Shown here one piece after another: positions 1 through 64,000 of a DNA stretch of 64,000 nucleotides (its first letter is position 1; each line of letters begins with the position of its first letter). The notes under the pieces are model-generated. The model was not told the DNA's origin. It saw nothing but the letters and a program-made list of their open reading frames with translations, and did no database searches. The DNA comes from Acidobacteriota bacterium. Its GTDB lineage: Bacteria; Acidobacteriota; Thermoanaerobaculia; Multivoradales; J023. The stretch spans positions 690-64,689 of the forward strand of contig JAJCXO010000206.1 of the NCBI GenBank assembly GCA_029263395.1, written 5' to 3'. Made by a program: the position numbers and the translations under genes.

Positions 1-719
1 GGGATATCGCCAAAGAAGTGCTCAACTCTGGACAGCGCGTGGTCGTAGTCGATATCACCTGCCAGAGTCAGTACAGCGTTCGACGGCACATAAAATGTGC
101 CAAAAAAATCCCGCACGTCGGTGAGCGTTGCCGCGGTGAGATCCTCGACATACCCAATCACCGGCCAACGGTAGGGATGGCCCTCCTCGTACAACAGCTC
201 GTGAAGGCGTTCGAAGGCACGGCCGTAGGGCTGATTGTCCATCTTCTGCCGACGCTCGTTGATCACCACCTCACGTTGGTTGTCCATTTTCTCCTGGGTG
301 ATCGCCGGGAGGAAAAAGCCCATCCGATCAGACTCCAACCACAAGCCGAGATCGAGATGATGACTCGGCAACACCTCGAAGTAATTGGTACGGTCATACC
401 AGGTAGAACCGTTGGCGACCCCGCCAGCTTGTTGGATATACCGAAAGTGGTCATTGGTGCCGACATTCTCGCTGCCCTGAAACAGCAGATGCTCGAAGAG
501 ATGGGCGAATCCAGTGCGCCCAGGGCCTTCATTCTTCGAGCCGACGTGGTACCAGAGATTGACCGCAACCAACGGCAAGCTCGGATCGCGATGCAACACG
601 ACCTTCAAGCCGTTGGCAAGGCTGGTTCTCTGGAGATCGAAGCTGCCGTGCGACGCCTCTCGGACGTGCGACGCAGTAAGACGCTCGGCGGCATCTCGCG
701 GAGTAGGTAACGATGTCAT
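1..719 (-). CDS. M16 family (pitrilysin/insulinase-like) zinc peptidase, runs off the window edge
   Basis: Not in the ORF track. Manual minus-strand translation from ATG 719: MTSLPTPRD...LANGLKVVLHRDPSLPLVAVNLWYHVGSKNEGPGRTGFAHLFEHLLFQGS, with the inverted HxxEH zinc motif. Confidence 0.9.
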   Translation of the reverse strand, partial: MTSLPTPRDAAERLTASHVREASHGSFDLQRTSLANGLKVVLHRDPSLPLVAVNLWYHVGSKNEGPGRTGFAHLFEHLLFQGSENVGTNDHFRYIQQAGGVANGSTWYDRTNYFEVLPSHHLDLGLWLESDRMGFFLPAITQEKMDNQREVVINERRQKMDNQPYGRAFERLHELLYEEGHPYRWPVIGYVEDLTAATLTDVRDFFGTFYVPSNAVLTLAGDIDYDHALSRVEHFFGDI

Positions 720-860
720 CTGGCGCTAGGGCCCTGTCTCAAGATGGCTAAATGGCGAAGGTGGGATCTCTTGGGAGTGCCGAAGGGAGCTGGCCCGCCG
801 AACGAACGGAGAGATCGGCGAGTGTAGGAGTCTACGCCGGGAGTGTCAAGCAGAGAGCGC

Positions 861-889
861 TTGACTTACGCTCAATTGCCGCCTAAGAT
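861..889 (+). promoter_or_regulatory. sigma70-type promoter of lexA
   Basis: TTGACT-17 nt-TAAGAT ending 9 nt before the lexA ATG (899). Confidence 0.7.
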
Positions 890-898
890 ACGCTTGTC

Positions 899-1546
899 AT
901 GATCAACAGTACAGGCGGTCGACGCCAGCCCACCTACCTCACCGAACGACAGAAGACGATTCTGGAGTTCATCGCCGAGTACCAGCAACGCCATGGCATC
1001 TCGCCAACCCATCGCGAGATCCGTGATGAATTCGGTTACTCATCCTTCGGCACGGTGTATAAGCATCTGAAGCTGCTGCAAGAGAAGGGTTATCTACACC
1101 GCGATTGGAACCAGAAGCGTGGTCTCGAGCTGGTACGGGCGGTCCCTGGAGTCCAGGCTTCGACGGGCGCCGAGGTGCCATTTCTCGGCATGATCGCCGC
1201 CGGTCAACCGATCGAGGCATTGCCGGGGCGGGAGCAGCTAGCAGTACCACACCATCTTTTCGGAGGGCAGTCGGCTGACCATTATGTGCTGCGCGTTTCC
1301 GGCGAGTCGATGATCCAGGAAGGGATCTATGACGGTGACTTCGTCGTCGTCCTGAGACGCGAACGTGCCATGCCCGGTGAAATGGTTGTAGCGCTGGTCG
1401 GAGTCGAAGCGACCCTCAAGCGTTATTACCCAGAGGGTGAAATGATACGGTTGCAACCGGCCAATCCAGACATGGAGCCGATTCGCGTACCGGCGACGGA
1501 AGTCCAAGTCCAAGGCGTCGTTGTGGGTTTGATGCGGAAATACTAG
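899..1546 (+). CDS. lexA: SOS repressor LexA
   Basis: N-terminal wHTH (LTERQKTILEFI..SPTHREI), Ala-Gly cleavage site (IAAGQP), S24 Ser (GESM) and Lys (TLKR). Confidence 0.95.
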   Translation: MINSTGGRRQPTYLTERQKTILEFIAEYQQRHGISPTHREIRDEFGYSSFGTVYKHLKLLQEKGYLHRDWNQKRGLELVRAVPGVQASTGAEVPFLGMIAAGQPIEALPGREQLAVPHHLFGGQSADHYVLRVSGESMIQEGIYDGDFVVVLRRERAMPGEMVVALVGVEATLKRYYPEGEMIRLQPANPDMEPIRVPATEVQVQGVVVGLMRKY

Positions 1547-1708
1547 GGCCTGAAGTAATTCAGCAGTATCTAGTTCTGAGCGAGCTCGGCGATGCGAGAT
1601 GAGATGAACCCCCTCTATCTCCCTTCGCCCCTCTGCTAAACTCTCCAGCCTTGACGATGAACGACCTGGATTCGGGTCGTTCAAGCATGGTTCGGAGAAA
1701 AAGCGCGC

Positions 1709-3133
1709 ATGGATCTCGATCAGTTACTGACCATCATGACGAAGCAGGGGGCGTCGGATCTCCATATCAAGCCGACCCGCCCCCCACTGCTACGCTTGAA
1801 CGGCAAACTTTTGCCGCTCAAGACCGACCCTCTGAGGCTCGAAGAAATCGGCGAGATGGTCGACAAGATCCTCACGCCGCCGCAGAAGCGCAAGCTGGAA
1901 GAGCAGATGTCGGTCGACCTCGGTTATGGCGTGCCTGGTGTTGCCCGGTTCCGTGGCAACATCTTTATGCAGCGTGGCAATCTTGCAGCTTGTTTTCGTC
2001 GCATTCCGTTTCAGATTCAAGCGATCGAAGAACTCGACCTGCCGCCCGTGCTGCTCGACTTCTGCAAAATGCCGATGGGACTGGTCCTCGTAACGGGACC
2101 CACCGGCAGTGGTAAGTCGACGACGCTGGCAGCGATCATCAAATACATAGCGGCCACCCGACCGGTGCACGTCATCACCATCGAAGATCCGATGGAATTC
2201 CTGTTCTCCGACAACATGGCCTCGATCTCTCAACGCGAACTCGGCACCGATACAATCGGCTTCGGCGCCGCATTGACCAATGCGATGCGCCAGGATCCTG
2301 ACGTCATCATGGTTGGAGAGATGCGCGACCCGGACACCATTGGTACGGTAATCACAGCGGCCGAGACCGGGCACCTGGTTTTCTCGACCCTGCACACCAA
2401 TAGTGCCACCCAAACCATCGACCGGATTCTCGATTCCTTCCCGGTTGATCAGCAAGGGCAGGTCCGCGCTCAGCTCGCTCAAGTACTCAAGGCGGTGGTA
2501 TCGATGAAACTCGTGGCTCGGCGAGATGGCAAGGGTCGTGTCGCGGCACTCGAGATCATGCGGAACTCGCCCAAGATCGCCAAGCTCATCGAGAAGGGGC
2601 AGACGTCCGAGCTACACGAAGAGCTCGAGTCATCGGTGGGTTATTACCGCATGCAAAGCATGAATCACTCGCTGTTGGCGCTTTTGGTGCACAACGAAAT
2701 CAACTACAAAGAGGCGATGGAACAATCGCCGGATCCGGAAGATCTATCCCTCAAGCTACGGAAGATGTTCCCCAATCTGGAAACCCAAGGAGGCGAGATG
2801 TCGACTTCGGACTTTGCCGAGATCCAGGAACTGCAACAGTTCCGGAAGCTCTACGAGGAGCAGGAGATCAAGATCCAGGAGCGCCTGGCGGAAAAGGACG
2901 AACAAATGTCCCATCTGCAAGGGACGATCGATGATCGCGACCGCGAGCTCCGCGAGTTCCACGACCGCACCGATGAAATGAAGCAAGAGGTCGAGCGCAT
3001 GCGAGGCGAATACTCCCGTCTCCGCGATGAAGCGCAGCAAAAGATCGAGAAACTCACCAATCGAATCCGTGAGCTCAATCAGCGCTTGGCCGGCGGCGGT
3101 GCGGACCCCAAGAAATCAGGAATCTTCCGTTAG
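1709..3133 (+). CDS. pilT: PilT/PilU family type IV pilus ATPase with C-terminal coiled-coil extension
   Basis: GASDLH, Walker A GPTGSGKSTT, TIEDPME, RQDPDVIMVGEMRD, AAETGHLVFSTLH; about 110 extra charged helical residues at the C-terminus. Confidence 0.88.
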   Translation: MDLDQLLTIMTKQGASDLHIKPTRPPLLRLNGKLLPLKTDPLRLEEIGEMVDKILTPPQKRKLEEQMSVDLGYGVPGVARFRGNIFMQRGNLAACFRRIPFQIQAIEELDLPPVLLDFCKMPMGLVLVTGPTGSGKSTTLAAIIKYIAATRPVHVITIEDPMEFLFSDNMASISQRELGTDTIGFGAALTNAMRQDPDVIMVGEMRDPDTIGTVITAAETGHLVFSTLHTNSATQTIDRILDSFPVDQQGQVRAQLAQVLKAVVSMKLVARRDGKGRVAALEIMRNSPKIAKLIEKGQTSELHEELESSVGYYRMQSMNHSLLALLVHNEINYKEAMEQSPDPEDLSLKLRKMFPNLETQGGEMSTSDFAEIQELQQFRKLYEEQEIKIQERLAEKDEQMSHLQGTIDDRDRELREFHDRTDEMKQEVERMRGEYSRLRDEAQQKIEKLTNRIRELNQRLAGGGADPKKSGIFR

Positions 3134-3170
3134 TCTGCAATTGGCTAGCGTGCCTCCTCGCAGCGACTCC

Positions 3171-3251
3171 ATGACTTTAAGCCGTGAAGATGTGCAGTGG
3201 ATCGCCGCCTTGGCTTGGCTCGACTTGACGGCGGCAGAACGCTGGAATTGA
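3171..3251 (+). pseudogene. GatC-like N-terminal fragment (26 codons)
   Basis: MTLSREDVQWIAALAWLDLTAAER resembles the GatC N-terminus (M-x-x-REDV-x-x-IA-x-LA-R-L-x-L), then stops. Confidence 0.5.
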
Positions 3252-3255
3252 CCGC

Positions 3256-4989
3256 ATGAGAATCCTCCAACCAACTGGACTCTCATCTCGACTGCTGGTT
3301 GTCCTGATGGGTTTGGCCCTGGCCTTCGGTCACAGCTTACCTTTGCGGGCAGCCACTTCACGAGCATCGGTTGGCAACGGTATCGTTGCTGCTTTGACTG
3401 ATGATCAACAGATCTTTCTCGAAGCACCACCGCTACGAGGCGAAGGATTACACGCCTATGCCCGACGGCTGACCAACAGCGGCGACGCCTCAAACGTCAC
3501 CCGTCTCGATGGCAAGCGGCCGCGGAGGCTGCTGGCTGGTATTCGATATCGCGTCCCCTACGAAGCTTTGAGTAGTCGATACCAGCTCGCCGCTGTTCAG
3601 GCACTCTTTCCTGAAGACCGGAAACTCACTGTCGGCTGGCAGCACACCGTGAAAAGACCCGTGAGCTTATGGCAGCTCGCCGAGTGGCTGACCGGAGACG
3701 GAGCAAACTTCGTTGCAATCCGCGAACACAACAACCTCAGCGACGAAGTGCTCTCCTCTGGAAAGATCTTGATCATTCCGAGAGACCTGCTCTTGTCGCC
3801 ATTCCGCGCCGCGTTGCCCGAGGCTTCGACTGCACACAATCTAGGCTATATCGAAGATGAGGCCGGAAGTTTCGCGGTGTATCGGCTAAAAAGGGGTGAG
3901 GCCTTGTATTCGGCGGTCGTGGTGCAATTCACCGGCGGCACCTTCGCCGACGATGTCAACGCCCTGGCAGCCGAGTTGGCTGACCTCAACGGTATCCGCG
4001 ATGTCACCAACATGCCGGTTGGTCAGCGGGTTCGGATCCCCTTCGATCTGTTGCTTCCCGAGTTCCTGCCCACCACCCATCCGCGACGAGTGGAATACGA
4101 AAAAGATCGCTCAGAGCGTGAAAAGTACTCCAACACGGTCCAAGCCAAGAGCCTCGAGGGCATTACCGTCTTATTGGATGCTGGCCATGGAGGACAAGAC
4201 CCGGGGACGATCGTCAACGGTACCTGGGAGAGCGTTTACGTCTACGACATCACGCTACGGGTCAAGAAGCTGCTCCAAGATACGACGGCGGCCAAGGTCT
4301 TCACTACGACCCAGGACGGCTCGAACTTCGACATCCATGACGCCGACATCCTACCGCGTTCGCGCAGCCACTCGGTCCTGACCACACCACCTTACGCTAT
4401 TGCAGACGCCAAAGTCGCCGCCAATCTTCGCTGGTACCTCGCCAATAGCCAGCATCGATCCGCGGTGGCACAATCCCGCAATGCCGCCAAGACGGTCTTC
4501 CTGTCGATACACGCCGACTCACTGCCGCGATCACATCGCGGCGCGATGATCTACATTCCTGCTGCCAGCCTGACCCGCGGCCGCTACGGCAAAACCGGCA
4601 CGGTTTACTCATCACGGCGCGAAGTCAAACAAAAACCCACTGTCGAGTATAGCTGGCAGGAACGGACTCGATCGGAAGGTTTGTCACGTCAACTGGCTCA
4701 GAACCTTTTACAGAGCTTGCAAAAACACAATCTCGCGATACATCGAGAAAAGCCGATTCGTGACCGGATCATTCGCTGCCGAGGATGCCGACCCTGGGTG
4801 CCCGCAGTCGTTCGCTATAACGCCGTGCCGCCCAAGCTTTTGTTGGAGGTTTGCAACCTCAACAACCCCGAAGATCGACGCTTGATTCGGACACGCAGAT
4901 TTCGTCAGCGAATGGCCGAAGCCATTGTCGACGGTATCCTCTCCTACTACGGACAAAGCAACAGCTCGACGCAGAAGGTTGCCCGCTAG
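3256..4989 (+). CDS. Exported N-acetylmuramoyl-L-alanine amidase (Amidase_3) with LysM-like N-terminal repeats
   Basis: Signal peptide; LysM-like segments (HTVK..SLWQLA...ILIIP; YRLKRGEALY...LNGI...VGQRVRIP); LDAGHGG, SIHAD, LLEVCN catalytic motifs. Confidence 0.85.
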   Translation: MRILQPTGLSSRLLVVLMGLALAFGHSLPLRAATSRASVGNGIVAALTDDQQIFLEAPPLRGEGLHAYARRLTNSGDASNVTRLDGKRPRRLLAGIRYRVPYEALSSRYQLAAVQALFPEDRKLTVGWQHTVKRPVSLWQLAEWLTGDGANFVAIREHNNLSDEVLSSGKILIIPRDLLLSPFRAALPEASTAHNLGYIEDEAGSFAVYRLKRGEALYSAVVVQFTGGTFADDVNALAAELADLNGIRDVTNMPVGQRVRIPFDLLLPEFLPTTHPRRVEYEKDRSEREKYSNTVQAKSLEGITVLLDAGHGGQDPGTIVNGTWESVYVYDITLRVKKLLQDTTAAKVFTTTQDGSNFDIHDADILPRSRSHSVLTTPPYAIADAKVAANLRWYLANSQHRSAVAQSRNAAKTVFLSIHADSLPRSHRGAMIYIPAASLTRGRYGKTGTVYSSRREVKQKPTVEYSWQERTRSEGLSRQLAQNLLQSLQKHNLAIHREKPIRDRIIRCRGCRPWVPAVVRYNAVPPKLLLEVCNLNNPEDRRLIRTRRFRQRMAEAIVDGILSYYGQSNSSTQKVAR

Positions 4990-5007
4990 GCACCTTACAC
5001 AATCCAA

Positions 5008-5043
5008 GTAGGGTCGGAGCTTTCTGTACCCTCCGAACCCTAC
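5008..5043 (+). terminator. Hairpin after the amidase gene
   Basis: GTAGGGTCGGAG...CTCCGAACCCTAC imperfect inverted repeat. Confidence 0.45.
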
Positions 5044-5206
5044 CGTCTCAATCAAGGGTAGAGTCTTGAGGATTGGGCAGAGTCTCAAATTTGGATAGAG
5101 TTGGAACCGAAACATGTTGCAAAGGGTCTAATTGATTCGAGCCACTTACTAGCCGGGGTGGCGACAACCAAAAACCACCGATCCGGAGGATCTTTTGGCG
5201 GCGATT

Positions 5207-5791
5207 ATGGCGGCAACCTCAGCGGCAACATCATTGAGTTCAAATCCCGACCTCGACCTGGCCACGCGGCATCGTTACGGCGATCCAAAGGCTTTTGAGG
5301 AAGTCTACAGCCGCTACGCACAGATGATCTTCAATCTCGCCTATCGAATGTCGGGAAAACCCGAAGAGGCAGAGGACTTGACCCAGGAGATCTTCCTTCG
5401 CATCCACCGCCATTTGGCCCGATTCAACGGCCGTTCCGCCCTAAAGACATGGGTCTACCGAGTCACCCTGAATCACTGCCGTAGCAAGCTAGGGCGACGT
5501 CACTATCCAACCCAACCCCTCGCTGATGAGAATGACGGTGAAGGCGTCAATCTGGTTGACGAGAGTCGAGACCCCGAAGACCTCGCCCTCGCTCGGGACG
5601 CCAGCCGCCAGATCAGTTTGGCGTTGCGACAGGTCAAACCGGTTTTTCGCGAGGCAGTCGTCCTGCGTGATCTCCAAGGGTTGAGCTACGATGAAATCGC
5701 CGAGATCCTAGAAGTGCGGGTTGGTACGGTACGATCCCGTATCGCCCGCGGCCGTGACCGCCTCCGGGTCGTTCTGGAGAAATCCTCATGA
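5207..5791 (+). CDS. ECF RNA polymerase sigma factor (SigW/RpoE-like)
   Basis: AEDLTQEIFLR, SALKTWVYRVTLN, LSYDEIAEIL..GTVRSRIARGR; start could be 5195. Confidence 0.9.
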   Translation: MAATSAATSLSSNPDLDLATRHRYGDPKAFEEVYSRYAQMIFNLAYRMSGKPEEAEDLTQEIFLRIHRHLARFNGRSALKTWVYRVTLNHCRSKLGRRHYPTQPLADENDGEGVNLVDESRDPEDLALARDASRQISLALRQVKPVFREAVVLRDLQGLSYDEIAEILEVRVGTVRSRIARGRDRLRVVLEKSS

Positions 5792-6435
5792 CCTCCCACG
5801 CATCGGCAGAAATGCTCTCCGCCTATCTCGACCAACAACTCGTGGCGCGAGAGGCTCGCGAACTCGAGGAACATCTCGAGACATGTTCGCAATGCCACGT
5901 TCGCCTCGAAGGCCTTCGTAAGGTTATCGACAACCTGCGCAGTATCCATGAGCTGTCTCCACCCTCGACGCTGCAACAGGCCGTGGTGCGGCGGATCGCC
6001 TTGACCGACGAACCGCCCGGATTGCTCGACCGCTTCGAGCAAGGGCTATCACTCCTCAATCGGCAGAATCCGATTCTTGCCATGTTCGGGGTGGTGATCG
6101 CCCTGGTGCTTTTCATCTACTTGTTTTCCTACAACCTGAAACTGCACGAGAATCAGAACAGCACCATTCCGGTAATTTTTCAAGATCCCCCGGCCGCCAT
6201 CGCCGACATCGCTGCTGGCACCCGACTAGTGGTCGCTGACCGTTCATTGGTCTGGAGTGCCGAGGGTTATTGGCTCGAAGAGGGCATTGATGTGGGAGCG
6301 GTCAGCCACAGCCTCGAGATCGACTCTAGTGCTGGCAGTGAGCTGTTGGCTGCCCACCCCAAGCTTGCCGAAGTGGCGGCGCTCGGCAGAGCTGCGGTGA
6401 TCAACATCGAAGGCGATGTTATCCGCCTAGAGTGA
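5788..6435 (+). CDS. zf-HC2 transmembrane anti-sigma factor
   Basis: LSAYLD...HLETCSQC (HxxxCxxC), one TM helix, ATGA overlap with the sigma gene. Confidence 0.85.
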   Translation: MTSHASAEMLSAYLDQQLVAREARELEEHLETCSQCHVRLEGLRKVIDNLRSIHELSPPSTLQQAVVRRIALTDEPPGLLDRFEQGLSLLNRQNPILAMFGVVIALVLFIYLFSYNLKLHENQNSTIPVIFQDPPAAIADIAAGTRLVVADRSLVWSAEGYWLEEGIDVGAVSHSLEIDSSAGSELLAAHPKLAEVAALGRAAVINIEGDVIRLE

Positions 6436-6583
6436 TCGCCTGACAGGCCACGCTAGAAACCCACGGACCGGTCCTTTACGACCAGACCGGGTTAATCGAT
6501 TTATCACTACACGGCCTCAGGTGTGGTAGAACTCGCTGACGCCAATCCAAGGCAGCGAAGAACACCTGAGAGGACCGGTCCAG

Positions 6584-8740
6584 ATGCACAGCCCTATCCA
6601 GCCTCAGATTCCGACACACCACGTGACGGAAATCGAAATGCCGCGCGAGTTCGAGCAGCTCTACTCCCTGGCCTACAACCTATGGTGGGTGTGGACGCCC
6701 GAAGCCCGCGAGCTGTTTTCGGCAATCGACAGTGCCAAGTGGGGTCTGTATCGGAACCCCGTCCAGCTGCTGATCAACGTCGACCCCAAACGATGGTATC
6801 CGCTGCTCGAGAACGAAGCGTTCCTATCGAAGTACCACAAGGTCATGCGTGCCTTTGACGACTACATGCAGCCCGAAAACGGCACTTGGTTCCAGAACAA
6901 CCATCCCGAGGCCGCCAGCGACACTATCGCCTACTTCTCGATGGAGTATGGGCTCCATCAATCGCTGGCGCTCTACTCGGGAGGCCTCGGCGTCCTGTCG
7001 GGCGATCACTGCAAGGCGGCGAGCGATCTTGGCCTGCCCCTGGTCGCCATCGGCCTACTCTACCGCCAGGGTTATTTCCAACAGACTATCGACGCTGATG
7101 GTCTCCAGCAGCACACCTATCCAGAATACGATTTCACCCGGCTGCCGTTACGTCCAATCGCTTCCGCAACTGGCCGCGAGGTCACCATCCCGGTACCGTT
7201 ACCGGGCCGGGACGTCAAAGCCAAGCTGTGGCTAGCCCAGGTTGGGCGTGTCCCACTCATCCTGCTCGATACCGACATCCCCGAGAATGATCCCGCAGAT
7301 CGGCCCATCGCCAACCAGCTTTATGTCAGCGGCCGTGAGATGCGGCTTCTACAAGAGATCATGCTCGGTATCGGCGGCGTCAAGGCGCTGCGAGCTGTCG
7401 GCATTGAACCATCGGTGTGGCACCTCAACGAGGGCCACAGCGTTTTTCTGCAACTCGAGCGGCTACGGGAGTATCAAGCCAACGGCCTCGATCTCGGCCA
7501 GGCAAGACAGCGGATTCGTTCCAATGCCGTCTTCACGACCCACACTCCGGTCCCGGCGGGCAACGAGCAATTTGATTTCGGGCTAATCGACAAATACTTC
7601 CGTTCATGGTGTGACACCACCGGAACTCCCCTCGACGAGCTCCTGGACCTCGGCCGGGCGCATCACGGCGACGACTCCTTCAACCTCACCGCCCTGGCAA
7701 TCCGTACCACTCGCTGGGCGAACGGCGTCAGCAAACTCAACGCTGAGGTTGCAGGCCGGATGTGGCGTCATCTCTTCCCCGAAGGCAGCGCTGAACCGCC
7801 GATTCATGCCATCACCAACGGCGTCCACGCCCGAACTTGGCTCGGCCAGGAAACGCAAACGCTACTGAGATCGCGACTCGACCCCCACTGGGAGGCCATG
7901 CTCCTATCCGACGACGGCTGGGATCGCATAACCCAAATTCCGGATCACGAGTTATGGGCCAGTCACCAGGCCCAGAAGGACCGCCTCGGCCGATTCACAT
8001 CTTCGCGACTGCAAGAACAATACGCTCGCCATGGTGCGTCTCCTGACGAGCTACGTGCAGTTCCCGCACTGTTCGACCCTCGCGCTCTGACTATTGGTTT
8101 CGCCCGCCGATTCGCGACTTACAAGCGGGCCAAGCTAGTTTTCTCCGACGAACATCGATTAAGGGCTCTCCTGACTGACGAAGAACGGCCGGTGCAGATG
8201 ATTTTCGCCGGTAAAGCTCATCCCGCTGATCGCCCGGGGCAGGAACTCATTCAGCATATTTTCGAACTCAGTCGAAACGCAGGATTCTCCGGCAAGGTCT
8301 TCTTCTTGGAGAATTACGACATGCGCATGGGCCGCATGCTGGTGCAAGGTGTCGACGTCTGGCTCAACACACCACGACGGCCCCTCGAAGCCAGCGGCAC
8401 CAGCGGCCAGAAGGTTGCGATGAACGGTGGCCTGAATTTTTCGATCGCTGATGGCTGGTGGCCCGAAGGCTGGAATGGCGACAACGGCTGGGTGATCGGT
8501 TCTTCTCAGGCCGAACTCGATGACGACCACCAAGATGCGGCTGACGCAGGATCGCTCTACGAAATCCTAGAAACTCTGATCGTGCCAACCTACTACGAGC
8601 GCGATGACACCGGACTACCCCGGCGTTGGATCCGAATGATGAAAGCTTCGATCGCATCGCTGACCTCTAGCTTCTCTGCTAGCCGTATGGTCAGGGACTA
8701 CGCCGAGAACGCCTATCTGCCCGCGGCGGGGAAACATTGA
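6584..8740 (+). CDS. glgP: alpha-glucan (glycogen/maltodextrin) phosphorylase
   Basis: YFSMEYG, YSGGLGVLSGD, HLNEGH, GFARRFATYKR, EASGTSGQK PLP motif. Confidence 0.95.
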   Translation: MHSPIQPQIPTHHVTEIEMPREFEQLYSLAYNLWWVWTPEARELFSAIDSAKWGLYRNPVQLLINVDPKRWYPLLENEAFLSKYHKVMRAFDDYMQPENGTWFQNNHPEAASDTIAYFSMEYGLHQSLALYSGGLGVLSGDHCKAASDLGLPLVAIGLLYRQGYFQQTIDADGLQQHTYPEYDFTRLPLRPIASATGREVTIPVPLPGRDVKAKLWLAQVGRVPLILLDTDIPENDPADRPIANQLYVSGREMRLLQEIMLGIGGVKALRAVGIEPSVWHLNEGHSVFLQLERLREYQANGLDLGQARQRIRSNAVFTTHTPVPAGNEQFDFGLIDKYFRSWCDTTGTPLDELLDLGRAHHGDDSFNLTALAIRTTRWANGVSKLNAEVAGRMWRHLFPEGSAEPPIHAITNGVHARTWLGQETQTLLRSRLDPHWEAMLLSDDGWDRITQIPDHELWASHQAQKDRLGRFTSSRLQEQYARHGASPDELRAVPALFDPRALTIGFARRFATYKRAKLVFSDEHRLRALLTDEERPVQMIFAGKAHPADRPGQELIQHIFELSRNAGFSGKVFFLENYDMRMGRMLVQGVDVWLNTPRRPLEASGTSGQKVAMNGGLNFSIADGWWPEGWNGDNGWVIGSSQAELDDDHQDAADAGSLYEILETLIVPTYYERDDTGLPRRWIRMMKASIASLTSSFSASRMVRDYAENAYLPAAGKH

Positions 8741-10175
8741 TCGCCGTGACCAATTGAGTCATCAACGCGGCGATAGCGACGTCGGGCTCGGAACTTTCAC
8801 CCTTGATCCGCAGTTCGGTTTCGAGCACCAACCACGGTAGACGAGCCAGCAGGTCTCGATCCATCTGTGACGCGGTCATATAAGCGCGGTGAAGGCGAAA
8901 CGGGTGGAGTCCTGCGAGAGGATTCTTGCCGATCTCTAGATCACCTTGTAATTGTGCTGCCCATCGAGTCTTGAATTGGTTGTAGTTGCTGACCCCGGCC
9001 GGTATCCGACGCAACCGGGCAACACCCGCCACCGCCGTCAAATGGCGACAGAACCCTGCAAGCAAACCGAAAAACGACAGTCGTGCCGAGATCAGATCAC
9101 CTGATGACGTCAGGTAGCGCTGGTATCGCTCCAAGGCCTCCCGGGCGCTGCCCTTGCCGATTGCATCAAGAATCTGCCACACATCCTGCTCGCCACGATC
9201 CTCAATTGATGAGACCACCATCTGACGGGTGATTTGCCCACTTCCTGCTTGAGCAGCCAGTTTGCGAAACTCGCCTGCAAAACGTGCTGTCGACTCGGAG
9301 TCGACACCGCGACTCTGCCAACCACTCTCTTGGCGCAGGGTGCGGCGAGCGAGTTCGCTCACGGCTGAGCTCGCAATGGACACCGAGGTTTCTGCCGTCA
9401 GCTGATCCGTAAGAGCTTTCAAGCCTTGCCAATCACCACCTCGACCGGCCGAAACCTGTCCGACATCGAGGAAAGCACCGCGTTGGTTCAGAGCTACGAC
9501 GACCGGATGATCCTTGGCGACTGCGTGTTCCGCCAAAACCAGAACGTGGCCTTCCGGCAATCCGTTGGCGACGATATCGCCGAGCTCCGCCAAGTCTCCC
9601 TCGGCATAACCTTCGAGACCAGCTTGTCGCGCCGCTTCCAGCAGCCCCGCCAAACCATCGCGCAAATTCGTTGCCTGCTTCGCTGTTCGGCCACGTCCGG
9701 AGCGCTTCTTGCGGAAGGCGGCACCACCTTCCACCGCCCACTTCGGCAACGAGCTGATCACGTCAGCCGGCTCCCCAGCCGTCGCATCCAGCCCGAAAAC
9801 CCTTAACGCCTGGAGCAAACGGGACGCACCTTCGAGCCCGGCGGTATCGAGCTCGCCAGACACTGGCAGGGCATTCTCTGCTTGATCGATCAACCCAGCC
9901 GCGGAGCTTCTGTCGGCGAAAATCGCGGTGTCGACCACCAACATGATCTTGGCTGAAGCGAACAGCGAAAATGTCTTCAGATTTTGAAAGACATCCCCGA
10001 GGCTGCCTGGGCGCCGCCTACTTTCGACATCACAGCCGGCTGCTTTGGCCAGACCATCGGCTAGCTTCTGGGCCTGTGGCGTGGCGACTACCAGATCACC
10101 GCTCACCAAATAGACCGGACTACCGTCCCCCTCGGCGGCGGCTTGCAACAATCTGTCGACGCTTGGCTTGGCCAT
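8691..10175 (-). CDS. holA: DNA polymerase III delta subunit (HolA)-like protein
   Basis: PVYLVSGD, TFSLFAS, DVWQILDAI, LHPFRL, ETELRIKG resemble the HolA layout; longer than usual. Confidence 0.6.
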   Translation of the reverse strand: MAKPSVDRLLQAAAEGDGSPVYLVSGDLVVATPQAQKLADGLAKAAGCDVESRRRPGSLGDVFQNLKTFSLFASAKIMLVVDTAIFADRSSAAGLIDQAENALPVSGELDTAGLEGASRLLQALRVFGLDATAGEPADVISSLPKWAVEGGAAFRKKRSGRGRTAKQATNLRDGLAGLLEAARQAGLEGYAEGDLAELGDIVANGLPEGHVLVLAEHAVAKDHPVVVALNQRGAFLDVGQVSAGRGGDWQGLKALTDQLTAETSVSIASSAVSELARRTLRQESGWQSRGVDSESTARFAGEFRKLAAQAGSGQITRQMVVSSIEDRGEQDVWQILDAIGKGSAREALERYQRYLTSSGDLISARLSFFGLLAGFCRHLTAVAGVARLRRIPAGVSNYNQFKTRWAAQLQGDLEIGKNPLAGLHPFRLHRAYMTASQMDRDLLARLPWLVLETELRIKGESSEPDVAIAALMTQLVTAINVSPPRADRRSRRSP

Positions 10176-10268
10176 CGACCTATCCCACCAGACTTTAAGG
10201 CTCGTGTCGACAGGTGATTGTAACTATCCGTTCTGAAAATCTGATGACGAGTGCCGAATCAGCCCTTG

Positions 10269-11741
10269 TCAGCTACCATCCGGCGAAGAAGCCTCCGGCG
10301 AAGTAGCCTCCGACCTACCTTGCTCCCGGGCACCGTCTTCTGGAACACCGTCTTCCCGAAGACTGTAGCCGCCCCAGACTGGCGCCGTAACCACACCGAT
10401 CTCTTCGGCCTTCAGTTGCTCTTCCTGAAATGCCAATTCGACAGAATTCCATGAACCACAGGCCTCACAACGATCCTGCCATTCCGCAGACTCAGCGCCG
10501 CAGGCTTGGCAAACGTAGCTCGCAACCGAGACACCGAGTCGTTTAAGACAGGTCAGGTAGCGCGCTACCGCTCCAAGTTGATCGTTACGGCGCTGCCGGA
10601 TGCGACCGAGCAAGAAATGATAGGTCGGTGACACGTCGAGACGCTCGCCGATCGCCTCGAGAACCTTCAATGCTTCATCGTGCATCTCGAGTCGATAGTA
10701 GAGCCGCCCGAGGAAAAAACGGACCAACAAGTCGTCCTCGGCCTGGCCTAAGAGGGAACGTAGCGTCTCGATTGCACGTGCGGGTTGCTCAGCCTCGATG
10801 TAATGGTCTTCCATCCGCTGCAAATACACCGGACTGCCGGTCCGTTTGAAGCCGCGGCGCCACTCATCCAGAGCTGCGTCTTCATTGTCTTGTAAGAGCT
10901 CAGCCTCCCCCAGCATGATCCCTGCGGGAATAAAGCGGGGCTCTTGATCCAGCAGGCCCTGAAAAACTGCCGCGGCTTCATCCGGGCGATCTTTTTCCAG
11001 CAACTCGACACCACTCTGATAGGTCAGTCCTTGCGAAATCGTTCGCTCGCGCTCTACAGCAGAGGTGTCACCAGCATCCCCGAGCAAAGTACTGACCTTG
11101 TCGTGCCAACGTACAGCCTCGTCCCACTTTCCGGAGGCCATACATTGGTCGCGGCGCAGACGCATAACGTCCAAGCCATGGGTCGGGAAGTCTCGCAGAA
11201 TCCGGTTGCGGATCTCGTCAGCAACCTGGACATCACCCGTCGCATCATAGTCTTCCGCCAATTGGTAAAGCAGCGCCACACTTCGAGGGTAGAGTACCGA
11301 GGCCCGACGATGAATTTCGAGCGCTTCTTCCGTCTTACCTTGGTGCCGCTGCACCTGACCCGCTCGTAACATCGTGGCAAAATGCTCGGGCCGTTCGGTG
11401 AGCAGGCTACTGAGCGCTGCGGATGCTTTCCCGAATTGCCCGTCCACGTGGAAATCGACCGCACGGCGGAAACGATGATCAAAACTGTCGGCCTCGCGGC
11501 TTCGCCGACGCTGGCGACGCTGCGACAGATCTTGCTTCAGCGAAGAGACCAGGAGGGCGGTCACTGGCGGCAACAGGCCGGCCAAGAAAACTGCCAGCAA
11601 TACAGCGTAAAGCGGCATGCTGAGCTGCGATCCCAATTGGAATGGCAGCACCAGCAAATCAATGTTGAGCGGAGTCAGAAAAGACACATAGACGACGATC
11701 AGAACGCCAAGCAAAATGCCAACATACGTTCGGATCTGCAT
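10269..11741 (-). CDS. lapB: LapA-like membrane domain fused to LapB-like TPR and rubredoxin-like zinc-ribbon protein
   Basis: Two N-terminal TM helices, TPR repeats, C-terminal YVCQACG...WQDRCEACGSWNS. Confidence 0.7.
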   Translation of the reverse strand: MQIRTYVGILLGVLIVVYVSFLTPLNIDLLVLPFQLGSQLSMPLYAVLLAVFLAGLLPPVTALLVSSLKQDLSQRRQRRRSREADSFDHRFRRAVDFHVDGQFGKASAALSSLLTERPEHFATMLRAGQVQRHQGKTEEALEIHRRASVLYPRSVALLYQLAEDYDATGDVQVADEIRNRILRDFPTHGLDVMRLRRDQCMASGKWDEAVRWHDKVSTLLGDAGDTSAVERERTISQGLTYQSGVELLEKDRPDEAAAVFQGLLDQEPRFIPAGIMLGEAELLQDNEDAALDEWRRGFKRTGSPVYLQRMEDHYIEAEQPARAIETLRSLLGQAEDDLLVRFFLGRLYYRLEMHDEALKVLEAIGERLDVSPTYHFLLGRIRQRRNDQLGAVARYLTCLKRLGVSVASYVCQACGAESAEWQDRCEACGSWNSVELAFQEEQLKAEEIGVVTAPVWGGYSLREDGVPEDGAREQGRSEATSPEASSPDGS

Positions 11742-11786
11742 ACTGCGTGTCAGGCCCTAATGCCAGGGCGCCTGCTGTGGCTCGCC

Positions 11787-12176
11787 TCAACCATTCAAGA
11801 TTCCTTTTTCCTCCAACTCTTGGCAGGCTATACAGTACCGCGCCCAGGGCAGGGCTTTCAAGCGTGGTAGGCCAATCGGCTCGCTGCAATTTTCACAGCG
11901 ACCGTAGCTACCCTTGTCGATTCGCTGGTAGGCATCTTCGATGTAGATCAGCATCTGCCGCTCGTTATCGGACAAAGAAAACATCAATTCGCGGTGAAAA
12001 GAGTTGTTGGCGCGATCGGCAAAATCGTCAGAATTGTCGTCGGTCGACTGTTTGCCGGCCTCGACGTCATGCTCATAGAGATCGAGCATCTCCCGTCGCT
12101 TGGCGTCGAGACATTCGCGTAAGCTCGCGATAGCAGTCGTACTGTGGAGCTCCTCTACCTTGCTGGTCATCGGCAC
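11787..12176 (-). CDS. dksA: TraR/DksA family C4 zinc-finger regulator
   Basis: DFADRA, YGRCENCSEPIGLPRLKALPWARYCIACQ. Confidence 0.85.
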   Translation of the reverse strand: MPMTSKVEELHSTTAIASLRECLDAKRREMLDLYEHDVEAGKQSTDDNSDDFADRANNSFHRELMFSLSDNERQMLIYIEDAYQRIDKGSYGRCENCSEPIGLPRLKALPWARYCIACQELEEKGILNG

Positions 12177-12399
12177 GTTTCTGCTCCCTAAGCTGGCGTA
12201 TTGGAAGTCTAGCCTTCACGCTCCTGCGACACCTTCATACGGGATGATGCATGCCTAGTGCAGGAACCCGGTTGACCCGTCCGAGACGCATCTCGGCCAG
12301 GGCTACAAGAGGAGGAGACATGAACTCCGTTTCGCTTCTTCGATCGACTTCAGAGCTCTACACTCCCCCAGCCGAAATCCGGATCGCTCCGGTTAACGT

Positions 12400-12876
12400 T
12401 CAGAACGCCGAGCGGTGGTACTTTATTCCTCGATCGATGCAGATAGCTCGATATATCTGCTCATAGAGCACCAACCGAGCCAACTCGTGCCCAAAGATCA
12501 TCGGCCCGAAAGACAAGCGCCGCCGAGCTTGCCGCACGACCTCCTCGTCTAATCCGAGATCCGATCCGATCAGAAATACAATCGGGTGAGGCCACTCGTC
12601 AGCCAGCCGGCGAAGCTCGCTGGCAAATTGTTCGGAGCTCGATGCCTTGCCTCTCGGATCGAGAACGATTGTCCAACTGGGGTCGGGTAGTCCAGCCAGC
12701 ATAGCCTCACCTTCAGCCTTACGACGAGCTGGGTCCCCACCCTTCGACCTGACTTTGATCCACTGATCTCGAATCGATGCATAACGCCGGATCCGCGACC
12801 GGTAATCCTCGCACAAGGTCTCCCAAGGCTTGCGCTGATGCCGCCCCGCCCACACGATCCGCAGCTCGCGAGCCAC
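12400..12876 (-). CDS. rlmH: 23S rRNA pseudouridine-1915 N3-methyltransferase
   Basis: LDPRGK.SSEQFA, FLIGSDLGL, HELARLVLYEQIYRA, GIKYH; GTG 12876 gives 158 aa, typical length. Confidence 0.9.
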   Translation of the reverse strand: MARELRIVWAGRHQRKPWETLCEDYRSRIRRYASIRDQWIKVRSKGGDPARRKAEGEAMLAGLPDPSWTIVLDPRGKASSSEQFASELRRLADEWPHPIVFLIGSDLGLDEEVVRQARRRLSFGPMIFGHELARLVLYEQIYRAICIDRGIKYHRSAF

Positions 12877-12904
12877 TCCTTCAGCTCTTGGCGAAGCGCC
12901 GCAT

Positions 12905-13477
12905 CTAACCGACCTGAGCGTCTTCGTCGTCGGACTCGGTGAGAAACTCTTCCCATTCGGCACCGAAAGCCAGTGAGCGCATATCGCGCATCCGGTCGAG
13001 GAAGACAACACCGTTCAGATGATCGTACTCGTGCTGGACGATTCGCGCTGCGTATCCCTCAGCTCGATAGTCGAGTATTTTGCCATGGCGATCGAGAGCG
13101 TGGACTCGAACGCCAAAGTGGCGCGGTACCAGACCTCTAAGATCCGGAATCGACAAGCAACCTTCCCAGTCGTAGACAAGCTCGCCCGCAATCGGCTCGA
13201 GAGCCGGATTGATCAAAGCCACAAGCTCAGGATCGTCGGCCTCTTCACCCTCGGCCGCAGGCTCGGCATCCGGATCAACCACGGCATAGACAAAAAGCTG
13301 CAGCGAGAGACCGATCTGTGGCGCCGCCAAGCCAACACCACCCGCCGCCAACATGGTCTCGAACATATCGTCGACCAGGGCCTGCATTTCAGGATCGGAC
13401 AGACGCTCGGCAACCACCGGCTGCGCCGGGGTACGGAGTGCTGGGTGACCAAGGCGAACAATCGAGCGAACCGGCAT
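12905..13477 (-). CDS. def: Peptide deformylase
   Basis: GVGLAAPQIG, EGCLSIP, QHEYDHLNG motifs. Confidence 0.96.
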   Translation of the reverse strand: MPVRSIVRLGHPALRTPAQPVVAERLSDPEMQALVDDMFETMLAAGGVGLAAPQIGLSLQLFVYAVVDPDAEPAAEGEEADDPELVALINPALEPIAGELVYDWEGCLSIPDLRGLVPRHFGVRVHALDRHGKILDYRAEGYAARIVQHEYDHLNGVVFLDRMRDMRSLAFGAEWEEFLTESDDEDAQVG

Positions 13478-13595
13478 TCGAACCTCCTCCTCCGCATTCT
13501 AACCTGTGCTTCACGTCGGCCTGCCACTCGAATGTCGAACAATCACTATGACCGTCACCGATGGATCACCGAGTTGGCCATGGTATCCTGTCGAC

Positions 13596-14588
13596 ATGGC
13601 ACCTTCTCGCGACCAGGAGCTCCGACAGAAACGACGCAAGCGCTTAGTCCGCGGCTTGCTGATGGGTGGTGCGGCGATTGGCGTTCCGGCGTTGTTCAAC
13701 GCCTTGGTCTCCAAGCGGGCAAAACAATTGACCGCTCCAGCTTGGGGCGAGGGCGAGACATTCCGTTGGAAACAAGGGGACGTGTGCTTTCAGCGGCTAG
13801 GAACGGGCCGACCGCTGTTGCTACTGCACTCCCTCGGTCCTGGACACAGTTCTACGGAATGGCGTCGAGCCGGCGAGTTGCTGGCCGAACATTACGAGGT
13901 CTTTGCACCGGATTTATTGGGTTGGGGACAATCGGACAAACCCACCTTGACATATGACAGTGAGCTCTACATCGACCTGATCGGCGACTTCACCAAACGG
14001 GTTGTCGGCGACCGGCCGATCGCGGTTGCAGCCGGCCTGCCCGCTGCCTATGTGACTCAACTGGCGATCGATCAGCCGGAGCTATTCCGTGCCCTGGCGC
14101 TGGTCGTGCCGGTGGGGATCGAGCTGCAAAGTGATGAACCCGATTTCAAAGACGCCATCGTCCACTGGCTTCTCCGCCTACCGGTCCTGGGCACTTCTGC
14201 GCTCAACGTCTACACCAGCCGAACCGCGATCATCAACTACTTGCGACGAGAGGTTTATGCGGTACCAGCGCGGGTTGACGACACTTTAGTAGATCGCCAC
14301 TACCGCAACAGTCACCAGCCAGGAGCACACGGAGCGCTGGCCGCTTATCTCAGTGGCTACCTCAATCACAGTGTGCGCGAGATCCTGGATAGCGTCGACA
14401 TTCCGGTGTGGTTGGGCTGGGGACGGCAGGCAGCAGCGCCGGAGGTGGAGTCGGCCGACCTCTGGCTTCGACAACTCGACGGCGCCGAGCTCGAAATCTT
14501 AGAGCACTGCGGAATCTTGCCGCACACCGAAGCGCCTGACGAGTTCGTCAAACGCCTCCGGCATTTTCTCAGCTCCCTCGACAACTGA
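13596..14588 (+). CDS. alpha/beta fold hydrolase-like protein with N-terminal membrane anchor
   Basis: PLLLLHSLG, APDLLGWGQSDKP, ILPHTEAP; the nucleophile elbow reads AAGL, so it may be non-catalytic. Confidence 0.75.
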   Translation: MAPSRDQELRQKRRKRLVRGLLMGGAAIGVPALFNALVSKRAKQLTAPAWGEGETFRWKQGDVCFQRLGTGRPLLLLHSLGPGHSSTEWRRAGELLAEHYEVFAPDLLGWGQSDKPTLTYDSELYIDLIGDFTKRVVGDRPIAVAAGLPAAYVTQLAIDQPELFRALALVVPVGIELQSDEPDFKDAIVHWLLRLPVLGTSALNVYTSRTAIINYLRREVYAVPARVDDTLVDRHYRNSHQPGAHGALAAYLSGYLNHSVREILDSVDIPVWLGWGRQAAAPEVESADLWLRQLDGAELEILEHCGILPHTEAPDEFVKRLRHFLSSLDN

Positions 14589-15416
14589 GCAGGTCTCTCT
14601 ACCCACCAGGTTGTCACCCAACTGGTCTTCGCCTGACAGGTCTTCGCCTGACAGGTCTTCGCCTGGTTTGTTGACCCTCGCTGGATCGTCGATCCGGTAA
14701 GCAGTTGCCCGATTGATCGCGGTCGCAACTTTTCCCGCCTCGCTTCGAACCTCGGAAGCGAGTTGCAGAGACAACAAGAACTCACCTTTCTCGAGGGCTA
14801 GCTCAGCCTCCGTCAACGACTCGAGTAATGCGTCGAGATCGGATCGCATCTTCAGGATTTCGATCCAAGTATCCTTTCCCCGCGGTGAACGCCAATAGGC
14901 TTCGGAGGCACGGTCGAGCGCCTCGTGGGCACCGGTGACGGCCTGGCTTGCATCGCTCCGAGCCCGCACTACCGCCGCCGCTGCTTCAGCCCGCACCATG
15001 CTGGCCGCCGTTTCTGCCTTCATCAAAAGCTGTCGCGCTCGCCGGTGGGTGCCCAAAAACCAGGGCCTGCCACGCTGCGCCTCCTGCTCAGCTCGGGTCC
15101 TAGCCAACAACTCCTCCGCACGTGCGAACGCATCCGGTACATATTGTTCGGCGTGATAGGACCGCGCCTCGTCCAACAACCGGGCAATTGCCAACACGCG
15201 TTCTTCGGAAGTCCGGGCACAGGCCAGACTCAAGCACGACAACCCCAGGGCCCCAAGCCAAGCGGTAGGAGCACTCAGTCCTTTGGGCAGTCCCGACCTC
15301 GTAGATCCATTCGGCATCATCCGTCTCCCATTCAACATCGCAGCTAGATCAAGCTCCCAAGTCTGCGGAGTCCCATCAACGTAAACGTCTTGATTAGGGA
15401 TATAGCCATTCATCAC
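14499..15416 (-). CDS. Hypothetical helical lipoprotein (DUF4398-like)
   Basis: Lipobox-like LSLAC, Ala-rich helices (AEQYVPDAFARAEELL); overlaps the convergent hydrolase by 90 bp; TATAAT 6 nt before GTG 15416. Confidence 0.5.
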   Translation of the reverse strand: MMNGYIPNQDVYVDGTPQTWELDLAAMLNGRRMMPNGSTRSGLPKGLSAPTAWLGALGLSCLSLACARTSEERVLAIARLLDEARSYHAEQYVPDAFARAEELLARTRAEQEAQRGRPWFLGTHRRARQLLMKAETAASMVRAEAAAAVVRARSDASQAVTGAHEALDRASEAYWRSPRGKDTWIEILKMRSDLDALLESLTEAELALEKGEFLLSLQLASEVRSEAGKVATAINRATAYRIDDPARVNKPGEDLSGEDLSGEDQLGDNLVGRETCSVVEGAEKMPEAFDELVRRFGVRQDSAVL

Positions 15417-15477
15417 AATGTGATTATAGCATGCAGCTGTCCGAGCGCAACCTCCTTGCTACCTTCTCCTCGAACCA

Positions 15478-16080
15478 TCAACTAGCGTCGGCGGGCTTAG
15501 GTGTCAGAGCCGATAAGATGTCGCGAGGTTTGAACTCATCGAAGCAACGTCGACAACGTGCCTCATAGGATTCAGTGTCGCCAACTTGCACTTGCTCGCC
15601 GCCACCAGCGGTCCGTTGGCTGTAGTGGGCTGGCGCCCCACAACGCACGCAAATCGCATGGACCTTGTCGACGTACTCAGCGGTCGCAAGGATTGCTGGC
15701 ATCGGACCAAAAGGCTGCCGCCGGAAGTCTTGATCGAGCCCGGCCACGATGACCCGAACGCCGTGGTCGGCTAAATCGTTGAGTAGATCGGCGAGCCCTT
15801 TGTCGAAGAACTGAGCCTCGTCGATGCCAACCACCTGCACACCCCAATGCAGCTTCTTTCTGAGCTCTCGGCTATCCACGACAGCTTCGGCATCGAGTTC
15901 CCGATTGTCCCTGGTCACCACCCGTTCGCCTTCATGGCGAGTGTCCACGCCAGGGGTGAAAACCTGCACTCGCTGGCGAGCAATAACGGCACGTCGCATC
16001 CGCCGCACCAGTTCTTCGCTCTTGCCGGAGAACATGCCGCCAGCAATAACCTCGATATGACCGTTTGATCGCTCGTCCAT
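15478..16080 (-). CDS. tdk: Thymidine kinase
   Basis: GGMFSGKSEEL, IDEAQFF, AGLDQDFRRQPF, CVRCG...YEARCRRC. Confidence 0.95.
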   Translation of the reverse strand: MDERSNGHIEVIAGGMFSGKSEELVRRMRRAVIARQRVQVFTPGVDTRHEGERVVTRDNRELDAEAVVDSRELRKKLHWGVQVVGIDEAQFFDKGLADLLNDLADHGVRVIVAGLDQDFRRQPFGPMPAILATAEYVDKVHAICVRCGAPAHYSQRTAGGGEQVQVGDTESYEARCRRCFDEFKPRDILSALTPKPADAS

Positions 16081-16207
16081 GGGATTCTCCTGCCTGACAA
16101 CTCGCCACGACGCCGATTGCCACACCGGCGCGGCGCGACATCGTATCGCACTCACCGAGCTTTGCCCACGGGCTCGGCACCCGAGGGGTCAATCAATAGA
16201 CGGCGGG

Positions 16208-16909
16208 TCAGACACTACCGGCAAAAAAGGTGTGCAACTTGCTCAGATCCAATTCGGCAATCGAATCAACAACCCGATCGGCAGCCTCCAACTCGGTTGC
16301 CGGATAAGTCTGCGCTACGCCCAAGGTGCTCATGCCACAAGCGGCTGCCGCCGCCAATCCTGCAGGCGAGTCTTCGATCGCGACCACCTCGTGGGGGTGA
16401 ATGAGGCGCGTCGGCAAAGGCGGCAGCGCATTCAGATTCTCGAGCCCGCGGCGGTACCCCTCTGGATCGGGCTTACCGACCTCCACATCCTCGGCGGTGA
16501 CTAGCGTCTTGAAACGATTGCGTAGACCGAGTTGCTCGAGAGCACCTTCCACCTCATCACGCAGCGCTCCGCTCACCACACCGAGAGTCATACCGCCATC
16601 TGACGTTGCGGTGATCAACTCCGCCGCCCCAGGGAAGGTCGGGAAGCCCTGCTGCCGAATCCGAGCGTGGTAATACGCCGACTTGCGGGCGATCAATCGC
16701 GAGACTCGATCTGGGCTGACCGGACTCCCAGCGGCCTCTAAAACTGCCTGAAAACAACCGCGATCGTCGAACCCTAAATAGTCGGCGTAGTAGCTCTCCG
16801 AACTCAGCTCGATCTCTTCCTCAGCCAGTACTTTCTGGAAGAGCTCGAGATGGATCGGTTCATCGTCCACCAAGACACCGTTGAAGTCGAACAGAATGGC
16901 CCGCAACAT
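16208..16909 (-). CDS. HAD family phosphatase
   Basis: LFDFNGVLVD, GKPDPEGY, IEDSPAG. Confidence 0.88.
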   Translation of the reverse strand: MLRAILFDFNGVLVDDEPIHLELFQKVLAEEEIELSSESYYADYLGFDDRGCFQAVLEAAGSPVSPDRVSRLIARKSAYYHARIRQQGFPTFPGAAELITATSDGGMTLGVVSGALRDEVEGALEQLGLRNRFKTLVTAEDVEVGKPDPEGYRRGLENLNALPPLPTRLIHPHEVVAIEDSPAGLAAAAACGMSTLGVAQTYPATELEAADRVVDSIAELDLSKLHTFFAGSV

Positions 16910-17052
16910 CGTCCGATGATATCGAAACCAGCGCTTCGGAACCGCATCTAAGAGAGTGCTTTCATTGACATTGGCCAAGACATCCCGGTATCTTCCATTA
17001 GCGCACATGCCTCGTCCGTGGAAATGACAGCATCTGAAAGGAGCGAGGATCC

Positions 17053-17451
17053 ATGGCAACCACCGAATCAGTAGCCAACACATCCGAAAACACACCCGAA
17101 GTTTTGACGGGTTCCACTGAGGTTCCGGTCACGGTCACCAAGAAGGCGGCCGATATGGTCAGAATCACCAAAGAACAGGAAGGTATCGACCCGTCCTACG
17201 GGCTGCGCATCGCCGTACGCGGCGGCGGCTGTAGCGGGTTCGAGTACGCCCTCGACTTTGAAGAAGACGTGAGAGACAACGATCTGGTCTACGAGCAGGC
17301 GGGCCTCAAGGTTATCGTCGACCCGGTCAGCGCCCGCTACTTGGCGGGTACCGAAATCGACTACTCGCTCGGGATGAGCGGTGCTGGGTTCAAGTTCAAC
17401 AACCCCAACGCTATCGGCACCTGCGGCTGCGGCTCGTCGTTCACTGTCTAG
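17053..17451 (+). CDS. A-type Fe-S cluster carrier (IscA/ErpA/HesB family)
   Basis: GGGCSGFEY and C-terminal TCGCGSSF. Confidence 0.93.
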   Translation: MATTESVANTSENTPEVLTGSTEVPVTVTKKAADMVRITKEQEGIDPSYGLRIAVRGGGCSGFEYALDFEEDVRDNDLVYEQAGLKVIVDPVSARYLAGTEIDYSLGMSGAGFKFNNPNAIGTCGCGSSFTV

Positions 17452-17507
17452 ACAGCACTCGACTAAAACGGGCCAGCCTAAACAAGGCTCCCACCAACGC
17501 ATCATCG

Positions 17508-17540
17508 ATAGGTCGAAGAGGGTTTCCCTTTTTGGCCTAT
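17508..17540. terminator. Hairpin between convergent iscA-like and ygfZ-like genes
   Basis: ATAGGTCGAAGAGGG-TTT-CCCTTTTTGGCCTAT. Confidence 0.55.
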
Positions 17541-17588
17541 TGTGATTCTTGGCCGGCGGGCGTGCTGGGTTGAGACCGGCCCCGGAAT

Positions 17589-18707
17589 CTAGGCGTCGAA
17601 GGGTAACTCTACGATCCGGGCGCTACCACCACCTTCGACCTCGATATCGGCACCCACCGCTGCCCTTTGGTGAAGGATAGACAGGCCAATACACTGGCCG
17701 TTCGAGGTTTCGACGACGCTCGTCACCACGCCGGATTGACGGCCTTCGCTCAGCAGCGGCTTCCCGACCAGATCGGTTGCTGCCATCGACGCTTCATCAT
17801 CGAATACGAGCCCTCTTAAATGACGGTTGACGCCACCACGGTAGTGGATCCGCGCCACAACCTCCTGCCCGAGGTAACAGCCTTTGGTATAGCTCACTCC
17901 CTGGTCTTCGAGGCCAGTCTCCTGCGGAAAGTTCTCTGGGCCAAAATCGACGCCGAACAACGGGCGACCGGCTTCGACCCGCAACCGTTCGTATGCTCGA
18001 TAGCCAGCCGGTGTCGCACCAGCTTGTATCAACGCGTCGAACACCGCGGGGGCGTCCGCCGAGTCTGTCCACAGGGTCCACGCTTCGGACCGTGCTCCAG
18101 GTCCATGCAATGGCTGGCGCACCAAGCGGACACCGCAGCCACTGAAGGTGGTTTCGAGGTGCTCGTAATCGCCTGACGGCAACCCGTCGAGACCCAACAC
18201 CGACTTGGTCTCGGGCCCGATCAAGGTCAAGGGCACACGATCTTCGAGGGGCTGGATCTCCACCCGGTCGACGATCACATACTTTCTCAAGTGGGCCGAG
18301 ATCTCAGCACCGAGGCCCGAAGGTAGCTCGATCCACAGACGATCCTCGAGCGCCAGGACCGTCAGATCTGCCATCACCCGCCCCTTGACCGTCGTCACGA
18401 ATCCGTAGACACCTTGCCCAGACTCGAGGCTTTTGACATCGCACGTCACCAGGCCGTTGAGAAACCGTCCTCGATCCTCGCCGGTCATCTCAATCCGCGA
18501 TATCCACGACCGATCGACCACTGCGCAGCCTTCACGCATCGCGCTAGCCTCCGCATCGACATCACCATACTCAGCCGGCACGTCGACACCTAGATAGGGA
18601 GCGAGGCGAGCTCCGAGATCCACGTGTACATCAGCCAACGGAGTGACGGTTTGGTCGGAAGGTCCATCCACAACATCCATATCGGGTGACTCTTGATTGG
18701 TGCTCAT
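17589..18707 (-). CDS. ygfZ: YgfZ/GcvT family folate-binding protein
   Basis: KGCYLGQEVVAR signature; FLNGLVT; adjacent to an A-type Fe-S carrier. Confidence 0.85.
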   Translation of the reverse strand: MSTNQESPDMDVVDGPSDQTVTPLADVHVDLGARLAPYLGVDVPAEYGDVDAEASAMREGCAVVDRSWISRIEMTGEDRGRFLNGLVTCDVKSLESGQGVYGFVTTVKGRVMADLTVLALEDRLWIELPSGLGAEISAHLRKYVIVDRVEIQPLEDRVPLTLIGPETKSVLGLDGLPSGDYEHLETTFSGCGVRLVRQPLHGPGARSEAWTLWTDSADAPAVFDALIQAGATPAGYRAYERLRVEAGRPLFGVDFGPENFPQETGLEDQGVSYTKGCYLGQEVVARIHYRGGVNRHLRGLVFDDEASMAATDLVGKPLLSEGRQSGVVTSVVETSNGQCIGLSILHQRAAVGADIEVEGGGSARIVELPFDA

Positions 18708-18746
18708 CACGTCATCCTAACAAGCTAGGAACGATAAGATTGGATG

Positions 18747-19640
18747 ATGGAAGGTCAACACTCATTTGTTCTCGACAGTAACCCAAACGCTGGCGGCCCG
18801 AACGCTGGCGGCAGCACACGCAAAATCTACGGCATCGCTCAGTGGTCGACATCCAAGGCGCCCTCGATGTCTGGCTCGGGCCGACCCACAGCCGTGATCT
18901 GTCACGGCTTCAAAGGCTTCATGGAATGGGGCTTCTTCCCACCGCTCGCCGAGCTGTTGGCGGAACGTGGCTTCACCGTCATCCGGTTCAATTATTCGGG
19001 CAGCGGCATGATGCCCGGCGACGAGCTCGTCACTGACCCGGACGCTTTTCGTTCCAACACCTTCAGCCAAGAGCTTGAGGAGACACTGCAGGTACTGCGC
19101 GCCGCGGGCCATGAGATAGCACCCGGGCAAGTCGATCGCGAGCGTATCGCCCTCATCGGGCATAGCCGAGGCGGCGGCGCTTCACTGCTGGCAGCGGCCC
19201 ATCCCGAATGGCGAGATCAACTGCGGGCACTGGTCACCTGGGCCGGCGTCGGCACCTTTGAGCGTTTCGACGAAACCGCAAAAGACCCTTGGCGACACAA
19301 TGGAGCGATACCGATCAGCAATGCTCGCACCGGCCAAGAACTCGAGCTCGGTATCGAACTCTTGACAGACCTCGAACAGAACAGCGCTGCGTTGGACCTA
19401 AAGCCTGCCGCAGCCGAGCGTCAGGCGCCCTGGCTGATCGTGCACGGCTCCGGTGACGCGACTGTGCCAGTGACCGAGGCTCAACAGCTGGATCGTGCCG
19501 CCAGGGCACCTCGAGAGCTACTGGTTGTCGAGGGTGCAGACCACACGTTCGGAGCTCGACACCCGTTTGCCGGGCCAACACCAGATCTCATCGCGGCGAT
19601 GAATGCCACCCAGAGCTGGTTGCGGCGACATCTCGAGTAG
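18747..19640 (+). CDS. alpha/beta hydrolase (serine hydrolase)
   Basis: CHGFKGF, GHSRGG, HGSGDATVP, GADHTF catalytic triad. Confidence 0.88.
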   Translation: MEGQHSFVLDSNPNAGGPNAGGSTRKIYGIAQWSTSKAPSMSGSGRPTAVICHGFKGFMEWGFFPPLAELLAERGFTVIRFNYSGSGMMPGDELVTDPDAFRSNTFSQELEETLQVLRAAGHEIAPGQVDRERIALIGHSRGGGASLLAAAHPEWRDQLRALVTWAGVGTFERFDETAKDPWRHNGAIPISNARTGQELELGIELLTDLEQNSAALDLKPAAAERQAPWLIVHGSGDATVPVTEAQQLDRAARAPRELLVVEGADHTFGARHPFAGPTPDLIAAMNATQSWLRRHLE

Positions 19641-19675
19641 CACCGCCGAGGGGCGGCGCTGTCACAAACCAGCGC

Positions 19676-19712
19676 GCCGAGAGAATCGCCCAAGGGTCGA
19701 TTCTCTCGCGGC
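19676..19712. terminator. Hairpin between convergent hydrolase and dodecin genes
   Basis: CGAGAGAATCG...CGATTCTCTCG inverted repeat. Confidence 0.55.
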
Positions 19713-19726
19713 TGTGTTGGAGAGAC

Positions 19727-19927
19727 CTACTTGAGGATGAAGGTCACCTTCATGTTGACCCGCCACTCGACGATCTTGCCACCCTCGACCACAACACTCT
19801 CTTCTTGCACCCAAGCGCCAGTGATGCCCTTGAGCGTCTTACTCGCACGGGCAATACCCTTCTCCATTGCGTCGTGGAAGCTCTTCTTCGAACCGGCAGT
19901 GATCTCAGTAACTTTGGCTACAGCCAT
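19727..19927 (-). CDS. Dodecin family flavin-binding protein
   Basis: 66 aa MAVAKVTEITAGSKKSFHDA...WRVNMKVTF with AGGAG RBS. Confidence 0.9.
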   Translation of the reverse strand: MAVAKVTEITAGSKKSFHDAMEKGIARASKTLKGITGAWVQEESVVVEGGKIVEWRVNMKVTFILK

Positions 19928-20208
19928 GATTGGCTCCTTTCAAAAATTTATGACTTGGCGACAACGGAGGTTGCCACCCCAAAAAACTGACGAATCGCGC
20001 AAAAGCAGCCGCCCCGGCACTCGAGCCCGCAGCTCTGACAGCGATTGATGCGATCCGCAATTCTCTCAGACGCTAACAGAGAAGCAAGTCGGGTGCCAAC
20101 GCAATCTCGGCACCGCCAGGCCGTTTCTCGCCTGACAGGCGTCATTCAATCCTGGGATTTCTACCCACACTGGTAGGAATTCCCTGACAACCGAGAAGAG
20201 GCCAACCT

Positions 20209-20895
20209 TCAGCTAACGAAGTCTTCGATCTCGCTTGCAGCCTGTGCCAGATCAGGAAACACCCATTCGGCTCCGGCCGCGTGCAAACGCTCCGCATCCG
20301 TAAACCCGGTGGTGACCGCCATCGACCGTACCCCTGCCGCCAAGGCACAGTCGACGTCGAGTTCGGTGTCACCCACGATCAGGGTCCGTTGAGGCTCGAA
20401 CTCGCGACCACACAGCTTGGCGGCTCGCGCTTGCGCCACAGGTACCAAATCGCGACGGTTGATCCCGTCGTCGCCGAAAGCTCCAACAGCGAAGTAACGG
20501 TTGAGGCTGAAGCGTCCAAGCTTGATCTTGGCGCCGCCCTGCCAGTTGCCAGTCAGCAACCCAACCAACACATCGTCGCGTGCGGACAGTCGCCCCAGAA
20601 GATCCTTGACACCGGGCAGCAGACGCATCTGCTCACGCCGCAACCCACGCTCGAGATTGCCCAAGTAGATGCTTCGCATCGCCGCCAGCTTGGGTACGAT
20701 CTCGGATTCCTCCCGCCCGGTAGCACCAACCAAATCGATCACAATCCGTGGATCGGTCTTACCCGAGAAACTGTAACCATCCAGCTTTCGATAGTTACCG
20801 AAAACTTGCGCCATCGCATCGACGAAAAGTGGCCCAACCTGAGGGCCACAGCGCAACAGCGTTCCGTCGATATCGAAAAGAATGAGGTGATTCAA
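20209..20895 (-). CDS. HAD family hydrolase
   Basis: LFDIDGTLL, GLLTGN, IVGDT..D. Confidence 0.88.
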   Translation of the reverse strand: MNHLILFDIDGTLLRCGPQVGPLFVDAMAQVFGNYRKLDGYSFSGKTDPRIVIDLVGATGREESEIVPKLAAMRSIYLGNLERGLRREQMRLLPGVKDLLGRLSARDDVLVGLLTGNWQGGAKIKLGRFSLNRYFAVGAFGDDGINRRDLVPVAQARAAKLCGREFEPQRTLIVGDTELDVDCALAAGVRSMAVTTGFTDAERLHAAGAEWVFPDLAQAASEIEDFVS

Positions 20896-21722
20896 CGCCA
20901 GCTCGGAGGTTTCTTGGTGTCGAGAAACGTGGCGATGCCGTGTTTACAGTCGGCGGTAGCGCGAGACGCGGCGTTGACTTCAGCAGCAAGGGCCATCGCG
21001 TCCTCCAATGGGCGCCCCATGGACTCGAGCAACAAGGCTTTGGTTCGAGCGATCGATTCCGAGCTCGAGCGCTTCAGGATCCCCGTGACTAGTTCAGTGG
21101 ATGCTTCGACCAACATCTCCTCCGCCACTACTCGGTTGACCAAACCGATCTCGAGAGCCCGTTCGGCGTCCATGAACTGCGGATCCAACAGCAATTCACG
21201 CAGGTCGCGTCCCTTGACCCGCAAGGGTAAGTACGTCGCGACCAAAGCCGCTACAAAACCGATCCGGACTTCGCTATACATGAATCGCGCACTGTCCGTG
21301 GCGACCACATAGTCATGCGCGGTTGCCAACCCGCAACCACCCGCAACGCACGAGCCATGCACCATCGCGACGGTCAGCGCTTCCTGTTTCAGGATGGAAG
21401 CAAAGAGCCTACGTAGCGCTTCGGAATCTCGCCGATTTTCTGCTTCCCCCGCATCCTTCAGACTCTTGAGGTGATCAAGATCTGCTCCGGCCGAAAAGTG
21501 TTTGCCGGCGCCGCGCAACAGTACCGCTCGGACACCCTCGGCTCGCAGAGGACGGCTGTACAGGTCCGTCAACTCCGCAATCATCGCTGGCGAGAGAGCA
21601 TTGGCCTTGCGAGGGTTGTCGAGGGTCACCCAAAGCAGATCTTCTTCGCGACGCAGACCAAGAGCTTTGACGGGCGGATCGCTGGACATCTGGGTTCCGT
21701 TCGGCGGCAAATCAGGTGGCAA
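20892..21722 (-). CDS. Enoyl-CoA hydratase, probably methylglutaconyl-CoA hydratase (LiuC-like)
   Basis: FSAGADL, GGCGLA, SEVRIG; divergent from HMG-CoA lyase; start may be 21689. Confidence 0.82.
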   Translation of the reverse strand: MPPDLPPNGTQMSSDPPVKALGLRREEDLLWVTLDNPRKANALSPAMIAELTDLYSRPLRAEGVRAVLLRGAGKHFSAGADLDHLKSLKDAGEAENRRDSEALRRLFASILKQEALTVAMVHGSCVAGGCGLATAHDYVVATDSARFMYSEVRIGFVAALVATYLPLRVKGRDLRELLLDPQFMDAERALEIGLVNRVVAEEMLVEASTELVTGILKRSSSESIARTKALLLESMGRPLEDAMALAAEVNAASRATADCKHGIATFLDTKKPPSWR

Positions 21723-21830
21723 ACTAGAGCGGTAGGTGGGGCCGAGACGATGGCTATCCTACATCACTCAACTTGAGGGGTATATGATTCTTGACTGCCT
21801 ACCGCCGGACTCGACGAACGAGGAAATACC

Positions 21831-22829
21831 ATGGAATCAAAGACCATCAATGGGTCAGACGCGACGAGCGAGCCAGCCCTAAAACCCGACGTCAAAATTT
21901 GCGACGTCACCCTACGGGACGGCATGCAGGTACTCAACCGTAATGCGCTGATCCCACTCAAGATGCGGCTGAGGTTGGCCGAGTCCTTGCTCCGAGCCCG
22001 GCTCCCCTACATCGAGGTCGGATCGTTCGTGAACCCTCGCATGGTCTCGGCGATGCAAGACACGCCGGAGCTCTTCGCCAACCTCCACCCTGCCAGCGAT
22101 CAACAGCTGGCGGCGCTGGTGCCAAAGCTCAAGTACTACGAGCAGCTCAAGCAAACTCCGGGCGTGGACACCGTTGCGCTCTTCATCTCCGCGTCCGAGA
22201 GCTACTCCATTGCCAACACTCGTATGACCCGTTCCGAAGCGGTCAAGAACGCCCGTGAGGTCGCCCTGGCCGCCAAGCAAGACGGTTACCGCGTGCGGGC
22301 CTACTTGTCCTACGCCTTCCGCGAAATGATCACCTCTCCAGGCGCGATGCCATCGGATACCGTCGAAGAGCTCTGCGAAGCCTTGCTCGAAATGGGCTGT
22401 GAGAGCGTCGCGTTGTCTGACACCGATGGCCGGTCTACCCCTCAGGACGTCGAGCGCATCCTTCGTCATGTCGGCTCGACCATGGGGCTAGATCACATGG
22501 GGGTTCACCTCCATGACCTCCACGGTCTCGGACTCGTCAACTCGCTGATTGCCTACCAACTCGGCATCCGCACCTTCGATTGCTCGATCGGCGGGCTCGG
22601 CGGCAACAAGATCGTCGAGAACTCGGTCGGCAACGTCGCCACCGAAGAGCTGGTCAACATGTTCCGTGGCATGGGCGTCGAAACCGGCATCGACTTCCGG
22701 TACCTGCTCCGTGCCGGACGGATCGTCGTCGACATGGCGCAATATGTTGGCGACCCCGCGCCACCAAGCCGCATCCTCGCCGACCGTCTGAACTTCAACG
22801 AGAGCCCGCAACGCGTCGCAATGGTCTGA
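21831..22829 (+). CDS. Hydroxymethylglutaryl-CoA lyase
   Basis: DVTLRDGMQ, IEVGSFV, HLHD, GGLGG, GNVATEEL; the Cys usually following GLGG is replaced by Asn. Confidence 0.75.
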   Translation: MESKTINGSDATSEPALKPDVKICDVTLRDGMQVLNRNALIPLKMRLRLAESLLRARLPYIEVGSFVNPRMVSAMQDTPELFANLHPASDQQLAALVPKLKYYEQLKQTPGVDTVALFISASESYSIANTRMTRSEAVKNAREVALAAKQDGYRVRAYLSYAFREMITSPGAMPSDTVEELCEALLEMGCESVALSDTDGRSTPQDVERILRHVGSTMGLDHMGVHLHDLHGLGLVNSLIAYQLGIRTFDCSIGGLGGNKIVENSVGNVATEELVNMFRGMGVETGIDFRYLLRAGRIVVDMAQYVGDPAPPSRILADRLNFNESPQRVAMV

Positions 22830-23130
22830 GCTGACCGCCTGCGGGAGCGTCCCGACAAACAGAGAGCCGTACGCTCTCTTCGTCGCCCCTTGCCCTGAGC
22901 GCTTGGATGTCGACGACTGGGACTCCTTGCCTGGACACTCTTTGCCTGGACACTTGACAGTGACATAGTCATTCTGTAATTTAACTTACTAGATATATTG
23001 TCGCTGATTCCCTTCAGAGATTCGTGCTGTCGTGTCGACTCGATAGCAGCAGGAAGACGTGTCTCTCGATTGATCAGAACCCGAATCGAGGCCACACCTG
23101 TCAAAAAACAGCAACAAGGAGACTTGGAAA

Positions 23131-23658
23131 ATGTTTAGAACAGCACTTTGCTTTACATTCGCAGCGGCTTTGTTGGCCGGATCCAGTCACGCCAATGGAA
23201 CAACCGACGGCTCGGCAGGAGACACTACGCCTACGACAGCCGAGGAGCAAATCACAGAGCTCCGCTCGCTGGGGCGCCATGCAGAGGCGGACAAAGTAGC
23301 CACCGATGCTGGCATCACCGTCTACCGTTCCGAAACGGAATTTGGGCTGCCGCGATCATTCAAAGAGACGATGGACGCTGGGGATGACCCCTTCGTGCCA
23401 GGCTGTGTCTGCTGCTACGAAGATCGTGCCTGTTCTATTATCGAGGGACGCAGCGTCGACGAGTGTTACCCCGGCGGAGATGGTGGCGATGATCTGAGTG
23501 AAAATATCGCCGGAACCACTTGCAAGCAGGGTGTTGCTTGCGCCAAACGCAAACGATACAAATGCAGTGACCTGGTCCGGGGTTCAGTATGCCGGTTGAA
23601 GAGCATTACCTGCTGTGGTGTCCAGACCACGTCTGGATACTGCGAGGTGACGCCATAA
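23131..23658 (+). CDS. Exported cysteine-rich hypothetical protein
   Basis: AGGAG RBS, signal peptide (SHA/N), 12 Cys in the C-terminal half. Confidence 0.7.
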   Translation: MFRTALCFTFAAALLAGSSHANGTTDGSAGDTTPTTAEEQITELRSLGRHAEADKVATDAGITVYRSETEFGLPRSFKETMDAGDDPFVPGCVCCYEDRACSIIEGRSVDECYPGGDGGDDLSENIAGTTCKQGVACAKRKRYKCSDLVRGSVCRLKSITCCGVQTTSGYCEVTP

Positions 23659-23705
23659 CAGCACTCTTTGATTCCCTTTCGGAGAGTCCTGCTCGAAACC
23701 CTCTC

Positions 23706-23733
23706 AGCCGTGCAGTCACGCTGCACGGCTTTG
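23706..23733 (+). terminator. Rho-independent terminator-like hairpin
   Basis: Perfect AGCCGTGCAG-5 nt-CTGCACGGCT followed by Ts. Confidence 0.65.
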
Positions 23734-23734
23734 C

Positions 23735-23852
23735 GCCGCTTGCGGCATCGGGGACGATGCCGACCGACCGACGCAGGAAGCCGCGGCCGTCGCAGAGCAG
23801 ATCGCTGCTGGCACTGGCCGCGATGCGCTCTTTGACGCTCGATGCGGTTGGC
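23735..23852 (-). pseudogene. Orphan degenerate copy of an Rhs core segment
   Basis: Aligns with 25354-25470 of the Rhs gene, with substitutions and a 1-nt insertion. Confidence 0.85.
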
Positions 23853-24020
23853 TAAATTGATCTCAACGGGAGAGGTTATATTTTGTCGATTTTGGCATGA
23901 CTACCTGTCACACATAGAAGCACGTATCACGATGTCGAAACGCGCGTCACCGCGGAAACCTAGGCGCCAAACTAGCCGCAGCTACCCGATGATGGACGCG
24001 GCACTTCGGGTCGGATCTTC

Positions 24021-24374
24021 CTAATATTCGTAAATCACAAGGTAGCCGATCCGCTCCACACAATCTACGTGAGACTGGCTGTCGAAGTAGACGAATAGCG
24101 AGGCACGTGACTTTCGGTAGTAGACGTGGGCTGTTTCATAGTCTGGGCTGCGACAACGATGAACAGGCGAAGCTAGGCTCGATCGGTCAGTTTCTACGAG
24201 AGTCGCTGGACCGAGGATGGCCTCTACCTCGCGAGCACTCATCCCTACACGTATACTGTCTAACTTCTTCTCGTCCTGAGAATAGAGAAAAGAACGAAAC
24301 ATAAAAATTAGCACTCCCAGAGAGAAAAAGATCGCGCAACCAACAGCTCGCCATCTAGCGGCTAAGTTAGCCAT
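24021..24374 (-). CDS. Putative Rhs immunity protein (TM anchor plus BamE/SmpA-like domain)
   Basis: ATG 24374 overlaps the Rhs stop (ATGGCTAA); SIRVGMSAREVEAILGP motif; AT-richer than flanks. Confidence 0.65.
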   Translation of the reverse strand: MANLAARWRAVGCAIFFSLGVLIFMFRSFLYSQDEKKLDSIRVGMSAREVEAILGPATLVETDRSSLASPVHRCRSPDYETAHVYYRKSRASLFVYFDSQSHVDCVERIGYLVIYEY

Positions 24375-27300
24375 CACCGGAGCGACCCATGAATAAAGGA
24401 CTGGGATGTGTAAGATCGACAAGAAAAGATCTGAACCGAAGTCCCGAAAGACCGATTTGGTATAGTGCCTTGCAGTCTTTTTCACAGACAGATTTTCTTC
24501 GGTATCTTGCTCGCTCAAGGCCAGCTGCGGAGCCAGCTAGATTTTGAAGATACCTCGTGGAAGTATTCACATGCTTATACTCTTCATTTCGGATTTTTTC
24601 TGGAGAGTAACCAGTGCCCACTGGGTAGTAGACATCAAACCCTGCTTTGATTGTCACCCTGGCCCGATATCTCTCGCCTGAGCACTCGCATTTGCAATCA
24701 ACTGAGAAAAGGACTTTGGTGCAGCCTAGGACGAAGGTCCCGCCAGCCTTGCAGAAGTTGTTCCTCATATCGTCGAAGGATACTGGGTGATCTATTGCGG
24801 GCTTTACGAACAGCGCGACAAGCCCAAGTGGATCCGTTCCGTTCAACGGCCTGTTGAAGACATATGAGTAGTGAGCTTCCCGAAGTGGGTTATAAATAGG
24901 GTCCGGTCTCGAGAATCTTCCATTGGAAGGCTGATACCACCGATGGACGTTATAGACGACCTCCCCGCCCGCTCCCGACTCTGCCCAAGTGGCATCATTC
25001 CATTGACCTGGGAATCGTAAAAATACCCCGGCCGCCGACGCACCAGCGTAGTCGGCACCGAACGGTTCGAAACCGCCTTCCCAGACGACTGTCCCCGACG
25101 TATCCATCGCCAATGCTGGTGTCCCGAGGTGATCGGTTGTCAGGTAGAGCAAAGTGCCACCGGTGTCGAATTGGGCAACCGGACGGCCCGCGAAGTACAG
25201 CACGTAACTCGCCTCGCCGGGACGGAAGATACGATGCAGTCGGCCGTCCGAGTCGTAGGTTGGCTCGCTGAAGTCTAGGCTGGTGGTCGGCGGACACGGG
25301 CCGGCACTACCCCAGATGCTGGTGTCACCACTCTCGAAGCCGTCGCAGAAGATGCCGCTGGCGGCATCGGGGACGATGCCGGTCGACCGACGCAGGAAAC
25401 CGCGGCCATCGTAAAGCAGGTCGCTGCTGGCACTGGCGACGGTACGCTCTTGACGCTCCATGCGGCTGGCGGCGTCGTAGTCGCGATCAATGATGTTGCC
25501 CGCAACATCGAGTTGGGTCTGGTTGCCGGCGGCATCGTAGCTGAAGGTGTGCGTGCCACCGGCACCCAGTGTGATCGAACCGAGGCGAGCGGAGTTGCCC
25601 ATCGCGGCGTTGGCGACGTAGGTGTAGGTGTCGACCACGGTGTCGCGGGTTTCGGTGAGTCGGTTGCCGATTTGATCGTAGGTCCAAGCCAGATCTCCCC
25701 ATGGGCCATCTCCCTGGGTCAGGTAGTACTGGACGTCTTGGTAGGCGTATGCTCGATCGTTCGCCATGTTGAGAGCGTCGCTAATGCCGGTGATATTGCC
25801 GACGGCATCGGTGGCGTACTGCCAGTCGAACAGTGCGCCAGCCTGAATGGACGCGGGGAAATACCGGGTGTCATAATTTCTGGTTTCGATGACCCCGTTA
25901 CCGAGGGCCAGTGAAGCCAGCGGCCCAGCCGGCTCGTAGCTCGACGCGGTAACAATTCCCAGCTCCGGCAGCCCTGGACGTTGTAACGCCATCGTGGCTT
26001 GGCGGTCGACCTCATCATAGGTGGCCGTGGTACTCACACCACCAGGATACCCGATGGTGGTGCGGTTACTGTTCTTGTCATAGCCGTAACTCAGATCGCC
26101 ATCTTGCAGCATACGGCCGAACCGATCATAGCCATAGTCGACGCTGTGACCATCCCGATGGATGCGGGTCAGGCGGCCGAGAGAGAACGCAACGGCGGCA
26201 TCGTCGTAGGTATAGATCACGTCGAGCGCCGTGCCAGGATAGTCCTGTAGCGTTACCCGATCGAGCGCGTCGATGGTACGCGTCATGACGATGCCGCGAG
26301 CGTCTGTGCGGGAGGTTGCCTCGCCGTGTTCATTGTAGGTCTGGGTGGTGATGCCGGAGACCTCGGACGCTTCCATCGTCATCAGGTCACGATCGCTGGT
26401 GACGTAGGTAGTGACGCCACCTTCGCCGTCGGTGACCTGGGCGAGATGGTCTTGGATATCGTACCCGTAGCTCACCGTGGTGGTGCCGCCACCCTCACCG
26501 CCCCACGGCTGACTCACTGCGCTGAGCCGATCGAGCGCATCATAGGTGTATACCGTAGACGCTGGGTTGATCTGACCATTGCTCGGGTGATTTGCGTCCC
26601 AGATACGTTCGATGTTGCCCTCGCAATCGTGAGCATACTCCGTGATCGCCTCGTCGCTGTTGAACCCTTGGGTGAGCTTGGCAAGCTGGCAACGATTGTC
26701 GAATTGGAACGCGGTTTGAGATCGCTTCTCCCACTCCGTGCCCGTCCAGCGTTCTTGCGCCTCGAGCACCCGGTTGCCGGCTCCATCCAGGGTGTAGACG
26801 ACACGCTCGGTGTGGTTCGTTGCCTGATCGTCGGCCTTGCGCTCGATCGACACCAAACGACCCACGGCATCGTAGCCGTACTCGATGACGTTGCCTTCCG
26901 GCAGCACAGTCTGGAAGAGGTCACCGAAGACGTTGTAGCGCCGCTCGGTGACGAGATCATCGGCCGGGGTCGACCCACGCTGAATAATGAAACGAATACG
27001 ATCGAGCGCGTCGAATTGGGTCTCCGTGACGACACCGTTGGGATCGGTCACGGAGGTTCGACGGTTGAACGGATCGTTGCCGAAGAGGGTGGCACCGATC
27101 AACGGGTCTGTTCGAGACAACGGCACCAGGAAACCGTTGCCGCGAGTGACGTCGTAGGCAAACGTCGTTTGATCATTCGTGCCGTAGCCTGGCGGGTCGA
27201 CTGAGGTTATCTGGCCACCGGTGTTGTAAACGGACACCGTCTCATAGCTGAACGCGGCCCCGGCTTCGAATCCGTCGAACATCTGGCTGGTTCGGTTGCC

Positions 27301-29124
27301 AAAAGCATCGTAACCATGGGTGGTGGTTTTGACGTTGGGGAAGCCGGCCGTCGACGGCTGTTCTATGGTGGCGACGAAGGCTGGAAAGGTGGGGTTGTAG
27401 GTCCAGATAGTTTCCCGTTCGAGCGTTGAGCCGAAGGCTTCGATGCGACTCGTCAATCGACCGTTGCCATCGTAGGCAAACTTGGTGACGTGGCCACGAC
27501 CATCGGTCTCTTGCGTCACGCGATAGGGGTTGACCGAATCTTCGTAGGCAAGCTGACTGTTGGGACCGACACCGCACGCCGGACAGTCGCCGTTGACTTG
27601 CACAACTCTCGGTTTGCGCTCCACCACATCACGGCCGTCCCAGATCGTCGTCGAAACGGTACCGAGAGGATCGGTGATGGTGGTGACGGTAGGTAACACC
27701 GGGTTGTCGAAGACGAAGGACCACTGGTCAACGCCGTCTTCGAACGTCGCCGCGCCGCGCCACAGTTTGACGACATTCCCCTCGGCGTCGTACTCCCAGG
27801 CGGCGGTGATGCGTTCACTCGTGCCATCGGTGCCGATGAGGGTGGCTCGGGTCATGTAGCCAGCGTTGGCGGGGTCGTCATATAGATACTCGATGGCAGT
27901 GCCATCGGGGCGGTCGAGGCGGGTCAAATCGCCGCTGGTCCAGGTGTAGGACCAAACGCGAGTGGTGGTGTCATCGACGCCAACCTCGGTGATCGACGCG
28001 AGCATGCCGCCGACGTCGTAGCCGAAGTCCTCGCGACGACCATCGGGGAAGCTCACCGAAGTGAGTAGCTGGCCGGTGTACGAAGCGACGGTGGTATTGC
28101 CGGTGCGATCAGCTCGTTGCAGCCAGAAACCCATGGTGTCGAACGTGTCAACGGTGCCGTCTAGATCCGTCAACGTCCAGCCACTGGCGGTGGGCGCTAG
28201 GCTACGGTATTCGTCACCCGGAAAGACCAGCTCATAGATGTCGTCCCCGTCATCGTCAATGAAGGTGCGGTAGACAGCGGTGTCGGTCACCAGATACACG
28301 CGACTGGCATGAGGGGCGGGATCGTCGTCTTCGAATAGACGCATGGCATAACTGTGGGACCAGAAGCGCCCCAACCCTGGAGCGGGACTGCCTGGTAGGT
28401 CATCGCGACCCACGCTGCCAGCTTTGTAGCGCAAGAACGCACCAGGACCGGTGCCGATGCCGCCGCCATGGCCTCCGCCACCAGCCGCCGAGGCACCACC
28501 GCCGCCAGCGCCGCTGCCGGTGGTACGACAGGCCAGGCAGTTCTCGTCACAGTCGTCCTCAGGTGGCCTCGGGCACACTGCCGGGTCAATGGCACCATCG
28601 GTCAGATCCACAAACATCGAACGATTCTGTTCGCAACCCCCGACCCCGTCGCAAACCGTGATGTGGAGCTCGTAAACTTGGCCACCACCGCTGTCGCCAC
28701 AAGTGAAGGATCGCTCGATCCAGGTCTCACCCTCATCCACTTGGATACGTGCTCCAAAGTTGCCACACGCGCCGACAAAGTTGTTATCGGCATCTTCCCA
28801 CAGCAGCTTCGCCGGGCTGTCGATGAAGCCGATCCCGGTACTATTGTTGTGGTTGCCCGGGAACTCCATCGGCACCACCGCCCGCACCGTGCACGTTGCC
28901 TCCGTCGGATCGCAGCCTGGTGGCAGGATACGGTAGTCGACGGCGGACACCGTCGGCGGGTGGCACCAAAACAGATTCTGACAGTTACGGGACGCGTTGA
29001 TCGTCGCACCACCGGCCGCGAACCCGATCGCCGGGCTGCCGACACAAACCTGCGCTTGTAGAGGGGACGCGGTGAGCATCCACGTTCCCAGCAACATCCA
29101 AGACCCTCGAAGAAACCAACGCAT
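24367..29124 (-). CDS. Rhs/YD-repeat polymorphic toxin with Sec signal peptide
   Basis: GGAGG RBS before ATG 29124, signal peptide, many YD repeats, DHLGTP, LRFPGQW, YNVHRWY..GRFSRPDP, PLNGTDPLGL core end. Confidence 0.93.
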   Translation of the reverse strand: MRWFLRGSWMLLGTWMLTASPLQAQVCVGSPAIGFAAGGATINASRNCQNLFWCHPPTVSAVDYRILPPGCDPTEATCTVRAVVPMEFPGNHNNSTGIGFIDSPAKLLWEDADNNFVGACGNFGARIQVDEGETWIERSFTCGDSGGGQVYELHITVCDGVGGCEQNRSMFVDLTDGAIDPAVCPRPPEDDCDENCLACRTTGSGAGGGGASAAGGGGHGGGIGTGPGAFLRYKAGSVGRDDLPGSPAPGLGRFWSHSYAMRLFEDDDPAPHASRVYLVTDTAVYRTFIDDDGDDIYELVFPGDEYRSLAPTASGWTLTDLDGTVDTFDTMGFWLQRADRTGNTTVASYTGQLLTSVSFPDGRREDFGYDVGGMLASITEVGVDDTTTRVWSYTWTSGDLTRLDRPDGTAIEYLYDDPANAGYMTRATLIGTDGTSERITAAWEYDAEGNVVKLWRGAATFEDGVDQWSFVFDNPVLPTVTTITDPLGTVSTTIWDGRDVVERKPRVVQVNGDCPACGVGPNSQLAYEDSVNPYRVTQETDGRGHVTKFAYDGNGRLTSRIEAFGSTLERETIWTYNPTFPAFVATIEQPSTAGFPNVKTTTHGYDAFGNRTSQMFDGFEAGAAFSYETVSVYNTGGQITSVDPPGYGTNDQTTFAYDVTRGNGFLVPLSRTDPLIGATLFGNDPFNRRTSVTDPNGVVTETQFDALDRIRFIIQRGSTPADDLVTERRYNVFGDLFQTVLPEGNVIEYGYDAVGRLVSIERKADDQATNHTERVVYTLDGAGNRVLEAQERWTGTEWEKRSQTAFQFDNRCQLAKLTQGFNSDEAITEYAHDCEGNIERIWDANHPSNGQINPASTVYTYDALDRLSAVSQPWGGEGGGTTTVSYGYDIQDHLAQVTDGEGGVTTYVTSDRDLMTMEASEVSGITTQTYNEHGEATSRTDARGIVMTRTIDALDRVTLQDYPGTALDVIYTYDDAAVAFSLGRLTRIHRDGHSVDYGYDRFGRMLQDGDLSYGYDKNSNRTTIGYPGGVSTTATYDEVDRQATMALQRPGLPELGIVTASSYEPAGPLASLALGNGVIETRNYDTRYFPASIQAGALFDWQYATDAVGNITGISDALNMANDRAYAYQDVQYYLTQGDGPWGDLAWTYDQIGNRLTETRDTVVDTYTYVANAAMGNSARLGSITLGAGGTHTFSYDAAGNQTQLDVAGNIIDRDYDAASRMERQERTVASASSDLLYDGRGFLRRSTGIVPDAASGIFCDGFESGDTSIWGSAGPCPPTTSLDFSEPTYDSDGRLHRIFRPGEASYVLYFAGRPVAQFDTGGTLLYLTTDHLGTPALAMDTSGTVVWEGGFEPFGADYAGASAAGVFLRFPGQWNDATWAESGAGGEVVYNVHRWYQPSNGRFSRPDPIYNPLREAHYSYVFNRPLNGTDPLGLVALFVKPAIDHPVSFDDMRNNFCKAGGTFVLGCTKVLFSVDCKCECSGERYRARVTIKAGFDVYYPVGTGYSPEKIRNEEYKHVNTSTRYLQNLAGSAAGLERARYRRKSVCEKDCKALYQIGLSGLRFRSFLVDLTHPSPLFMGRSGDG

Positions 29125-29440
29125 AGCAACCTCCACATATATGGTAACCCTAAACGGCCCCCGCAGCCAGCTAGCGCCCATCGGGCTCCGACTGGTTGGG
29201 CTCACTCAGACCTGGGCGCAGTTGTCCCTGTGCAACCCTGGTTGAAAACCCCTATCCCGACCGCACTTGCGGCCTACCCGCCATCAAGCCAGCAAAGTGG
29301 CCCCCCGGCGAATGCGCCGAGTTGCCCAGAGAAGACGATGAACCCCTCGCTGCTTAGCGGCCAAGCGTTTAGCGGTTGAGAGAGCTTTCTCCGGCCTTTC
29401 GAGGACCAACGGGAGTTGACTGCCGCCATCAACTTCACGG

Positions 29441-29677
29441 CTTGATTTCTACAAGTCAACACGGTCACGGCCACCTTGTCAACTTGAGATTCACAGGCCA
29501 ACAAGGTCACCGCCAACTTGCTGACATGGGATTCCCAAGTTGGCAAGTCTGAAATCACATTGTTGACTTAGTATTTACAAGCCAACAAGGTGACGAAGAC
29601 TTTGCTGACTTGAAACTTTCAAGCCTACAGCTCCAATCTCACCTTGCTATCTTGAACACATCAAGACGGCAAGTTCG
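29441..29677. repeat. Degenerate tandem repeat with 42-bp period (about 5.5 units)
   Basis: Units start at 29441, 29483, 29525, 29567, 29609, 29651 (CTTGA...CAAG.CAAC...TTG.TGA). Confidence 0.8.
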
Positions 29678-29712
29678 TGGCACCAGAACCGGCCGTTCTC
29701 CGCAAGGGCCCT

Positions 29713-30420
29713 TCAGGTTTTGCCTGCGAGTCTCCGCGCCAGCCCTTCCTCCCCCAAACGCTTCCGCTCTTTCTCCATACGCTCGTTCATGGGCTTGACC
29801 CTGCGGTGGTAGTCACGGAGAGCCCTGACACGATTGCCACACTTTGGGCCGCACCACTTGCGAGGGCTACCCGAAGTGCGGTCGACAAACATCACATCGC
29901 AACCTTCCGCGGCGCATACGCGGACTTTGTGACTAGCCGTTTTCGATAGCAGGTCGGCCGCGCAGCTCACCACCGGCCACAACATGCGATCCAAGTCGTG
30001 GCCATCGCGGTTGCCCCACACCCACAGGCAACGGCTACCGGTTTTTGTCGAAGGACCGCTGGCTTCGGTCAAGCGGCGGGCAGAGAATGCGATCGTCAGC
30101 TCGAGGTTGAGCGCCTCGAGGTCGGCGACGGGAAGACTTTGGCGACCGGCAACGGCCAAGAGCATGCGCCGCAGGTTATGCCGCAGATCGAGGCCTCGTT
30201 GCAGGACCTCAGCAGCGGTGTCGGCACGTTCAACCGCCATCCGCTCCAAGCGCTCGCGGTCACTGCCCACGAGCACCCCGCTAGCCACACCCCAGGACAC
30301 CAACTCACGATAGGTCTCAAACGAGCGCCGCTGCGTTGTGAGGGTGTTGACGAAGTAGATACACAGCGCCCCGTCTCGGCGCACCGGCCCGGGCTGGTCT
30401 CTGTGTTTACGCTCCTTCAC
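29713..30420 (-). CDS. ABATE domain / CGNR zinc-finger protein
   Basis: LCIYFVNT, C-terminal CAAEGC..FVDRT...RKWC..KCGNR. Confidence 0.88.
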   Translation of the reverse strand: MKERKHRDQPGPVRRDGALCIYFVNTLTTQRRSFETYRELVSWGVASGVLVGSDRERLERMAVERADTAAEVLQRGLDLRHNLRRMLLAVAGRQSLPVADLEALNLELTIAFSARRLTEASGPSTKTGSRCLWVWGNRDGHDLDRMLWPVVSCAADLLSKTASHKVRVCAAEGCDVMFVDRTSGSPRKWCGPKCGNRVRALRDYHRRVKPMNERMEKERKRLGEEGLARRLAGKT

Positions 30421-30452
30421 GCTGAGAACCTTTCAGTCTGATTGGGAGGACC

Positions 30453-32114
30453 TCAGGTTTGCATCACCCCGGTCCGAAACGGCGGGATGTCAGGATTGGT
30501 CGCAGCGCAGGCCAAGGACCTGGACAGCACACTGCGCGTTTTGGCGGGATCGATGATGGCATCAACCCACAGCCGAGCGGCAGCAAACCTTGGATCCATG
30601 GCCGCCGCGTAGCGCGCTTGAATACGCTCGAGCAACTCGGCCTTCTCTTCCTCGGACACCGCGTCGCCACGGTTCTTGAGCTGGATCGAAAGCAATGTCT
30701 TGGACGCCTGGGCGCCACCCATGACCGAGATCGCAGCCGACGGCCAGGCGTAGACGAACCGGGCGCCGTAGGCTTTGCCGCACATCGCGTAGTTGCCGGC
30801 CCCATAAGAATTGCCGGTGAAGACGGTGATCTTGGGCACCACCGAGTTGGATACCGCGTTGACCATTTTGGCGCCGTTTTTGATGATGCCTCGGCGCTCG
30901 GCTCGGCTGCCGACCATGAAACCCGTCACGTCCTGCAAGAAGATCAACGGGATCTTCTTCTGATTGCACAACTCGACGAATCGTGCCCCTTTGTCTGCCG
31001 AGTCCGGGTAGATCACACCGCCGATTTGCATCTCTTGATCGCGGGGCTCTGTGCCGGTCCTGCGTCGCACAACCGACCGTTGATTGGCAACAATACCGAC
31101 CGCCCAGCCGTCGAGCCAGCCGGTACCGCAGATCAACGATTGGCCGTAGGTCTCCTTGAACTCGTCGAACTCACTGTTGTCGAGCAGGCGGGCCAAGACG
31201 TTGCGAACGTCGTACGGCTTGGCACGATCCACCGGCATCACGCCATGGAGCTCGTCTTCTGGGTAGCGCGGTGGGGCCGGCTCCCGGCGGGCGAACGGCG
31301 CCTGTTCGGCCGCCGCCAACTGAGCAAACTGAGAACGGATCTTGGCCAGGCAGGTTGCATCGTCTGGATGGCGATGATCCACCACACCCGAGATATCGGC
31401 TTGCACCACGGCGCCGCCGAGTTCCTGGTTGTCGATCTGTTCACCAATCGCCGCTTTCACCAGATGGGAACCGGCAAGGAAAATGGAGCCTGTGCCTTCC
31501 ACGATGTGCGACTCGTCGCTCATGATCGGCAAGTAGGCACCGCCGGCAACACACGAGCCCATGATCGCCGCCATCTGAAAGACCCCCTCGGCGGATAGCC
31601 GAGCGTTGTTGTAGAACACGCGCCCAAAATGATCCCGGTCGGCAAAGATCTCCTCTTGCATGGGCAAGAAGACGCCGGCCGAATCCACCAGGTAGACGAT
31701 CGGCAAGCGATTCTCGAGTGCCATCTCTTGCGCTCGCAGGATCTTCTTACAAGTGATCGGAAACCATGCCCCGGCTTTGACCGTCGCATCGTTGGCAACC
31801 ACCAAAACCTCGCGGCCATGAATCTTGCCGGTACCGGTCACCACTCCGCCGGCCGGTGCGCCACCATGCTCGGCATACATCCCGTGGCCGACCCACAATC
31901 CCCACTCTAAGAAGCTGCCGGGATCGCACAGTGTTTCGACCCGTTCACGGGCCAACATCTTGCCCTTATTGCGTTGCTTTTCTTGGCGTTTCGGACCGCC
32001 ACCGGCACGGATTGTTTGTTCCGCCTCTGCCAGGTGCTCGAGCTCGCCTCGCCAATGTTCTAGCCGGCGATCAAAGCTCTCGTTGCGTCGCAGCTGATCT
32101 TCGAGAATGGTCAC
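30453..32114 (-). CDS. Acyl-CoA carboxylase carboxyltransferase subunit (methylcrotonyl-CoA carboxylase beta-like)
   Basis: ANDATVKAG, LVDSAGVFLP, GSCVAGGAY, QDVTGFMVG, SYGAGNYAMCG. Confidence 0.92.
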   Translation of the reverse strand: MTILEDQLRRNESFDRRLEHWRGELEHLAEAEQTIRAGGGPKRQEKQRNKGKMLARERVETLCDPGSFLEWGLWVGHGMYAEHGGAPAGGVVTGTGKIHGREVLVVANDATVKAGAWFPITCKKILRAQEMALENRLPIVYLVDSAGVFLPMQEEIFADRDHFGRVFYNNARLSAEGVFQMAAIMGSCVAGGAYLPIMSDESHIVEGTGSIFLAGSHLVKAAIGEQIDNQELGGAVVQADISGVVDHRHPDDATCLAKIRSQFAQLAAAEQAPFARREPAPPRYPEDELHGVMPVDRAKPYDVRNVLARLLDNSEFDEFKETYGQSLICGTGWLDGWAVGIVANQRSVVRRRTGTEPRDQEMQIGGVIYPDSADKGARFVELCNQKKIPLIFLQDVTGFMVGSRAERRGIIKNGAKMVNAVSNSVVPKITVFTGNSYGAGNYAMCGKAYGARFVYAWPSAAISVMGGAQASKTLLSIQLKNRGDAVSEEEKAELLERIQARYAAAMDPRFAAARLWVDAIIDPAKTRSVLSRSLACAATNPDIPPFRTGVMQT

Positions 32115-32216
32115 GTCTCACTCCTTCTGGGGCATCTCTTCTTGGATACGGCTCGACGCTTCCTGCCGATCCCTCCAATTACAAGGTTACAGAGGTTTTG
32201 CCTGCGCCAGCCTCAT

Positions 32217-32633
32217 CTACGGTTCCTGCCAGTCCTCGAGAGCGAGGTCAACGATACGGCTGAATTCTCGGGTATTGTGTGTGACCAGAGTAGCCTTATG
32301 CCGCACAGCAATCGCGGCAATGATCAAGTCATTCGGCCCGATTGGCTCTCCCGCTGCGGCCAAATTGGCCCGTACCTGCCCATAAGTATCAACGGCCTCG
32401 TCGTCAAATGGTAGAACAAGGAATTGTTCGAAGAAGGAGCCAAGAAGTGCGAGGTTACTTTCCACCCTTGCACTCCGATATGCCCCATAAAGGAGTTCTG
32501 CCTTGACAATCTGGCAAAGGGCCACCCTCTGTCTTGGCTGGGTCGAAAGTTTGCGAGCCACCCCAGAGATGCTGTCGTTCAAGACAGCGATACATGCATT
32601 CGTGTCGAGCAAGTAGGGAGACTGAATCGTCAT
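32217..32633 (-). CDS. vapC: VapC PIN-domain toxin
   Basis: YLLDTNAC, AELLYGA, IGPNDLIIAAIA, LVTHNTREFSR. Confidence 0.93.
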   Translation of the reverse strand: MTIQSPYLLDTNACIAVLNDSISGVARKLSTQPRQRVALCQIVKAELLYGAYRSARVESNLALLGSFFEQFLVLPFDDEAVDTYGQVRANLAAAGEPIGPNDLIIAAIAVRHKATLVTHNTREFSRIVDLALEDWQEP

Positions 32634-32788
32634 ACCTCACTCCTTCTGAAACGATCTTCGTGCTACCAGTAGTCGGTACCTGCGACAGGCTCCGAGGTGC
32701 ATAGTGCTTGCGTCGAGCGGATGCTAGCATCCTGCTCCCTGAAGATCCGAATCATTGCCTTCGCAACGGTGAGCGCTTTTCTGGGCAA
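32624..32788. repeat. Decayed duplicate of the carboxylase start/RBS (32105-32129) and of the moaD promoter and 5' end (33167-33254)
   Basis: 32624-32648 matches 32105-32129 at 21/25 nt; 32700-32788 matches 33167-33254 at about 80% with one indel removing the ATG. Confidence 0.85.
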
Positions 32789-32872
32789 GGGTCGATCCCT
32801 GATGACTGCAGCTGGGTGCGACTAGTGGACCGATTTAGCTATACTCGCTAGGATGATTCGCCGAGGAGCACT

Positions 32873-33124
32873 ATGAACAGTATTCAGTTGAAGACCAGAG
32901 TCGGGGCAGACGGGGTCCTCAAACTGGAGGTCCCCGTAGAAGTCACGGAGACAGATCTTGATGTCCTCGTCGTCTTTCAGCCGCTGACTCAGAGACCGAC
33001 AGCCGCCCCTGACAAGCTCGGCTGGCCGACTGGTTTCTTCGAAAGAGTCGCCGGGGGATGGCAGGGCGAGCCCTTGGAGCGAGCTTCCCAAGGCGTCTTC
33101 GAGAACCGCACCAAGCTGAGATAA
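32873..33124 (+). CDS. Probable VapB-type antitoxin
   Basis: GAGGAG RBS; MNSIQLKTRVGADGVLKLEVP...GWPTGFFERVAGGWQGEPLER resembles small proteins usually encoded upstream of PIN toxins. Confidence 0.65.
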   Translation: MNSIQLKTRVGADGVLKLEVPVEVTETDLDVLVVFQPLTQRPTAAPDKLGWPTGFFERVAGGWQGEPLERASQGVFENRTKLR

Positions 33125-33204
33125 CCTCGATCCTCGCGGACGGGCTTGTCTGTGAGTCCTGGATGACATGGTGCCTGTGCCAAGTGGATGCTAGCATCCT
33201 GCTC

Positions 33205-33903
33205 ATGAACATCCGAATCATTGCGTTTGCGACGGCGAGCGACATTCTGGGCAAAGAGCCCGTCGAGATTGTGATACCCGACGCCAGCCGCTTGAATGAT
33301 CTGCAGCGTGAGTTGGTGACGCGGTACCCTGAGCTCGACAAATTGTGGCCGCGGCTAGCGGTAGCGGTCGACGGTGAGCTGGTGCGCGACGACCGGGAGC
33401 TCCCCGACGGTTGCGAGATTGCGTTGCTGCCCCCGGTCTCAGGCGGGTCCGGTGGAACCGGCGGCCGCACCGGCTTGACAGACGATGTGATCGACATTGC
33501 TGCGGTTGAACACTCAGTCACCGATCCAAGCTGCGGTGCCGTGCTGCTGTTCCTGGGCAACGTCCGTGATCACCATGCCGGTCGCCAGGTGGCACGCCTG
33601 GCTTACAGCGCCTACCGGCTGATGGCCGCCAAGACCCTGGCACGGATCGCTGCCGAGCTCGAGGCTGAAAGTGCCGAGCGGGGCGTGCGGATGAACGTCG
33701 CGATCGTTCATCGCCTGGGTGAAGTCCCGGTCGGCGAAGCAAGCGTCGTCATCGCCGTGTCTTCACCCCATCGCGACGCCGCCTACCAGACCAGTCGCGA
33801 AGCCCTCGAACGGCTCAAACGCGAAGTGCCGATCTGGAAACGGGAGCACTACGCTGACGGCGAAACTGTCTGGCGAGAAGAAGAGTCGTTGGCCGCAAGT
33901 TGA
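33205..33903 (+). CDS. moaE: Fused molybdopterin synthase MoaD-MoaE (MoaX-like)
   Basis: Ubiquitin-like MoaD ending LLPPVSGG, then MoaE (CGAVLLFLGNVR, HRLGEV, SSPHR, LKREVPIWKRE) in one frame. Confidence 0.9.
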   Translation: MNIRIIAFATASDILGKEPVEIVIPDASRLNDLQRELVTRYPELDKLWPRLAVAVDGELVRDDRELPDGCEIALLPPVSGGSGGTGGRTGLTDDVIDIAAVEHSVTDPSCGAVLLFLGNVRDHHAGRQVARLAYSAYRLMAAKTLARIAAELEAESAERGVRMNVAIVHRLGEVPVGEASVVIAVSSPHRDAAYQTSREALERLKREVPIWKREHYADGETVWREEESLAAS

Positions 33904-33915
33904 CGGCCAGACGGC

Positions 33916-35148
33916 CTACCGTCTGTGGTGTCGAATCAGTCCCACGAAGGGGACCAACGAGATGCCAGCTCCGACCAGCGCCAACCCGTCGAACGACCAG
34001 GCTGACATCATGAATCCAGAAGCGAGCGCAGCAAGCCCACCGCTCGCCCAGGTCATCGAGTCGGCCAAACCTTGCAGGCGTAGCCGGTCACCCAGCGCCA
34101 ACCCTTCCTGCAGCGCCGAACTCGCTGAGACGAAACCGAAGTTCCAACCCACCCCGAGCAGGAATAACGAGACGGTCAACGGCAAAGCCTGTGCCTCGCC
34201 AGCAACCGCACTCAGCAGCGACGACAGCGCCAGGAGCAGGCTACCGGCGGCGATCATGCGATGTGGACCAAAGCGATCCACCAGGTAGCCGGTGAGCGGC
34301 GCAATGGCAAACATGCCCAACGTATGGGACATCATCACACCGCTGACCAAGCCAAGGCCGTGATGGTGGCCGCTGATATGCAGCGGTGTCATGGTCATGA
34401 CCAAAATCATCACGAACTGCGAAATCATCAGCACCAGCAAGGACAACTGAGCGGTGGGATGTCGCACCAATTGCCACAGCGAGGACTGCCGGGCGACGCC
34501 GGAGGTCTCAACGCCATCGGCGATCGGCACCACTTCCGGAACGTTCGCCAGTGTCAAGGGCTCGGGCCGAAGCATGACGAAGTACCACAGGGCAGCCAGA
34601 GCGAACCCCGCTCCGCTGATGGCGAAGGGTCCCGCCAACTCGGCACCGAGGTAGGCAGCTCCGAGCCGGCTGGCCGGCACGATGAGTAACGGCCCGGCAA
34701 CCGAGCCGATGGTCGCCGCCCAGACCACAAACCCAATAGCCGATGCCCGCCGATCGTCGGACCATAGATCCCCTGCCGCGAACCGCGCCAGCTGACTCAC
34801 GCTGCGGCCGAATCCCATGATCAGCATGGCAGCAAGCAACACTCCGTAGCTCGCCATCCACAACGAGCTCACGCCGATCGCACCACCCGCCGCAGAAATA
34901 GTAAAACCGAGACAGAATGCGGTACGGCGCCCCGAGCGCCGGCTCAAAGCAGTGAGCACGGACGCCCCTAATGCCGAGCCCACGGTACCCAAGGCACTGG
35001 GTAATCCGGCCCACTGAGTTGACCCCGTCAGCCCCTCAGCAGCGATAGACACCACCGAAATTGCCGCCAAGAAAGCGGTGGACGCCAACGCGTTGCCGAT
35101 GAAGAGGGCGCCGGTCAAGCGACGCCGCTGCCGGTCTTGTAGCTTCAT
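33916..35148 (-). CDS. MFS transporter
   Basis: About 12 TM helices, RRSGRR and GYLVDRFG motifs. Confidence 0.88.
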   Translation of the reverse strand: MKLQDRQRRRLTGALFIGNALASTAFLAAISVVSIAAEGLTGSTQWAGLPSALGTVGSALGASVLTALSRRSGRRTAFCLGFTISAAGGAIGVSSLWMASYGVLLAAMLIMGFGRSVSQLARFAAGDLWSDDRRASAIGFVVWAATIGSVAGPLLIVPASRLGAAYLGAELAGPFAISGAGFALAALWYFVMLRPEPLTLANVPEVVPIADGVETSGVARQSSLWQLVRHPTAQLSLLVLMISQFVMILVMTMTPLHISGHHHGLGLVSGVMMSHTLGMFAIAPLTGYLVDRFGPHRMIAAGSLLLALSSLLSAVAGEAQALPLTVSLFLLGVGWNFGFVSASSALQEGLALGDRLRLQGLADSMTWASGGLAALASGFMMSAWSFDGLALVGAGISLVPFVGLIRHHRR

Positions 35149-35963
35149 CCGCGGATTGTAGTCGGGAGCTGGATGCCGCCCGTCAGCAAGTCCCGCAAGG
35201 GTTCCCACAAGGCCGGCGGTGCCGCGAGCAAACGAGGGGGTCCCACCGACGGTTCGAGAGCCTCGACCCGCGCGCCAGCCTCTCGCATGATCACGCGTCC
35301 AGCCGCCAAATCTTGCGGCTTGGTATAACCGGTGAGGTCGACGTAAGCGTCGAACGCACCGCTAGCCAACCAACAAGCTGCCAGGGAACCGAGCCCGAGG
35401 GCGCGGATCCGGTAGACGCGGCGCGTCAGCTCGAGCAACCGACCCTCGAACCATGCACGCTCCGCCGCCGACAACGCATGGGTCTGCGGCGTGTCGACAT
35501 TGATGATCACCCGTGACATCTCAACAACCGCCGAACCCGTCAGCCGTTCGTCGTCGACAAAAGCACCGCCACCATCAAAGGCGTGGAAACAACGGTTCGC
35601 CGCCGCATCGTAGACCACCCCCAACACTGGACGATCGCGATACAGCAAACCCACCGACAGCGAGAACAAGCTTGCCTGGGCGGCATAATACTTCGTGCCA
35701 TCGATCGGATCGATCAACCACTGATATTCGGCATCAGCCTGGTCGGCGCCGGTCTCCTCACCGCTCAGGCCATGGCCAGGAAAGCGGTCCGCCAGGGCCG
35801 CCTTCAGATGCTGCTCGACCTCGACATCAACACTGGTCGCAAAATCGCGACGATCCTTGGCTTGGGCGGGGACAGCCGACCGCCAACGGTCGATCACCAA
35901 GGCTCCTTGCGCTTCCACCAACGAACGAACGAAATGCGTTGCGTCTGCGAGGTCGAGATTCAT
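35145..35963 (-). CDS. Inositol monophosphatase family protein
   Basis: GEE, WLIDPIDGT, DLAAG..I.REAG. Confidence 0.9.
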   Translation of the reverse strand: MNLDLADATHFVRSLVEAQGALVIDRWRSAVPAQAKDRRDFATSVDVEVEQHLKAALADRFPGHGLSGEETGADQADAEYQWLIDPIDGTKYYAAQASLFSLSVGLLYRDRPVLGVVYDAAANRCFHAFDGGGAFVDDERLTGSAVVEMSRVIINVDTPQTHALSAAERAWFEGRLLELTRRVYRIRALGLGSLAACWLASGAFDAYVDLTGYTKPQDLAAGRVIMREAGARVEALEPSVGPPRLLAAPPALWEPLRDLLTGGIQLPTTIRG

Positions 35964-36021
35964 GGTCCAAGCCTAAGTATTGGAACACCTACTTCCGTCA
36001 AACGCACAGCCGCCGGCCGAT

Positions 36022-37287
36022 TCAACCTCTTTCATCCAGGTTTTGTTCCAACAGAGCTCGCTCAGCTTGCAACCACTTCACAAGCTCCTCCTCGGTCGGC
36101 AGTTCCAACATGTATCGCGAGACAAAAAGAGAATCGGCCAACCCCGCGGTGGCATAGCGGACAACTTCGCTATCTTTGCCTGCACACAGCAAGATACCAA
36201 CCGGCGGGTTCTCGTCGGACCGGGTGGCGTGTTCAGCCAAGTAGTTGAGGTAGAAACTCATCTGCCCGGCGTGAGCGGGCTCGAAGTCCCCAACCTTGAG
36301 GTCAATGGCGACAAGCGAGCGCAGCCCACGATGGAAGAAAAGCAAATCGAGGTGGTGGTGGACATTGCCGACCGTGACGCGGAATTGCCGATCCACAAAA
36401 CAGAAATCGCGCCCAAGCTCTAAAAGAAACTCCTGAAGGTGATCTAGGAGAGCCTGTTCCAGATCCGCCTCACCGAAGCCGGCGGATGGCTTCAAACCCA
36501 AGAATTCGAGCACGTAAGGATCACGGACCTCAGTACTCGGTGTTGTGACCAGTCCACCGTTTCGGACGAGAGCTAAGACCGCATCACGGTCTTTCGATAG
36601 ACCAACTCGTTCATAGAGGAGACTGTTACGTTGGCGCTGGAACTCACGGACGGCCCAACCTTCCTTTAAGCAATGAAGTTCGTAGAAAGATCGTTTCAGG
36701 AGATCGTCAATACGGGAGAGCTCCAAGAGATGAGAAAATGAGAGTGTAGAGAAAAGTCGTTCGACCCATTCCGAATCCTGCCACTCAAGCTTCTTGGCTT
36801 TCTTGGCGCGCTGGGCCACAGAGGGGAACAATACTGCCTCGGTCGCTGACGATCCGCTATCAAGAATAGAAACGCCAGGCGTCTGGCGTTTCGACTCTTC
36901 TGGCCTGGAGGACGCCGACACCGGTCGCCTCAAGAGACCGAGACCAAAAACGCCAGACGCCTGGCGTTTTGGGAAATCAGAACCGAACCTGGCGGGAAGT
37001 GCATGCCGAATCTCGAGGCCAGGCCATGTCAAGGTCACCTGGCGGCAGTTCTTCAAACTGCTCACACCCAGTCCTTTGTACCCTCGCACGTCTAGCTCGG
37101 CGGCGAGCCTTGGGAAGAGGCGATCACCGTATGCAGCACGATCTTCACCCGTTTGTTCGTACTCGACAAGATAGGCACCAATGAGCCAATTACGCACCGA
37201 GAGCAGTCGTGCGACCGATCGCCCGGCCGCCTCCTGCAACGAATCGGTGATGGCACCTAGGTCAAAGAGAAGGGTCTCGAAGTTCAT
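36022..37287 (-). CDS. DUF1016/YhcG family PD-(D/E)xK nuclease-domain protein
   Basis: NWLIGAYLVEYEQ.G.DRA.YG, LSFSH, RDPYVLEFLGL, FLLELG.DFCFVDRQ, DLLFFHR, IDLK, GQMSFYLNY. Confidence 0.9.
   Translation of the reverse strand: MNFETLLFDLGAITDSLQEAAGRSVARLLSVRNWLIGAYLVEYEQTGEDRAAYGDRLFPRLAAELDVRGYKGLGVSSLKNCRQVTLTWPGLEIRHALPARFGSDFPKRQASGVFGLGLLRRPVSASSRPEESKRQTPGVSILDSGSSATEAVLFPSVAQRAKKAKKLEWQDSEWVERLFSTLSFSHLLELSRIDDLLKRSFYELHCLKEGWAVREFQRQRNSLLYERVGLSKDRDAVLALVRNGGLVTTPSTEVRDPYVLEFLGLKPSAGFGEADLEQALLDHLQEFLLELGRDFCFVDRQFRVTVGNVHHHLDLLFFHRGLRSLVAIDLKVGDFEPAHAGQMSFYLNYLAEHATRSDENPPVGILLCAGKDSEVVRYATAGLADSLFVSRYMLELPTEEELVKWLQAERALLEQNLDERG
36869..36970. repeat. Two intragenic 24-bp palindromes
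   Basis: GAAACGCCAG-GCGT-CTGGCGTTTC (36869-36892) and AAAACGCCAG-ACGC-CTGGCGTTTT (36947-36970). Confidence 0.9.
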
Positions 37288-37373
37288 GGGATGTCTCATC
37301 CGTCCAACAGAATCTTCGAGACGCTGCCTCACGTCGAAACTGACATAGCACTTTCCTGGGCTCGAGATTCAAG

Positions 37374-39566
37374 CTAGCCGTCCGCCCAGGACCGCAGCTC
37401 GTCGAGCAGCGCTCCTGAAACCCCTTCCGTGCTCCATTCGGCACAAAGATGGCCAACCGGCGCTTTGAGTGCCGGTAGCGGATTGCTACCCGGGGTCATC
37501 GCCGCCACTTCGCCACGCAGCCACTCGAGTAAGGATTCGAGTGACTCGAACGACCCGTCAGCCAAGGCCTGACGCAGACTCGGCACGGTGTGGGTTTCGA
37601 AGTTTTGTTTGCGGTCGAGATCGACGATGTCCGGCAGTAGCAGGGACGCTTCGGTGAGCGACAGCTCAATGCGCGCCAAGAGCTCATTGTAGATCCGACG
37701 GGCGATGGTGTCGGCCTTGACCCGGACCTCGCGCAATAGCTCTTCGCCACGGGCCCCGGAAGGCTCGCCGTGGGGCAACAATTGGCAGTAGAGCTTGAGC
37801 TTGGGCTCGGTACCCGACGGCCGGATGGTGATGATGAACGAATCGGTGAACAGCTGCAGCACGTTGCGCGGGGTTTTGTCGGTATCGCTGACGAAGGGGC
37901 CGAAGGCCTCTTGATCCCAATAGTCCACCATCTTGTGGACCGTCTGGCCACCCAGGACTGCCGGCCGGTTTTCCCGCAACGACGCCATGATGCGATCTTT
38001 TTTCAGCATGCCGGCAGCACCCGCCATCATGATCGAACGGTTGACGGTATCGAAGCCGCCGAGCTCTTCCAGGATGCCGGTGTAATAGTCGAGTAGCGTC
38101 TTACCTTCTTGCCGCAGGCGTTGGTAAAGCGCCGCCAGGTACATGCAAGCCGGAGTGGCATCTTTGTCGCGGATCGACGGCAACATCACAACACCGTGAC
38201 TCTCCTCGGCCGCCAAGACCAGGTCCTGATCGGAGCAGGTGACGTCTCCCCAGGGTTTGCCAGCTTGCAGCGTCTTGAGTACCGCCGCAACGTATTTGAA
38301 GCCGACCAGCAAGTCGTCGACCAACCAGGAGTCCCCCGCCTTTTCGACGATTTTGCCGAGAATTTTGGTGGTCACCAAGGTTTCGACCACCAACCCCTTA
38401 CGCCGCGGTCCGTGGGGATCGAGCATCAGGTAATAACACAGCACAGCAGCGATCTGATTGCCGTCGAAGTGGTACCAGGAGCCATCCGGCATCGCCATCT
38501 CGAGACCCACACGGTCAGCGTCGGGATCACTCGACAGCACGACGCCGGACCCCTGTTCGTCGGCGTAGCGACGAGCCGGCTCAGTGGCCTGGGGGACCTC
38601 CGGGTTGGGGGCCTTGAACGGGATCACCGAGAAGCTACCGTCGGGCCCTTCGGCGGGTGGCACAACCAGTGGGAAGCCAAGCTTCTCGAGCACGTCACCG
38701 ACGGTCGACAGGCCACAGCCACAGAGCGGCGTGTAGGTCACCGGGTAATCCGCCGTCGGAGTGAAAACGCCATCATAAAGCTCGATGTAGGCTTGAACGT
38801 AGTCGTCATGCAGGGCGGTCGGCACCGCTCGAATTTTGCCGGCGGCGAGCGCCTCGTCGAAGGGTGTCGAACGGATATCGGTCGCCCGCTCCATGGCGTC
38901 GACCAGGTGCTGGTCGTCAGGGGCGATCGGTTGCGAGCCGAAGCGATCGTAAACCTTGATGCCGTTGTCGTCCGGTGGATTGTGGGACGCCGACAGATTC
39001 ATGCCGCCGACGGCTCCCAGCTCGCTGATCAAGTAGGACAGCTCGGGAGTGGTCAACACCGCGTGCTCCGCTTCCGGCTCGGCGAAGTAGGCGACGATGC
39101 CGTTGCCAGCGTAAATCTCACAGGCCAGGCGACCGAGGGAGCGCGCTGAGACGCCAACCAGCGGGTGATCCTTGTCCAAGAAGCCATACCGTCCGGCGTT
39201 GTCGAGGAAAACCCGCACGTCGTTGGCCACCACCACGGTCAATTCGTCGCGGTCGGGGAAGGCCTCCCGCAGGTACTGACAGTGGCCCTGAACGGTCATG
39301 CCGACGGTGGTCGGATTCATCCGGTTGGAGCCATAACCCACCGGGCCACGGCGACCGCCGGTACCGAACGGCAACACTTGCCAGAAGGCGTCGAACAATA
39401 GATCGACGTGCTCTTCAGCCAGGTGTTGCTCGAGAATCTCCGGATAAGAATATGGGACATCGCCGGACAGCCACTGGCGCAAACGCTCGGCGGCACTGCG
39501 GCCGAGCTCGTCGTAGCGGTCAGCGAGAAGGTCACAGACCTTCTGGAGCGCTGCGGTATTAGACAT
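37374..39566 (-). CDS. Phosphoglucomutase/phosphomannomutase family protein
   Basis: FGTGGRRG, SASHNP, DPDADR, EESHG, RPSGTEPK. Confidence 0.92.
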   Translation of the reverse strand: MSNTAALQKVCDLLADRYDELGRSAAERLRQWLSGDVPYSYPEILEQHLAEEHVDLLFDAFWQVLPFGTGGRRGPVGYGSNRMNPTTVGMTVQGHCQYLREAFPDRDELTVVVANDVRVFLDNAGRYGFLDKDHPLVGVSARSLGRLACEIYAGNGIVAYFAEPEAEHAVLTTPELSYLISELGAVGGMNLSASHNPPDDNGIKVYDRFGSQPIAPDDQHLVDAMERATDIRSTPFDEALAAGKIRAVPTALHDDYVQAYIELYDGVFTPTADYPVTYTPLCGCGLSTVGDVLEKLGFPLVVPPAEGPDGSFSVIPFKAPNPEVPQATEPARRYADEQGSGVVLSSDPDADRVGLEMAMPDGSWYHFDGNQIAAVLCYYLMLDPHGPRRKGLVVETLVTTKILGKIVEKAGDSWLVDDLLVGFKYVAAVLKTLQAGKPWGDVTCSDQDLVLAAEESHGVVMLPSIRDKDATPACMYLAALYQRLRQEGKTLLDYYTGILEELGGFDTVNRSIMMAGAAGMLKKDRIMASLRENRPAVLGGQTVHKMVDYWDQEAFGPFVSDTDKTPRNVLQLFTDSFIITIRPSGTEPKLKLYCQLLPHGEPSGARGEELLREVRVKADTIARRIYNELLARIELSLTEASLLLPDIVDLDRKQNFETHTVPSLRQALADGSFESLESLLEWLRGEVAAMTPGSNPLPALKAPVGHLCAEWSTEGVSGALLDELRSWADG

Positions 39567-39710
39567 CTCGTCTCCTTGTTGCGAGCGGATCGAAGCGGCG
39601 TGACGGCCTCGAGTGACGCCGACGTATTGTGGAAGGGGACGGGCTAGTTCAGCCCACCACGCCGATGGTACCAAAACTCCGCCGTCGTCAGGTATCGACT
39701 TGGAGCAACC

Positions 39711-41096
39711 TCAGTTGGTGCTCGCTGGCAACCGTTCGACCTCGGCGCGATGTTCGATCCAGGCTCGGAACCGGGCGTTGATCACGCTCCAATCTTCGCC
39801 CAGTTGGGTTCGCAAGGTGGTGGTCGTCGGCGGCGCACCGCCGGCCACTTCATCCAGAAAAGAGCGGAAGGCGGCAGCGTATCGTCCATTCTCGCCACCC
39901 ATCAAGTAGCGAATCCAAAACGACGCAGCAGCATAGTGGATCTTGACCTTCGGAGTACGCACGAAGTCTTGCCAGTCGGTGCTCATCAGTGCTGGCACCG
40001 CCGGTAGCTCACCGGTCTGTAACGACTCCCGCAAACGCCACAGGTTGGCGAACCCACCTTCGAACCGATACTCGTTGCGCCGCACGAGACGCCGGCCCCC
40101 CAAGTCTTGTGGAAACAAAGCACCGGTATCGTCAATGCGTCCTTGCGCCAACGCATCCGCCAAGCCTTCATCGAGCCAGGGTGGCAGCTGCGGGCCGACC
40201 GCACGCCGATTGATGAAATGCACCAACTCGTGCACCACGGTCGAGGCAACTTCGCTCCGAGATCGGCTACCTATATAAAGCGCCGCTACCCCCTTGGTGC
40301 TGTGGCCGGCAGCCGCCAACCCGGCGATCCGCTGCGATTTGCGTTGCAGCAGACGATAGGCAATGTCACTCTGGAACAACACCACCGCTTCGCTAGGCTC
40401 GCCGATCGGCTGCCGGTCATAATGCTTGATGTAGGCAGCCTCGACATTCTCAACCACTGCGTCGAGAAATGCGATCAGCTCGTCATCGGAGCTGTCGGTG
40501 TAGAGCGCATACGGCCCCAGCCGAGACACCCGCTCGCCGCCCCTCAAGTATTTGCGCGTCGCCGCCAACAACGTCTCTTCAGGGACCTGTGGCGCTACCG
40601 GTCCCACCGGCTCGGGCTCCTCACCGTAGGGAATCTCCGCGTCCTCGTCATAGTTCCGGAGGTGCACCCAGCCTTCGCGGCCATGGTAGTCGACGCTGTA
40701 CCAGTCGCCACGGTTTTCGACCTTGCCGGCACGGCTCAGCTTCTCGAATTGAAAAACCGTGGGGGCATCCGCCGAAGCTCGGCTTTTGAGCTCCATTCCT
40801 GGAAGCACCCAAACGTGCTGAGCGAAGACCGGTGACGGCGGCGAGGGTATGGCCTCGGCTATTCGATCCAGGTCGGTCATTTCAGAACTGGCGTCGAACG
40901 CCTCCGAATCTTCCCTCTCCGTCTTGTAGGAGGCGCGGTAGGCCTGCTGGAAACGCACCGCCAACTTCCCAACCACTGGCCAGTTTTCGGCTCGACGCAG
41001 AATCTCAGCATCCGGGTTGCGGGTCAGCCAGGTAAGCGAACCGAAGACCCCGAGCAGTCCGAGAACGAGAATATAGGCCCAAATCGATCGCCGCAT
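39711..41096 (-). CDS. Membrane-anchored SH3-like plus zincin (peptidase MA/DUF1570-like) protein
   Basis: N-terminal TM, GDWYSVDYHGREGWV SH3b-like segment, HELVH...PPWLDEGLA gluzincin motif. Confidence 0.7.
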   Translation of the reverse strand: MRRSIWAYILVLGLLGVFGSLTWLTRNPDAEILRRAENWPVVGKLAVRFQQAYRASYKTEREDSEAFDASSEMTDLDRIAEAIPSPPSPVFAQHVWVLPGMELKSRASADAPTVFQFEKLSRAGKVENRGDWYSVDYHGREGWVHLRNYDEDAEIPYGEEPEPVGPVAPQVPEETLLAATRKYLRGGERVSRLGPYALYTDSSDDELIAFLDAVVENVEAAYIKHYDRQPIGEPSEAVVLFQSDIAYRLLQRKSQRIAGLAAAGHSTKGVAALYIGSRSRSEVASTVVHELVHFINRRAVGPQLPPWLDEGLADALAQGRIDDTGALFPQDLGGRRLVRRNEYRFEGGFANLWRLRESLQTGELPAVPALMSTDWQDFVRTPKVKIHYAAASFWIRYLMGGENGRYAAAFRSFLDEVAGGAPPTTTTLRTQLGEDWSVINARFRAWIEHRAEVERLPASTN

Positions 41097-41194
41097 ACTC
41101 GTTAGTCTAGCGGTCGCCGAGATCACTTCGCCGGTAGCTCAACGCGGCTGTCAGGCTACCTACCCCTGCCTTGCTTCAACTGTGTCGGCACACT

Positions 41195-42007
41195 TCAGCT
41201 CTCATTGCCCGCTTCGCGCTCCTCACGTTCCAGTCGTCGCGCTTCACCCAACGCCGAGGCGACCAACCCGGCTGGCATCGCAACCACCCCCAAGCCGACC
41301 ATGAGCACAACAAAGGTGAACACCCGACCACCCGTCGTCACCGGCACACTGTCGCCATAACCCACCGTGGTCACCGTCACCACCGCCCACCACAGGCTGT
41401 GAAACACCGAGGAAAACGTGTCCGGCTGCGCTTGGTGCTCGAAGTAGTAAATGCCGGTAGCGGCCAGGTAAAGGACAAGTAGCGTGGACGAGATAAAAAT
41501 GACGAGCTCATCCTTGGCCAACTTGAGCGCAAGATGGTAGCGCCTGAGCGCTGAGCTGTAGCGCACCAACTTGAACAGCCGAAGCAGTCGACACGCTCGC
41601 GCCGATCTCATGTCGACGCCGGTGAACAGGAGAAACGGCACGATCGCAATCAGATCGATCAAGCCGAAGAAGCTGAAGATGAAACCGAGCTTGTTTTTGG
41701 CCAGACTGACCCGCAACAAATACTCGACCGTGAAGGTCACCAGAATCACAGTGTCCAGCGCCCGGAGCCAGCCACGGGTTGCATCACCAATATCGGGCAG
41801 GGTCTCGATCGAGAACGACACCACCGAGACCACAATCAACAGCTGGATGAACAGATCGAAGCGACGTCCACCCGGCGTGTCGTTACGTTCGACAATCGAT
41901 CTCAGGCGTTCGAGCAAGGGGATCGCGCTCCGTTCAACTGAGTCACGGGTTTGACGTTTACGGTCTGGACGGTACGGCCTGATCGGCATCTTACACTTGC
42001 TGGGCAA
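41195..42007 (-). CDS. Voltage-gated-type potassium channel (ion transport protein)
   Basis: Six TM helices, Arg-rich S4 (RLLRLFKLVR), TTVGYGD filter; start uncertain. Confidence 0.9.
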   Translation of the reverse strand: MPSKCKMPIRPYRPDRKRQTRDSVERSAIPLLERLRSIVERNDTPGGRRFDLFIQLLIVVSVVSFSIETLPDIGDATRGWLRALDTVILVTFTVEYLLRVSLAKNKLGFIFSFFGLIDLIAIVPFLLFTGVDMRSARACRLLRLFKLVRYSSALRRYHLALKLAKDELVIFISSTLLVLYLAATGIYYFEHQAQPDTFSSVFHSLWWAVVTVTTVGYGDSVPVTTGGRVFTFVVLMVGLGVVAMPAGLVASALGEARRLEREEREAGNES

Positions 42008-42059
42008 GTCGACTCTGGTTACGACTTGGGCGGCGCAAAGCGGCTGCCAACCGCGAGCG

Positions 42060-42503
42060 TCAAGTGAGCTTCAACTCACCGACAACAATTGGCGCCTTCA
42101 TGAAATTCTCCCCCGGGACCGCTTGGCCGGCCATACGGCGCAAAGTCGCTAGCTGCCCAACATGGGTCATACAGTCGCTGAGTGGTCCTTGCAGGATGGC
42201 AGACAAAGTCATGGACTGCGGCTCCTCACCGTTCTCCAAGAACCCGTCGAGCTGTTCCAGACCACTCTCGAGTCGTCGTAGCTCGTCGTCCCAAGACAGG
42301 GACTCGAGCCGTCCCCAGGGTTCGCCGCTAAAACAGTGGACGGCGTAGGCGATCACCCCGGACATATGGCCCAGAATCTTGAGTGGTGTCCGCACGCCAT
42401 AACCAGCGTCGAAATCGGGATAGCCAGCCGGCACTCGGCGGACTATCTGGCGAGTACGGTAGGCAAAGGTTGCCAGCATGTGGCGGAGTGTGTCGCGGTC
42501 CAT
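42060..42503 (-). CDS. DinB/YfiT-like four-helix protein
   Basis: RTPLKILGHM and THVGQLATLRR motifs. Confidence 0.65.
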   Translation of the reverse strand: MDRDTLRHMLATFAYRTRQIVRRVPAGYPDFDAGYGVRTPLKILGHMSGVIAYAVHCFSGEPWGRLESLSWDDELRRLESGLEQLDGFLENGEEPQSMTLSAILQGPLSDCMTHVGQLATLRRMAGQAVPGENFMKAPIVVGELKLT

Positions 42504-42840
42504 GGGATCTCCTTGGTCAAGCATCAAAAGAGCATCGTAAAGCCAAGGAGCCGGATTGACCAGGATCAGGTCCACACCCAATGCAAAAGCCGGCGGCTGG
42601 GCGCCGCCGGCTCTTGGAGCCATCAAAGGCAGGGAAGCTGCTCGTCTTCCGTTGAGGAACCACCATTATATCGACAAACTTCGATGGAACAAGTCGAAAC
42701 GCTAATATTTTATGCGAACTTTGAACACGCGACCAACCGCCACCGCAAAGGACTTTGTTCGGATTCCACTCGCTGTGTCGCCACACCGGTGAATCCCTGT
42801 CGACGGCAGACTCGCCGTCGTCAGCACGGAAAGGAGTCCA

Positions 42841-43131
42841 TTGATGACCAGGCTTCACAGGCCTAGACAACGAGCGACGGTGTGGTTGGCCGTGGCGTGT
42901 ATCACGTTGGCCCACGTCACGCCGACCTACGCTCACGAGAAGCGAGTCCATCAGGACATGACCGACACCGCCTTCAAAATCATGCAGAGGGTGCACGCCA
43001 ATCCGGACGAATTTACCGGCAATTGGCAAAACTCGTCGGTCAACTTCGAGGAAGTCCGGATCCATGTCTTCGACTCCATGGTGTCCGACGCAGGAACACC
43101 GAGTTTCCGCTTCAGACCTCCCCCTTGGTAA
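42841..43131 (+). pseudogene. Truncated exported-protein gene
   Basis: AAGGAG RBS, signal peptide (TYA/HEKRVHQDMTD), ends after 96 codons. Confidence 0.4.
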
Positions 43132-43257
43132 AAAAGGCAACCTAGGGGGACTTCAGTCCCGTTCGGTTTTCTGTTCACTTTCCCGCCATTGCGTCGCCTC
43201 ACTGGGAAACCCAACGGCCACAACGTCCGATTGTGGCTGTTCATCCAAGGAGTTCTC

Positions 43258-45930
43258 ATGATGTCCACGCCGGTGCCCAGGCACACTCTCATTGCACTCA
43301 CCATCCTGATTGTCACCAGCCTATTCCCCACCACCGCAACCGCAGGCACTCAACTTTGCGACAGCACCGTCAGCACCTCTGCTAGCGGCCTCTACGGCAC
43401 AACGCCGCCGATGGCCTTCGACGGCACCAACGCCACAGCATTCCGTTCGAGCAACAACAACTGGCAATTCCTCCAGTTGCGTTTCGACTGCGAGATCGAG
43501 CTCACCGCATTGCGCCGTTTTATGACGCCGAACGGCTCCTCGACCAACGGTCATCGTGGCTGGCAAGGCGAGCAGGTGTCGTACTCCCTCGACGGCCAGA
43601 CCTTCCACTACATCACTCCTGCCGCCAGCAGTGGTTGGGAAAGTTATGTCGCTTACCATCCGCGGGCTTGGCACTCGGTCGAATACGGCCTGTCACGGTG
43701 GTTGGTACCCGATCAGAAGATCCGCGCTCGTTATGTGCGCTTTCACTGGGACGGCAACTACGACTACCTGCATGAGGTTGAGCTCGACGCACGCGCCGTG
43801 TTGGAAACCACCAACTTCCGCCTCACCCAGAGTGGCATGGTCACCACTGCCGTCCCCTCGCAGCCCCTGGTCGCCGGTAAGACAACTCTGCTGCGAGCAA
43901 CGGTGATCCGCGTTGCTGGCGGCCCAACGACCGCCGACGAAGCCTTCGTCGACGTGATTCGCGAAGATACCGGCGCAGTCACCGGCACGATACGCGGCCA
44001 CGCCATCGCCAGTGACAACCGTTCGCTGCGCACCACAATCGCGGAAGGCGAAGACGTCCATTTTTTCATTCCCGGCAGGCGACTGCGCGATGAAACGACT
44101 TACCGCTTCCGGGTGCGGTTGGTGTCCGGTGGACAGAGCCATACCACCACGGTATTTACCGGCATCGCAACCCGCGAAAACGCTGGCCTACCGGTTCTCT
44201 TCACCGACTACAACGAAGGGCTGTTCGCCTCCCTCGGTGACCTCTTACGTTTCATCGACGCGGTCATCCACACCAGTCGCATCCTGCCGATCAAAGATAC
44301 CAACGATGGCTTGCTGCCGTACGGCACCCCGACCACCGGAGCCAGAGGTTTACGTTACGAGTACGTCATGAACCTGCCCCTGGCTTCTCCCGGTCGCCTC
44401 GGCCAATTTGTTCAAGACTTTGTACAAAACGACACGACCGTTGGCACCGGAAACAATGCGGCGGGTCAAAACTGTGCCTCCAACATCCCGCGAGCATTCA
44501 ATGCCGGCCCCTTCTTCGCCTACAACTTCACCTTTCCCGAAGACCTCGACGGCAACAACGTCCTCGACGCCGCTGAGCTTGCTCAATGCAGGCCGGGAGC
44601 TGGAGGCACCGACAGCCCACTCAGAACACGGATCAGCAACTTCGGCAGCCGCATCTGGACCGATATCGCACAGCGCAAAGCGTCGACCATGGCGAGCGGA
44701 CGCGAGTTTCCAAACTATGGCCTGCAACTGGTGCCCAATGGGCCGACGCGGCATCACCGTCTCAATTGGCTAGGTTATGCCGGGCCAACCTCTGGCTGGG
44801 CTGCGGTCAGCATGGCCGGCAACCCGTTCCCAGCCCTACCTCACGAGCTTGTCCACGAACTCGGCCGCAACCACTCCCCCACAACCTCCCTGCCTGGGCC
44901 AGGCTATGACCTGAAACGCAAACGGCGAGTACCCAATCCCTTCGATCTGATGGCGGGTTCCTTCGACCCTAACCAGAACTTCTTTAATTCGTTCATGAGC
45001 GACACCGACTGGAACGCCCTGCTGGCCACGATCCCGACCGCCTCAGGGCAAACGCAGCCGCCGCCGATCGGGCCACCGACCGTGCGCATGACCGGCACTA
45101 TCGACAGCCAAGGCACCCTGAGTATATTGCGCACCCGGACCCTCCCCGCGGCCACTGAGCTCGAGAGCCTGAACGCGGACATGACCGTGGCGCTGTTGGA
45201 CGACGGCGACAACGTCCTCACCTCCGGCCCGGTGGAAGTATCCGAGGCCGGCGGTGCCGACTGGCCCAAGGAGCTGCCGCCACCGCTCAATCTCGATCTA
45301 CGCGGTGAGGTCGAATGGGTTGAAGAAGCTGTTGCCTTGGCGGTATTCGACGAGTCGGGCCAAGAGTTGACCCGACTCGACATCTCATCAACCGCGCCGG
45401 TCGTCACCGTGCTCGATGTCGACACCGAGAGCGATCCAATCGTCGTCGACTGGAAGGGCTACGATCCGGACAAAAACACCCCCACGTACGATGTCAGCTT
45501 CGTTTACCCTGACGGTCGGGAAGTCCTCGCCGCCGCTGAAGTCGACGCTCAACAAACAAAGATCCCGGCCAACCGAGTCCCGGGCGGCGACGACGTCGCC
45601 GTGCGGGTACGTGCCACCGACGGCTTCCGCGTCTCAGTCGACGAACTGTCCGGCCTCAGTCTGCCGAATCGCGCCCCGCAGATCACCATCCTGGCTCCAG
45701 TGGCAGGCGAAACCTTCGAGACGGGTGCAGCGGTTGCTCTCGTGGCAACCACCCAAGACCTCGAGGACGAGGCCGTCGACGTGACCTGGACCTCGGACCA
45801 CGACGGCTTCCTAGGCACTGGCGATGAGCTGACCCTGAAGCTGTCCTCCGGCAGCCACCAACTCACCGCTACTGCCTCCGACACGGCGGGCGGCGAAAGC
45901 ACGATGTCGGTCGCGATCACCGTCGAATAA
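43258..45930 (+). CDS. Secreted metzincin-type metallopeptidase with discoidin (F5/8 C)-like and Ig-like domains
   Basis: AAGGAG RBS, signal peptide, AFDG..TAF...ARYVRF discoidin, HELVHELGRNH (HExxHxxGxxH), Met-turn DLMAG, C-terminal NRAPQITI...WTSD..G.LGTG Ig-like domain. Confidence 0.75.
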   Translation: MMSTPVPRHTLIALTILIVTSLFPTTATAGTQLCDSTVSTSASGLYGTTPPMAFDGTNATAFRSSNNNWQFLQLRFDCEIELTALRRFMTPNGSSTNGHRGWQGEQVSYSLDGQTFHYITPAASSGWESYVAYHPRAWHSVEYGLSRWLVPDQKIRARYVRFHWDGNYDYLHEVELDARAVLETTNFRLTQSGMVTTAVPSQPLVAGKTTLLRATVIRVAGGPTTADEAFVDVIREDTGAVTGTIRGHAIASDNRSLRTTIAEGEDVHFFIPGRRLRDETTYRFRVRLVSGGQSHTTTVFTGIATRENAGLPVLFTDYNEGLFASLGDLLRFIDAVIHTSRILPIKDTNDGLLPYGTPTTGARGLRYEYVMNLPLASPGRLGQFVQDFVQNDTTVGTGNNAAGQNCASNIPRAFNAGPFFAYNFTFPEDLDGNNVLDAAELAQCRPGAGGTDSPLRTRISNFGSRIWTDIAQRKASTMASGREFPNYGLQLVPNGPTRHHRLNWLGYAGPTSGWAAVSMAGNPFPALPHELVHELGRNHSPTTSLPGPGYDLKRKRRVPNPFDLMAGSFDPNQNFFNSFMSDTDWNALLATIPTASGQTQPPPIGPPTVRMTGTIDSQGTLSILRTRTLPAATELESLNADMTVALLDDGDNVLTSGPVEVSEAGGADWPKELPPPLNLDLRGEVEWVEEAVALAVFDESGQELTRLDISSTAPVVTVLDVDTESDPIVVDWKGYDPDKNTPTYDVSFVYPDGREVLAAAEVDAQQTKIPANRVPGGDDVAVRVRATDGFRVSVDELSGLSLPNRAPQITILAPVAGETFETGAAVALVATTQDLEDEAVDVTWTSDHDGFLGTGDELTLKLSSGSHQLTATASDTAGGESTMSVAITVE

Positions 45931-45962
45931 GTCCGGTCGAGCGATCACCTGAAATTCAGCTG

Positions 45963-45994
45963 GGATCGGTCCGGTTCGCGAACGGGACCGATCC
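45963..45994. terminator. Hairpin after the metallopeptidase gene
   Basis: GGATCGGTCC...GGACCGATCC inverted repeat. Confidence 0.5.
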
Positions 45995-46070
45995 GGCTCC
46001 TTCGGTACCAATCCGTGCCACCAAGGGGCAACCACGAGTGGACACCGCCAGTTCACGTTGACCGGCTTCG

Positions 46071-46104
46071 TTGAACGGTCTGTTCACATTGAACGGTCTG
46101 TTCA
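46071..46104. promoter_or_regulatory. Tandem palindromic operator-like sites
   Basis: Two copies 18 bp apart of TGAAC-GGTCT-GTTCA. Confidence 0.45.
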
Positions 46105-46214
46105 TTTCCTACCGAGCGCGTCGCCTCACCAGGAAACGCGCGTTCTCCTTCGTCGCTGATCGTGTGGGTCTGCGACGTTTGCTGACGCCTCACATCTCAG
46201 AAAAGGACTGAATC

Positions 46215-46850
46215 GTGCATCAATTTGTTATCCGTTGCCTCATCCTGATCGCCTTCGTCTGCCTCCCCGTCACCGGCGCTTATGCCGACTATTGGGGGAC
46301 CTCTCTGGTCACCGGCACACCGCAGTTCAACCCAAAGGACGACTCAGACATCGTCACCGTCTACGGTACCCCTGATGGCCACGGCGTTGTCTCCGAGGCG
46401 CCCTGGGAGTGCGATGGCCGGATCAACTGTCGCAGCACGGGACGCCTCTTCGTGCCTGTCACCGAGCCACGAGGAACCCAATTCGAAACCATCTGGCTGC
46501 GGGCCAACGACACCGCCTCAGGAGGCTACGTGCGGGCCGCCTTCTATCGCCAGAACCTACTCGGTGGCCCACCGGAACTGCTGGGCTTGGTCTCCACCCA
46601 AGACAATGGGCATCAAGTGGTGATGGATGTGGTCAAGGCCACCGATGCTTCGGGCAATGTTGGACCGGTGGTAATTGGCCCCATCGCTATCTTCGAGGCG
46701 ACCTACACCTACTACATTGAGGTCGCCATCATCCTCGACGAGTTGATCTTCGATCCTGACGCCATCCTCATCGGCTACGACGTCGGCTTCGATCTCGATC
46801 CGTGCAGCAGCCCCGAACTCCCGAATTTCGACGGCACGTCCTGCTTCTAG
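46215..46850 (+). CDS. Exported hypothetical beta-rich protein
   Basis: AAAGGA RBS, signal peptide (AYA/D), 211 aa. Confidence 0.7.
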   Translation: MHQFVIRCLILIAFVCLPVTGAYADYWGTSLVTGTPQFNPKDDSDIVTVYGTPDGHGVVSEAPWECDGRINCRSTGRLFVPVTEPRGTQFETIWLRANDTASGGYVRAAFYRQNLLGGPPELLGLVSTQDNGHQVVMDVVKATDASGNVGPVVIGPIAIFEATYTYYIEVAIILDELIFDPDAILIGYDVGFDLDPCSSPELPNFDGTSCF

Positions 46851-47010
46851 TGCCCTGTTGGACTAGAACCTTCCGAATATTCTCGAGGATTTCTTGTGGC
46901 TGACAAGGCTTGCCGACGCAAGAATAGTGGGGCTCTTTTGAGGAGGCGTAACGCCGTCAGGCGCAAGAAAGACCGAGAATGGCGGGAGGGAATAGTCAAC
47001 AGGGTACTAG
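46847..47010. mobile_element. MITE-like non-autonomous element (164 bp)
   Basis: CTAGTGCCCTGTTGGACTA...TAGTCAACAGGGTACTAG terminal inverted repeats, nested internal inverted repeats, no coding capacity. Confidence 0.7.
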
Positions 47011-47074
47011 ATTTGGATCGTTGAATCCGCTGGCCGGGACCGGTCCCGGCCAGCTTGCCAAGGTTACGGCAGGT

Positions 47075-47917
47075 TTACTGAATCGGCGCCAACAACTCAG
47101 GCGCGGTCACCAACTGGCGCACACCGTGGGACTCGGTCTCACCGAAAATATTGTCACTTTCAGCCCAACGGTGCAGCGATGCGATATCGAGCTTCGCACA
47201 CGTCGGTCGGACGCTCCAGGTCACCTTGAACGGCGAACACTCAGACTGAGTGAAGTCCGGTCCGGTGCTGGACCCGAAGAATTCCACCGGGTCGCCGGTT
47301 CCGCTCGGCAGCGAGGCCGCCTGATGAAAGTCATTACGCACCGTACCGTTGTAGGCAAATTCAGCAAAATCCAAGGCGTTGCTATCATTTACGACTAGGA
47401 ACGTCTGGGCCTCGACGCGAAGGAGCGGCTCGCCGCAGGTATCCGTCACGCAAGCATTGAGGGTGGGTCCCGGCGTCTCGATGGGGCAACTGGTGTGAAC
47501 CCAATGCACTTCGATCGTGTCACCTGGTTTGACTTTCCCGTACGCACCCTCGAGCGGCTCGAGCTCGGCCTCGGTCAGGTCCGCCGTCTCGTTACAGGCA
47601 TAACCGCCGTAATCGCTGTCGTCGACGAAGACGCTGAACCCAGGGCCTTTGTGCTCGGCGTTGGTGTGGGTGTGGAGGTTACACAGATTCATCTCACTGG
47701 GCGCTGGCGCCCGATCGATCGGAGTGGTGTTGAGTCCATGGGGGTTAGAGATATCCCGTGGTGTCTGTGGACCGGCATCGACACACAGAGCAGGCGTTTC
47801 GACAACCGCTTCCGGCTCAGGTTGCACCGCGGCGGTTTCGGCGGTCTCGGTGGGTTCAGAACCGCAACCAGAGAAGATCAAAGCGATAGCGGTGAAGAGG
47901 ATCAAACAGCGACTCAT
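47075..47917 (-). CDS. delta-class carbonic anhydrase-like lipoprotein
   Basis: Lipobox FSGC; GPQTPRDI, NLCNLHTHTNAEHK, TIEVHWVHTSC, GSSTGP, SPFKVTWSV, HGVRQLV. Confidence 0.8.
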   Translation of the reverse strand: MSRCLILFTAIALIFSGCGSEPTETAETAAVQPEPEAVVETPALCVDAGPQTPRDISNPHGLNTTPIDRAPAPSEMNLCNLHTHTNAEHKGPGFSVFVDDSDYGGYACNETADLTEAELEPLEGAYGKVKPGDTIEVHWVHTSCPIETPGPTLNACVTDTCGEPLLRVEAQTFLVVNDSNALDFAEFAYNGTVRNDFHQAASLPSGTGDPVEFFGSSTGPDFTQSECSPFKVTWSVRPTCAKLDIASLHRWAESDNIFGETESHGVRQLVTAPELLAPIQ

Positions 47918-48047
47918 GGGGTTCTCCTGAAGAAAATTGGACACACTTTTGCCCTGAAAGGCTCACTTGGCGAGACTGTCACCAGTGTCATGGCCATCCT
48001 ATACAGGAATCTTCGTAGGATCCGAGTGGCCAGATTCAAAGCCACAG

Positions 48048-48428
48048 TTAGATATTCCCATCGGCCACCACCAGACCCAGCTGGCCATTGTTGGCTAGAC
48101 GCAGGAACGGTTGGACACCGCCAAAGGTGTGCTGGAAAGCCTCGACTTCTCCCGCCGTCATGGGCCGGCCGCTATGATGCCGCGCCAGGGATCGTAGGGC
48201 CTTCCGTGCAGCCAGGCACTGCTGCCAAGCGGGTTCGTCCAAAGTTGCGTTCGCCTCTAATAGCCGCCGGTGGGACAACCAATCCGCCACCGCTTGCGGG
48301 CTGGCAAGCTCGTCCGTGTTGGTCTCGATCTGGCGAGTGTTGAGGAACTGCTGAACTAGACGCAGGCGACCCGGTGCCGGGTGGGGATCTTTGAGGGAAG
48401 TACGGTGTTTCAGGACATCCTCGGCCAT
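48048..48428 (-). pseudogene. ABATE-domain gene truncated before the CGNR zinc finger
   Basis: PAPGRLRLVQQFLNT...DELASP...WL N-terminus, stop at 126 aa, no CGNR motif. Confidence 0.55.
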
Positions 48429-48583
48429 CAAGACGCCACAATCTCGACCGAGAGGCAAGACGCCCTGTGAAAGTTAGGCCCTTGATGTTACTTGTTGGCG
48501 GTGACGAGCGAAACGTACGGTGTCAGCTACGCGGGCGTTGGCCTAGCGATCCACTCACTCGACATTCCTCAAAGGATATGGAT

Positions 48584-49045
48584 ATGACCCACCTCACTCA
48601 AAAGACTCGCTCCCTCCCCGATCTCATCGTGTTGTTGCTGCTGTTTTTTGCCGCTAGCACCCAGGTAGCTGCCCAAGGCGCCACTGCAGCCGGCGCCACT
48701 GCAGCCGGCGCCACTGTAGCCAGCGGATCTTGGACCAAGAAGACGCAGTCTGCGAGCGGTACCTGGAAGATCACCGAAGCCGGCGACCAATTGAAGTTCG
48801 AGGTCAGTAGCGACTTCAAGACTCGCAAAGCGCCCGATCTGAAGATTTTTCTCTCTCCACTGACCGCCAGCGAAGCTCAGAATAACAACGCCGTCAACGA
48901 GTCGCTTTTAGTTGCTGAACTGCCCAAGGTTTCGGGCAGCTTCGAGGTCACCTTGCCCGCGGGCACCAACCTCAGTGATTACAACAGCGTCCTCGTTCAC
49001 TGTGAGAAGTACACCAAGCTGTGGGTAGCCTCGGATCTCCACTGA
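48584..49045 (+). CDS. DM13 domain-containing exported protein
   Basis: Signal peptide; FKTRKAPDLKIFLS, YNSVLVHCEKY. Confidence 0.8.
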   Translation: MTHLTQKTRSLPDLIVLLLLFFAASTQVAAQGATAAGATAAGATVASGSWTKKTQSASGTWKITEAGDQLKFEVSSDFKTRKAPDLKIFLSPLTASEAQNNNAVNESLLVAELPKVSGSFEVTLPAGTNLSDYNSVLVHCEKYTKLWVASDLH

Positions 49046-49069
49046 TCTGACGGCACCGGTACGGCTCCT

Positions 49070-49795
49070 CTACCGGACGATGATCTCCTCGCCGAGTTCG
49101 ACGCGACCACCCGCCTCGAGCACGGCGCCACAATCGGCGTCGAGATCACCGGCCGGTGCTGGCAACCGGTTCGGCGATTGTAAAACAACCGGCTGGTAAC
49201 GTCCGATCCCCTCGGTAGCCGCTCGCAGGCTCAGTCGTCCCTCAATGGAGACACAGTCCGAGGAGCTGGTCTCCTCGCTCACACCCGTCTCCGCGGGTAG
49301 ACAACGAGCCACCAGCTGCCGGTCGTTAAGATAGAGACGCAGTTCGAGATGTTGATCGGGATCACCTTCGGCGTCGAGGACCAGGACATCACCGGGGCGT
49401 GCAGTCTGCCCACGGAAGGCGACTGTACTGTGCTCGACGCGAGTGGCGAGACTGAGCTCCGGCGGTTCGCTCCACCGGGGACTGAAAATAGCCATTGCCA
49501 ACCCAGCAGCGGCAGCCAACGAGGCGACCGGCCACCAACCACGACTGGACGTCAGGGGTGATACCTGCGGCGCGTCCAGTCTTCGATCCCGGATCCGTCG
49601 TCGCACTTGCTGCTGCCAATCGGCAGCGGGCTCTTCAGCCTTCCCCAATTCGGCAAGGTCTCGCATGAGCGTTTCGTAGGCTGCCCGCTGCTCCACACAG
49701 TCAGGACAGGAGACAAAGTGGCCGGTCAGCGACAGTCCGGATTCCAATCGTTCAAGGCCTTCGCTCTCGAACCGTCGACAAGGGCTCACGCTCAT
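49070..49795 (-). CDS. zf-HC2-type transmembrane anti-sigma factor
   Basis: HFVSCPDC, TM WWPVASLAAAAGLAMAIF, extracytoplasmic beta domain; ATGA overlap with sigma. Confidence 0.75.
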   Translation of the reverse strand: MSVSPCRRFESEGLERLESGLSLTGHFVSCPDCVEQRAAYETLMRDLAELGKAEEPAADWQQQVRRRIRDRRLDAPQVSPLTSSRGWWPVASLAAAAGLAMAIFSPRWSEPPELSLATRVEHSTVAFRGQTARPGDVLVLDAEGDPDQHLELRLYLNDRQLVARCLPAETGVSEETSSSDCVSIEGRLSLRAATEGIGRYQPVVLQSPNRLPAPAGDLDADCGAVLEAGGRVELGEEIIVR

Positions 49796-50565
49796 GGTGT
49801 GGCTCCTTTGGACTCCAGGCAGTGGCGGAGCGCCGGCAGGGCTCGCACCACGCGAGCCCGCAGGGCCGGTGGGCGTTCATCTGCCACCCGCGCCATCTCG
49901 ACATAGGACAAGCCTTGCTGGAATCGCAGCAGGATCGCATCGCGCACTCTTGGCCCGAGTGCGGCTAGACAGTCGGCCAACGCTGCCAAATGGCTGCGGG
50001 CGGAAAGCTGATCGTCTTGGGGTGGCAATGGAGACGGCCGCTCGGGCAACCGATCGGTGAGCTGGAAACGTCGATCCCGACGACGGCGAATCTTGACGGC
50101 GTCGAGACTACGATGGCGAGCGATGCCAAACAACCAAGTCCGCAGGGAAGAGTGCCCACGAAACCCCTCGAGACCATCATAGGCCTGGATGAACGTGGTC
50201 TGATGGACCTCTTCCGCCAATTCAGCATCACCTACCAAGTGTCGACAGTAGCGGTAGACGGCGGTCCCGAAGGTGTCCATCAACACCTCCAGAGCGCAGT
50301 CGAGATCGCCTCGGGCGATGGCCTGGCGAACGAGGGTTTCAGGCCTGTCGAGTGCGCGGTCAGGCTCAGGCTCGTCCAGCCGATCGCTGGTGCCGGGTGA
50401 GAGCACCCGGCTGGGATACCGGACCACAGCTGGCGATGGCCTCGAGTCGGGTTCCAACCCACTGCTCGACTTCGAGACCGTCTTGGGCGTGGAGACTGCG
50501 TTAGGCGTGGAGACCGTGCTAGGCATCGGACCGCTGCTAGGCAGCACTGGCTCAAATGTTCTCAC
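49792..50565 (-). CDS. ECF RNA polymerase sigma factor
   Basis: AEEVHQTTFIQAY, SSLRTWLFGIARHR, GLSYVEMA. Confidence 0.88.
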   Translation of the reverse strand: MRTFEPVLPSSGPMPSTVSTPNAVSTPKTVSKSSSGLEPDSRPSPAVVRYPSRVLSPGTSDRLDEPEPDRALDRPETLVRQAIARGDLDCALEVLMDTFGTAVYRYCRHLVGDAELAEEVHQTTFIQAYDGLEGFRGHSSLRTWLFGIARHRSLDAVKIRRRRDRRFQLTDRLPERPSPLPPQDDQLSARSHLAALADCLAALGPRVRDAILLRFQQGLSYVEMARVADERPPALRARVVRALPALRHCLESKGATP

Positions 50566-50673
50566 GTGGTATCCCTTGAACCGTTCACTGCTGGAGATTT
50601 GGACCGCCAGCCCCTTAGGAACGTCGTTACTTCATGAGGCGACGCTGGCCGCTCAAAACGAACAGGTCGAGCC

Positions 50674-51162
50674 TCAAGGGATTGGGTCGACTGGATCAAC
50701 CCCCGGCAAGATCGCCTGGATATAGGGGTTCGGCAGCGGCGGGCGAATCGGGAAACAGCCTGCTGGGAGCTCCGCACAGGGCAGGAAGACACCGTCTTCG
50801 AACTGGGCAATCGGTACCATGCGATAGAAGGTCATGGCTTCGACTGAGGTGAGATCCAACTCGACGGTTTCGGGGGTTTGTAGGAGTTCACTGTCGCCGA
50901 GCTCTAACCATGCATTGGGATCGGTCAAAGAAGCAAAGCCGATGTAGGCCGCATCGGGGCCGCCGACCGAAATCTTCAATTGCTGGTCGGTTTGCTGCCA
51001 GGTGAAGAATCCACCTTCGCCACCCGAACTGTCGGTGGGATCATCGGACGGTGCTGCGATGGCGACCTGGGGCGACCAGCCGAGCTGACCGAGAGTCAAA
51101 CCAGCGCCGAAAATCGTCAGCGCGGCACAAACTATGAGGGATAGACCAAACCAGTGTTTCAT
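50674..51162 (-). CDS. Small exported or membrane-anchored hypothetical protein with Pro-rich tail
   Basis: AGGAG RBS, signal-like N-terminus, C-terminal PCAELPAGCFPIRPPLPNP. Confidence 0.7.
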   Translation of the reverse strand: MKHWFGLSLIVCAALTIFGAGLTLGQLGWSPQVAIAAPSDDPTDSSGGEGGFFTWQQTDQQLKISVGGPDAAYIGFASLTDPNAWLELGDSELLQTPETVELDLTSVEAMTFYRMVPIAQFEDGVFLPCAELPAGCFPIRPPLPNPYIQAILPGVDPVDPIP

Positions 51163-51222
51163 GAGGTACTCCTAGGTTGAGTTGAGGTTTTGGCAACAGG
51201 TAGTGTTCACTGCATCGAAGTT

Positions 51223-53748
51223 TCACGGAGCCAACGGTGTCGACTGGTTGAGGCTTGTCGGTCTTGGCCGATCGGCGAACAACCCCAGGACCACAAATGG
51301 CGCCCAGGTGGCAACCGGCTGCCCGACAGCGATGAGCTCACGTTGGGCGCTGGCCAGGGCAAAGACCGGGTCCTCGAGCCCGCCGTGGCGATAGAACGCA
51401 AGCGCAACGGCTTCAGCATCAGCATCGGGAACCGACACCAACGACGCCACCACGGCTTCGCTGCCAGCGGCGAGAAATACCGCACCGAGGGAGCCCCACA
51501 GCTCACGCCCTGGGCGCGCTGCCGAGGCGCAGGTTGCCAACACAGTGAGGCGCGGGGCACGAGTCTTGGCCAGCAGGACATCTGCCGCCAACGGCCCGTC
51601 AGCGAGTGCGATCCATGGTCCACCAGGGCCGAGGCCGGTGTGGGTTGCGAGATGCAACACGGCGGGCCGAGTCGACTCGTGCCAAAGGCCCTGCTCTGCA
51701 GCATCGCCGAGCCAAGGTGTCGACCCGACGAGCTCGGCAACCGCAATCGCCTCGGAACGCGCCCGCGGTAGATCACCCAGCGGATCGCCAAGCACCAACG
51801 GCGGGCCGACCTCGCCCCTGGGCCGCTCCAGCAACGCGGCCAGCGCCTCCAGGCTCGGCACGTACGTCACCGGATGGCGCTCGACCAGATATCGCCCGTC
51901 GATTCGCAACGCGGCAAACGGTAAACGACCGAGGGCACCATCGGTCACGATCATCAAAGGCTCGTCAGCTCCCGGAAGCCCGCTCGTCGGCAAGACTTGG
52001 GCACCCAATTGTGCCGCCAGTTGGTGGTCGTCCAAGTTGGCGAGAAATGTATCCACAGTGGCCTCGATATCCGCCGAGTCACCGAGTCGACGCCAGGATC
52101 CCGCGACGCCACTCAAAACCCATAGTGCGCCATCAGCTTCGAAATAGCTCAACACCGACCTATGCCGCAGGTTGTGGCGCAACTCGCCCACCGGCCGCGG
52201 TTCGGGTGACGGCGCGGCAGCAACCGCTGGCAACAACCCTTCGAGCACCCGCAAGCGTTCCAGCGCGGCGGCGCCAACATCGACTCGCTCCGGATCGGAG
52301 AACTTCGGTACCGTCTCGCTATCGGCCACCGTCTTGCTATCGGCCACCGTCTTGCCATGGTCTACCGTCGCATCGAGACCTCGGACAAAGGCGTCGAGAA
52401 AGGTGCGCGCCCGCGCTCGCTCGACGATCGCCAGTGCCTCGTCGGAGCGCCCTTGATGCAACAGTAACAGAAAAAGCGCTTCGAAGGTCTGTCTCTTCTT
52501 CTCGAGCAACCACGGCTTGAGGGTGTCGAGGGCGAGCGCACGACGCATCGCTTCGACCTCGACGATAGCGGCCCGATATGCAGCCTCAGCGGCAACAAGG
52601 TTACCCCGGGCCTCCTCCACTCTCCCCAGCAGCTGTTGCAAGGTCCAGATCCAGTCTGTCACTGGCGAGGCGACGAGCGCCGTTGCCAGATCCCGGGCGG
52701 CTGCGTCCCAGCGCCCTTCCTGATGAGCCAACCGAGCACGATAATAAAGTAGCGAGGTCGGCAGACGCCGATCTTGGCCGGGGCTCTGATCATGAAGACC
52801 CTGATCACCACGGCCCTGATCACCGAGACTATGATCCGCCGCGTGTTCGAAGGCGGCATCCAAATGGAAGTGAGCCCGCTCCAACGCTCCACGTCGTAAA
52901 GCGATCTCGACCAGGTTCAGGTGGGTCGAGCGGAAAAGCTGGCTGCCGAGCTCCACGCTGCTTTGATCGGAGCTCTCAGCCGCAACCTCGAGCGCCCGCA
53001 AGGTAGCATCGCGGGCGAGCGACAACCGCCCACTGTCGAGCCACAAGTCGCCTTCGTGCGCCAACAAGAAGGCATCATCCTGCGGACTGTCGGCGGCCAA
53101 CCCCTCACGCAGCTGCTGCACCGCGCGGGCACTGTCCAGGTCACCAACTGCGGACAACACCCCCTGCTGCATCTCGACGGCCAACTTCTCTACCCGTGCG
53201 TCGCCTTCGCGACGTGCCACCACCGCGGAGTCCAAGGCATAGGCGAGTGCTGACCGATACTGCGTCTGGCTCCATTCGAGGTAGGCCAAGAGGTACAGCG
53301 TCCAAGCCTCTTTGGATGCCTCGGCTGAAACTGGTTGCAGGCTGCCAGAGGTTTCGACCGTCAAGCGCTCGAGTTCAAGCGCTCGTTCGAGGGCCGTGCG
53401 AGCAGCCGTGATCTCCTTTCGATCACGCCAGATGCTGGACGCCAGGCGTAACACTTCAGCATGCTGTCGGGTACCCGCCAAACGTCCGGACCAAGCCAGA
53501 ACTTCGTCGAGGTGGCCCAGCTCGAGCTGAGAGCGGGCCGCCCCCAACCCGGCCTTGGCATCACCCTCAGCAGCAAACGCAGCAGCACAAACCTCGGCCG
53601 CTTTGGAAGGGTCTCCGGCCTGCAACAAGGCCTCACACGAGCGCTGGCCAGGATGACAACCGAGCACAGCACACCCTGCCATCAGCACCAAACCGCCGGC
53701 TGAGGACCAGGGACGCCGAAGCAAAAGTGAGGGATTCATCGCAACCAT
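51223..53748 (-). CDS. TPR-CHAT domain (caspase-like) lipoprotein
   Basis: Lipobox VLGC, TPR-like helices, ERARARTFLD, DGALGRLPFAAL, LHLATH (His), VLATCAS (Cys), VVASL..V.D, WAPFVVLG. Confidence 0.88.
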   Translation of the reverse strand: MVAMNPSLLLRRPWSSAGGLVLMAGCAVLGCHPGQRSCEALLQAGDPSKAAEVCAAAFAAEGDAKAGLGAARSQLELGHLDEVLAWSGRLAGTRQHAEVLRLASSIWRDRKEITAARTALERALELERLTVETSGSLQPVSAEASKEAWTLYLLAYLEWSQTQYRSALAYALDSAVVARREGDARVEKLAVEMQQGVLSAVGDLDSARAVQQLREGLAADSPQDDAFLLAHEGDLWLDSGRLSLARDATLRALEVAAESSDQSSVELGSQLFRSTHLNLVEIALRRGALERAHFHLDAAFEHAADHSLGDQGRGDQGLHDQSPGQDRRLPTSLLYYRARLAHQEGRWDAAARDLATALVASPVTDWIWTLQQLLGRVEEARGNLVAAEAAYRAAIVEVEAMRRALALDTLKPWLLEKKRQTFEALFLLLLHQGRSDEALAIVERARARTFLDAFVRGLDATVDHGKTVADSKTVADSETVPKFSDPERVDVGAAALERLRVLEGLLPAVAAAPSPEPRPVGELRHNLRHRSVLSYFEADGALWVLSGVAGSWRRLGDSADIEATVDTFLANLDDHQLAAQLGAQVLPTSGLPGADEPLMIVTDGALGRLPFAALRIDGRYLVERHPVTYVPSLEALAALLERPRGEVGPPLVLGDPLGDLPRARSEAIAVAELVGSTPWLGDAAEQGLWHESTRPAVLHLATHTGLGPGGPWIALADGPLAADVLLAKTRAPRLTVLATCASAARPGRELWGSLGAVFLAAGSEAVVASLVSVPDADAEAVALAFYRHGGLEDPVFALASAQRELIAVGQPVATWAPFVVLGLFADRPRPTSLNQSTPLAP

Positions 53749-54357
53749 TCGATTAATAGTTAAGGGAGGGACAGTTCGGACTTAGCCGGTCCACTATGAA
53801 ACGATCGTGGACCACTCACCTAGGAAGACGGTCTTCACCTAGGAAGACTCTGCAACCGTCCGAATTGTCCCACCCACGTTGATCTTTTTTCGTCGTTATC
53901 GTCTGGGGGCTGGATGTCTGCACGAATCTTCCGGCCGCCAACCACCGGATATGATCCGACTCTCGAGCAACGTTTAGAAGCGGCAAACCATGGATGCAGT
54001 CCATCCAGCAGGGCCGACTCAGCACCTCTACGGTCGCCACAAGGGGCCCCGTTGCCAGATGAGCTTCAACAGCGCCTGATCCCAGGATCGACGATCTACT
54101 GGCGAATCGTCGAGCGGGCTGAGCTCGAACGCCGGGAGTCGGCGCTGTTTCGCTTTCAGCTCGCAGCCGAGAGCCCCTCGCATCCTTGACTCGCCCGGCC
54201 ACCTGCCTAGCTTTGGCGTTGATGCTGGTTGCGCCTCGCCAAGCTTGACACGCTGGCCAACATAACCACCCGTCATCCCGCCAACTGGGCCGCCTTCGTC
54301 TTGATCATCCAATGTAGAATAGGCTAGCAGCACAATGGTCTCGACAAGGTCGTGCCT

Positions 54358-54693
54358 ATGCCTAGTGACGCCCAATCGATACATCCCACACTACCTGGTG
54401 ATCTGCGGCCCCTCTTTTGGGACTACGATTTTCAAGATCTGTGCTGGGACGATGATCGAGCCCTGATCATCCGTCGAGTTTTGACCTCGGGCCCTTGGGA
54501 CAGCGTGCAATGGCTGCGTTCCAGAGTGAATGATGACACGCTGGGACGCTGGATCATCGACCACCAGGGCCGCGGGTTGAGTCCACAGCAACTTCGTTTT
54601 TGGCAATTGATCCTCGATCTACCGACCGAGCAGGTTGATGGGTGGCTGGCTGACCGGCAAACCGATCCCTGGCATCACCGACAGGCCTCATGA
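54358..54693 (+). CDS. DUF6922-like antitoxin partner
   Basis: PLFWDYD, IIRRVL..G.W..V.WL, LRFWQLIL; overlaps the next gene (ATGA). Confidence 0.7.
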   Translation: MPSDAQSIHPTLPGDLRPLFWDYDFQDLCWDDDRALIIRRVLTSGPWDSVQWLRSRVNDDTLGRWIIDHQGRGLSPQQLRFWQLILDLPTEQVDGWLADRQTDPWHHRQAS

Positions 54694-55337
54694 CGTTTCA
54701 CTCCGAGGTCCTAACGACACCTCAGATCCACGCTCTTCACGCGATGGGACCGGCCATGACAACCGGTCACTTTTATCTTGCTGGAGGCACCGCCCTGGCC
54801 ATCATCCTCGGGCACCGCCTGTCGGTTGACCTCGACTGGTTCACCCGTAAACGATTTGCAGATCCGATGCGTTTAGCCGCCGAGCTGCGAGATGACGGAA
54901 TCCAGCTAAAGACAACACGGGTGGAACGCGGCACTCTGCATGGCCATATCGACGATGTGCGGGTCAGTCTGCTCGAATATCGCTATCCATTGCTAGCTCC
55001 CGTCATCGTATGGAGCGAGCATCAATGTGCACTCGTCTCGCTCGACGATATCGCTTGCATGAAGCTGTCTGCGATCAGTCAACGCGGAGCCAGGAAAGAC
55101 TTCGTCGACCTCTACGCACTCGTCCAACGGCACCGACCGCTGGATGAGCTTCTGAAGCTGTACCAAAAGAAATACGACACGACAGATATCGGACATGTTC
55201 TAGTGTCCTTAGCCTACTTTGACGACGCCGAGCGAGAGCGGATGCCAAAGATGCTTTGGGATGTGAGCTGGCAGGATCTCAAGACTCAGATCCAGAGGTG
55301 GGTGCTGGACCTAGCGCTGCCCCCTGTGTCTGGGTAG
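54690..55337 (+). CDS. AbiEii/AbiGii family nucleotidyltransferase toxin
   Basis: FYLAGGTALA..LGHRLSVDLDWF, IACMKLSAI.QRG.RKDFVDLY. Confidence 0.88.
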   Translation: MTFHSEVLTTPQIHALHAMGPAMTTGHFYLAGGTALAIILGHRLSVDLDWFTRKRFADPMRLAAELRDDGIQLKTTRVERGTLHGHIDDVRVSLLEYRYPLLAPVIVWSEHQCALVSLDDIACMKLSAISQRGARKDFVDLYALVQRHRPLDELLKLYQKKYDTTDIGHVLVSLAYFDDAERERMPKMLWDVSWQDLKTQIQRWVLDLALPPVSG

Positions 55338-55443
55338 TTGTCGCATGAACTGGAATCGCGAACGATTCTGGGGGCAGGAGCACTATCCATCTCAGGTAAA
55401 GGCGCCGTCCTTGGATTGGTACGACCGCCTTGGCCAGCCAACG

Positions 55444-56283
55444 CTACAAAGACCGCTTGAGCGCCTGCTGCTTGCGTAACCCTTGACGCGCCATCACTTT
55501 GGCAAGGAATCCAGCGCAACGTGGTGACAGGTCACCGAGGCGGGCGAGCCAGCCACGCCAGCGGGGGATGGCGACGAAAAGCGGGCGTCGACGCAGGACA
55601 CGACCGAGGATGACCCGCGAAATATCTTCGACGGTCAGCACCCGAGGCGCGGTGAAGGTGAGGGCCGCTTCGGGATAGTCGAGCTGTTTGTCGAGCATCG
55701 GGGTGGCGACTGCATCGGGGCAGACGACGGTGACGGCAATACCTTCGGGGCGAAGCTCTTCGGCGGCGACGAGGGAAAAGGCACGGACAGCGTATTTGGA
55801 GGCCGAGTAGAGCGAGATGCCAGGGATCGGTGCCAGTGACGCGAGGGAGGCGATGTTGATGATATGCCCTCGATCTCGAGGAGCCGCGCCATGCTCCATC
55901 ATGACCCGCGCCGCAGCACGGGTTCCGAAAACGAGACCCTTGACGTTGATGTCGAAGTGACGATCGACATCAATGTCGTCGACTTCGAAGCAGCGACCGG
56001 GACGAATATAACCGGCGACATTGAGCATAACGTCGATACCACCCCACCCTTCGACGACGGCCTCCATCGCAGCGGTCCATGCGACAGGGTCGCACACGTC
56101 CAGCAGCTCAATGTGCACCCGATCGGCCGGCCAACCGGCAGTGTCAGCATGTTGCCGCAGAGCATCGAGATCGATGTCGGTGGCGACGACGCGATGGCCG
56201 CGCGCTAGCAGCTCGTCAGCCAGATGACGGCCGATACCACTGGCACAGCCGGTGATGAAAAATCGATCGCCGAGAGTTGTCAA
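55444..56283 (-). CDS. Short-chain dehydrogenase/reductase
   Basis: TGCASGIG, NVAG, NIAS, YSASK. Confidence 0.92.
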   Translation of the reverse strand: MTTLGDRFFITGCASGIGRHLADELLARGHRVVATDIDLDALRQHADTAGWPADRVHIELLDVCDPVAWTAAMEAVVEGWGGIDVMLNVAGYIRPGRCFEVDDIDVDRHFDINVKGLVFGTRAAARVMMEHGAAPRDRGHIINIASLASLAPIPGISLYSASKYAVRAFSLVAAEELRPEGIAVTVVCPDAVATPMLDKQLDYPEAALTFTAPRVLTVEDISRVILGRVLRRRPLFVAIPRWRGWLARLGDLSPRCAGFLAKVMARQGLRKQQALKRSL

Positions 56284-56289
56284 CAGCGT

Positions 56290-56850
56290 TCACTGATGGG
56301 GTCGGTAGGCGCGGATCCGCTCGGGATCGGTCTCGATCCGAGCACCACCGATCAGGTCGACACAATCGGGCACAGCAGCGAAGACTGCATCGAGGCAAGT
56401 CTTGACAGCCCGTGGACTGCCGGGCACGTTGATGATCAAGCAAGTGCCACGGACCGCACCGTGTTGACGGGAAAGAATGGCGGTGGGTACTTCGTTCAAC
56501 GAGACTCGCCGCATCAGCTCACCAAAGCCTGGCAGTAAACGAGTCGCCACCGCCTCGGTCGCTTCCGGGGTAACATCCCGCGGCGCCGGACCGGTGCCGC
56601 CGGCCGTCAACACCAAATCGCAGCCAACATCGTCGATCAGCTCGATCAAGGTGGCCTCGATCAGGTCTCGGTCGTCGGAGATCAAGCGAAAGTGGTGTTC
56701 GCTCGGCGAGGTCACAACCTCGTCGAGGTAGGCTCGCATGGCGGGCCCAGAGCGATCTTCATACTCGCCCCGGCTGGCACGGTCGGAGATCGACAAAATA
56801 CCCAAGCGAGCGGGACGTTGTCCCTCGCTCGGCTGTTTGCTCGCGGCCAC
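56290..56850 (-). CDS. mog: Molybdopterin adenylyltransferase
   Basis: SDRASRGEYEDRSGP, GGTGPAPRDVTPEAT, VPTAILSRQ. Confidence 0.93.
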   Translation of the reverse strand: MAASKQPSEGQRPARLGILSISDRASRGEYEDRSGPAMRAYLDEVVTSPSEHHFRLISDDRDLIEATLIELIDDVGCDLVLTAGGTGPAPRDVTPEATEAVATRLLPGFGELMRRVSLNEVPTAILSRQHGAVRGTCLIINVPGSPRAVKTCLDAVFAAVPDCVDLIGGARIETDPERIRAYRPHQ

Positions 56851-56851
56851 G

Positions 56852-57970
56852 TCAGTCGACCAACCGCTCGGGATTGAGATCTTCGAGTTCGGGAATCACG
56901 AACCGACCATCTTTGCGGATCAGCCGATCGTCGAAGTAAATCTCGCCACCACCGACTTCTGGCGTCATCAACAACACCATGTCCCAATGGACGTCACTCT
57001 CATTACCGTTGTCGGCGCTCTTGTAGGCATTACCGGGGGTGAAGTGGATGCTGCCGGCGATCTTCTCGTCGAACAGGATATCCTTCATCGGCTTGGTGAT
57101 ATGGGGATTGAAGCCGATAGCAAACTCGCCGACGTAACGGGCGCCTTCGTCGCTGTCGAGGACAGTGTTGAGGTGCTTCGTGTCGCTACTCGTCGCCTCG
57201 ACCACTTTGCCATCGCGAAAGACCAAGCGGATATCACGATGGGTTGCACCCTGGTAAATCGTCTCGGCATTGAATTGGATGGTGCCCTGGACCGAATCGC
57301 GCACTGGGGCGGTGAAGACCTCACCGTCGGGAATGTTGCGGCCGCCGTCACAGGTCACTGAGGGGATATCTTTGATACTGAAGCGGAGATCGGTTCCTGG
57401 CGCCACCAGACGGACTCGATCGGTCCGGTCCATCAACTCCTTGAGGGGCTGCATGGCCCGCGACATCCGTGCGTAGTCCATCGTGCAGACGCGAAAGTAG
57501 AAGTCCTCGAACTCCTCCGTCGACATCTCGGCTTGTTGGGCCATCGAAGGGCTCGGCCAGCGCAGAACAACCCAGCGGGTCTGCTCGACGCGCAGATCGC
57601 GGTGTGCGGGCTGCCACCACAGGCTCTGATAGAGCTTCATCTTCTCTGGCGGTACGTCGGACCACTCGGAGATGTTGGGGTTGCCGCGGACACCGATGTA
57701 CGCCTGCACCTTCGACATCCGGTAGGCGTCGATCTCACCGATCAGACGCATCTGATCTTCGGTGCCTGACAACATCAAATCACGCATCACCGCGTTGGAA
57801 CGCAGGCTGACCAACGGTAAGCCACCCACCGCCGAAACCGCTCGAATCAAACTGCGGGTGAAGTCATCAGGCAGGTCGAAAGCCTCGATCAGGACTACTT
57901 CACCGGCTTGCAACGCGCAGGAGTAGTTGACCAGTACGTCGGCCAGCTTCTCGTATCGCGGATCTGCCAT
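56852..57970 (-). CDS. Aminopeptidase, M29 (AmpS/AmpT) family
   Basis: NIPDGEVFTAP, GEFAIG, ILFDEKIAGSIH, SDVHWD. Confidence 0.92.
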   Translation of the reverse strand: MADPRYEKLADVLVNYSCALQAGEVVLIEAFDLPDDFTRSLIRAVSAVGGLPLVSLRSNAVMRDLMLSGTEDQMRLIGEIDAYRMSKVQAYIGVRGNPNISEWSDVPPEKMKLYQSLWWQPAHRDLRVEQTRWVVLRWPSPSMAQQAEMSTEEFEDFYFRVCTMDYARMSRAMQPLKELMDRTDRVRLVAPGTDLRFSIKDIPSVTCDGGRNIPDGEVFTAPVRDSVQGTIQFNAETIYQGATHRDIRLVFRDGKVVEATSSDTKHLNTVLDSDEGARYVGEFAIGFNPHITKPMKDILFDEKIAGSIHFTPGNAYKSADNGNESDVHWDMVLLMTPEVGGGEIYFDDRLIRKDGRFVIPELEDLNPERLVD

Positions 57971-57995
57971 ATCTAGGGCTCCTCGTGGGTCGGGG

Positions 57996-58023
57996 ATGAG
58001 AGGGTTCGGACGAACCCTCTCAT
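57996..58023. terminator. Perfect intergenic hairpin
   Basis: ATGAGAGGGTTCG-GA-CGAACCCTCTCAT, 13-bp arms. Confidence 0.5.
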
Positions 58024-58082
58024 GTTATCGCCGATCGACGAGCTAGCGGCCATCCGTTGCGGACGGCTACTCATCGCGAGAG

Positions 58083-58379
58083 CTAGACCGTGATCAAACA
58101 GTCGCGGCTGCCGTACTGGTTGGGCACCAGGCGATCGGGAGTCTCGTCGTTCGCCCACCGCTCGCCATCGAGCAAGTAACGGAAGCGATAGTCGTTGCCG
58201 GCATCGAGCGAAACAGTGACGCTGCGGCTGCCGTCTTTGAGCTTCTTCAAGGGATGGCTGTCAGCATCCCATTCGTTGAACTCGCCGAGCAAGGCGACGC
58301 GCTCGGCTTCGAGCTCCGCCGGGACTTTGAACGTGACTCGGCACGAGGTGCCAGTCTTGGAGTAGTTTTTCTTGAGCAT
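58083..58379 (-). CDS. Isoamylase early-set / CBM48 glycogen-binding protein
   Basis: CRVTF, VALLGEFNEW, YRFRYLLDGERWAND; GAGGAG RBS. Confidence 0.88.
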   Translation of the reverse strand: MLKKNYSKTGTSCRVTFKVPAELEAERVALLGEFNEWDADSHPLKKLKDGSRSVTVSLDAGNDYRFRYLLDGERWANDETPDRLVPNQYGSRDCLITV

Positions 58380-58625
58380 GAGGTTCTCCTCTAGTGTGTG
58401 TTGCAAAGAGCCCAGAGCAGATCTGTGATTTGCATTCAGCAAGTCTGATCGTCAGCTATGGCACTGCTTCAGTAGCACTGCCATAGCGGCGAACTGCCTG
58501 CGATTCGTTTGTTTCGGTACTGCCCGAGCTGTGCGGGAATGACGTCGCTCGGAAGGATCGGCAAGGAAAGCCGGAGTGAGCGACAACGCGGCGGTCCGCG
58601 CGCGGGCAAACTAGCACACTCTAGA

Positions 58626-58686
58626 GCGAAAGGCTACGCCAAACAAAACGAAAGGCTAGGCCAAACAAAGCGAAAGGCTACGCCAA
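58626..58686. repeat. 22-bp tandem repeat, about 3 copies
   Basis: GCGAAAGGCTACGCCAAACAAA / ACGAAAGGCTAGGCCAAACAAA / GCGAAAGGCTACGCCAA. Confidence 0.85.
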
Positions 58687-58705
58687 GTATTTTGTAGGCT
58701 AGCTG

Positions 58706-60484
58706 CTAAGCAGCGGCGTCGGGCAACGCCGTATCGGGATGTGCACCCGACATGATGCGCCAACTGGTCACCTTCTCGTCGATCTCACGCATGCGTTTAC
58801 AGATCAACCGACAAAGCAGCATCATGAAGCTGCGCGCAGCCCGCGGATCCATCGCCATGATCTCGTTCAGGGTCTGGTCGTCAAAGGTCACAACAGTGAC
58901 CGGCCCCTGAAACGCCTTGGCATCGGCTGAACGCGGCTCTCCGTCGATCAACGACATCTCGCCGAAGAAATCTCCACGGTCGAGGATCGCCAGTGCTTCT
59001 TCACCACCGCCGGGGATGAACTTGCTGATCATCACCTGGCCTTCGAGCACCACATACATCTCGTGGCCCTCGTCTCCCTCACGGAACAAGAATGTACCGC
59101 TCGGATAACGTTTGACGTTGGAGAAGTTGGCCAGGGTCTCGAGCTCCGCTCCGCTGAGACCTTGCTCGCGAAAGAGCTCGATCTTATCGTCGGCTCCGAC
59201 GTCCACCGCACCGGTCTCGGCTTGACTTTGGCGCAATTCCTGAAGGTCTTCGGTCGAGTTCTCCTCTACGAAAAAAGTCCGCAGCTGTTCGTTGGCGCTC
59301 CGTAGCTTTTGCGCCAGACCGTGCCAGAAGCCCCAGAAAACCTGGACGCCCAAATCGGGATGCTGATCGAGCACTGTTTCGAGCTGGGTGGGGTCGAGAC
59401 GGACCAACTCGCAGCCTTGGCCCGCCACGGCATCGCCGGTCCGCTCACCGGGTAGGATGAAGTTGATCTCACCGAAGACGTCACCCGGGCCCAGACTGCC
59501 GAGCGGATAGCTACCGTAGGACGTCTGTCGCCGGATCACCACGGTACCCTTCTCGACAATGTAGATATCGGCATCGGAGCTGCCGAAGGAGAAAATCTCC
59601 GCGCCCTTTTCGAAATGCTCCTCGTGGGCCGCCAAGGTGAGATGAAAAACCTGCTCGTCGTCTAGATGAGACCAGGCTTCGATCTTGCGCATCCGCCGGG
59701 CGAGCTCCAGACGGCCACTCTGCGGCCTGGCTGGCGCCTTGACAGGGATCTTTCGGGTAGCGTCCTCGTCGCGCAGGAACCGCTCACGCTGCAGCTCCAG
59801 GCGGTCGAAGGCGGTCTGCAGCTTTTCTCGACGCTCCCGAAACAACTGCACCAGATCCGCACTGGAGATCTTGCGAATCGTTTTCAGAGTCCGGATCCGC
59901 TTCTTTAGATGTTTGCCCTTTTCGCGATCGTCGTCCTGTAACAACAAGAAGGCATCGATCGTCGCTTCGATTGCCTCCCGGTAATGCTCGCGCTCGTACT
60001 CGACGCGCCCTAGCAGATCGGCGATCTCGCGATCGAACGGATTGTAGCGCTGAGCGCGGCGTAGCTCGCGACCTGCTTCGTCATACCGCTTGTCGCGAAA
60101 CATCAACTTGCCGTTGAGCTTGTGAACGTAAGGATTGGCCATTTCCTTACTGCTGGCGATTTGCAGACATTCAGCAGCAAGATCTGGCTTGCCGCGCTCT
60201 TCGTAGAGAGCGGCCAAGCCGAAGAAATGGGCCGAGTCGATCGCGTTACGCCGCAGACGCTCTCGCAGCGCCTGCTCCGCATCACGCGTCGAGTCGCCCA
60301 GGCTCTGGCGTCGGTGTTTGCGCACCTCAGCTAAATTGAGCTGGATGCCCATATTGTTGGGCGCAAAACGCTGGGCAAGCTGAAACAGCTCGTCCGCTTC
60401 GTCGTACATGTCGCCATCAGCGAAACGCTTGGCAAGCGACGTGAGGAGCTCCAGATCCACCGGAGGCTTCTTCGAAATGGACAT
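58706..60484 (-). CDS. TPR protein with two cyclic-nucleotide-binding domains
   Basis: N-terminal TPRs; GDVFGEINFILPGERTGDA and GDFFGEMSLIDGEPRSADA cNMP motifs. Confidence 0.85.
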   Translation of the reverse strand: MSISKKPPVDLELLTSLAKRFADGDMYDEADELFQLAQRFAPNNMGIQLNLAEVRKHRRQSLGDSTRDAEQALRERLRRNAIDSAHFFGLAALYEERGKPDLAAECLQIASSKEMANPYVHKLNGKLMFRDKRYDEAGRELRRAQRYNPFDREIADLLGRVEYEREHYREAIEATIDAFLLLQDDDREKGKHLKKRIRTLKTIRKISSADLVQLFRERREKLQTAFDRLELQRERFLRDEDATRKIPVKAPARPQSGRLELARRMRKIEAWSHLDDEQVFHLTLAAHEEHFEKGAEIFSFGSSDADIYIVEKGTVVIRRQTSYGSYPLGSLGPGDVFGEINFILPGERTGDAVAGQGCELVRLDPTQLETVLDQHPDLGVQVFWGFWHGLAQKLRSANEQLRTFFVEENSTEDLQELRQSQAETGAVDVGADDKIELFREQGLSGAELETLANFSNVKRYPSGTFLFREGDEGHEMYVVLEGQVMISKFIPGGGEEALAILDRGDFFGEMSLIDGEPRSADAKAFQGPVTVVTFDDQTLNEIMAMDPRAARSFMMLLCRLICKRMREIDEKVTSWRIMSGAHPDTALPDAAA

Positions 60485-60724
60485 CGGACCTTATAGTTTA
60501 GCATGAGCCCTCCGACCCTCCGCAAGATTCACTCCGCAGCTGGCCAGCTGAGCAATCCGTCGGATCTCTGACAATGGTGGTACTTAGCTTTCTATGGCTA
60601 TTCCACTATGATTGCCATATTCTGACCCGGCTTGGTAGTCGAGTTCGATCAAACACAGGCGCTGGGCAACACCGTAGCGCGGTCCCCACCGTCGGTTCCT
60701 CCTGATCTCATTGTCGAAAACGCC

Positions 60725-61201
60725 ATGACAGCCAACACGAGTGAGCCGCTAGAGGTCGCCTTGAAGGGTATCGAGCTCTGTCGCCAAGGCGACTGGAACG
60801 AGGGCCTTTATTGGCTGAGCCAAGCAGCGGCGGGTGAAGGCAAAGGGCACGAGTTGCCGGCTCTCTTCTACTCGTACTTCGGCTACGCAATCGCCAAGAA
60901 GCAAGACCAGGTGGCCCACGGGCTCAGGCTCTGCAAACGAGCCGTGGAGCTCGAGCTCTACCAGCCTGAGAGTTATTACTTCTTGGCTCGGACCCATTTT
61001 CTGGACGGCGATCGGAGGGCCGCCTTTAAGGTTGTCGAGCGCGGACTGCGGATCGACTCGACCCATGCCGACTTGCTCGAGCTCAAATCAAAGCTCGGTC
61101 GACGCCGTAAGCCCGTGATCTCGTGGTTGGCGCGGCGGCACCCGGTCAACCGCTTTTTGGGCAGGGTTCGGCATCGGCTGCTCGGTTCGAAGCACCGCTG
61201 A
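60725..61201 (+). CDS. Small TPR protein
   Basis: TPR-like helices (LCKRAVELELYQPESYYFLAR), basic tail (RRHPVNRFLGR). Confidence 0.75.
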   Translation: MTANTSEPLEVALKGIELCRQGDWNEGLYWLSQAAAGEGKGHELPALFYSYFGYAIAKKQDQVAHGLRLCKRAVELELYQPESYYFLARTHFLDGDRRAAFKVVERGLRIDSTHADLLELKSKLGRRRKPVISWLARRHPVNRFLGRVRHRLLGSKHR

Positions 61202-61386
61202 GCTTCCCGCCGCAGTAAACTAGGGTCCGCTTGGTAAATCGGGTCCGCTGGAATTGCATCTCGATGGCGCAGTGCCTGCTGCCGTGGATCTCTGGTGACC
61301 AATTGTGCGTAGTTCCACGAGGCGACTCGACAGCTTTCGCGCAGTGCTGCTCCGGCTGTCGATTTGTCGCCGCCCACTAGACTCTT

Positions 61387-63861
61387 GTGATCATGAAAAA
61401 GACTACCCGCGATAGCTCCAAACGACGCAAGACCTTGACCGTCATCTGTTCCAAGGGTGCCCGCCAGCGGTTCTTGCGCGGCATGATCACGCACGATCTT
61501 GTACAGCGTGGATTGAGCTTCGACGACGGCTATGCCGCAGCCCATGCTATTCGTGACCGCCTTGCTGAGCGTGAGGAAGTGACGACCTCTGAGATTCGAG
61601 ACATGATCCAAGAGCATTTGGAGAGCACTCTTGGTTCCGACCTGCCAGCACGGCTGCGCCGACCGATGCGGAGGGAGCCGCAACATTTCGTGCTCAAGGA
61701 CGGCAAGAAGCAGCCTTTCTCTCGTGGCCTATTGGCTCGCAGTATGTACGCTGCAGGCCTCGACCTCGAGCGTGCTTATCGACTGGTAGCAGAGCTTGAG
61801 AAAGAGTTGCAAAAGACCGACTCCACCGTATCCACCAGTTCAGACATCGCTCGTCAAACCGCGGAGATCTTGGAACGCCTGGAAGGTGACGAGATCGCGC
61901 AGAGGTACCGTTTGGTACGTCGCATCCACCGACTCCCCAGACCCCTAGTGATCTACGTCGGCGGGGCCAGTGGAACAGGTAAGTCTACGGTAGCTCTCGA
62001 GCTGGCTCCCCTATTGCGCATCTACCGTGTCACCTCCACTGACACCATCCGCCAGATGATGCGGATGGTTTTCTCGCCCACTATTCTGCCTGCACTTTAT
62101 AGTTCCAGCTTCGAAGTTGCGCCGGCCTTCGGCGATGGTTCGATCCCGGACGACTACCACGTGTCGGCCCAAGATCCTGAGTTTATTCAGCGCCTGACAT
62201 CAACTTTCGAGGAGCAGTCGACCCGGGTGTGTGTCGGAGTCCGGGCGGTGGTCGAACGTGCCATTGCCGAGAACATGAGCATCTTGGTGGAGGGTGTCCA
62301 CCTGTGTCCGCCGTTGGTGCCGTTCAGCGATCTCGAAGGCGCCGCCTATCAAGTTCCGATGATGATGACGATTCCTGACGTCGAGGTCCATCGCTCGCGC
62401 TTCCTCAATCGCGCTCGACTCGGCGGCCGTCGAGCCGAACGTTATGTCGAGAATTTCGAAGCGATCCGCATGGTGCACGACTTTGTGCTGCAACAAGCCG
62501 AAACGCATGATGTCCCGCTCCTCGATACGTCCTTCGATGATCCGCCCGTCGTCCAAAGCTTGCGTTTAGTCACAAGCTTGCTACAAGAGCGGCTGCCGGC
62601 GCTGGCGCAGGCTGGCTGGCATACAGCTAAACCAATCACCCCGACACTGCTGCTGGTAATTGATGGTCTAGCGGATCGGCCGGTGCGCGCTCTCGGTGGG
62701 CGAACACCCCTACAGGCTGCCGAAACGCCCCATCTCGATCGACTGGCGGCGGAGGGCCAAAGCGGTTTGGCGGATCCGATAGCTCCGGGGGTGGTACCCG
62801 ACACCGCGGCGGGTACGCTGGCGCTCTTCGGTCAGTCACCCCTCGCTCTCAAACGCGGTCCGGTAGAAGCGCTAGGTGCGGATTTCGAGCTCAATGTTGG
62901 CGATATCGCGTTGCGTGGCAACTTCGCCACGTTGGGCGACAACAATCAAATCATCGACCGTCGGGCCGGACGGATCCGCGGACAAACCGACAAGCTAGCA
63001 AAAGCAATCGACCGCCTACCGCTGCCTGGCAGTCTTGGTCGTGAGGTGGAGATACGAGTCAGGGCGGCGACCGAGCATCGCCTGGCGATCGTGATGCGAG
63101 GCGACGGCCTATCGTCGAATATTCAAGGTTCGGACCCTGGTGATGGCGCCGCGGCCGGGCCGGCTCTAACACCGCGACCGAACGAGCCCAACGACGAACG
63201 GGCGGTCGAGACCGCACGGATCCTGGCGCTTTTCGAACAGAAGGCGCGCAAGGTGCTGGCCAAGCACCCGATCAACCTAGCCCGCAAGGCCGAAGGGCTG
63301 CCGCTCGCCAATATCGTACTGACCCGAGGCGCTGGCAGGATCCATCATCTTGTACCGCTCGAAGAAGCTGGGATTCCGCTCAAATTGGCATGTATCGGTG
63401 GTGACCGAACAGTACTTGGCCTGGCCAAGCTCCTCGGCGCCAGAACGGTGAGTCGCGACGGCATGACGGCGAATCTCGACACCAACTTGGATGCCAAGTT
63501 CGATGCTGCCTTGCGCGCACTGAAACGCGACGATCTGGTGATTGTCCACGTCAAGGGAGCTGATATCGCGGCCCACGATCAACGGCCCGATCTCAAAGCC
63601 GCCTTCTTGGAGAAGGTCGATCGTGCGCTAGGAGCCTTTCTCGAACGCCATACCGACGATTTCCGGGTCGCGGTAGCAGCGGATCACGCAACCTTGTCTG
63701 AGAGTGGGCAACACGCCGCCGATCCGCTGCCGGTGTTGGTGTGGGGTCCAGGTATCGAACCCGACTCGGTGATGAGCTACGACGAAACGGCAGCAGCGGC
63801 TGGCGCTTTGCAGCAATTTCCTTTACAACTACTACTCGAACGCTTATTCGACCTCAGCTGA
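61387..63861 (+). CDS. Fusion of two ATP-cones, 2-phosphoglycerate kinase-like P-loop domain and ApgM-type cofactor-independent phosphoglycerate mutase
   Basis: F.RG ATP-cones (RFLRGMIT, PFSRGLLARS), GGASGTGKST, STDTIRQMMR, EGVHL; then IDGLADRP..LGGRTPL, ALRGNFAT, DRRAGR, HVKGADIAAHD, ADHAT, HAADPLP. Confidence 0.85.
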   Translation: MIMKKTTRDSSKRRKTLTVICSKGARQRFLRGMITHDLVQRGLSFDDGYAAAHAIRDRLAEREEVTTSEIRDMIQEHLESTLGSDLPARLRRPMRREPQHFVLKDGKKQPFSRGLLARSMYAAGLDLERAYRLVAELEKELQKTDSTVSTSSDIARQTAEILERLEGDEIAQRYRLVRRIHRLPRPLVIYVGGASGTGKSTVALELAPLLRIYRVTSTDTIRQMMRMVFSPTILPALYSSSFEVAPAFGDGSIPDDYHVSAQDPEFIQRLTSTFEEQSTRVCVGVRAVVERAIAENMSILVEGVHLCPPLVPFSDLEGAAYQVPMMMTIPDVEVHRSRFLNRARLGGRRAERYVENFEAIRMVHDFVLQQAETHDVPLLDTSFDDPPVVQSLRLVTSLLQERLPALAQAGWHTAKPITPTLLLVIDGLADRPVRALGGRTPLQAAETPHLDRLAAEGQSGLADPIAPGVVPDTAAGTLALFGQSPLALKRGPVEALGADFELNVGDIALRGNFATLGDNNQIIDRRAGRIRGQTDKLAKAIDRLPLPGSLGREVEIRVRAATEHRLAIVMRGDGLSSNIQGSDPGDGAAAGPALTPRPNEPNDERAVETARILALFEQKARKVLAKHPINLARKAEGLPLANIVLTRGAGRIHHLVPLEEAGIPLKLACIGGDRTVLGLAKLLGARTVSRDGMTANLDTNLDAKFDAALRALKRDDLVIVHVKGADIAAHDQRPDLKAAFLEKVDRALGAFLERHTDDFRVAVAADHATLSESGQHAADPLPVLVWGPGIEPDSVMSYDETAAAAGALQQFPLQLLLERLFDLS

Positions 63862-63871
63862 ACCTGCAAAG

Positions 63872-64000
63872 ATGAACGAGTCGGCCATCGCTCCTCCGCT
63901 TGCTGTTGAACCAGCCCCAGCAGCCCCCACTGTTGGCCTCGACGTGCCGCGAGTCCTGGGGTGTGTCGAAGGGACCGAGCCCGGCCCCATTCTGATCGTT
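63872..64000 (+). CDS. Probable succinylglutamate desuccinylase/aspartoacylase (M14) family protein, partial
   Basis: Manual translation ...PRVLGCVEGTEPGPILIV, which typically precedes the HGNE motif; cut by the window edge. Confidence 0.5.
   Translation, partial: MNESAIAPPLAVEPAPAAPTVGLDVPRVLGCVEGTEPGPILIV

Follow-up and report, generated by a model that had tools for sequence, protein, structure and literature searches.

Phosphorylation of 2-phosphoglycerate (2-PG) by 2-PG kinase (2PGK) is the first step in the synthesis of cyclic 2,3-diphosphoglycerate (cDPG), and the kinase is also common without the synthetase. The pathway has been described as 2PGK plus cDPG synthetase (PDB codes 8ORK and 8ORU), and its known kinases include that of Methanothermus fervidus (PMC10690619; PMC12136491). 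cDPG has been discussed as a possible store of carbon and phosphate, hydrolysis of which to 3-phosphoglycerate (3-PG) gives the phosphate back (PMC1224877), and mesophilic Class I methanogens are reported to have the kinase without the synthetase, for which another function was suggested (PMC2686161).

Near the end of the acidobacterial window analysed here (64,000 nucleotides), a single gene joins a kinase of this family to a domain of the ApgM mutase family.

The fused gene and its domains

The open reading frame (Table 1) contains no internal stops; the database protein P0002 (822 residues) and the closest homologs begin two codons past the GTG. A protein homolog search gave 119 fused homologs (62-88% identity), a stop-free match spans both halves in 31 of the 41 own-plus-relative genomes, so that the fusion is present in most of the searched relatives of this lineage, and contigs from run X1, the possible source, and from X2, a second sample of the same study, bridge the junction with no differences. 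These observations rule out a frameshift or assembly artefact, leading us to regard the fusion claimed in the preliminary description as real, and its domain architecture is borne out by Pfam and NCBIfam matches. Source annotations name the fused homologs as plain glycolytic mutases, a label that calls for caution. No sigma-70 promoter match was found upstream of the gene, and a plasmid search gave a single partial match, in Deinococcus. Neither the fusion nor a Thr-type ApgM was described in the literature searched (titles and abstracts, with few subscription papers).

Table 1. Features of the fused gene and the start of its downstream neighbour
Feature	Position	Strand	Basis or remark
Fused gene: two ATP-cones, 2PGK-like kinase, Thr-type ApgM domain	61387..63861	+	824 residues from GTG; likely start ATG 61393
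First ATP-cone-like domain (about residues 17-85)	61435..61641	+	NF008994 match from residue 20; secondary structure of model
Second ATP-cone (residues 104-182)	61696..61932	+	PF03477, E 4e-11
2PGK-like P-loop domain (about residues 185-400)	61939..62586	+	NF003259, NF008994, Foldseek, alignment
Walker A of kinase domain	61960-61986	+	Walker B is LVEG
ApgM-family domain, alkaline-phosphatase superfamily (residues 419-817)	62641..63837	+	Profiles, Foldseek, alignment
Codon for the predicted nucleophile Thr473 (canonical ApgM has Ser)	62803..62805	+	Alignment, invariance, loci survey
Arg531 codon, clade-typical extra Arg past the invariant RRAGR loop	62977..62979	+	Row comparison
AstE/AspA (M14) gene start, outside the module	63872..64000	+	PF24827, E 2e-16; 402 residues, extends past the window

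The kinase half combines ATP-cone and P-loop domains with a Walker A, an EG-type Walker B and the family motifs of 2PGK, and a Foldseek search with the kinase domain gave adenylate-kinase-like matches. It scores below both curated 2PGK equivalog cut-offs (NF008994, residues 20-405, 270.8 bits against 603; NF003259, residues 104-380, 256.8 bits against 343). The designation 'archaeal-type' given earlier is loose, the nearest relatives found being two-cone kinases from bacterial genomes. The first cone fails Pfam on its own and is supported by the NF008994 match and by a hairpin-plus-three-helix pattern in the model, as in the second cone. ATP-cones of RNR and NrdR carry a conserved N-terminal KRDG-type nucleotide-binding motif. 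In the 24 fusions compared, neither cone conserves the corresponding positions, which leaves the proposed regulation through the cones unsupported; the high conservation of other cone positions makes a different ligand or interface possible.

The ApgM half is matched by PhosphMutase (residues 454-630) and Metalloenzyme (419-808) in Pfam and exceeds the cut-off of the apgM profile TIGR00306 (residues 421-817, 331.4 bits against 320). Its best Foldseek matches are 3idd, 3kd8 and 2zkt, and an hhalign comparison with GpmI aligned the metal-binding part alone. All 24 aligned fusions share the metal ligands Asp426, Asp726, His730, Asp766, His767 and His776, already noted as retained, and all tabulated conserved ApgM arginines are kept together with Lys723. 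The domain falls short of HomK (TIGR02535, 201.5 against a cut-off of 446.3) and has Lys723 in place of Glu; we equate this position with HomK Glu299 from the HomK-like rows, which have Glu there. The residue agrees with a published Lys-versus-Glu rule for acidic substrates (bioRxiv 10.1101/2024.10.14.618325, App. 3).

The alignment places Thr473 opposite the Ser of the GSDTAH motif of 2zkt and of the GSDTSH motif of 3kd8/3idd. Thr473 is invariant in the aligned fusions, and the Thr nucleophile suggested in the preliminary description is thus supported as a prediction. The His that follows the nucleophile is lost in the fused forms. The structure model is poor in this region (pLDDT below 50 at residues 427-468).

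The Thr-type ApgM clade and the kinase

Among 80 loci chosen by patterns from the Thr-type alignment, a selection that makes the Ser-type control small, 74 have Thr at the position of the canonical Ser and form one clade. This clade is distinct from the Ser-type enzymes (SH-aLRT 100) in a quick tree in which the nucleophile column was kept and five duplicate rows were dropped. Arg531 is typical of it, occurring in 31 of 34 Thr-type rows (three lack it) versus 0 of 30 Ser-type rows, in 70 of 72 scorable Thr-type loci and in 120 of 120 proteins of the fused-homolog set; one Ser-type locus (L316) has it as an exception. Such an arginine would suit a second phosphate group on the substrate. In five genomes of one archaeal phylum, the best five of six ApgMs have a Ser nucleophile.

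A 2-PG kinase is carried by 71 of the 74 Thr-type loci (51 fused, 13 paired and seven with the synthetase gene cpgS between), the other three meeting a contig edge upstream, and by none of the six Ser-type loci. The dependence is one-way. Eight of 17 standalone-kinase loci that were read lack a Thr-type ApgM; in the eight lone-kinase genomes an ApgM match was absent from six, and two had only a 40%-identical ApgM without Arg531. Kinases kept alone in this manner imply that breakdown may proceed by other means. Both the cpgS motif and ApgM were absent from 80 metagenome loci of 2PGKs that we take to be Rubrobacter-like. The one-way dependence of the Thr-type enzyme on the kinase fits an enzyme that acts on the product of the kinase.

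The gene order 2pgk-cpgS-apgM(Thr) occurs in seven loci (L182-184, L186, L187, L189 and L256) and, with the kinase cut off, in L185. The cpgS query matches PDB entry 8ORU (E 2e-130), and in L184 both partners exceed curated cut-offs, the kinase that of 2PGK (376.6 against 343) and the Thr-type enzyme that of the mutase equivalog NF003104 (498.8 against 489). The operon enzymes branch earliest within the Thr clade, which ties the kinase to phosphoglycerate. The link to phosphoglycerate proposed at the outset is thus strengthened by homologous kinase and Thr-type ApgM genes flanking a true cDPG synthetase in eight loci.

No cpgS was found in the 41 own-plus-relative genomes (G000 in this set is 96% complete), and tblastn of the own genome was empty. 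Across the phylum a true match occurred in one of 401 genomes, with the control genome G327 detected; a kinase homolog adjoins the true synthetase in G327. The suggestion that the fused enzyme feeds a compatible solute, cDPG, in this bacterium accordingly finds no support. A distant cDPGS-like family, present in ten of the 41 genomes, was rejected as a stand-in, as it is missing from the own genome and present in two genomes without the fusion. A role of 2,3-bisphosphoglycerate (2,3-BPG) as primer for GpmA was also rejected: gpmA exceeded its cut-off in one of the 41 genomes, which lacks the fusion, and in no fusion genome. The PF00300 matches in the own genome are short and partial.

A possible switch for 2,3-bisphosphoglycerate

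On these sequence comparisons, we tentatively propose that the fused protein may well be a bifunctional 2,3-BPG kinase/phosphatase. The P-loop half would phosphorylate 2-PG with ATP to give 2,3-BPG, and the Thr-type half would remove a phosphate from 2,3-BPG via phospho-Thr473, releasing inorganic phosphate and leaving a monophosphoglycerate, which would be 3-PG if methanogens are a guide. Where an operon retains cDPG synthetase, the Thr-type enzyme would close a cycle of storage and release; given that no synthetase was found in the present lineage, the fused pair would control 2,3-BPG itself, setting its level as a store of phosphate or energy or as a signal. The substrates of the two halves, the direction in which the ApgM half works and any regulatory role are our inferences. 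Opposed and reciprocally regulated activities on one bisphosphate would be PFKFB-like, in the manner of PFK-2/FBPase-2 setting fructose-2,6-bisphosphate. It is possible, if doubtful, that Thr-type ApgM is a 2,3-BPG phosphatase that completes cDPG turnover in the 2pgk-cpgS operons and that its repeated fusion to the kinase represents a PFKFB-like bacterial switch, with 2,3-BPG as a phosphate or energy signal or store; if true, this would also explain the occurrence of 2-PG kinase without cDPG synthetase in many microbes. With a kinase and a phosphatase in the same polypeptide, ATP could be wasted in a futile cycle, a point against such a make-and-break function.

Of the 33 fused loci that span at least 10 kb, 19 have genes for phosphate uptake or polyphosphate (NaPi, PhoU, Pst, PPK, Ppx or CHAD), versus 0.9% of same-size windows of the own genome; this comparison uses queries drawn from those very loci, a background of one genome and related loci that are not independent. 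Such phosphate genes are absent from the present window and from all nine operon-group loci, and are missing from 12 of 13 split loci. A 2,3-BPG switch of the proposed kind would likely be tied to phosphate housekeeping. The downstream gene, described before as M14-like and assigned here to AstE/AspA, was rejected as a module partner, following the fusion in just five of 21 loci in one count and three of 52 in another, as were the upstream TPR, cNMP-TPR and M29 genes, whose presence in 3-9 of 21 loci reflects no more than lineage synteny.

The route envisaged in the preliminary description, in which the ApgM half would serve the kinase as its own cofactor-independent mutase, converting 3-PG to 2-PG and so allowing 2,3-BPG to be made from 3-PG, appears to us unlikely. 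Mutase activity is the default function of the family, and the TIGR00306 score and retained arginines keep a plain mutase activity possible, as do the metal ligands and Lys723; the one-way dependence on the kinase would suit a supplier too, as would a gene placed within the operon for cDPG synthesis. 3-PG exceeds 2-PG at equilibrium, which also counts for this route. None of the five operon genomes searched has GpmI, and in four of them the sole other ApgM-type mutase candidate found, HomK-like rows aside, is a divergent Ser-type enzyme of putative mutase role. Against a supplier stands the presence of another mutase candidate in 30 of the 31 fusion genomes: 17 have GpmI, as does the own genome, and 13 others a second ApgM, with Ser in all 12 of those that were read (G040 being the one unread). 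A Ser-type ApgM is likewise present in each of the five operon genomes. The thirty-first, G004 (86% complete), has neither, and in the well-assembled fusion genomes searched the Thr-type enzyme is never the sole candidate. An ordinary mutase role would moreover leave the Ser-to-Thr switch, Arg531 and the lost His of the fused forms unexplained, and the searches for cpgS and gpmA found no downstream use of its 2,3-BPG.

In phosphopentomutase, a Thr is primed by a sugar bisphosphate. Were the kinase to make 2,3-BPG as a donor that loads phospho-Thr473, the phosphate passing to an acceptor other than water, a single account would cover the Thr, Arg531, the reliance on the kinase and the failure to find cpgS, and the ApgM relatives HomK and PhpG (the latter by its family name) are transferases. 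Such a phosphotransferase or mutase is nevertheless improbable: no conserved neighbour in the loci examined hints at an acceptor, phosphoglycerate mutase activity of this primed kind would be redundant with GpmI or Ser-type ApgM, and lone kinases would go unexplained.

We consider it still less probable that both halves have shifted to another phospho-hydroxy acid, with phosphoglycerate no longer a substrate in the fused lineage. The sub-cut-off kinase scores would allow this, as would the separation of the fused kinases from the cpgS-operon kinases in the kinase tree, and the kinase family profiles include mevalonate-3-phosphate 5-kinase; the family also holds plant Lpa1, the substrate of which is presented as unsettled (PMC6417671). 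The two-enzyme pairing can, however, be followed without a gap to the operons that contain a true cDPG synthetase, and the tabulated ApgM substrate residues are identical in operon and fused forms. That Thr-type ApgM is a cDPG hydrolase opening the cyclic pyrophosphate, here a leftover or acting on imported cDPG, is very improbable, for although its gene follows cpgS in the operons and NPP enzymes, reported to use a Thr nucleophile (PMC11677397), cleave anhydrides, the fused form is conserved at the identities given above in a lineage with no cpgS found in 41 genomes, and the distant cDPGS-like family occurs in just eight of the 31 fusion genomes.

Comparison with known enzymes

An uncharacterised Thr-type ApgM clade thus accompanies the kinase, in complete cDPG operons as well as in the fusion. 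Its members are candidates for the catabolic side of cDPG metabolism, and the fusion makes the fate of 2,3-BPG accessible to assay in a single protein; if the kinase/phosphatase reading is true, that protein would switch 2,3-BPG on and off in a way not described before.

The fused protein shares with M. fervidus 2PGK the ATP-cone, the P-loop kinase and the family motifs and differs in its two cones, its ApgM domain, its sub-cut-off score and the lack of a detected cDPG synthetase. With ApgM (TIGR00306; 2zkt, 3idd and 3kd8) it has in common the fold, metal ligands, conserved arginines and Lys723, whereas Thr replaces Ser, Arg531 is added, the His after the nucleophile is missing and the clade is separate and tied to a kinase. 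HomK (TIGR02535) and PhpG (NF038358) have the same fold and catalyse phosphoryl transfer, and an ApgM-like protein therefore need not be a mutase; the fusion lies far below the cut-offs of both and has Lys at 723, where HomK has Glu.

Eukaryotic PFKFB (PFK-2/FBPase-2) joins an adenylate-kinase-like kinase to a phosphoglycerate-mutase-like domain, a histidine phosphatase, around one bisphosphate. The likeness is one of design only, as the metabolite differs, the corresponding half of the fusion has the alkaline-phosphatase fold and no homology is claimed for the phosphatase half. Finally, the plant 2PGK homolog Lpa1 is reported to affect seed phosphate storage (PMC6417671); a free bacterial pool of 2,3-BPG tied to phosphate genes, if real, would parallel it.

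Architecture and spread of the fused protein

In addition to the regions tabulated below (residues numbered from the GTG of the ORF), the fusion contains a 2-phosphoglycerate (2-PG) kinase-like P-loop domain. Its AlphaFold model (mean pLDDT 75, pTM 0.60, weak at residues 427–468) matched solved ApgM structures first and adenylate-kinase-like kinases second, with a weak match to a ribonucleotide reductase (PDB code 5im3; E = 8.5e-4). All six metal ligands of the ApgM half are invariant in 24 aligned fusions and Thr473 lies opposite the serine of ApgM structures 2zkt, 3kd8 and 3idd, supporting the ligand retention and the threonine nucleophile proposed in the preliminary description. The ATP-cone regulation suggested there was not borne out, as a conserved nucleotide motif was not found in the cones.

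Features of the fusion and its upstream genes
Feature	Position	Strand	Remark
Fusion ORF	61387–63861	+	single 824-aa frame
First cone, likely	residues about 17–85 of fusion
ATP-cone	residues 104–182 of fusion
ApgM domain	residues 419–817 of fusion
TPR protein with two cyclic-nucleotide-binding domains	window 58706–60484	-	upstream of fusion in 9/21 loci
Small TPR protein	window 60632–61201	+	upstream of fusion in 8/21 loci

A frameshift or assembly artefact is ruled out by fused homologs, stop-free matches in relatives and contigs from two runs of one study that cross the junction with no difference. The best 120 of 463 matches comprise the fusion itself and 119 others (62–88% identity); fusion homologs come, where a source is named, mostly from Acidobacteriota or Thermoanaerobaculia. 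Both halves are matched without an internal stop in 31 of 41 own-plus-relative genomes, in one of which the N-terminal part sits in a separate piece (G037:C2:841259-843674). This break and a Thr-ApgM gene in pieces elsewhere (L077:8711-9942) represent gene decay or assembly error. A 258-member ESM Atlas cluster, automatically named, shares the architecture.

The long fused type is encoded by 27 of the 401 genomes of the phylum; another 20 have a standalone kinase, and seven give weak cone-region matches only. At 17 of the 20 standalone-kinase loci, those examined, a Thr-type ApgM gene adjoins the kinase in eight (one ApgM broken, one with an intervening CBS gene), cDPG synthetase is present at one and neither at eight. 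Divergent fusions with 34–39% kinase identity all have the threonine. On the kinase tree the fused state takes three changes to explain, and strong branches force two or more of them, so that fusion likely arose more than once. A separate protein of 2401 residues (P0334) combines a PEP-synthase-like domain (about 1126–1434) with 2-PG-kinase-like stretches (about 1650–1869).

The Thr-type ApgM clade and its operons

Scanning the named genomes with the Thr-type alignment, we retained the best 80 of 208 loci. Threonine is found in 74: 51 fused, 13 kinase–ApgM pairs, eight with cpgS directly upstream (the kinase also visible in seven) and two cut by contig ends; no kinase was found at any of the six Ser-type loci among these 80. 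The operon order is 2pgk-cpgS-apgM(Thr), with a CBS-domain gene near it in eight of nine loci; record titles name Ca. Abyssobacteria, Omnitrophota, Coatesbacteria, Poribacteria and unclassified bacteria. The cpgS query was validated against PDB entry 8ORU (E = 2e-130). Five operons are complete (L184:3315-7242, L186:1912-6191, L187:200-4254, L189:3411-7845 and L256:3329-7735; titles Abyssobacteria, Omnitrophota, Coatesbacteria and Poribacteria), mostly with the CBS-domain gene next; such bacteria would make cDPG.

Of the 67 rows in an ApgM tree, the 34 with Thr are set apart from the rest by a single branch (SH-aLRT 100), with archaeal-type Ser ApgMs as neighbours; within this Thr group, the cpgS-operon enzymes and one Acidobacteriota split form branch first. 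Arg531, directly after an invariant RRAGR loop, occurs in 31 of 34 Thr versus none of 30 Ser rows, three HomK-like rows being excluded; a later Ser row (L316) also has it. Lys723 is retained in the Thr clade, with Glu there in HomK-like rows, and under the specificity rule given in Appendix 3 of bioRxiv 10.1101/2024.10.14.618325 this points to an acidic substrate.

Other mutases, cDPG synthetase and neighbouring genes

The recommended genome search for cpgS returned none in the own genome, and cDPG synthetase was found in none of the 41 own-plus-relative genomes, lending no support to the compatible-solute (cDPG) route proposed earlier. The sole true match among the 401 phylum genomes is the query's own source (G327, Acidobacteriota), where the synthetase gene adjoins a one-cone 2-PG kinase (L088:5235-7504) and the lone ApgM found is Ser-type. 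Eight further matches in the phylum are weak; the one examined belongs to a distant family absent from the own genome. A 440-aa P-loop protein (L173:892-2214) is distantly cDPG-synthetase-like (E = 6e-5 to 9sxb), and its type occurs in 10 of 41 relatives.

GpmI is encoded in the own genome, by eye after a phosphofructokinase-like ORF (L036:6-2913), in keeping with a glycolytic role. Across the 31 fusion genomes, GpmI is present in 17 and a second ApgM in 13 others (12 examined, all Ser; one tested passes the NF003160 cut-off, another falls below), so that the glycolytic mutase role is likely covered without the fusion; the sole genome with neither is G004 (86% complete). GpmA exceeds its cut-off in one of the 41 genomes, which lacks the fusion. 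Neither known 2,3-BPG user, cDPG synthetase or GpmA, was found in the fusion genomes among these 41.

The next gene, previously described as M14 deacylase-like, and the upstream TPR genes were rejected as partners, reflecting local synteny only. Among 52 fused-group loci, 24 contain genes for phosphate handling (Na/Pi symporter, PhoU, Pst, PPK1, PPK2, Ppx and CHAD). Of the 33 that span at least 10 kb, 19 do so, versus 0.9% of random 13.2-kb own-genome windows; these counts include related, non-independent loci. Such genes occur in one of 13 split loci and in none of nine operon-group or six Ser loci, and none lies around the fusion in the window; some kinase-only loci (L078, L085 and L086) also adjoin them. 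Elsewhere in the window, a small ORF overlapping a 215-aa ORF (54352–55337, +) resembles by eye an AbiEii-type nucleotidyltransferase pair, and within 49792–53748 (-) an ECF-sigma-like ORF lies near an 841-aa TPR protein that, likewise by eye, seemingly ends in a CHAT (caspase-like) domain.

Proposed reactions and comparison with known systems

Because of the operon link, the kinase half likely converts 2-PG to 2,3-BPG. This step of the previously proposed route from 3-PG through 2-PG to 2,3-BPG thus remains likely, while the other mutase candidates, together with Thr473 and Arg531, argue against the ApgM half as supplier. That the ApgM half instead acts on the kinase product is favoured by three observations: Thr-type ApgM is not seen without the kinase, which itself occurs alone; another mutase candidate coexists; and the threonine is fixed, with an extra arginine. 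The simplest such reaction would be phospho-Thr-mediated removal of phosphate from 2,3-BPG, leading us to propose, tentatively, that the fusion may be a 2,3-BPG kinase/phosphatase. A 2,3-DPG phosphatase activity has reportedly been observed, with no gene attached. PMC1224877 describes cDPG turnover as fast, with a possible role in storing carbon and phosphate, both given back on hydrolysis to 3-PG. However, the mutase residues are fully retained, an operon member has a passing mutase score, Arg531 is placed from sequence and not in three dimensions, and the cones lack the nucleotide motif. A supply mutase for the kinase is the next candidate, an unlikely one; a primed transferase is more doubtful, and another substrate for the fusion more doubtful still. 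The ApgM half is most improbably a cDPG hydrolase.

The fusion and the Thr-type clade are not described in the literature searched, mostly without subscription papers. PMC2686161 had already flagged 2-PG kinase without the synthetase as unexplained, and PMC1274311 counts both families among the archaeal-like genes that Thermus and Deinococcus carry. The fusion differs from Ser-type ApgM and from HomK and does not amount to the complete cDPG pathway; it would work like a 2-PG kinase plus an ApgM-fold phospho-enzyme and is a real, new combination of known parts. In design, its fused halves would resemble PFK-2/FBPase-2, in which a kinase and a phosphatase are fused.
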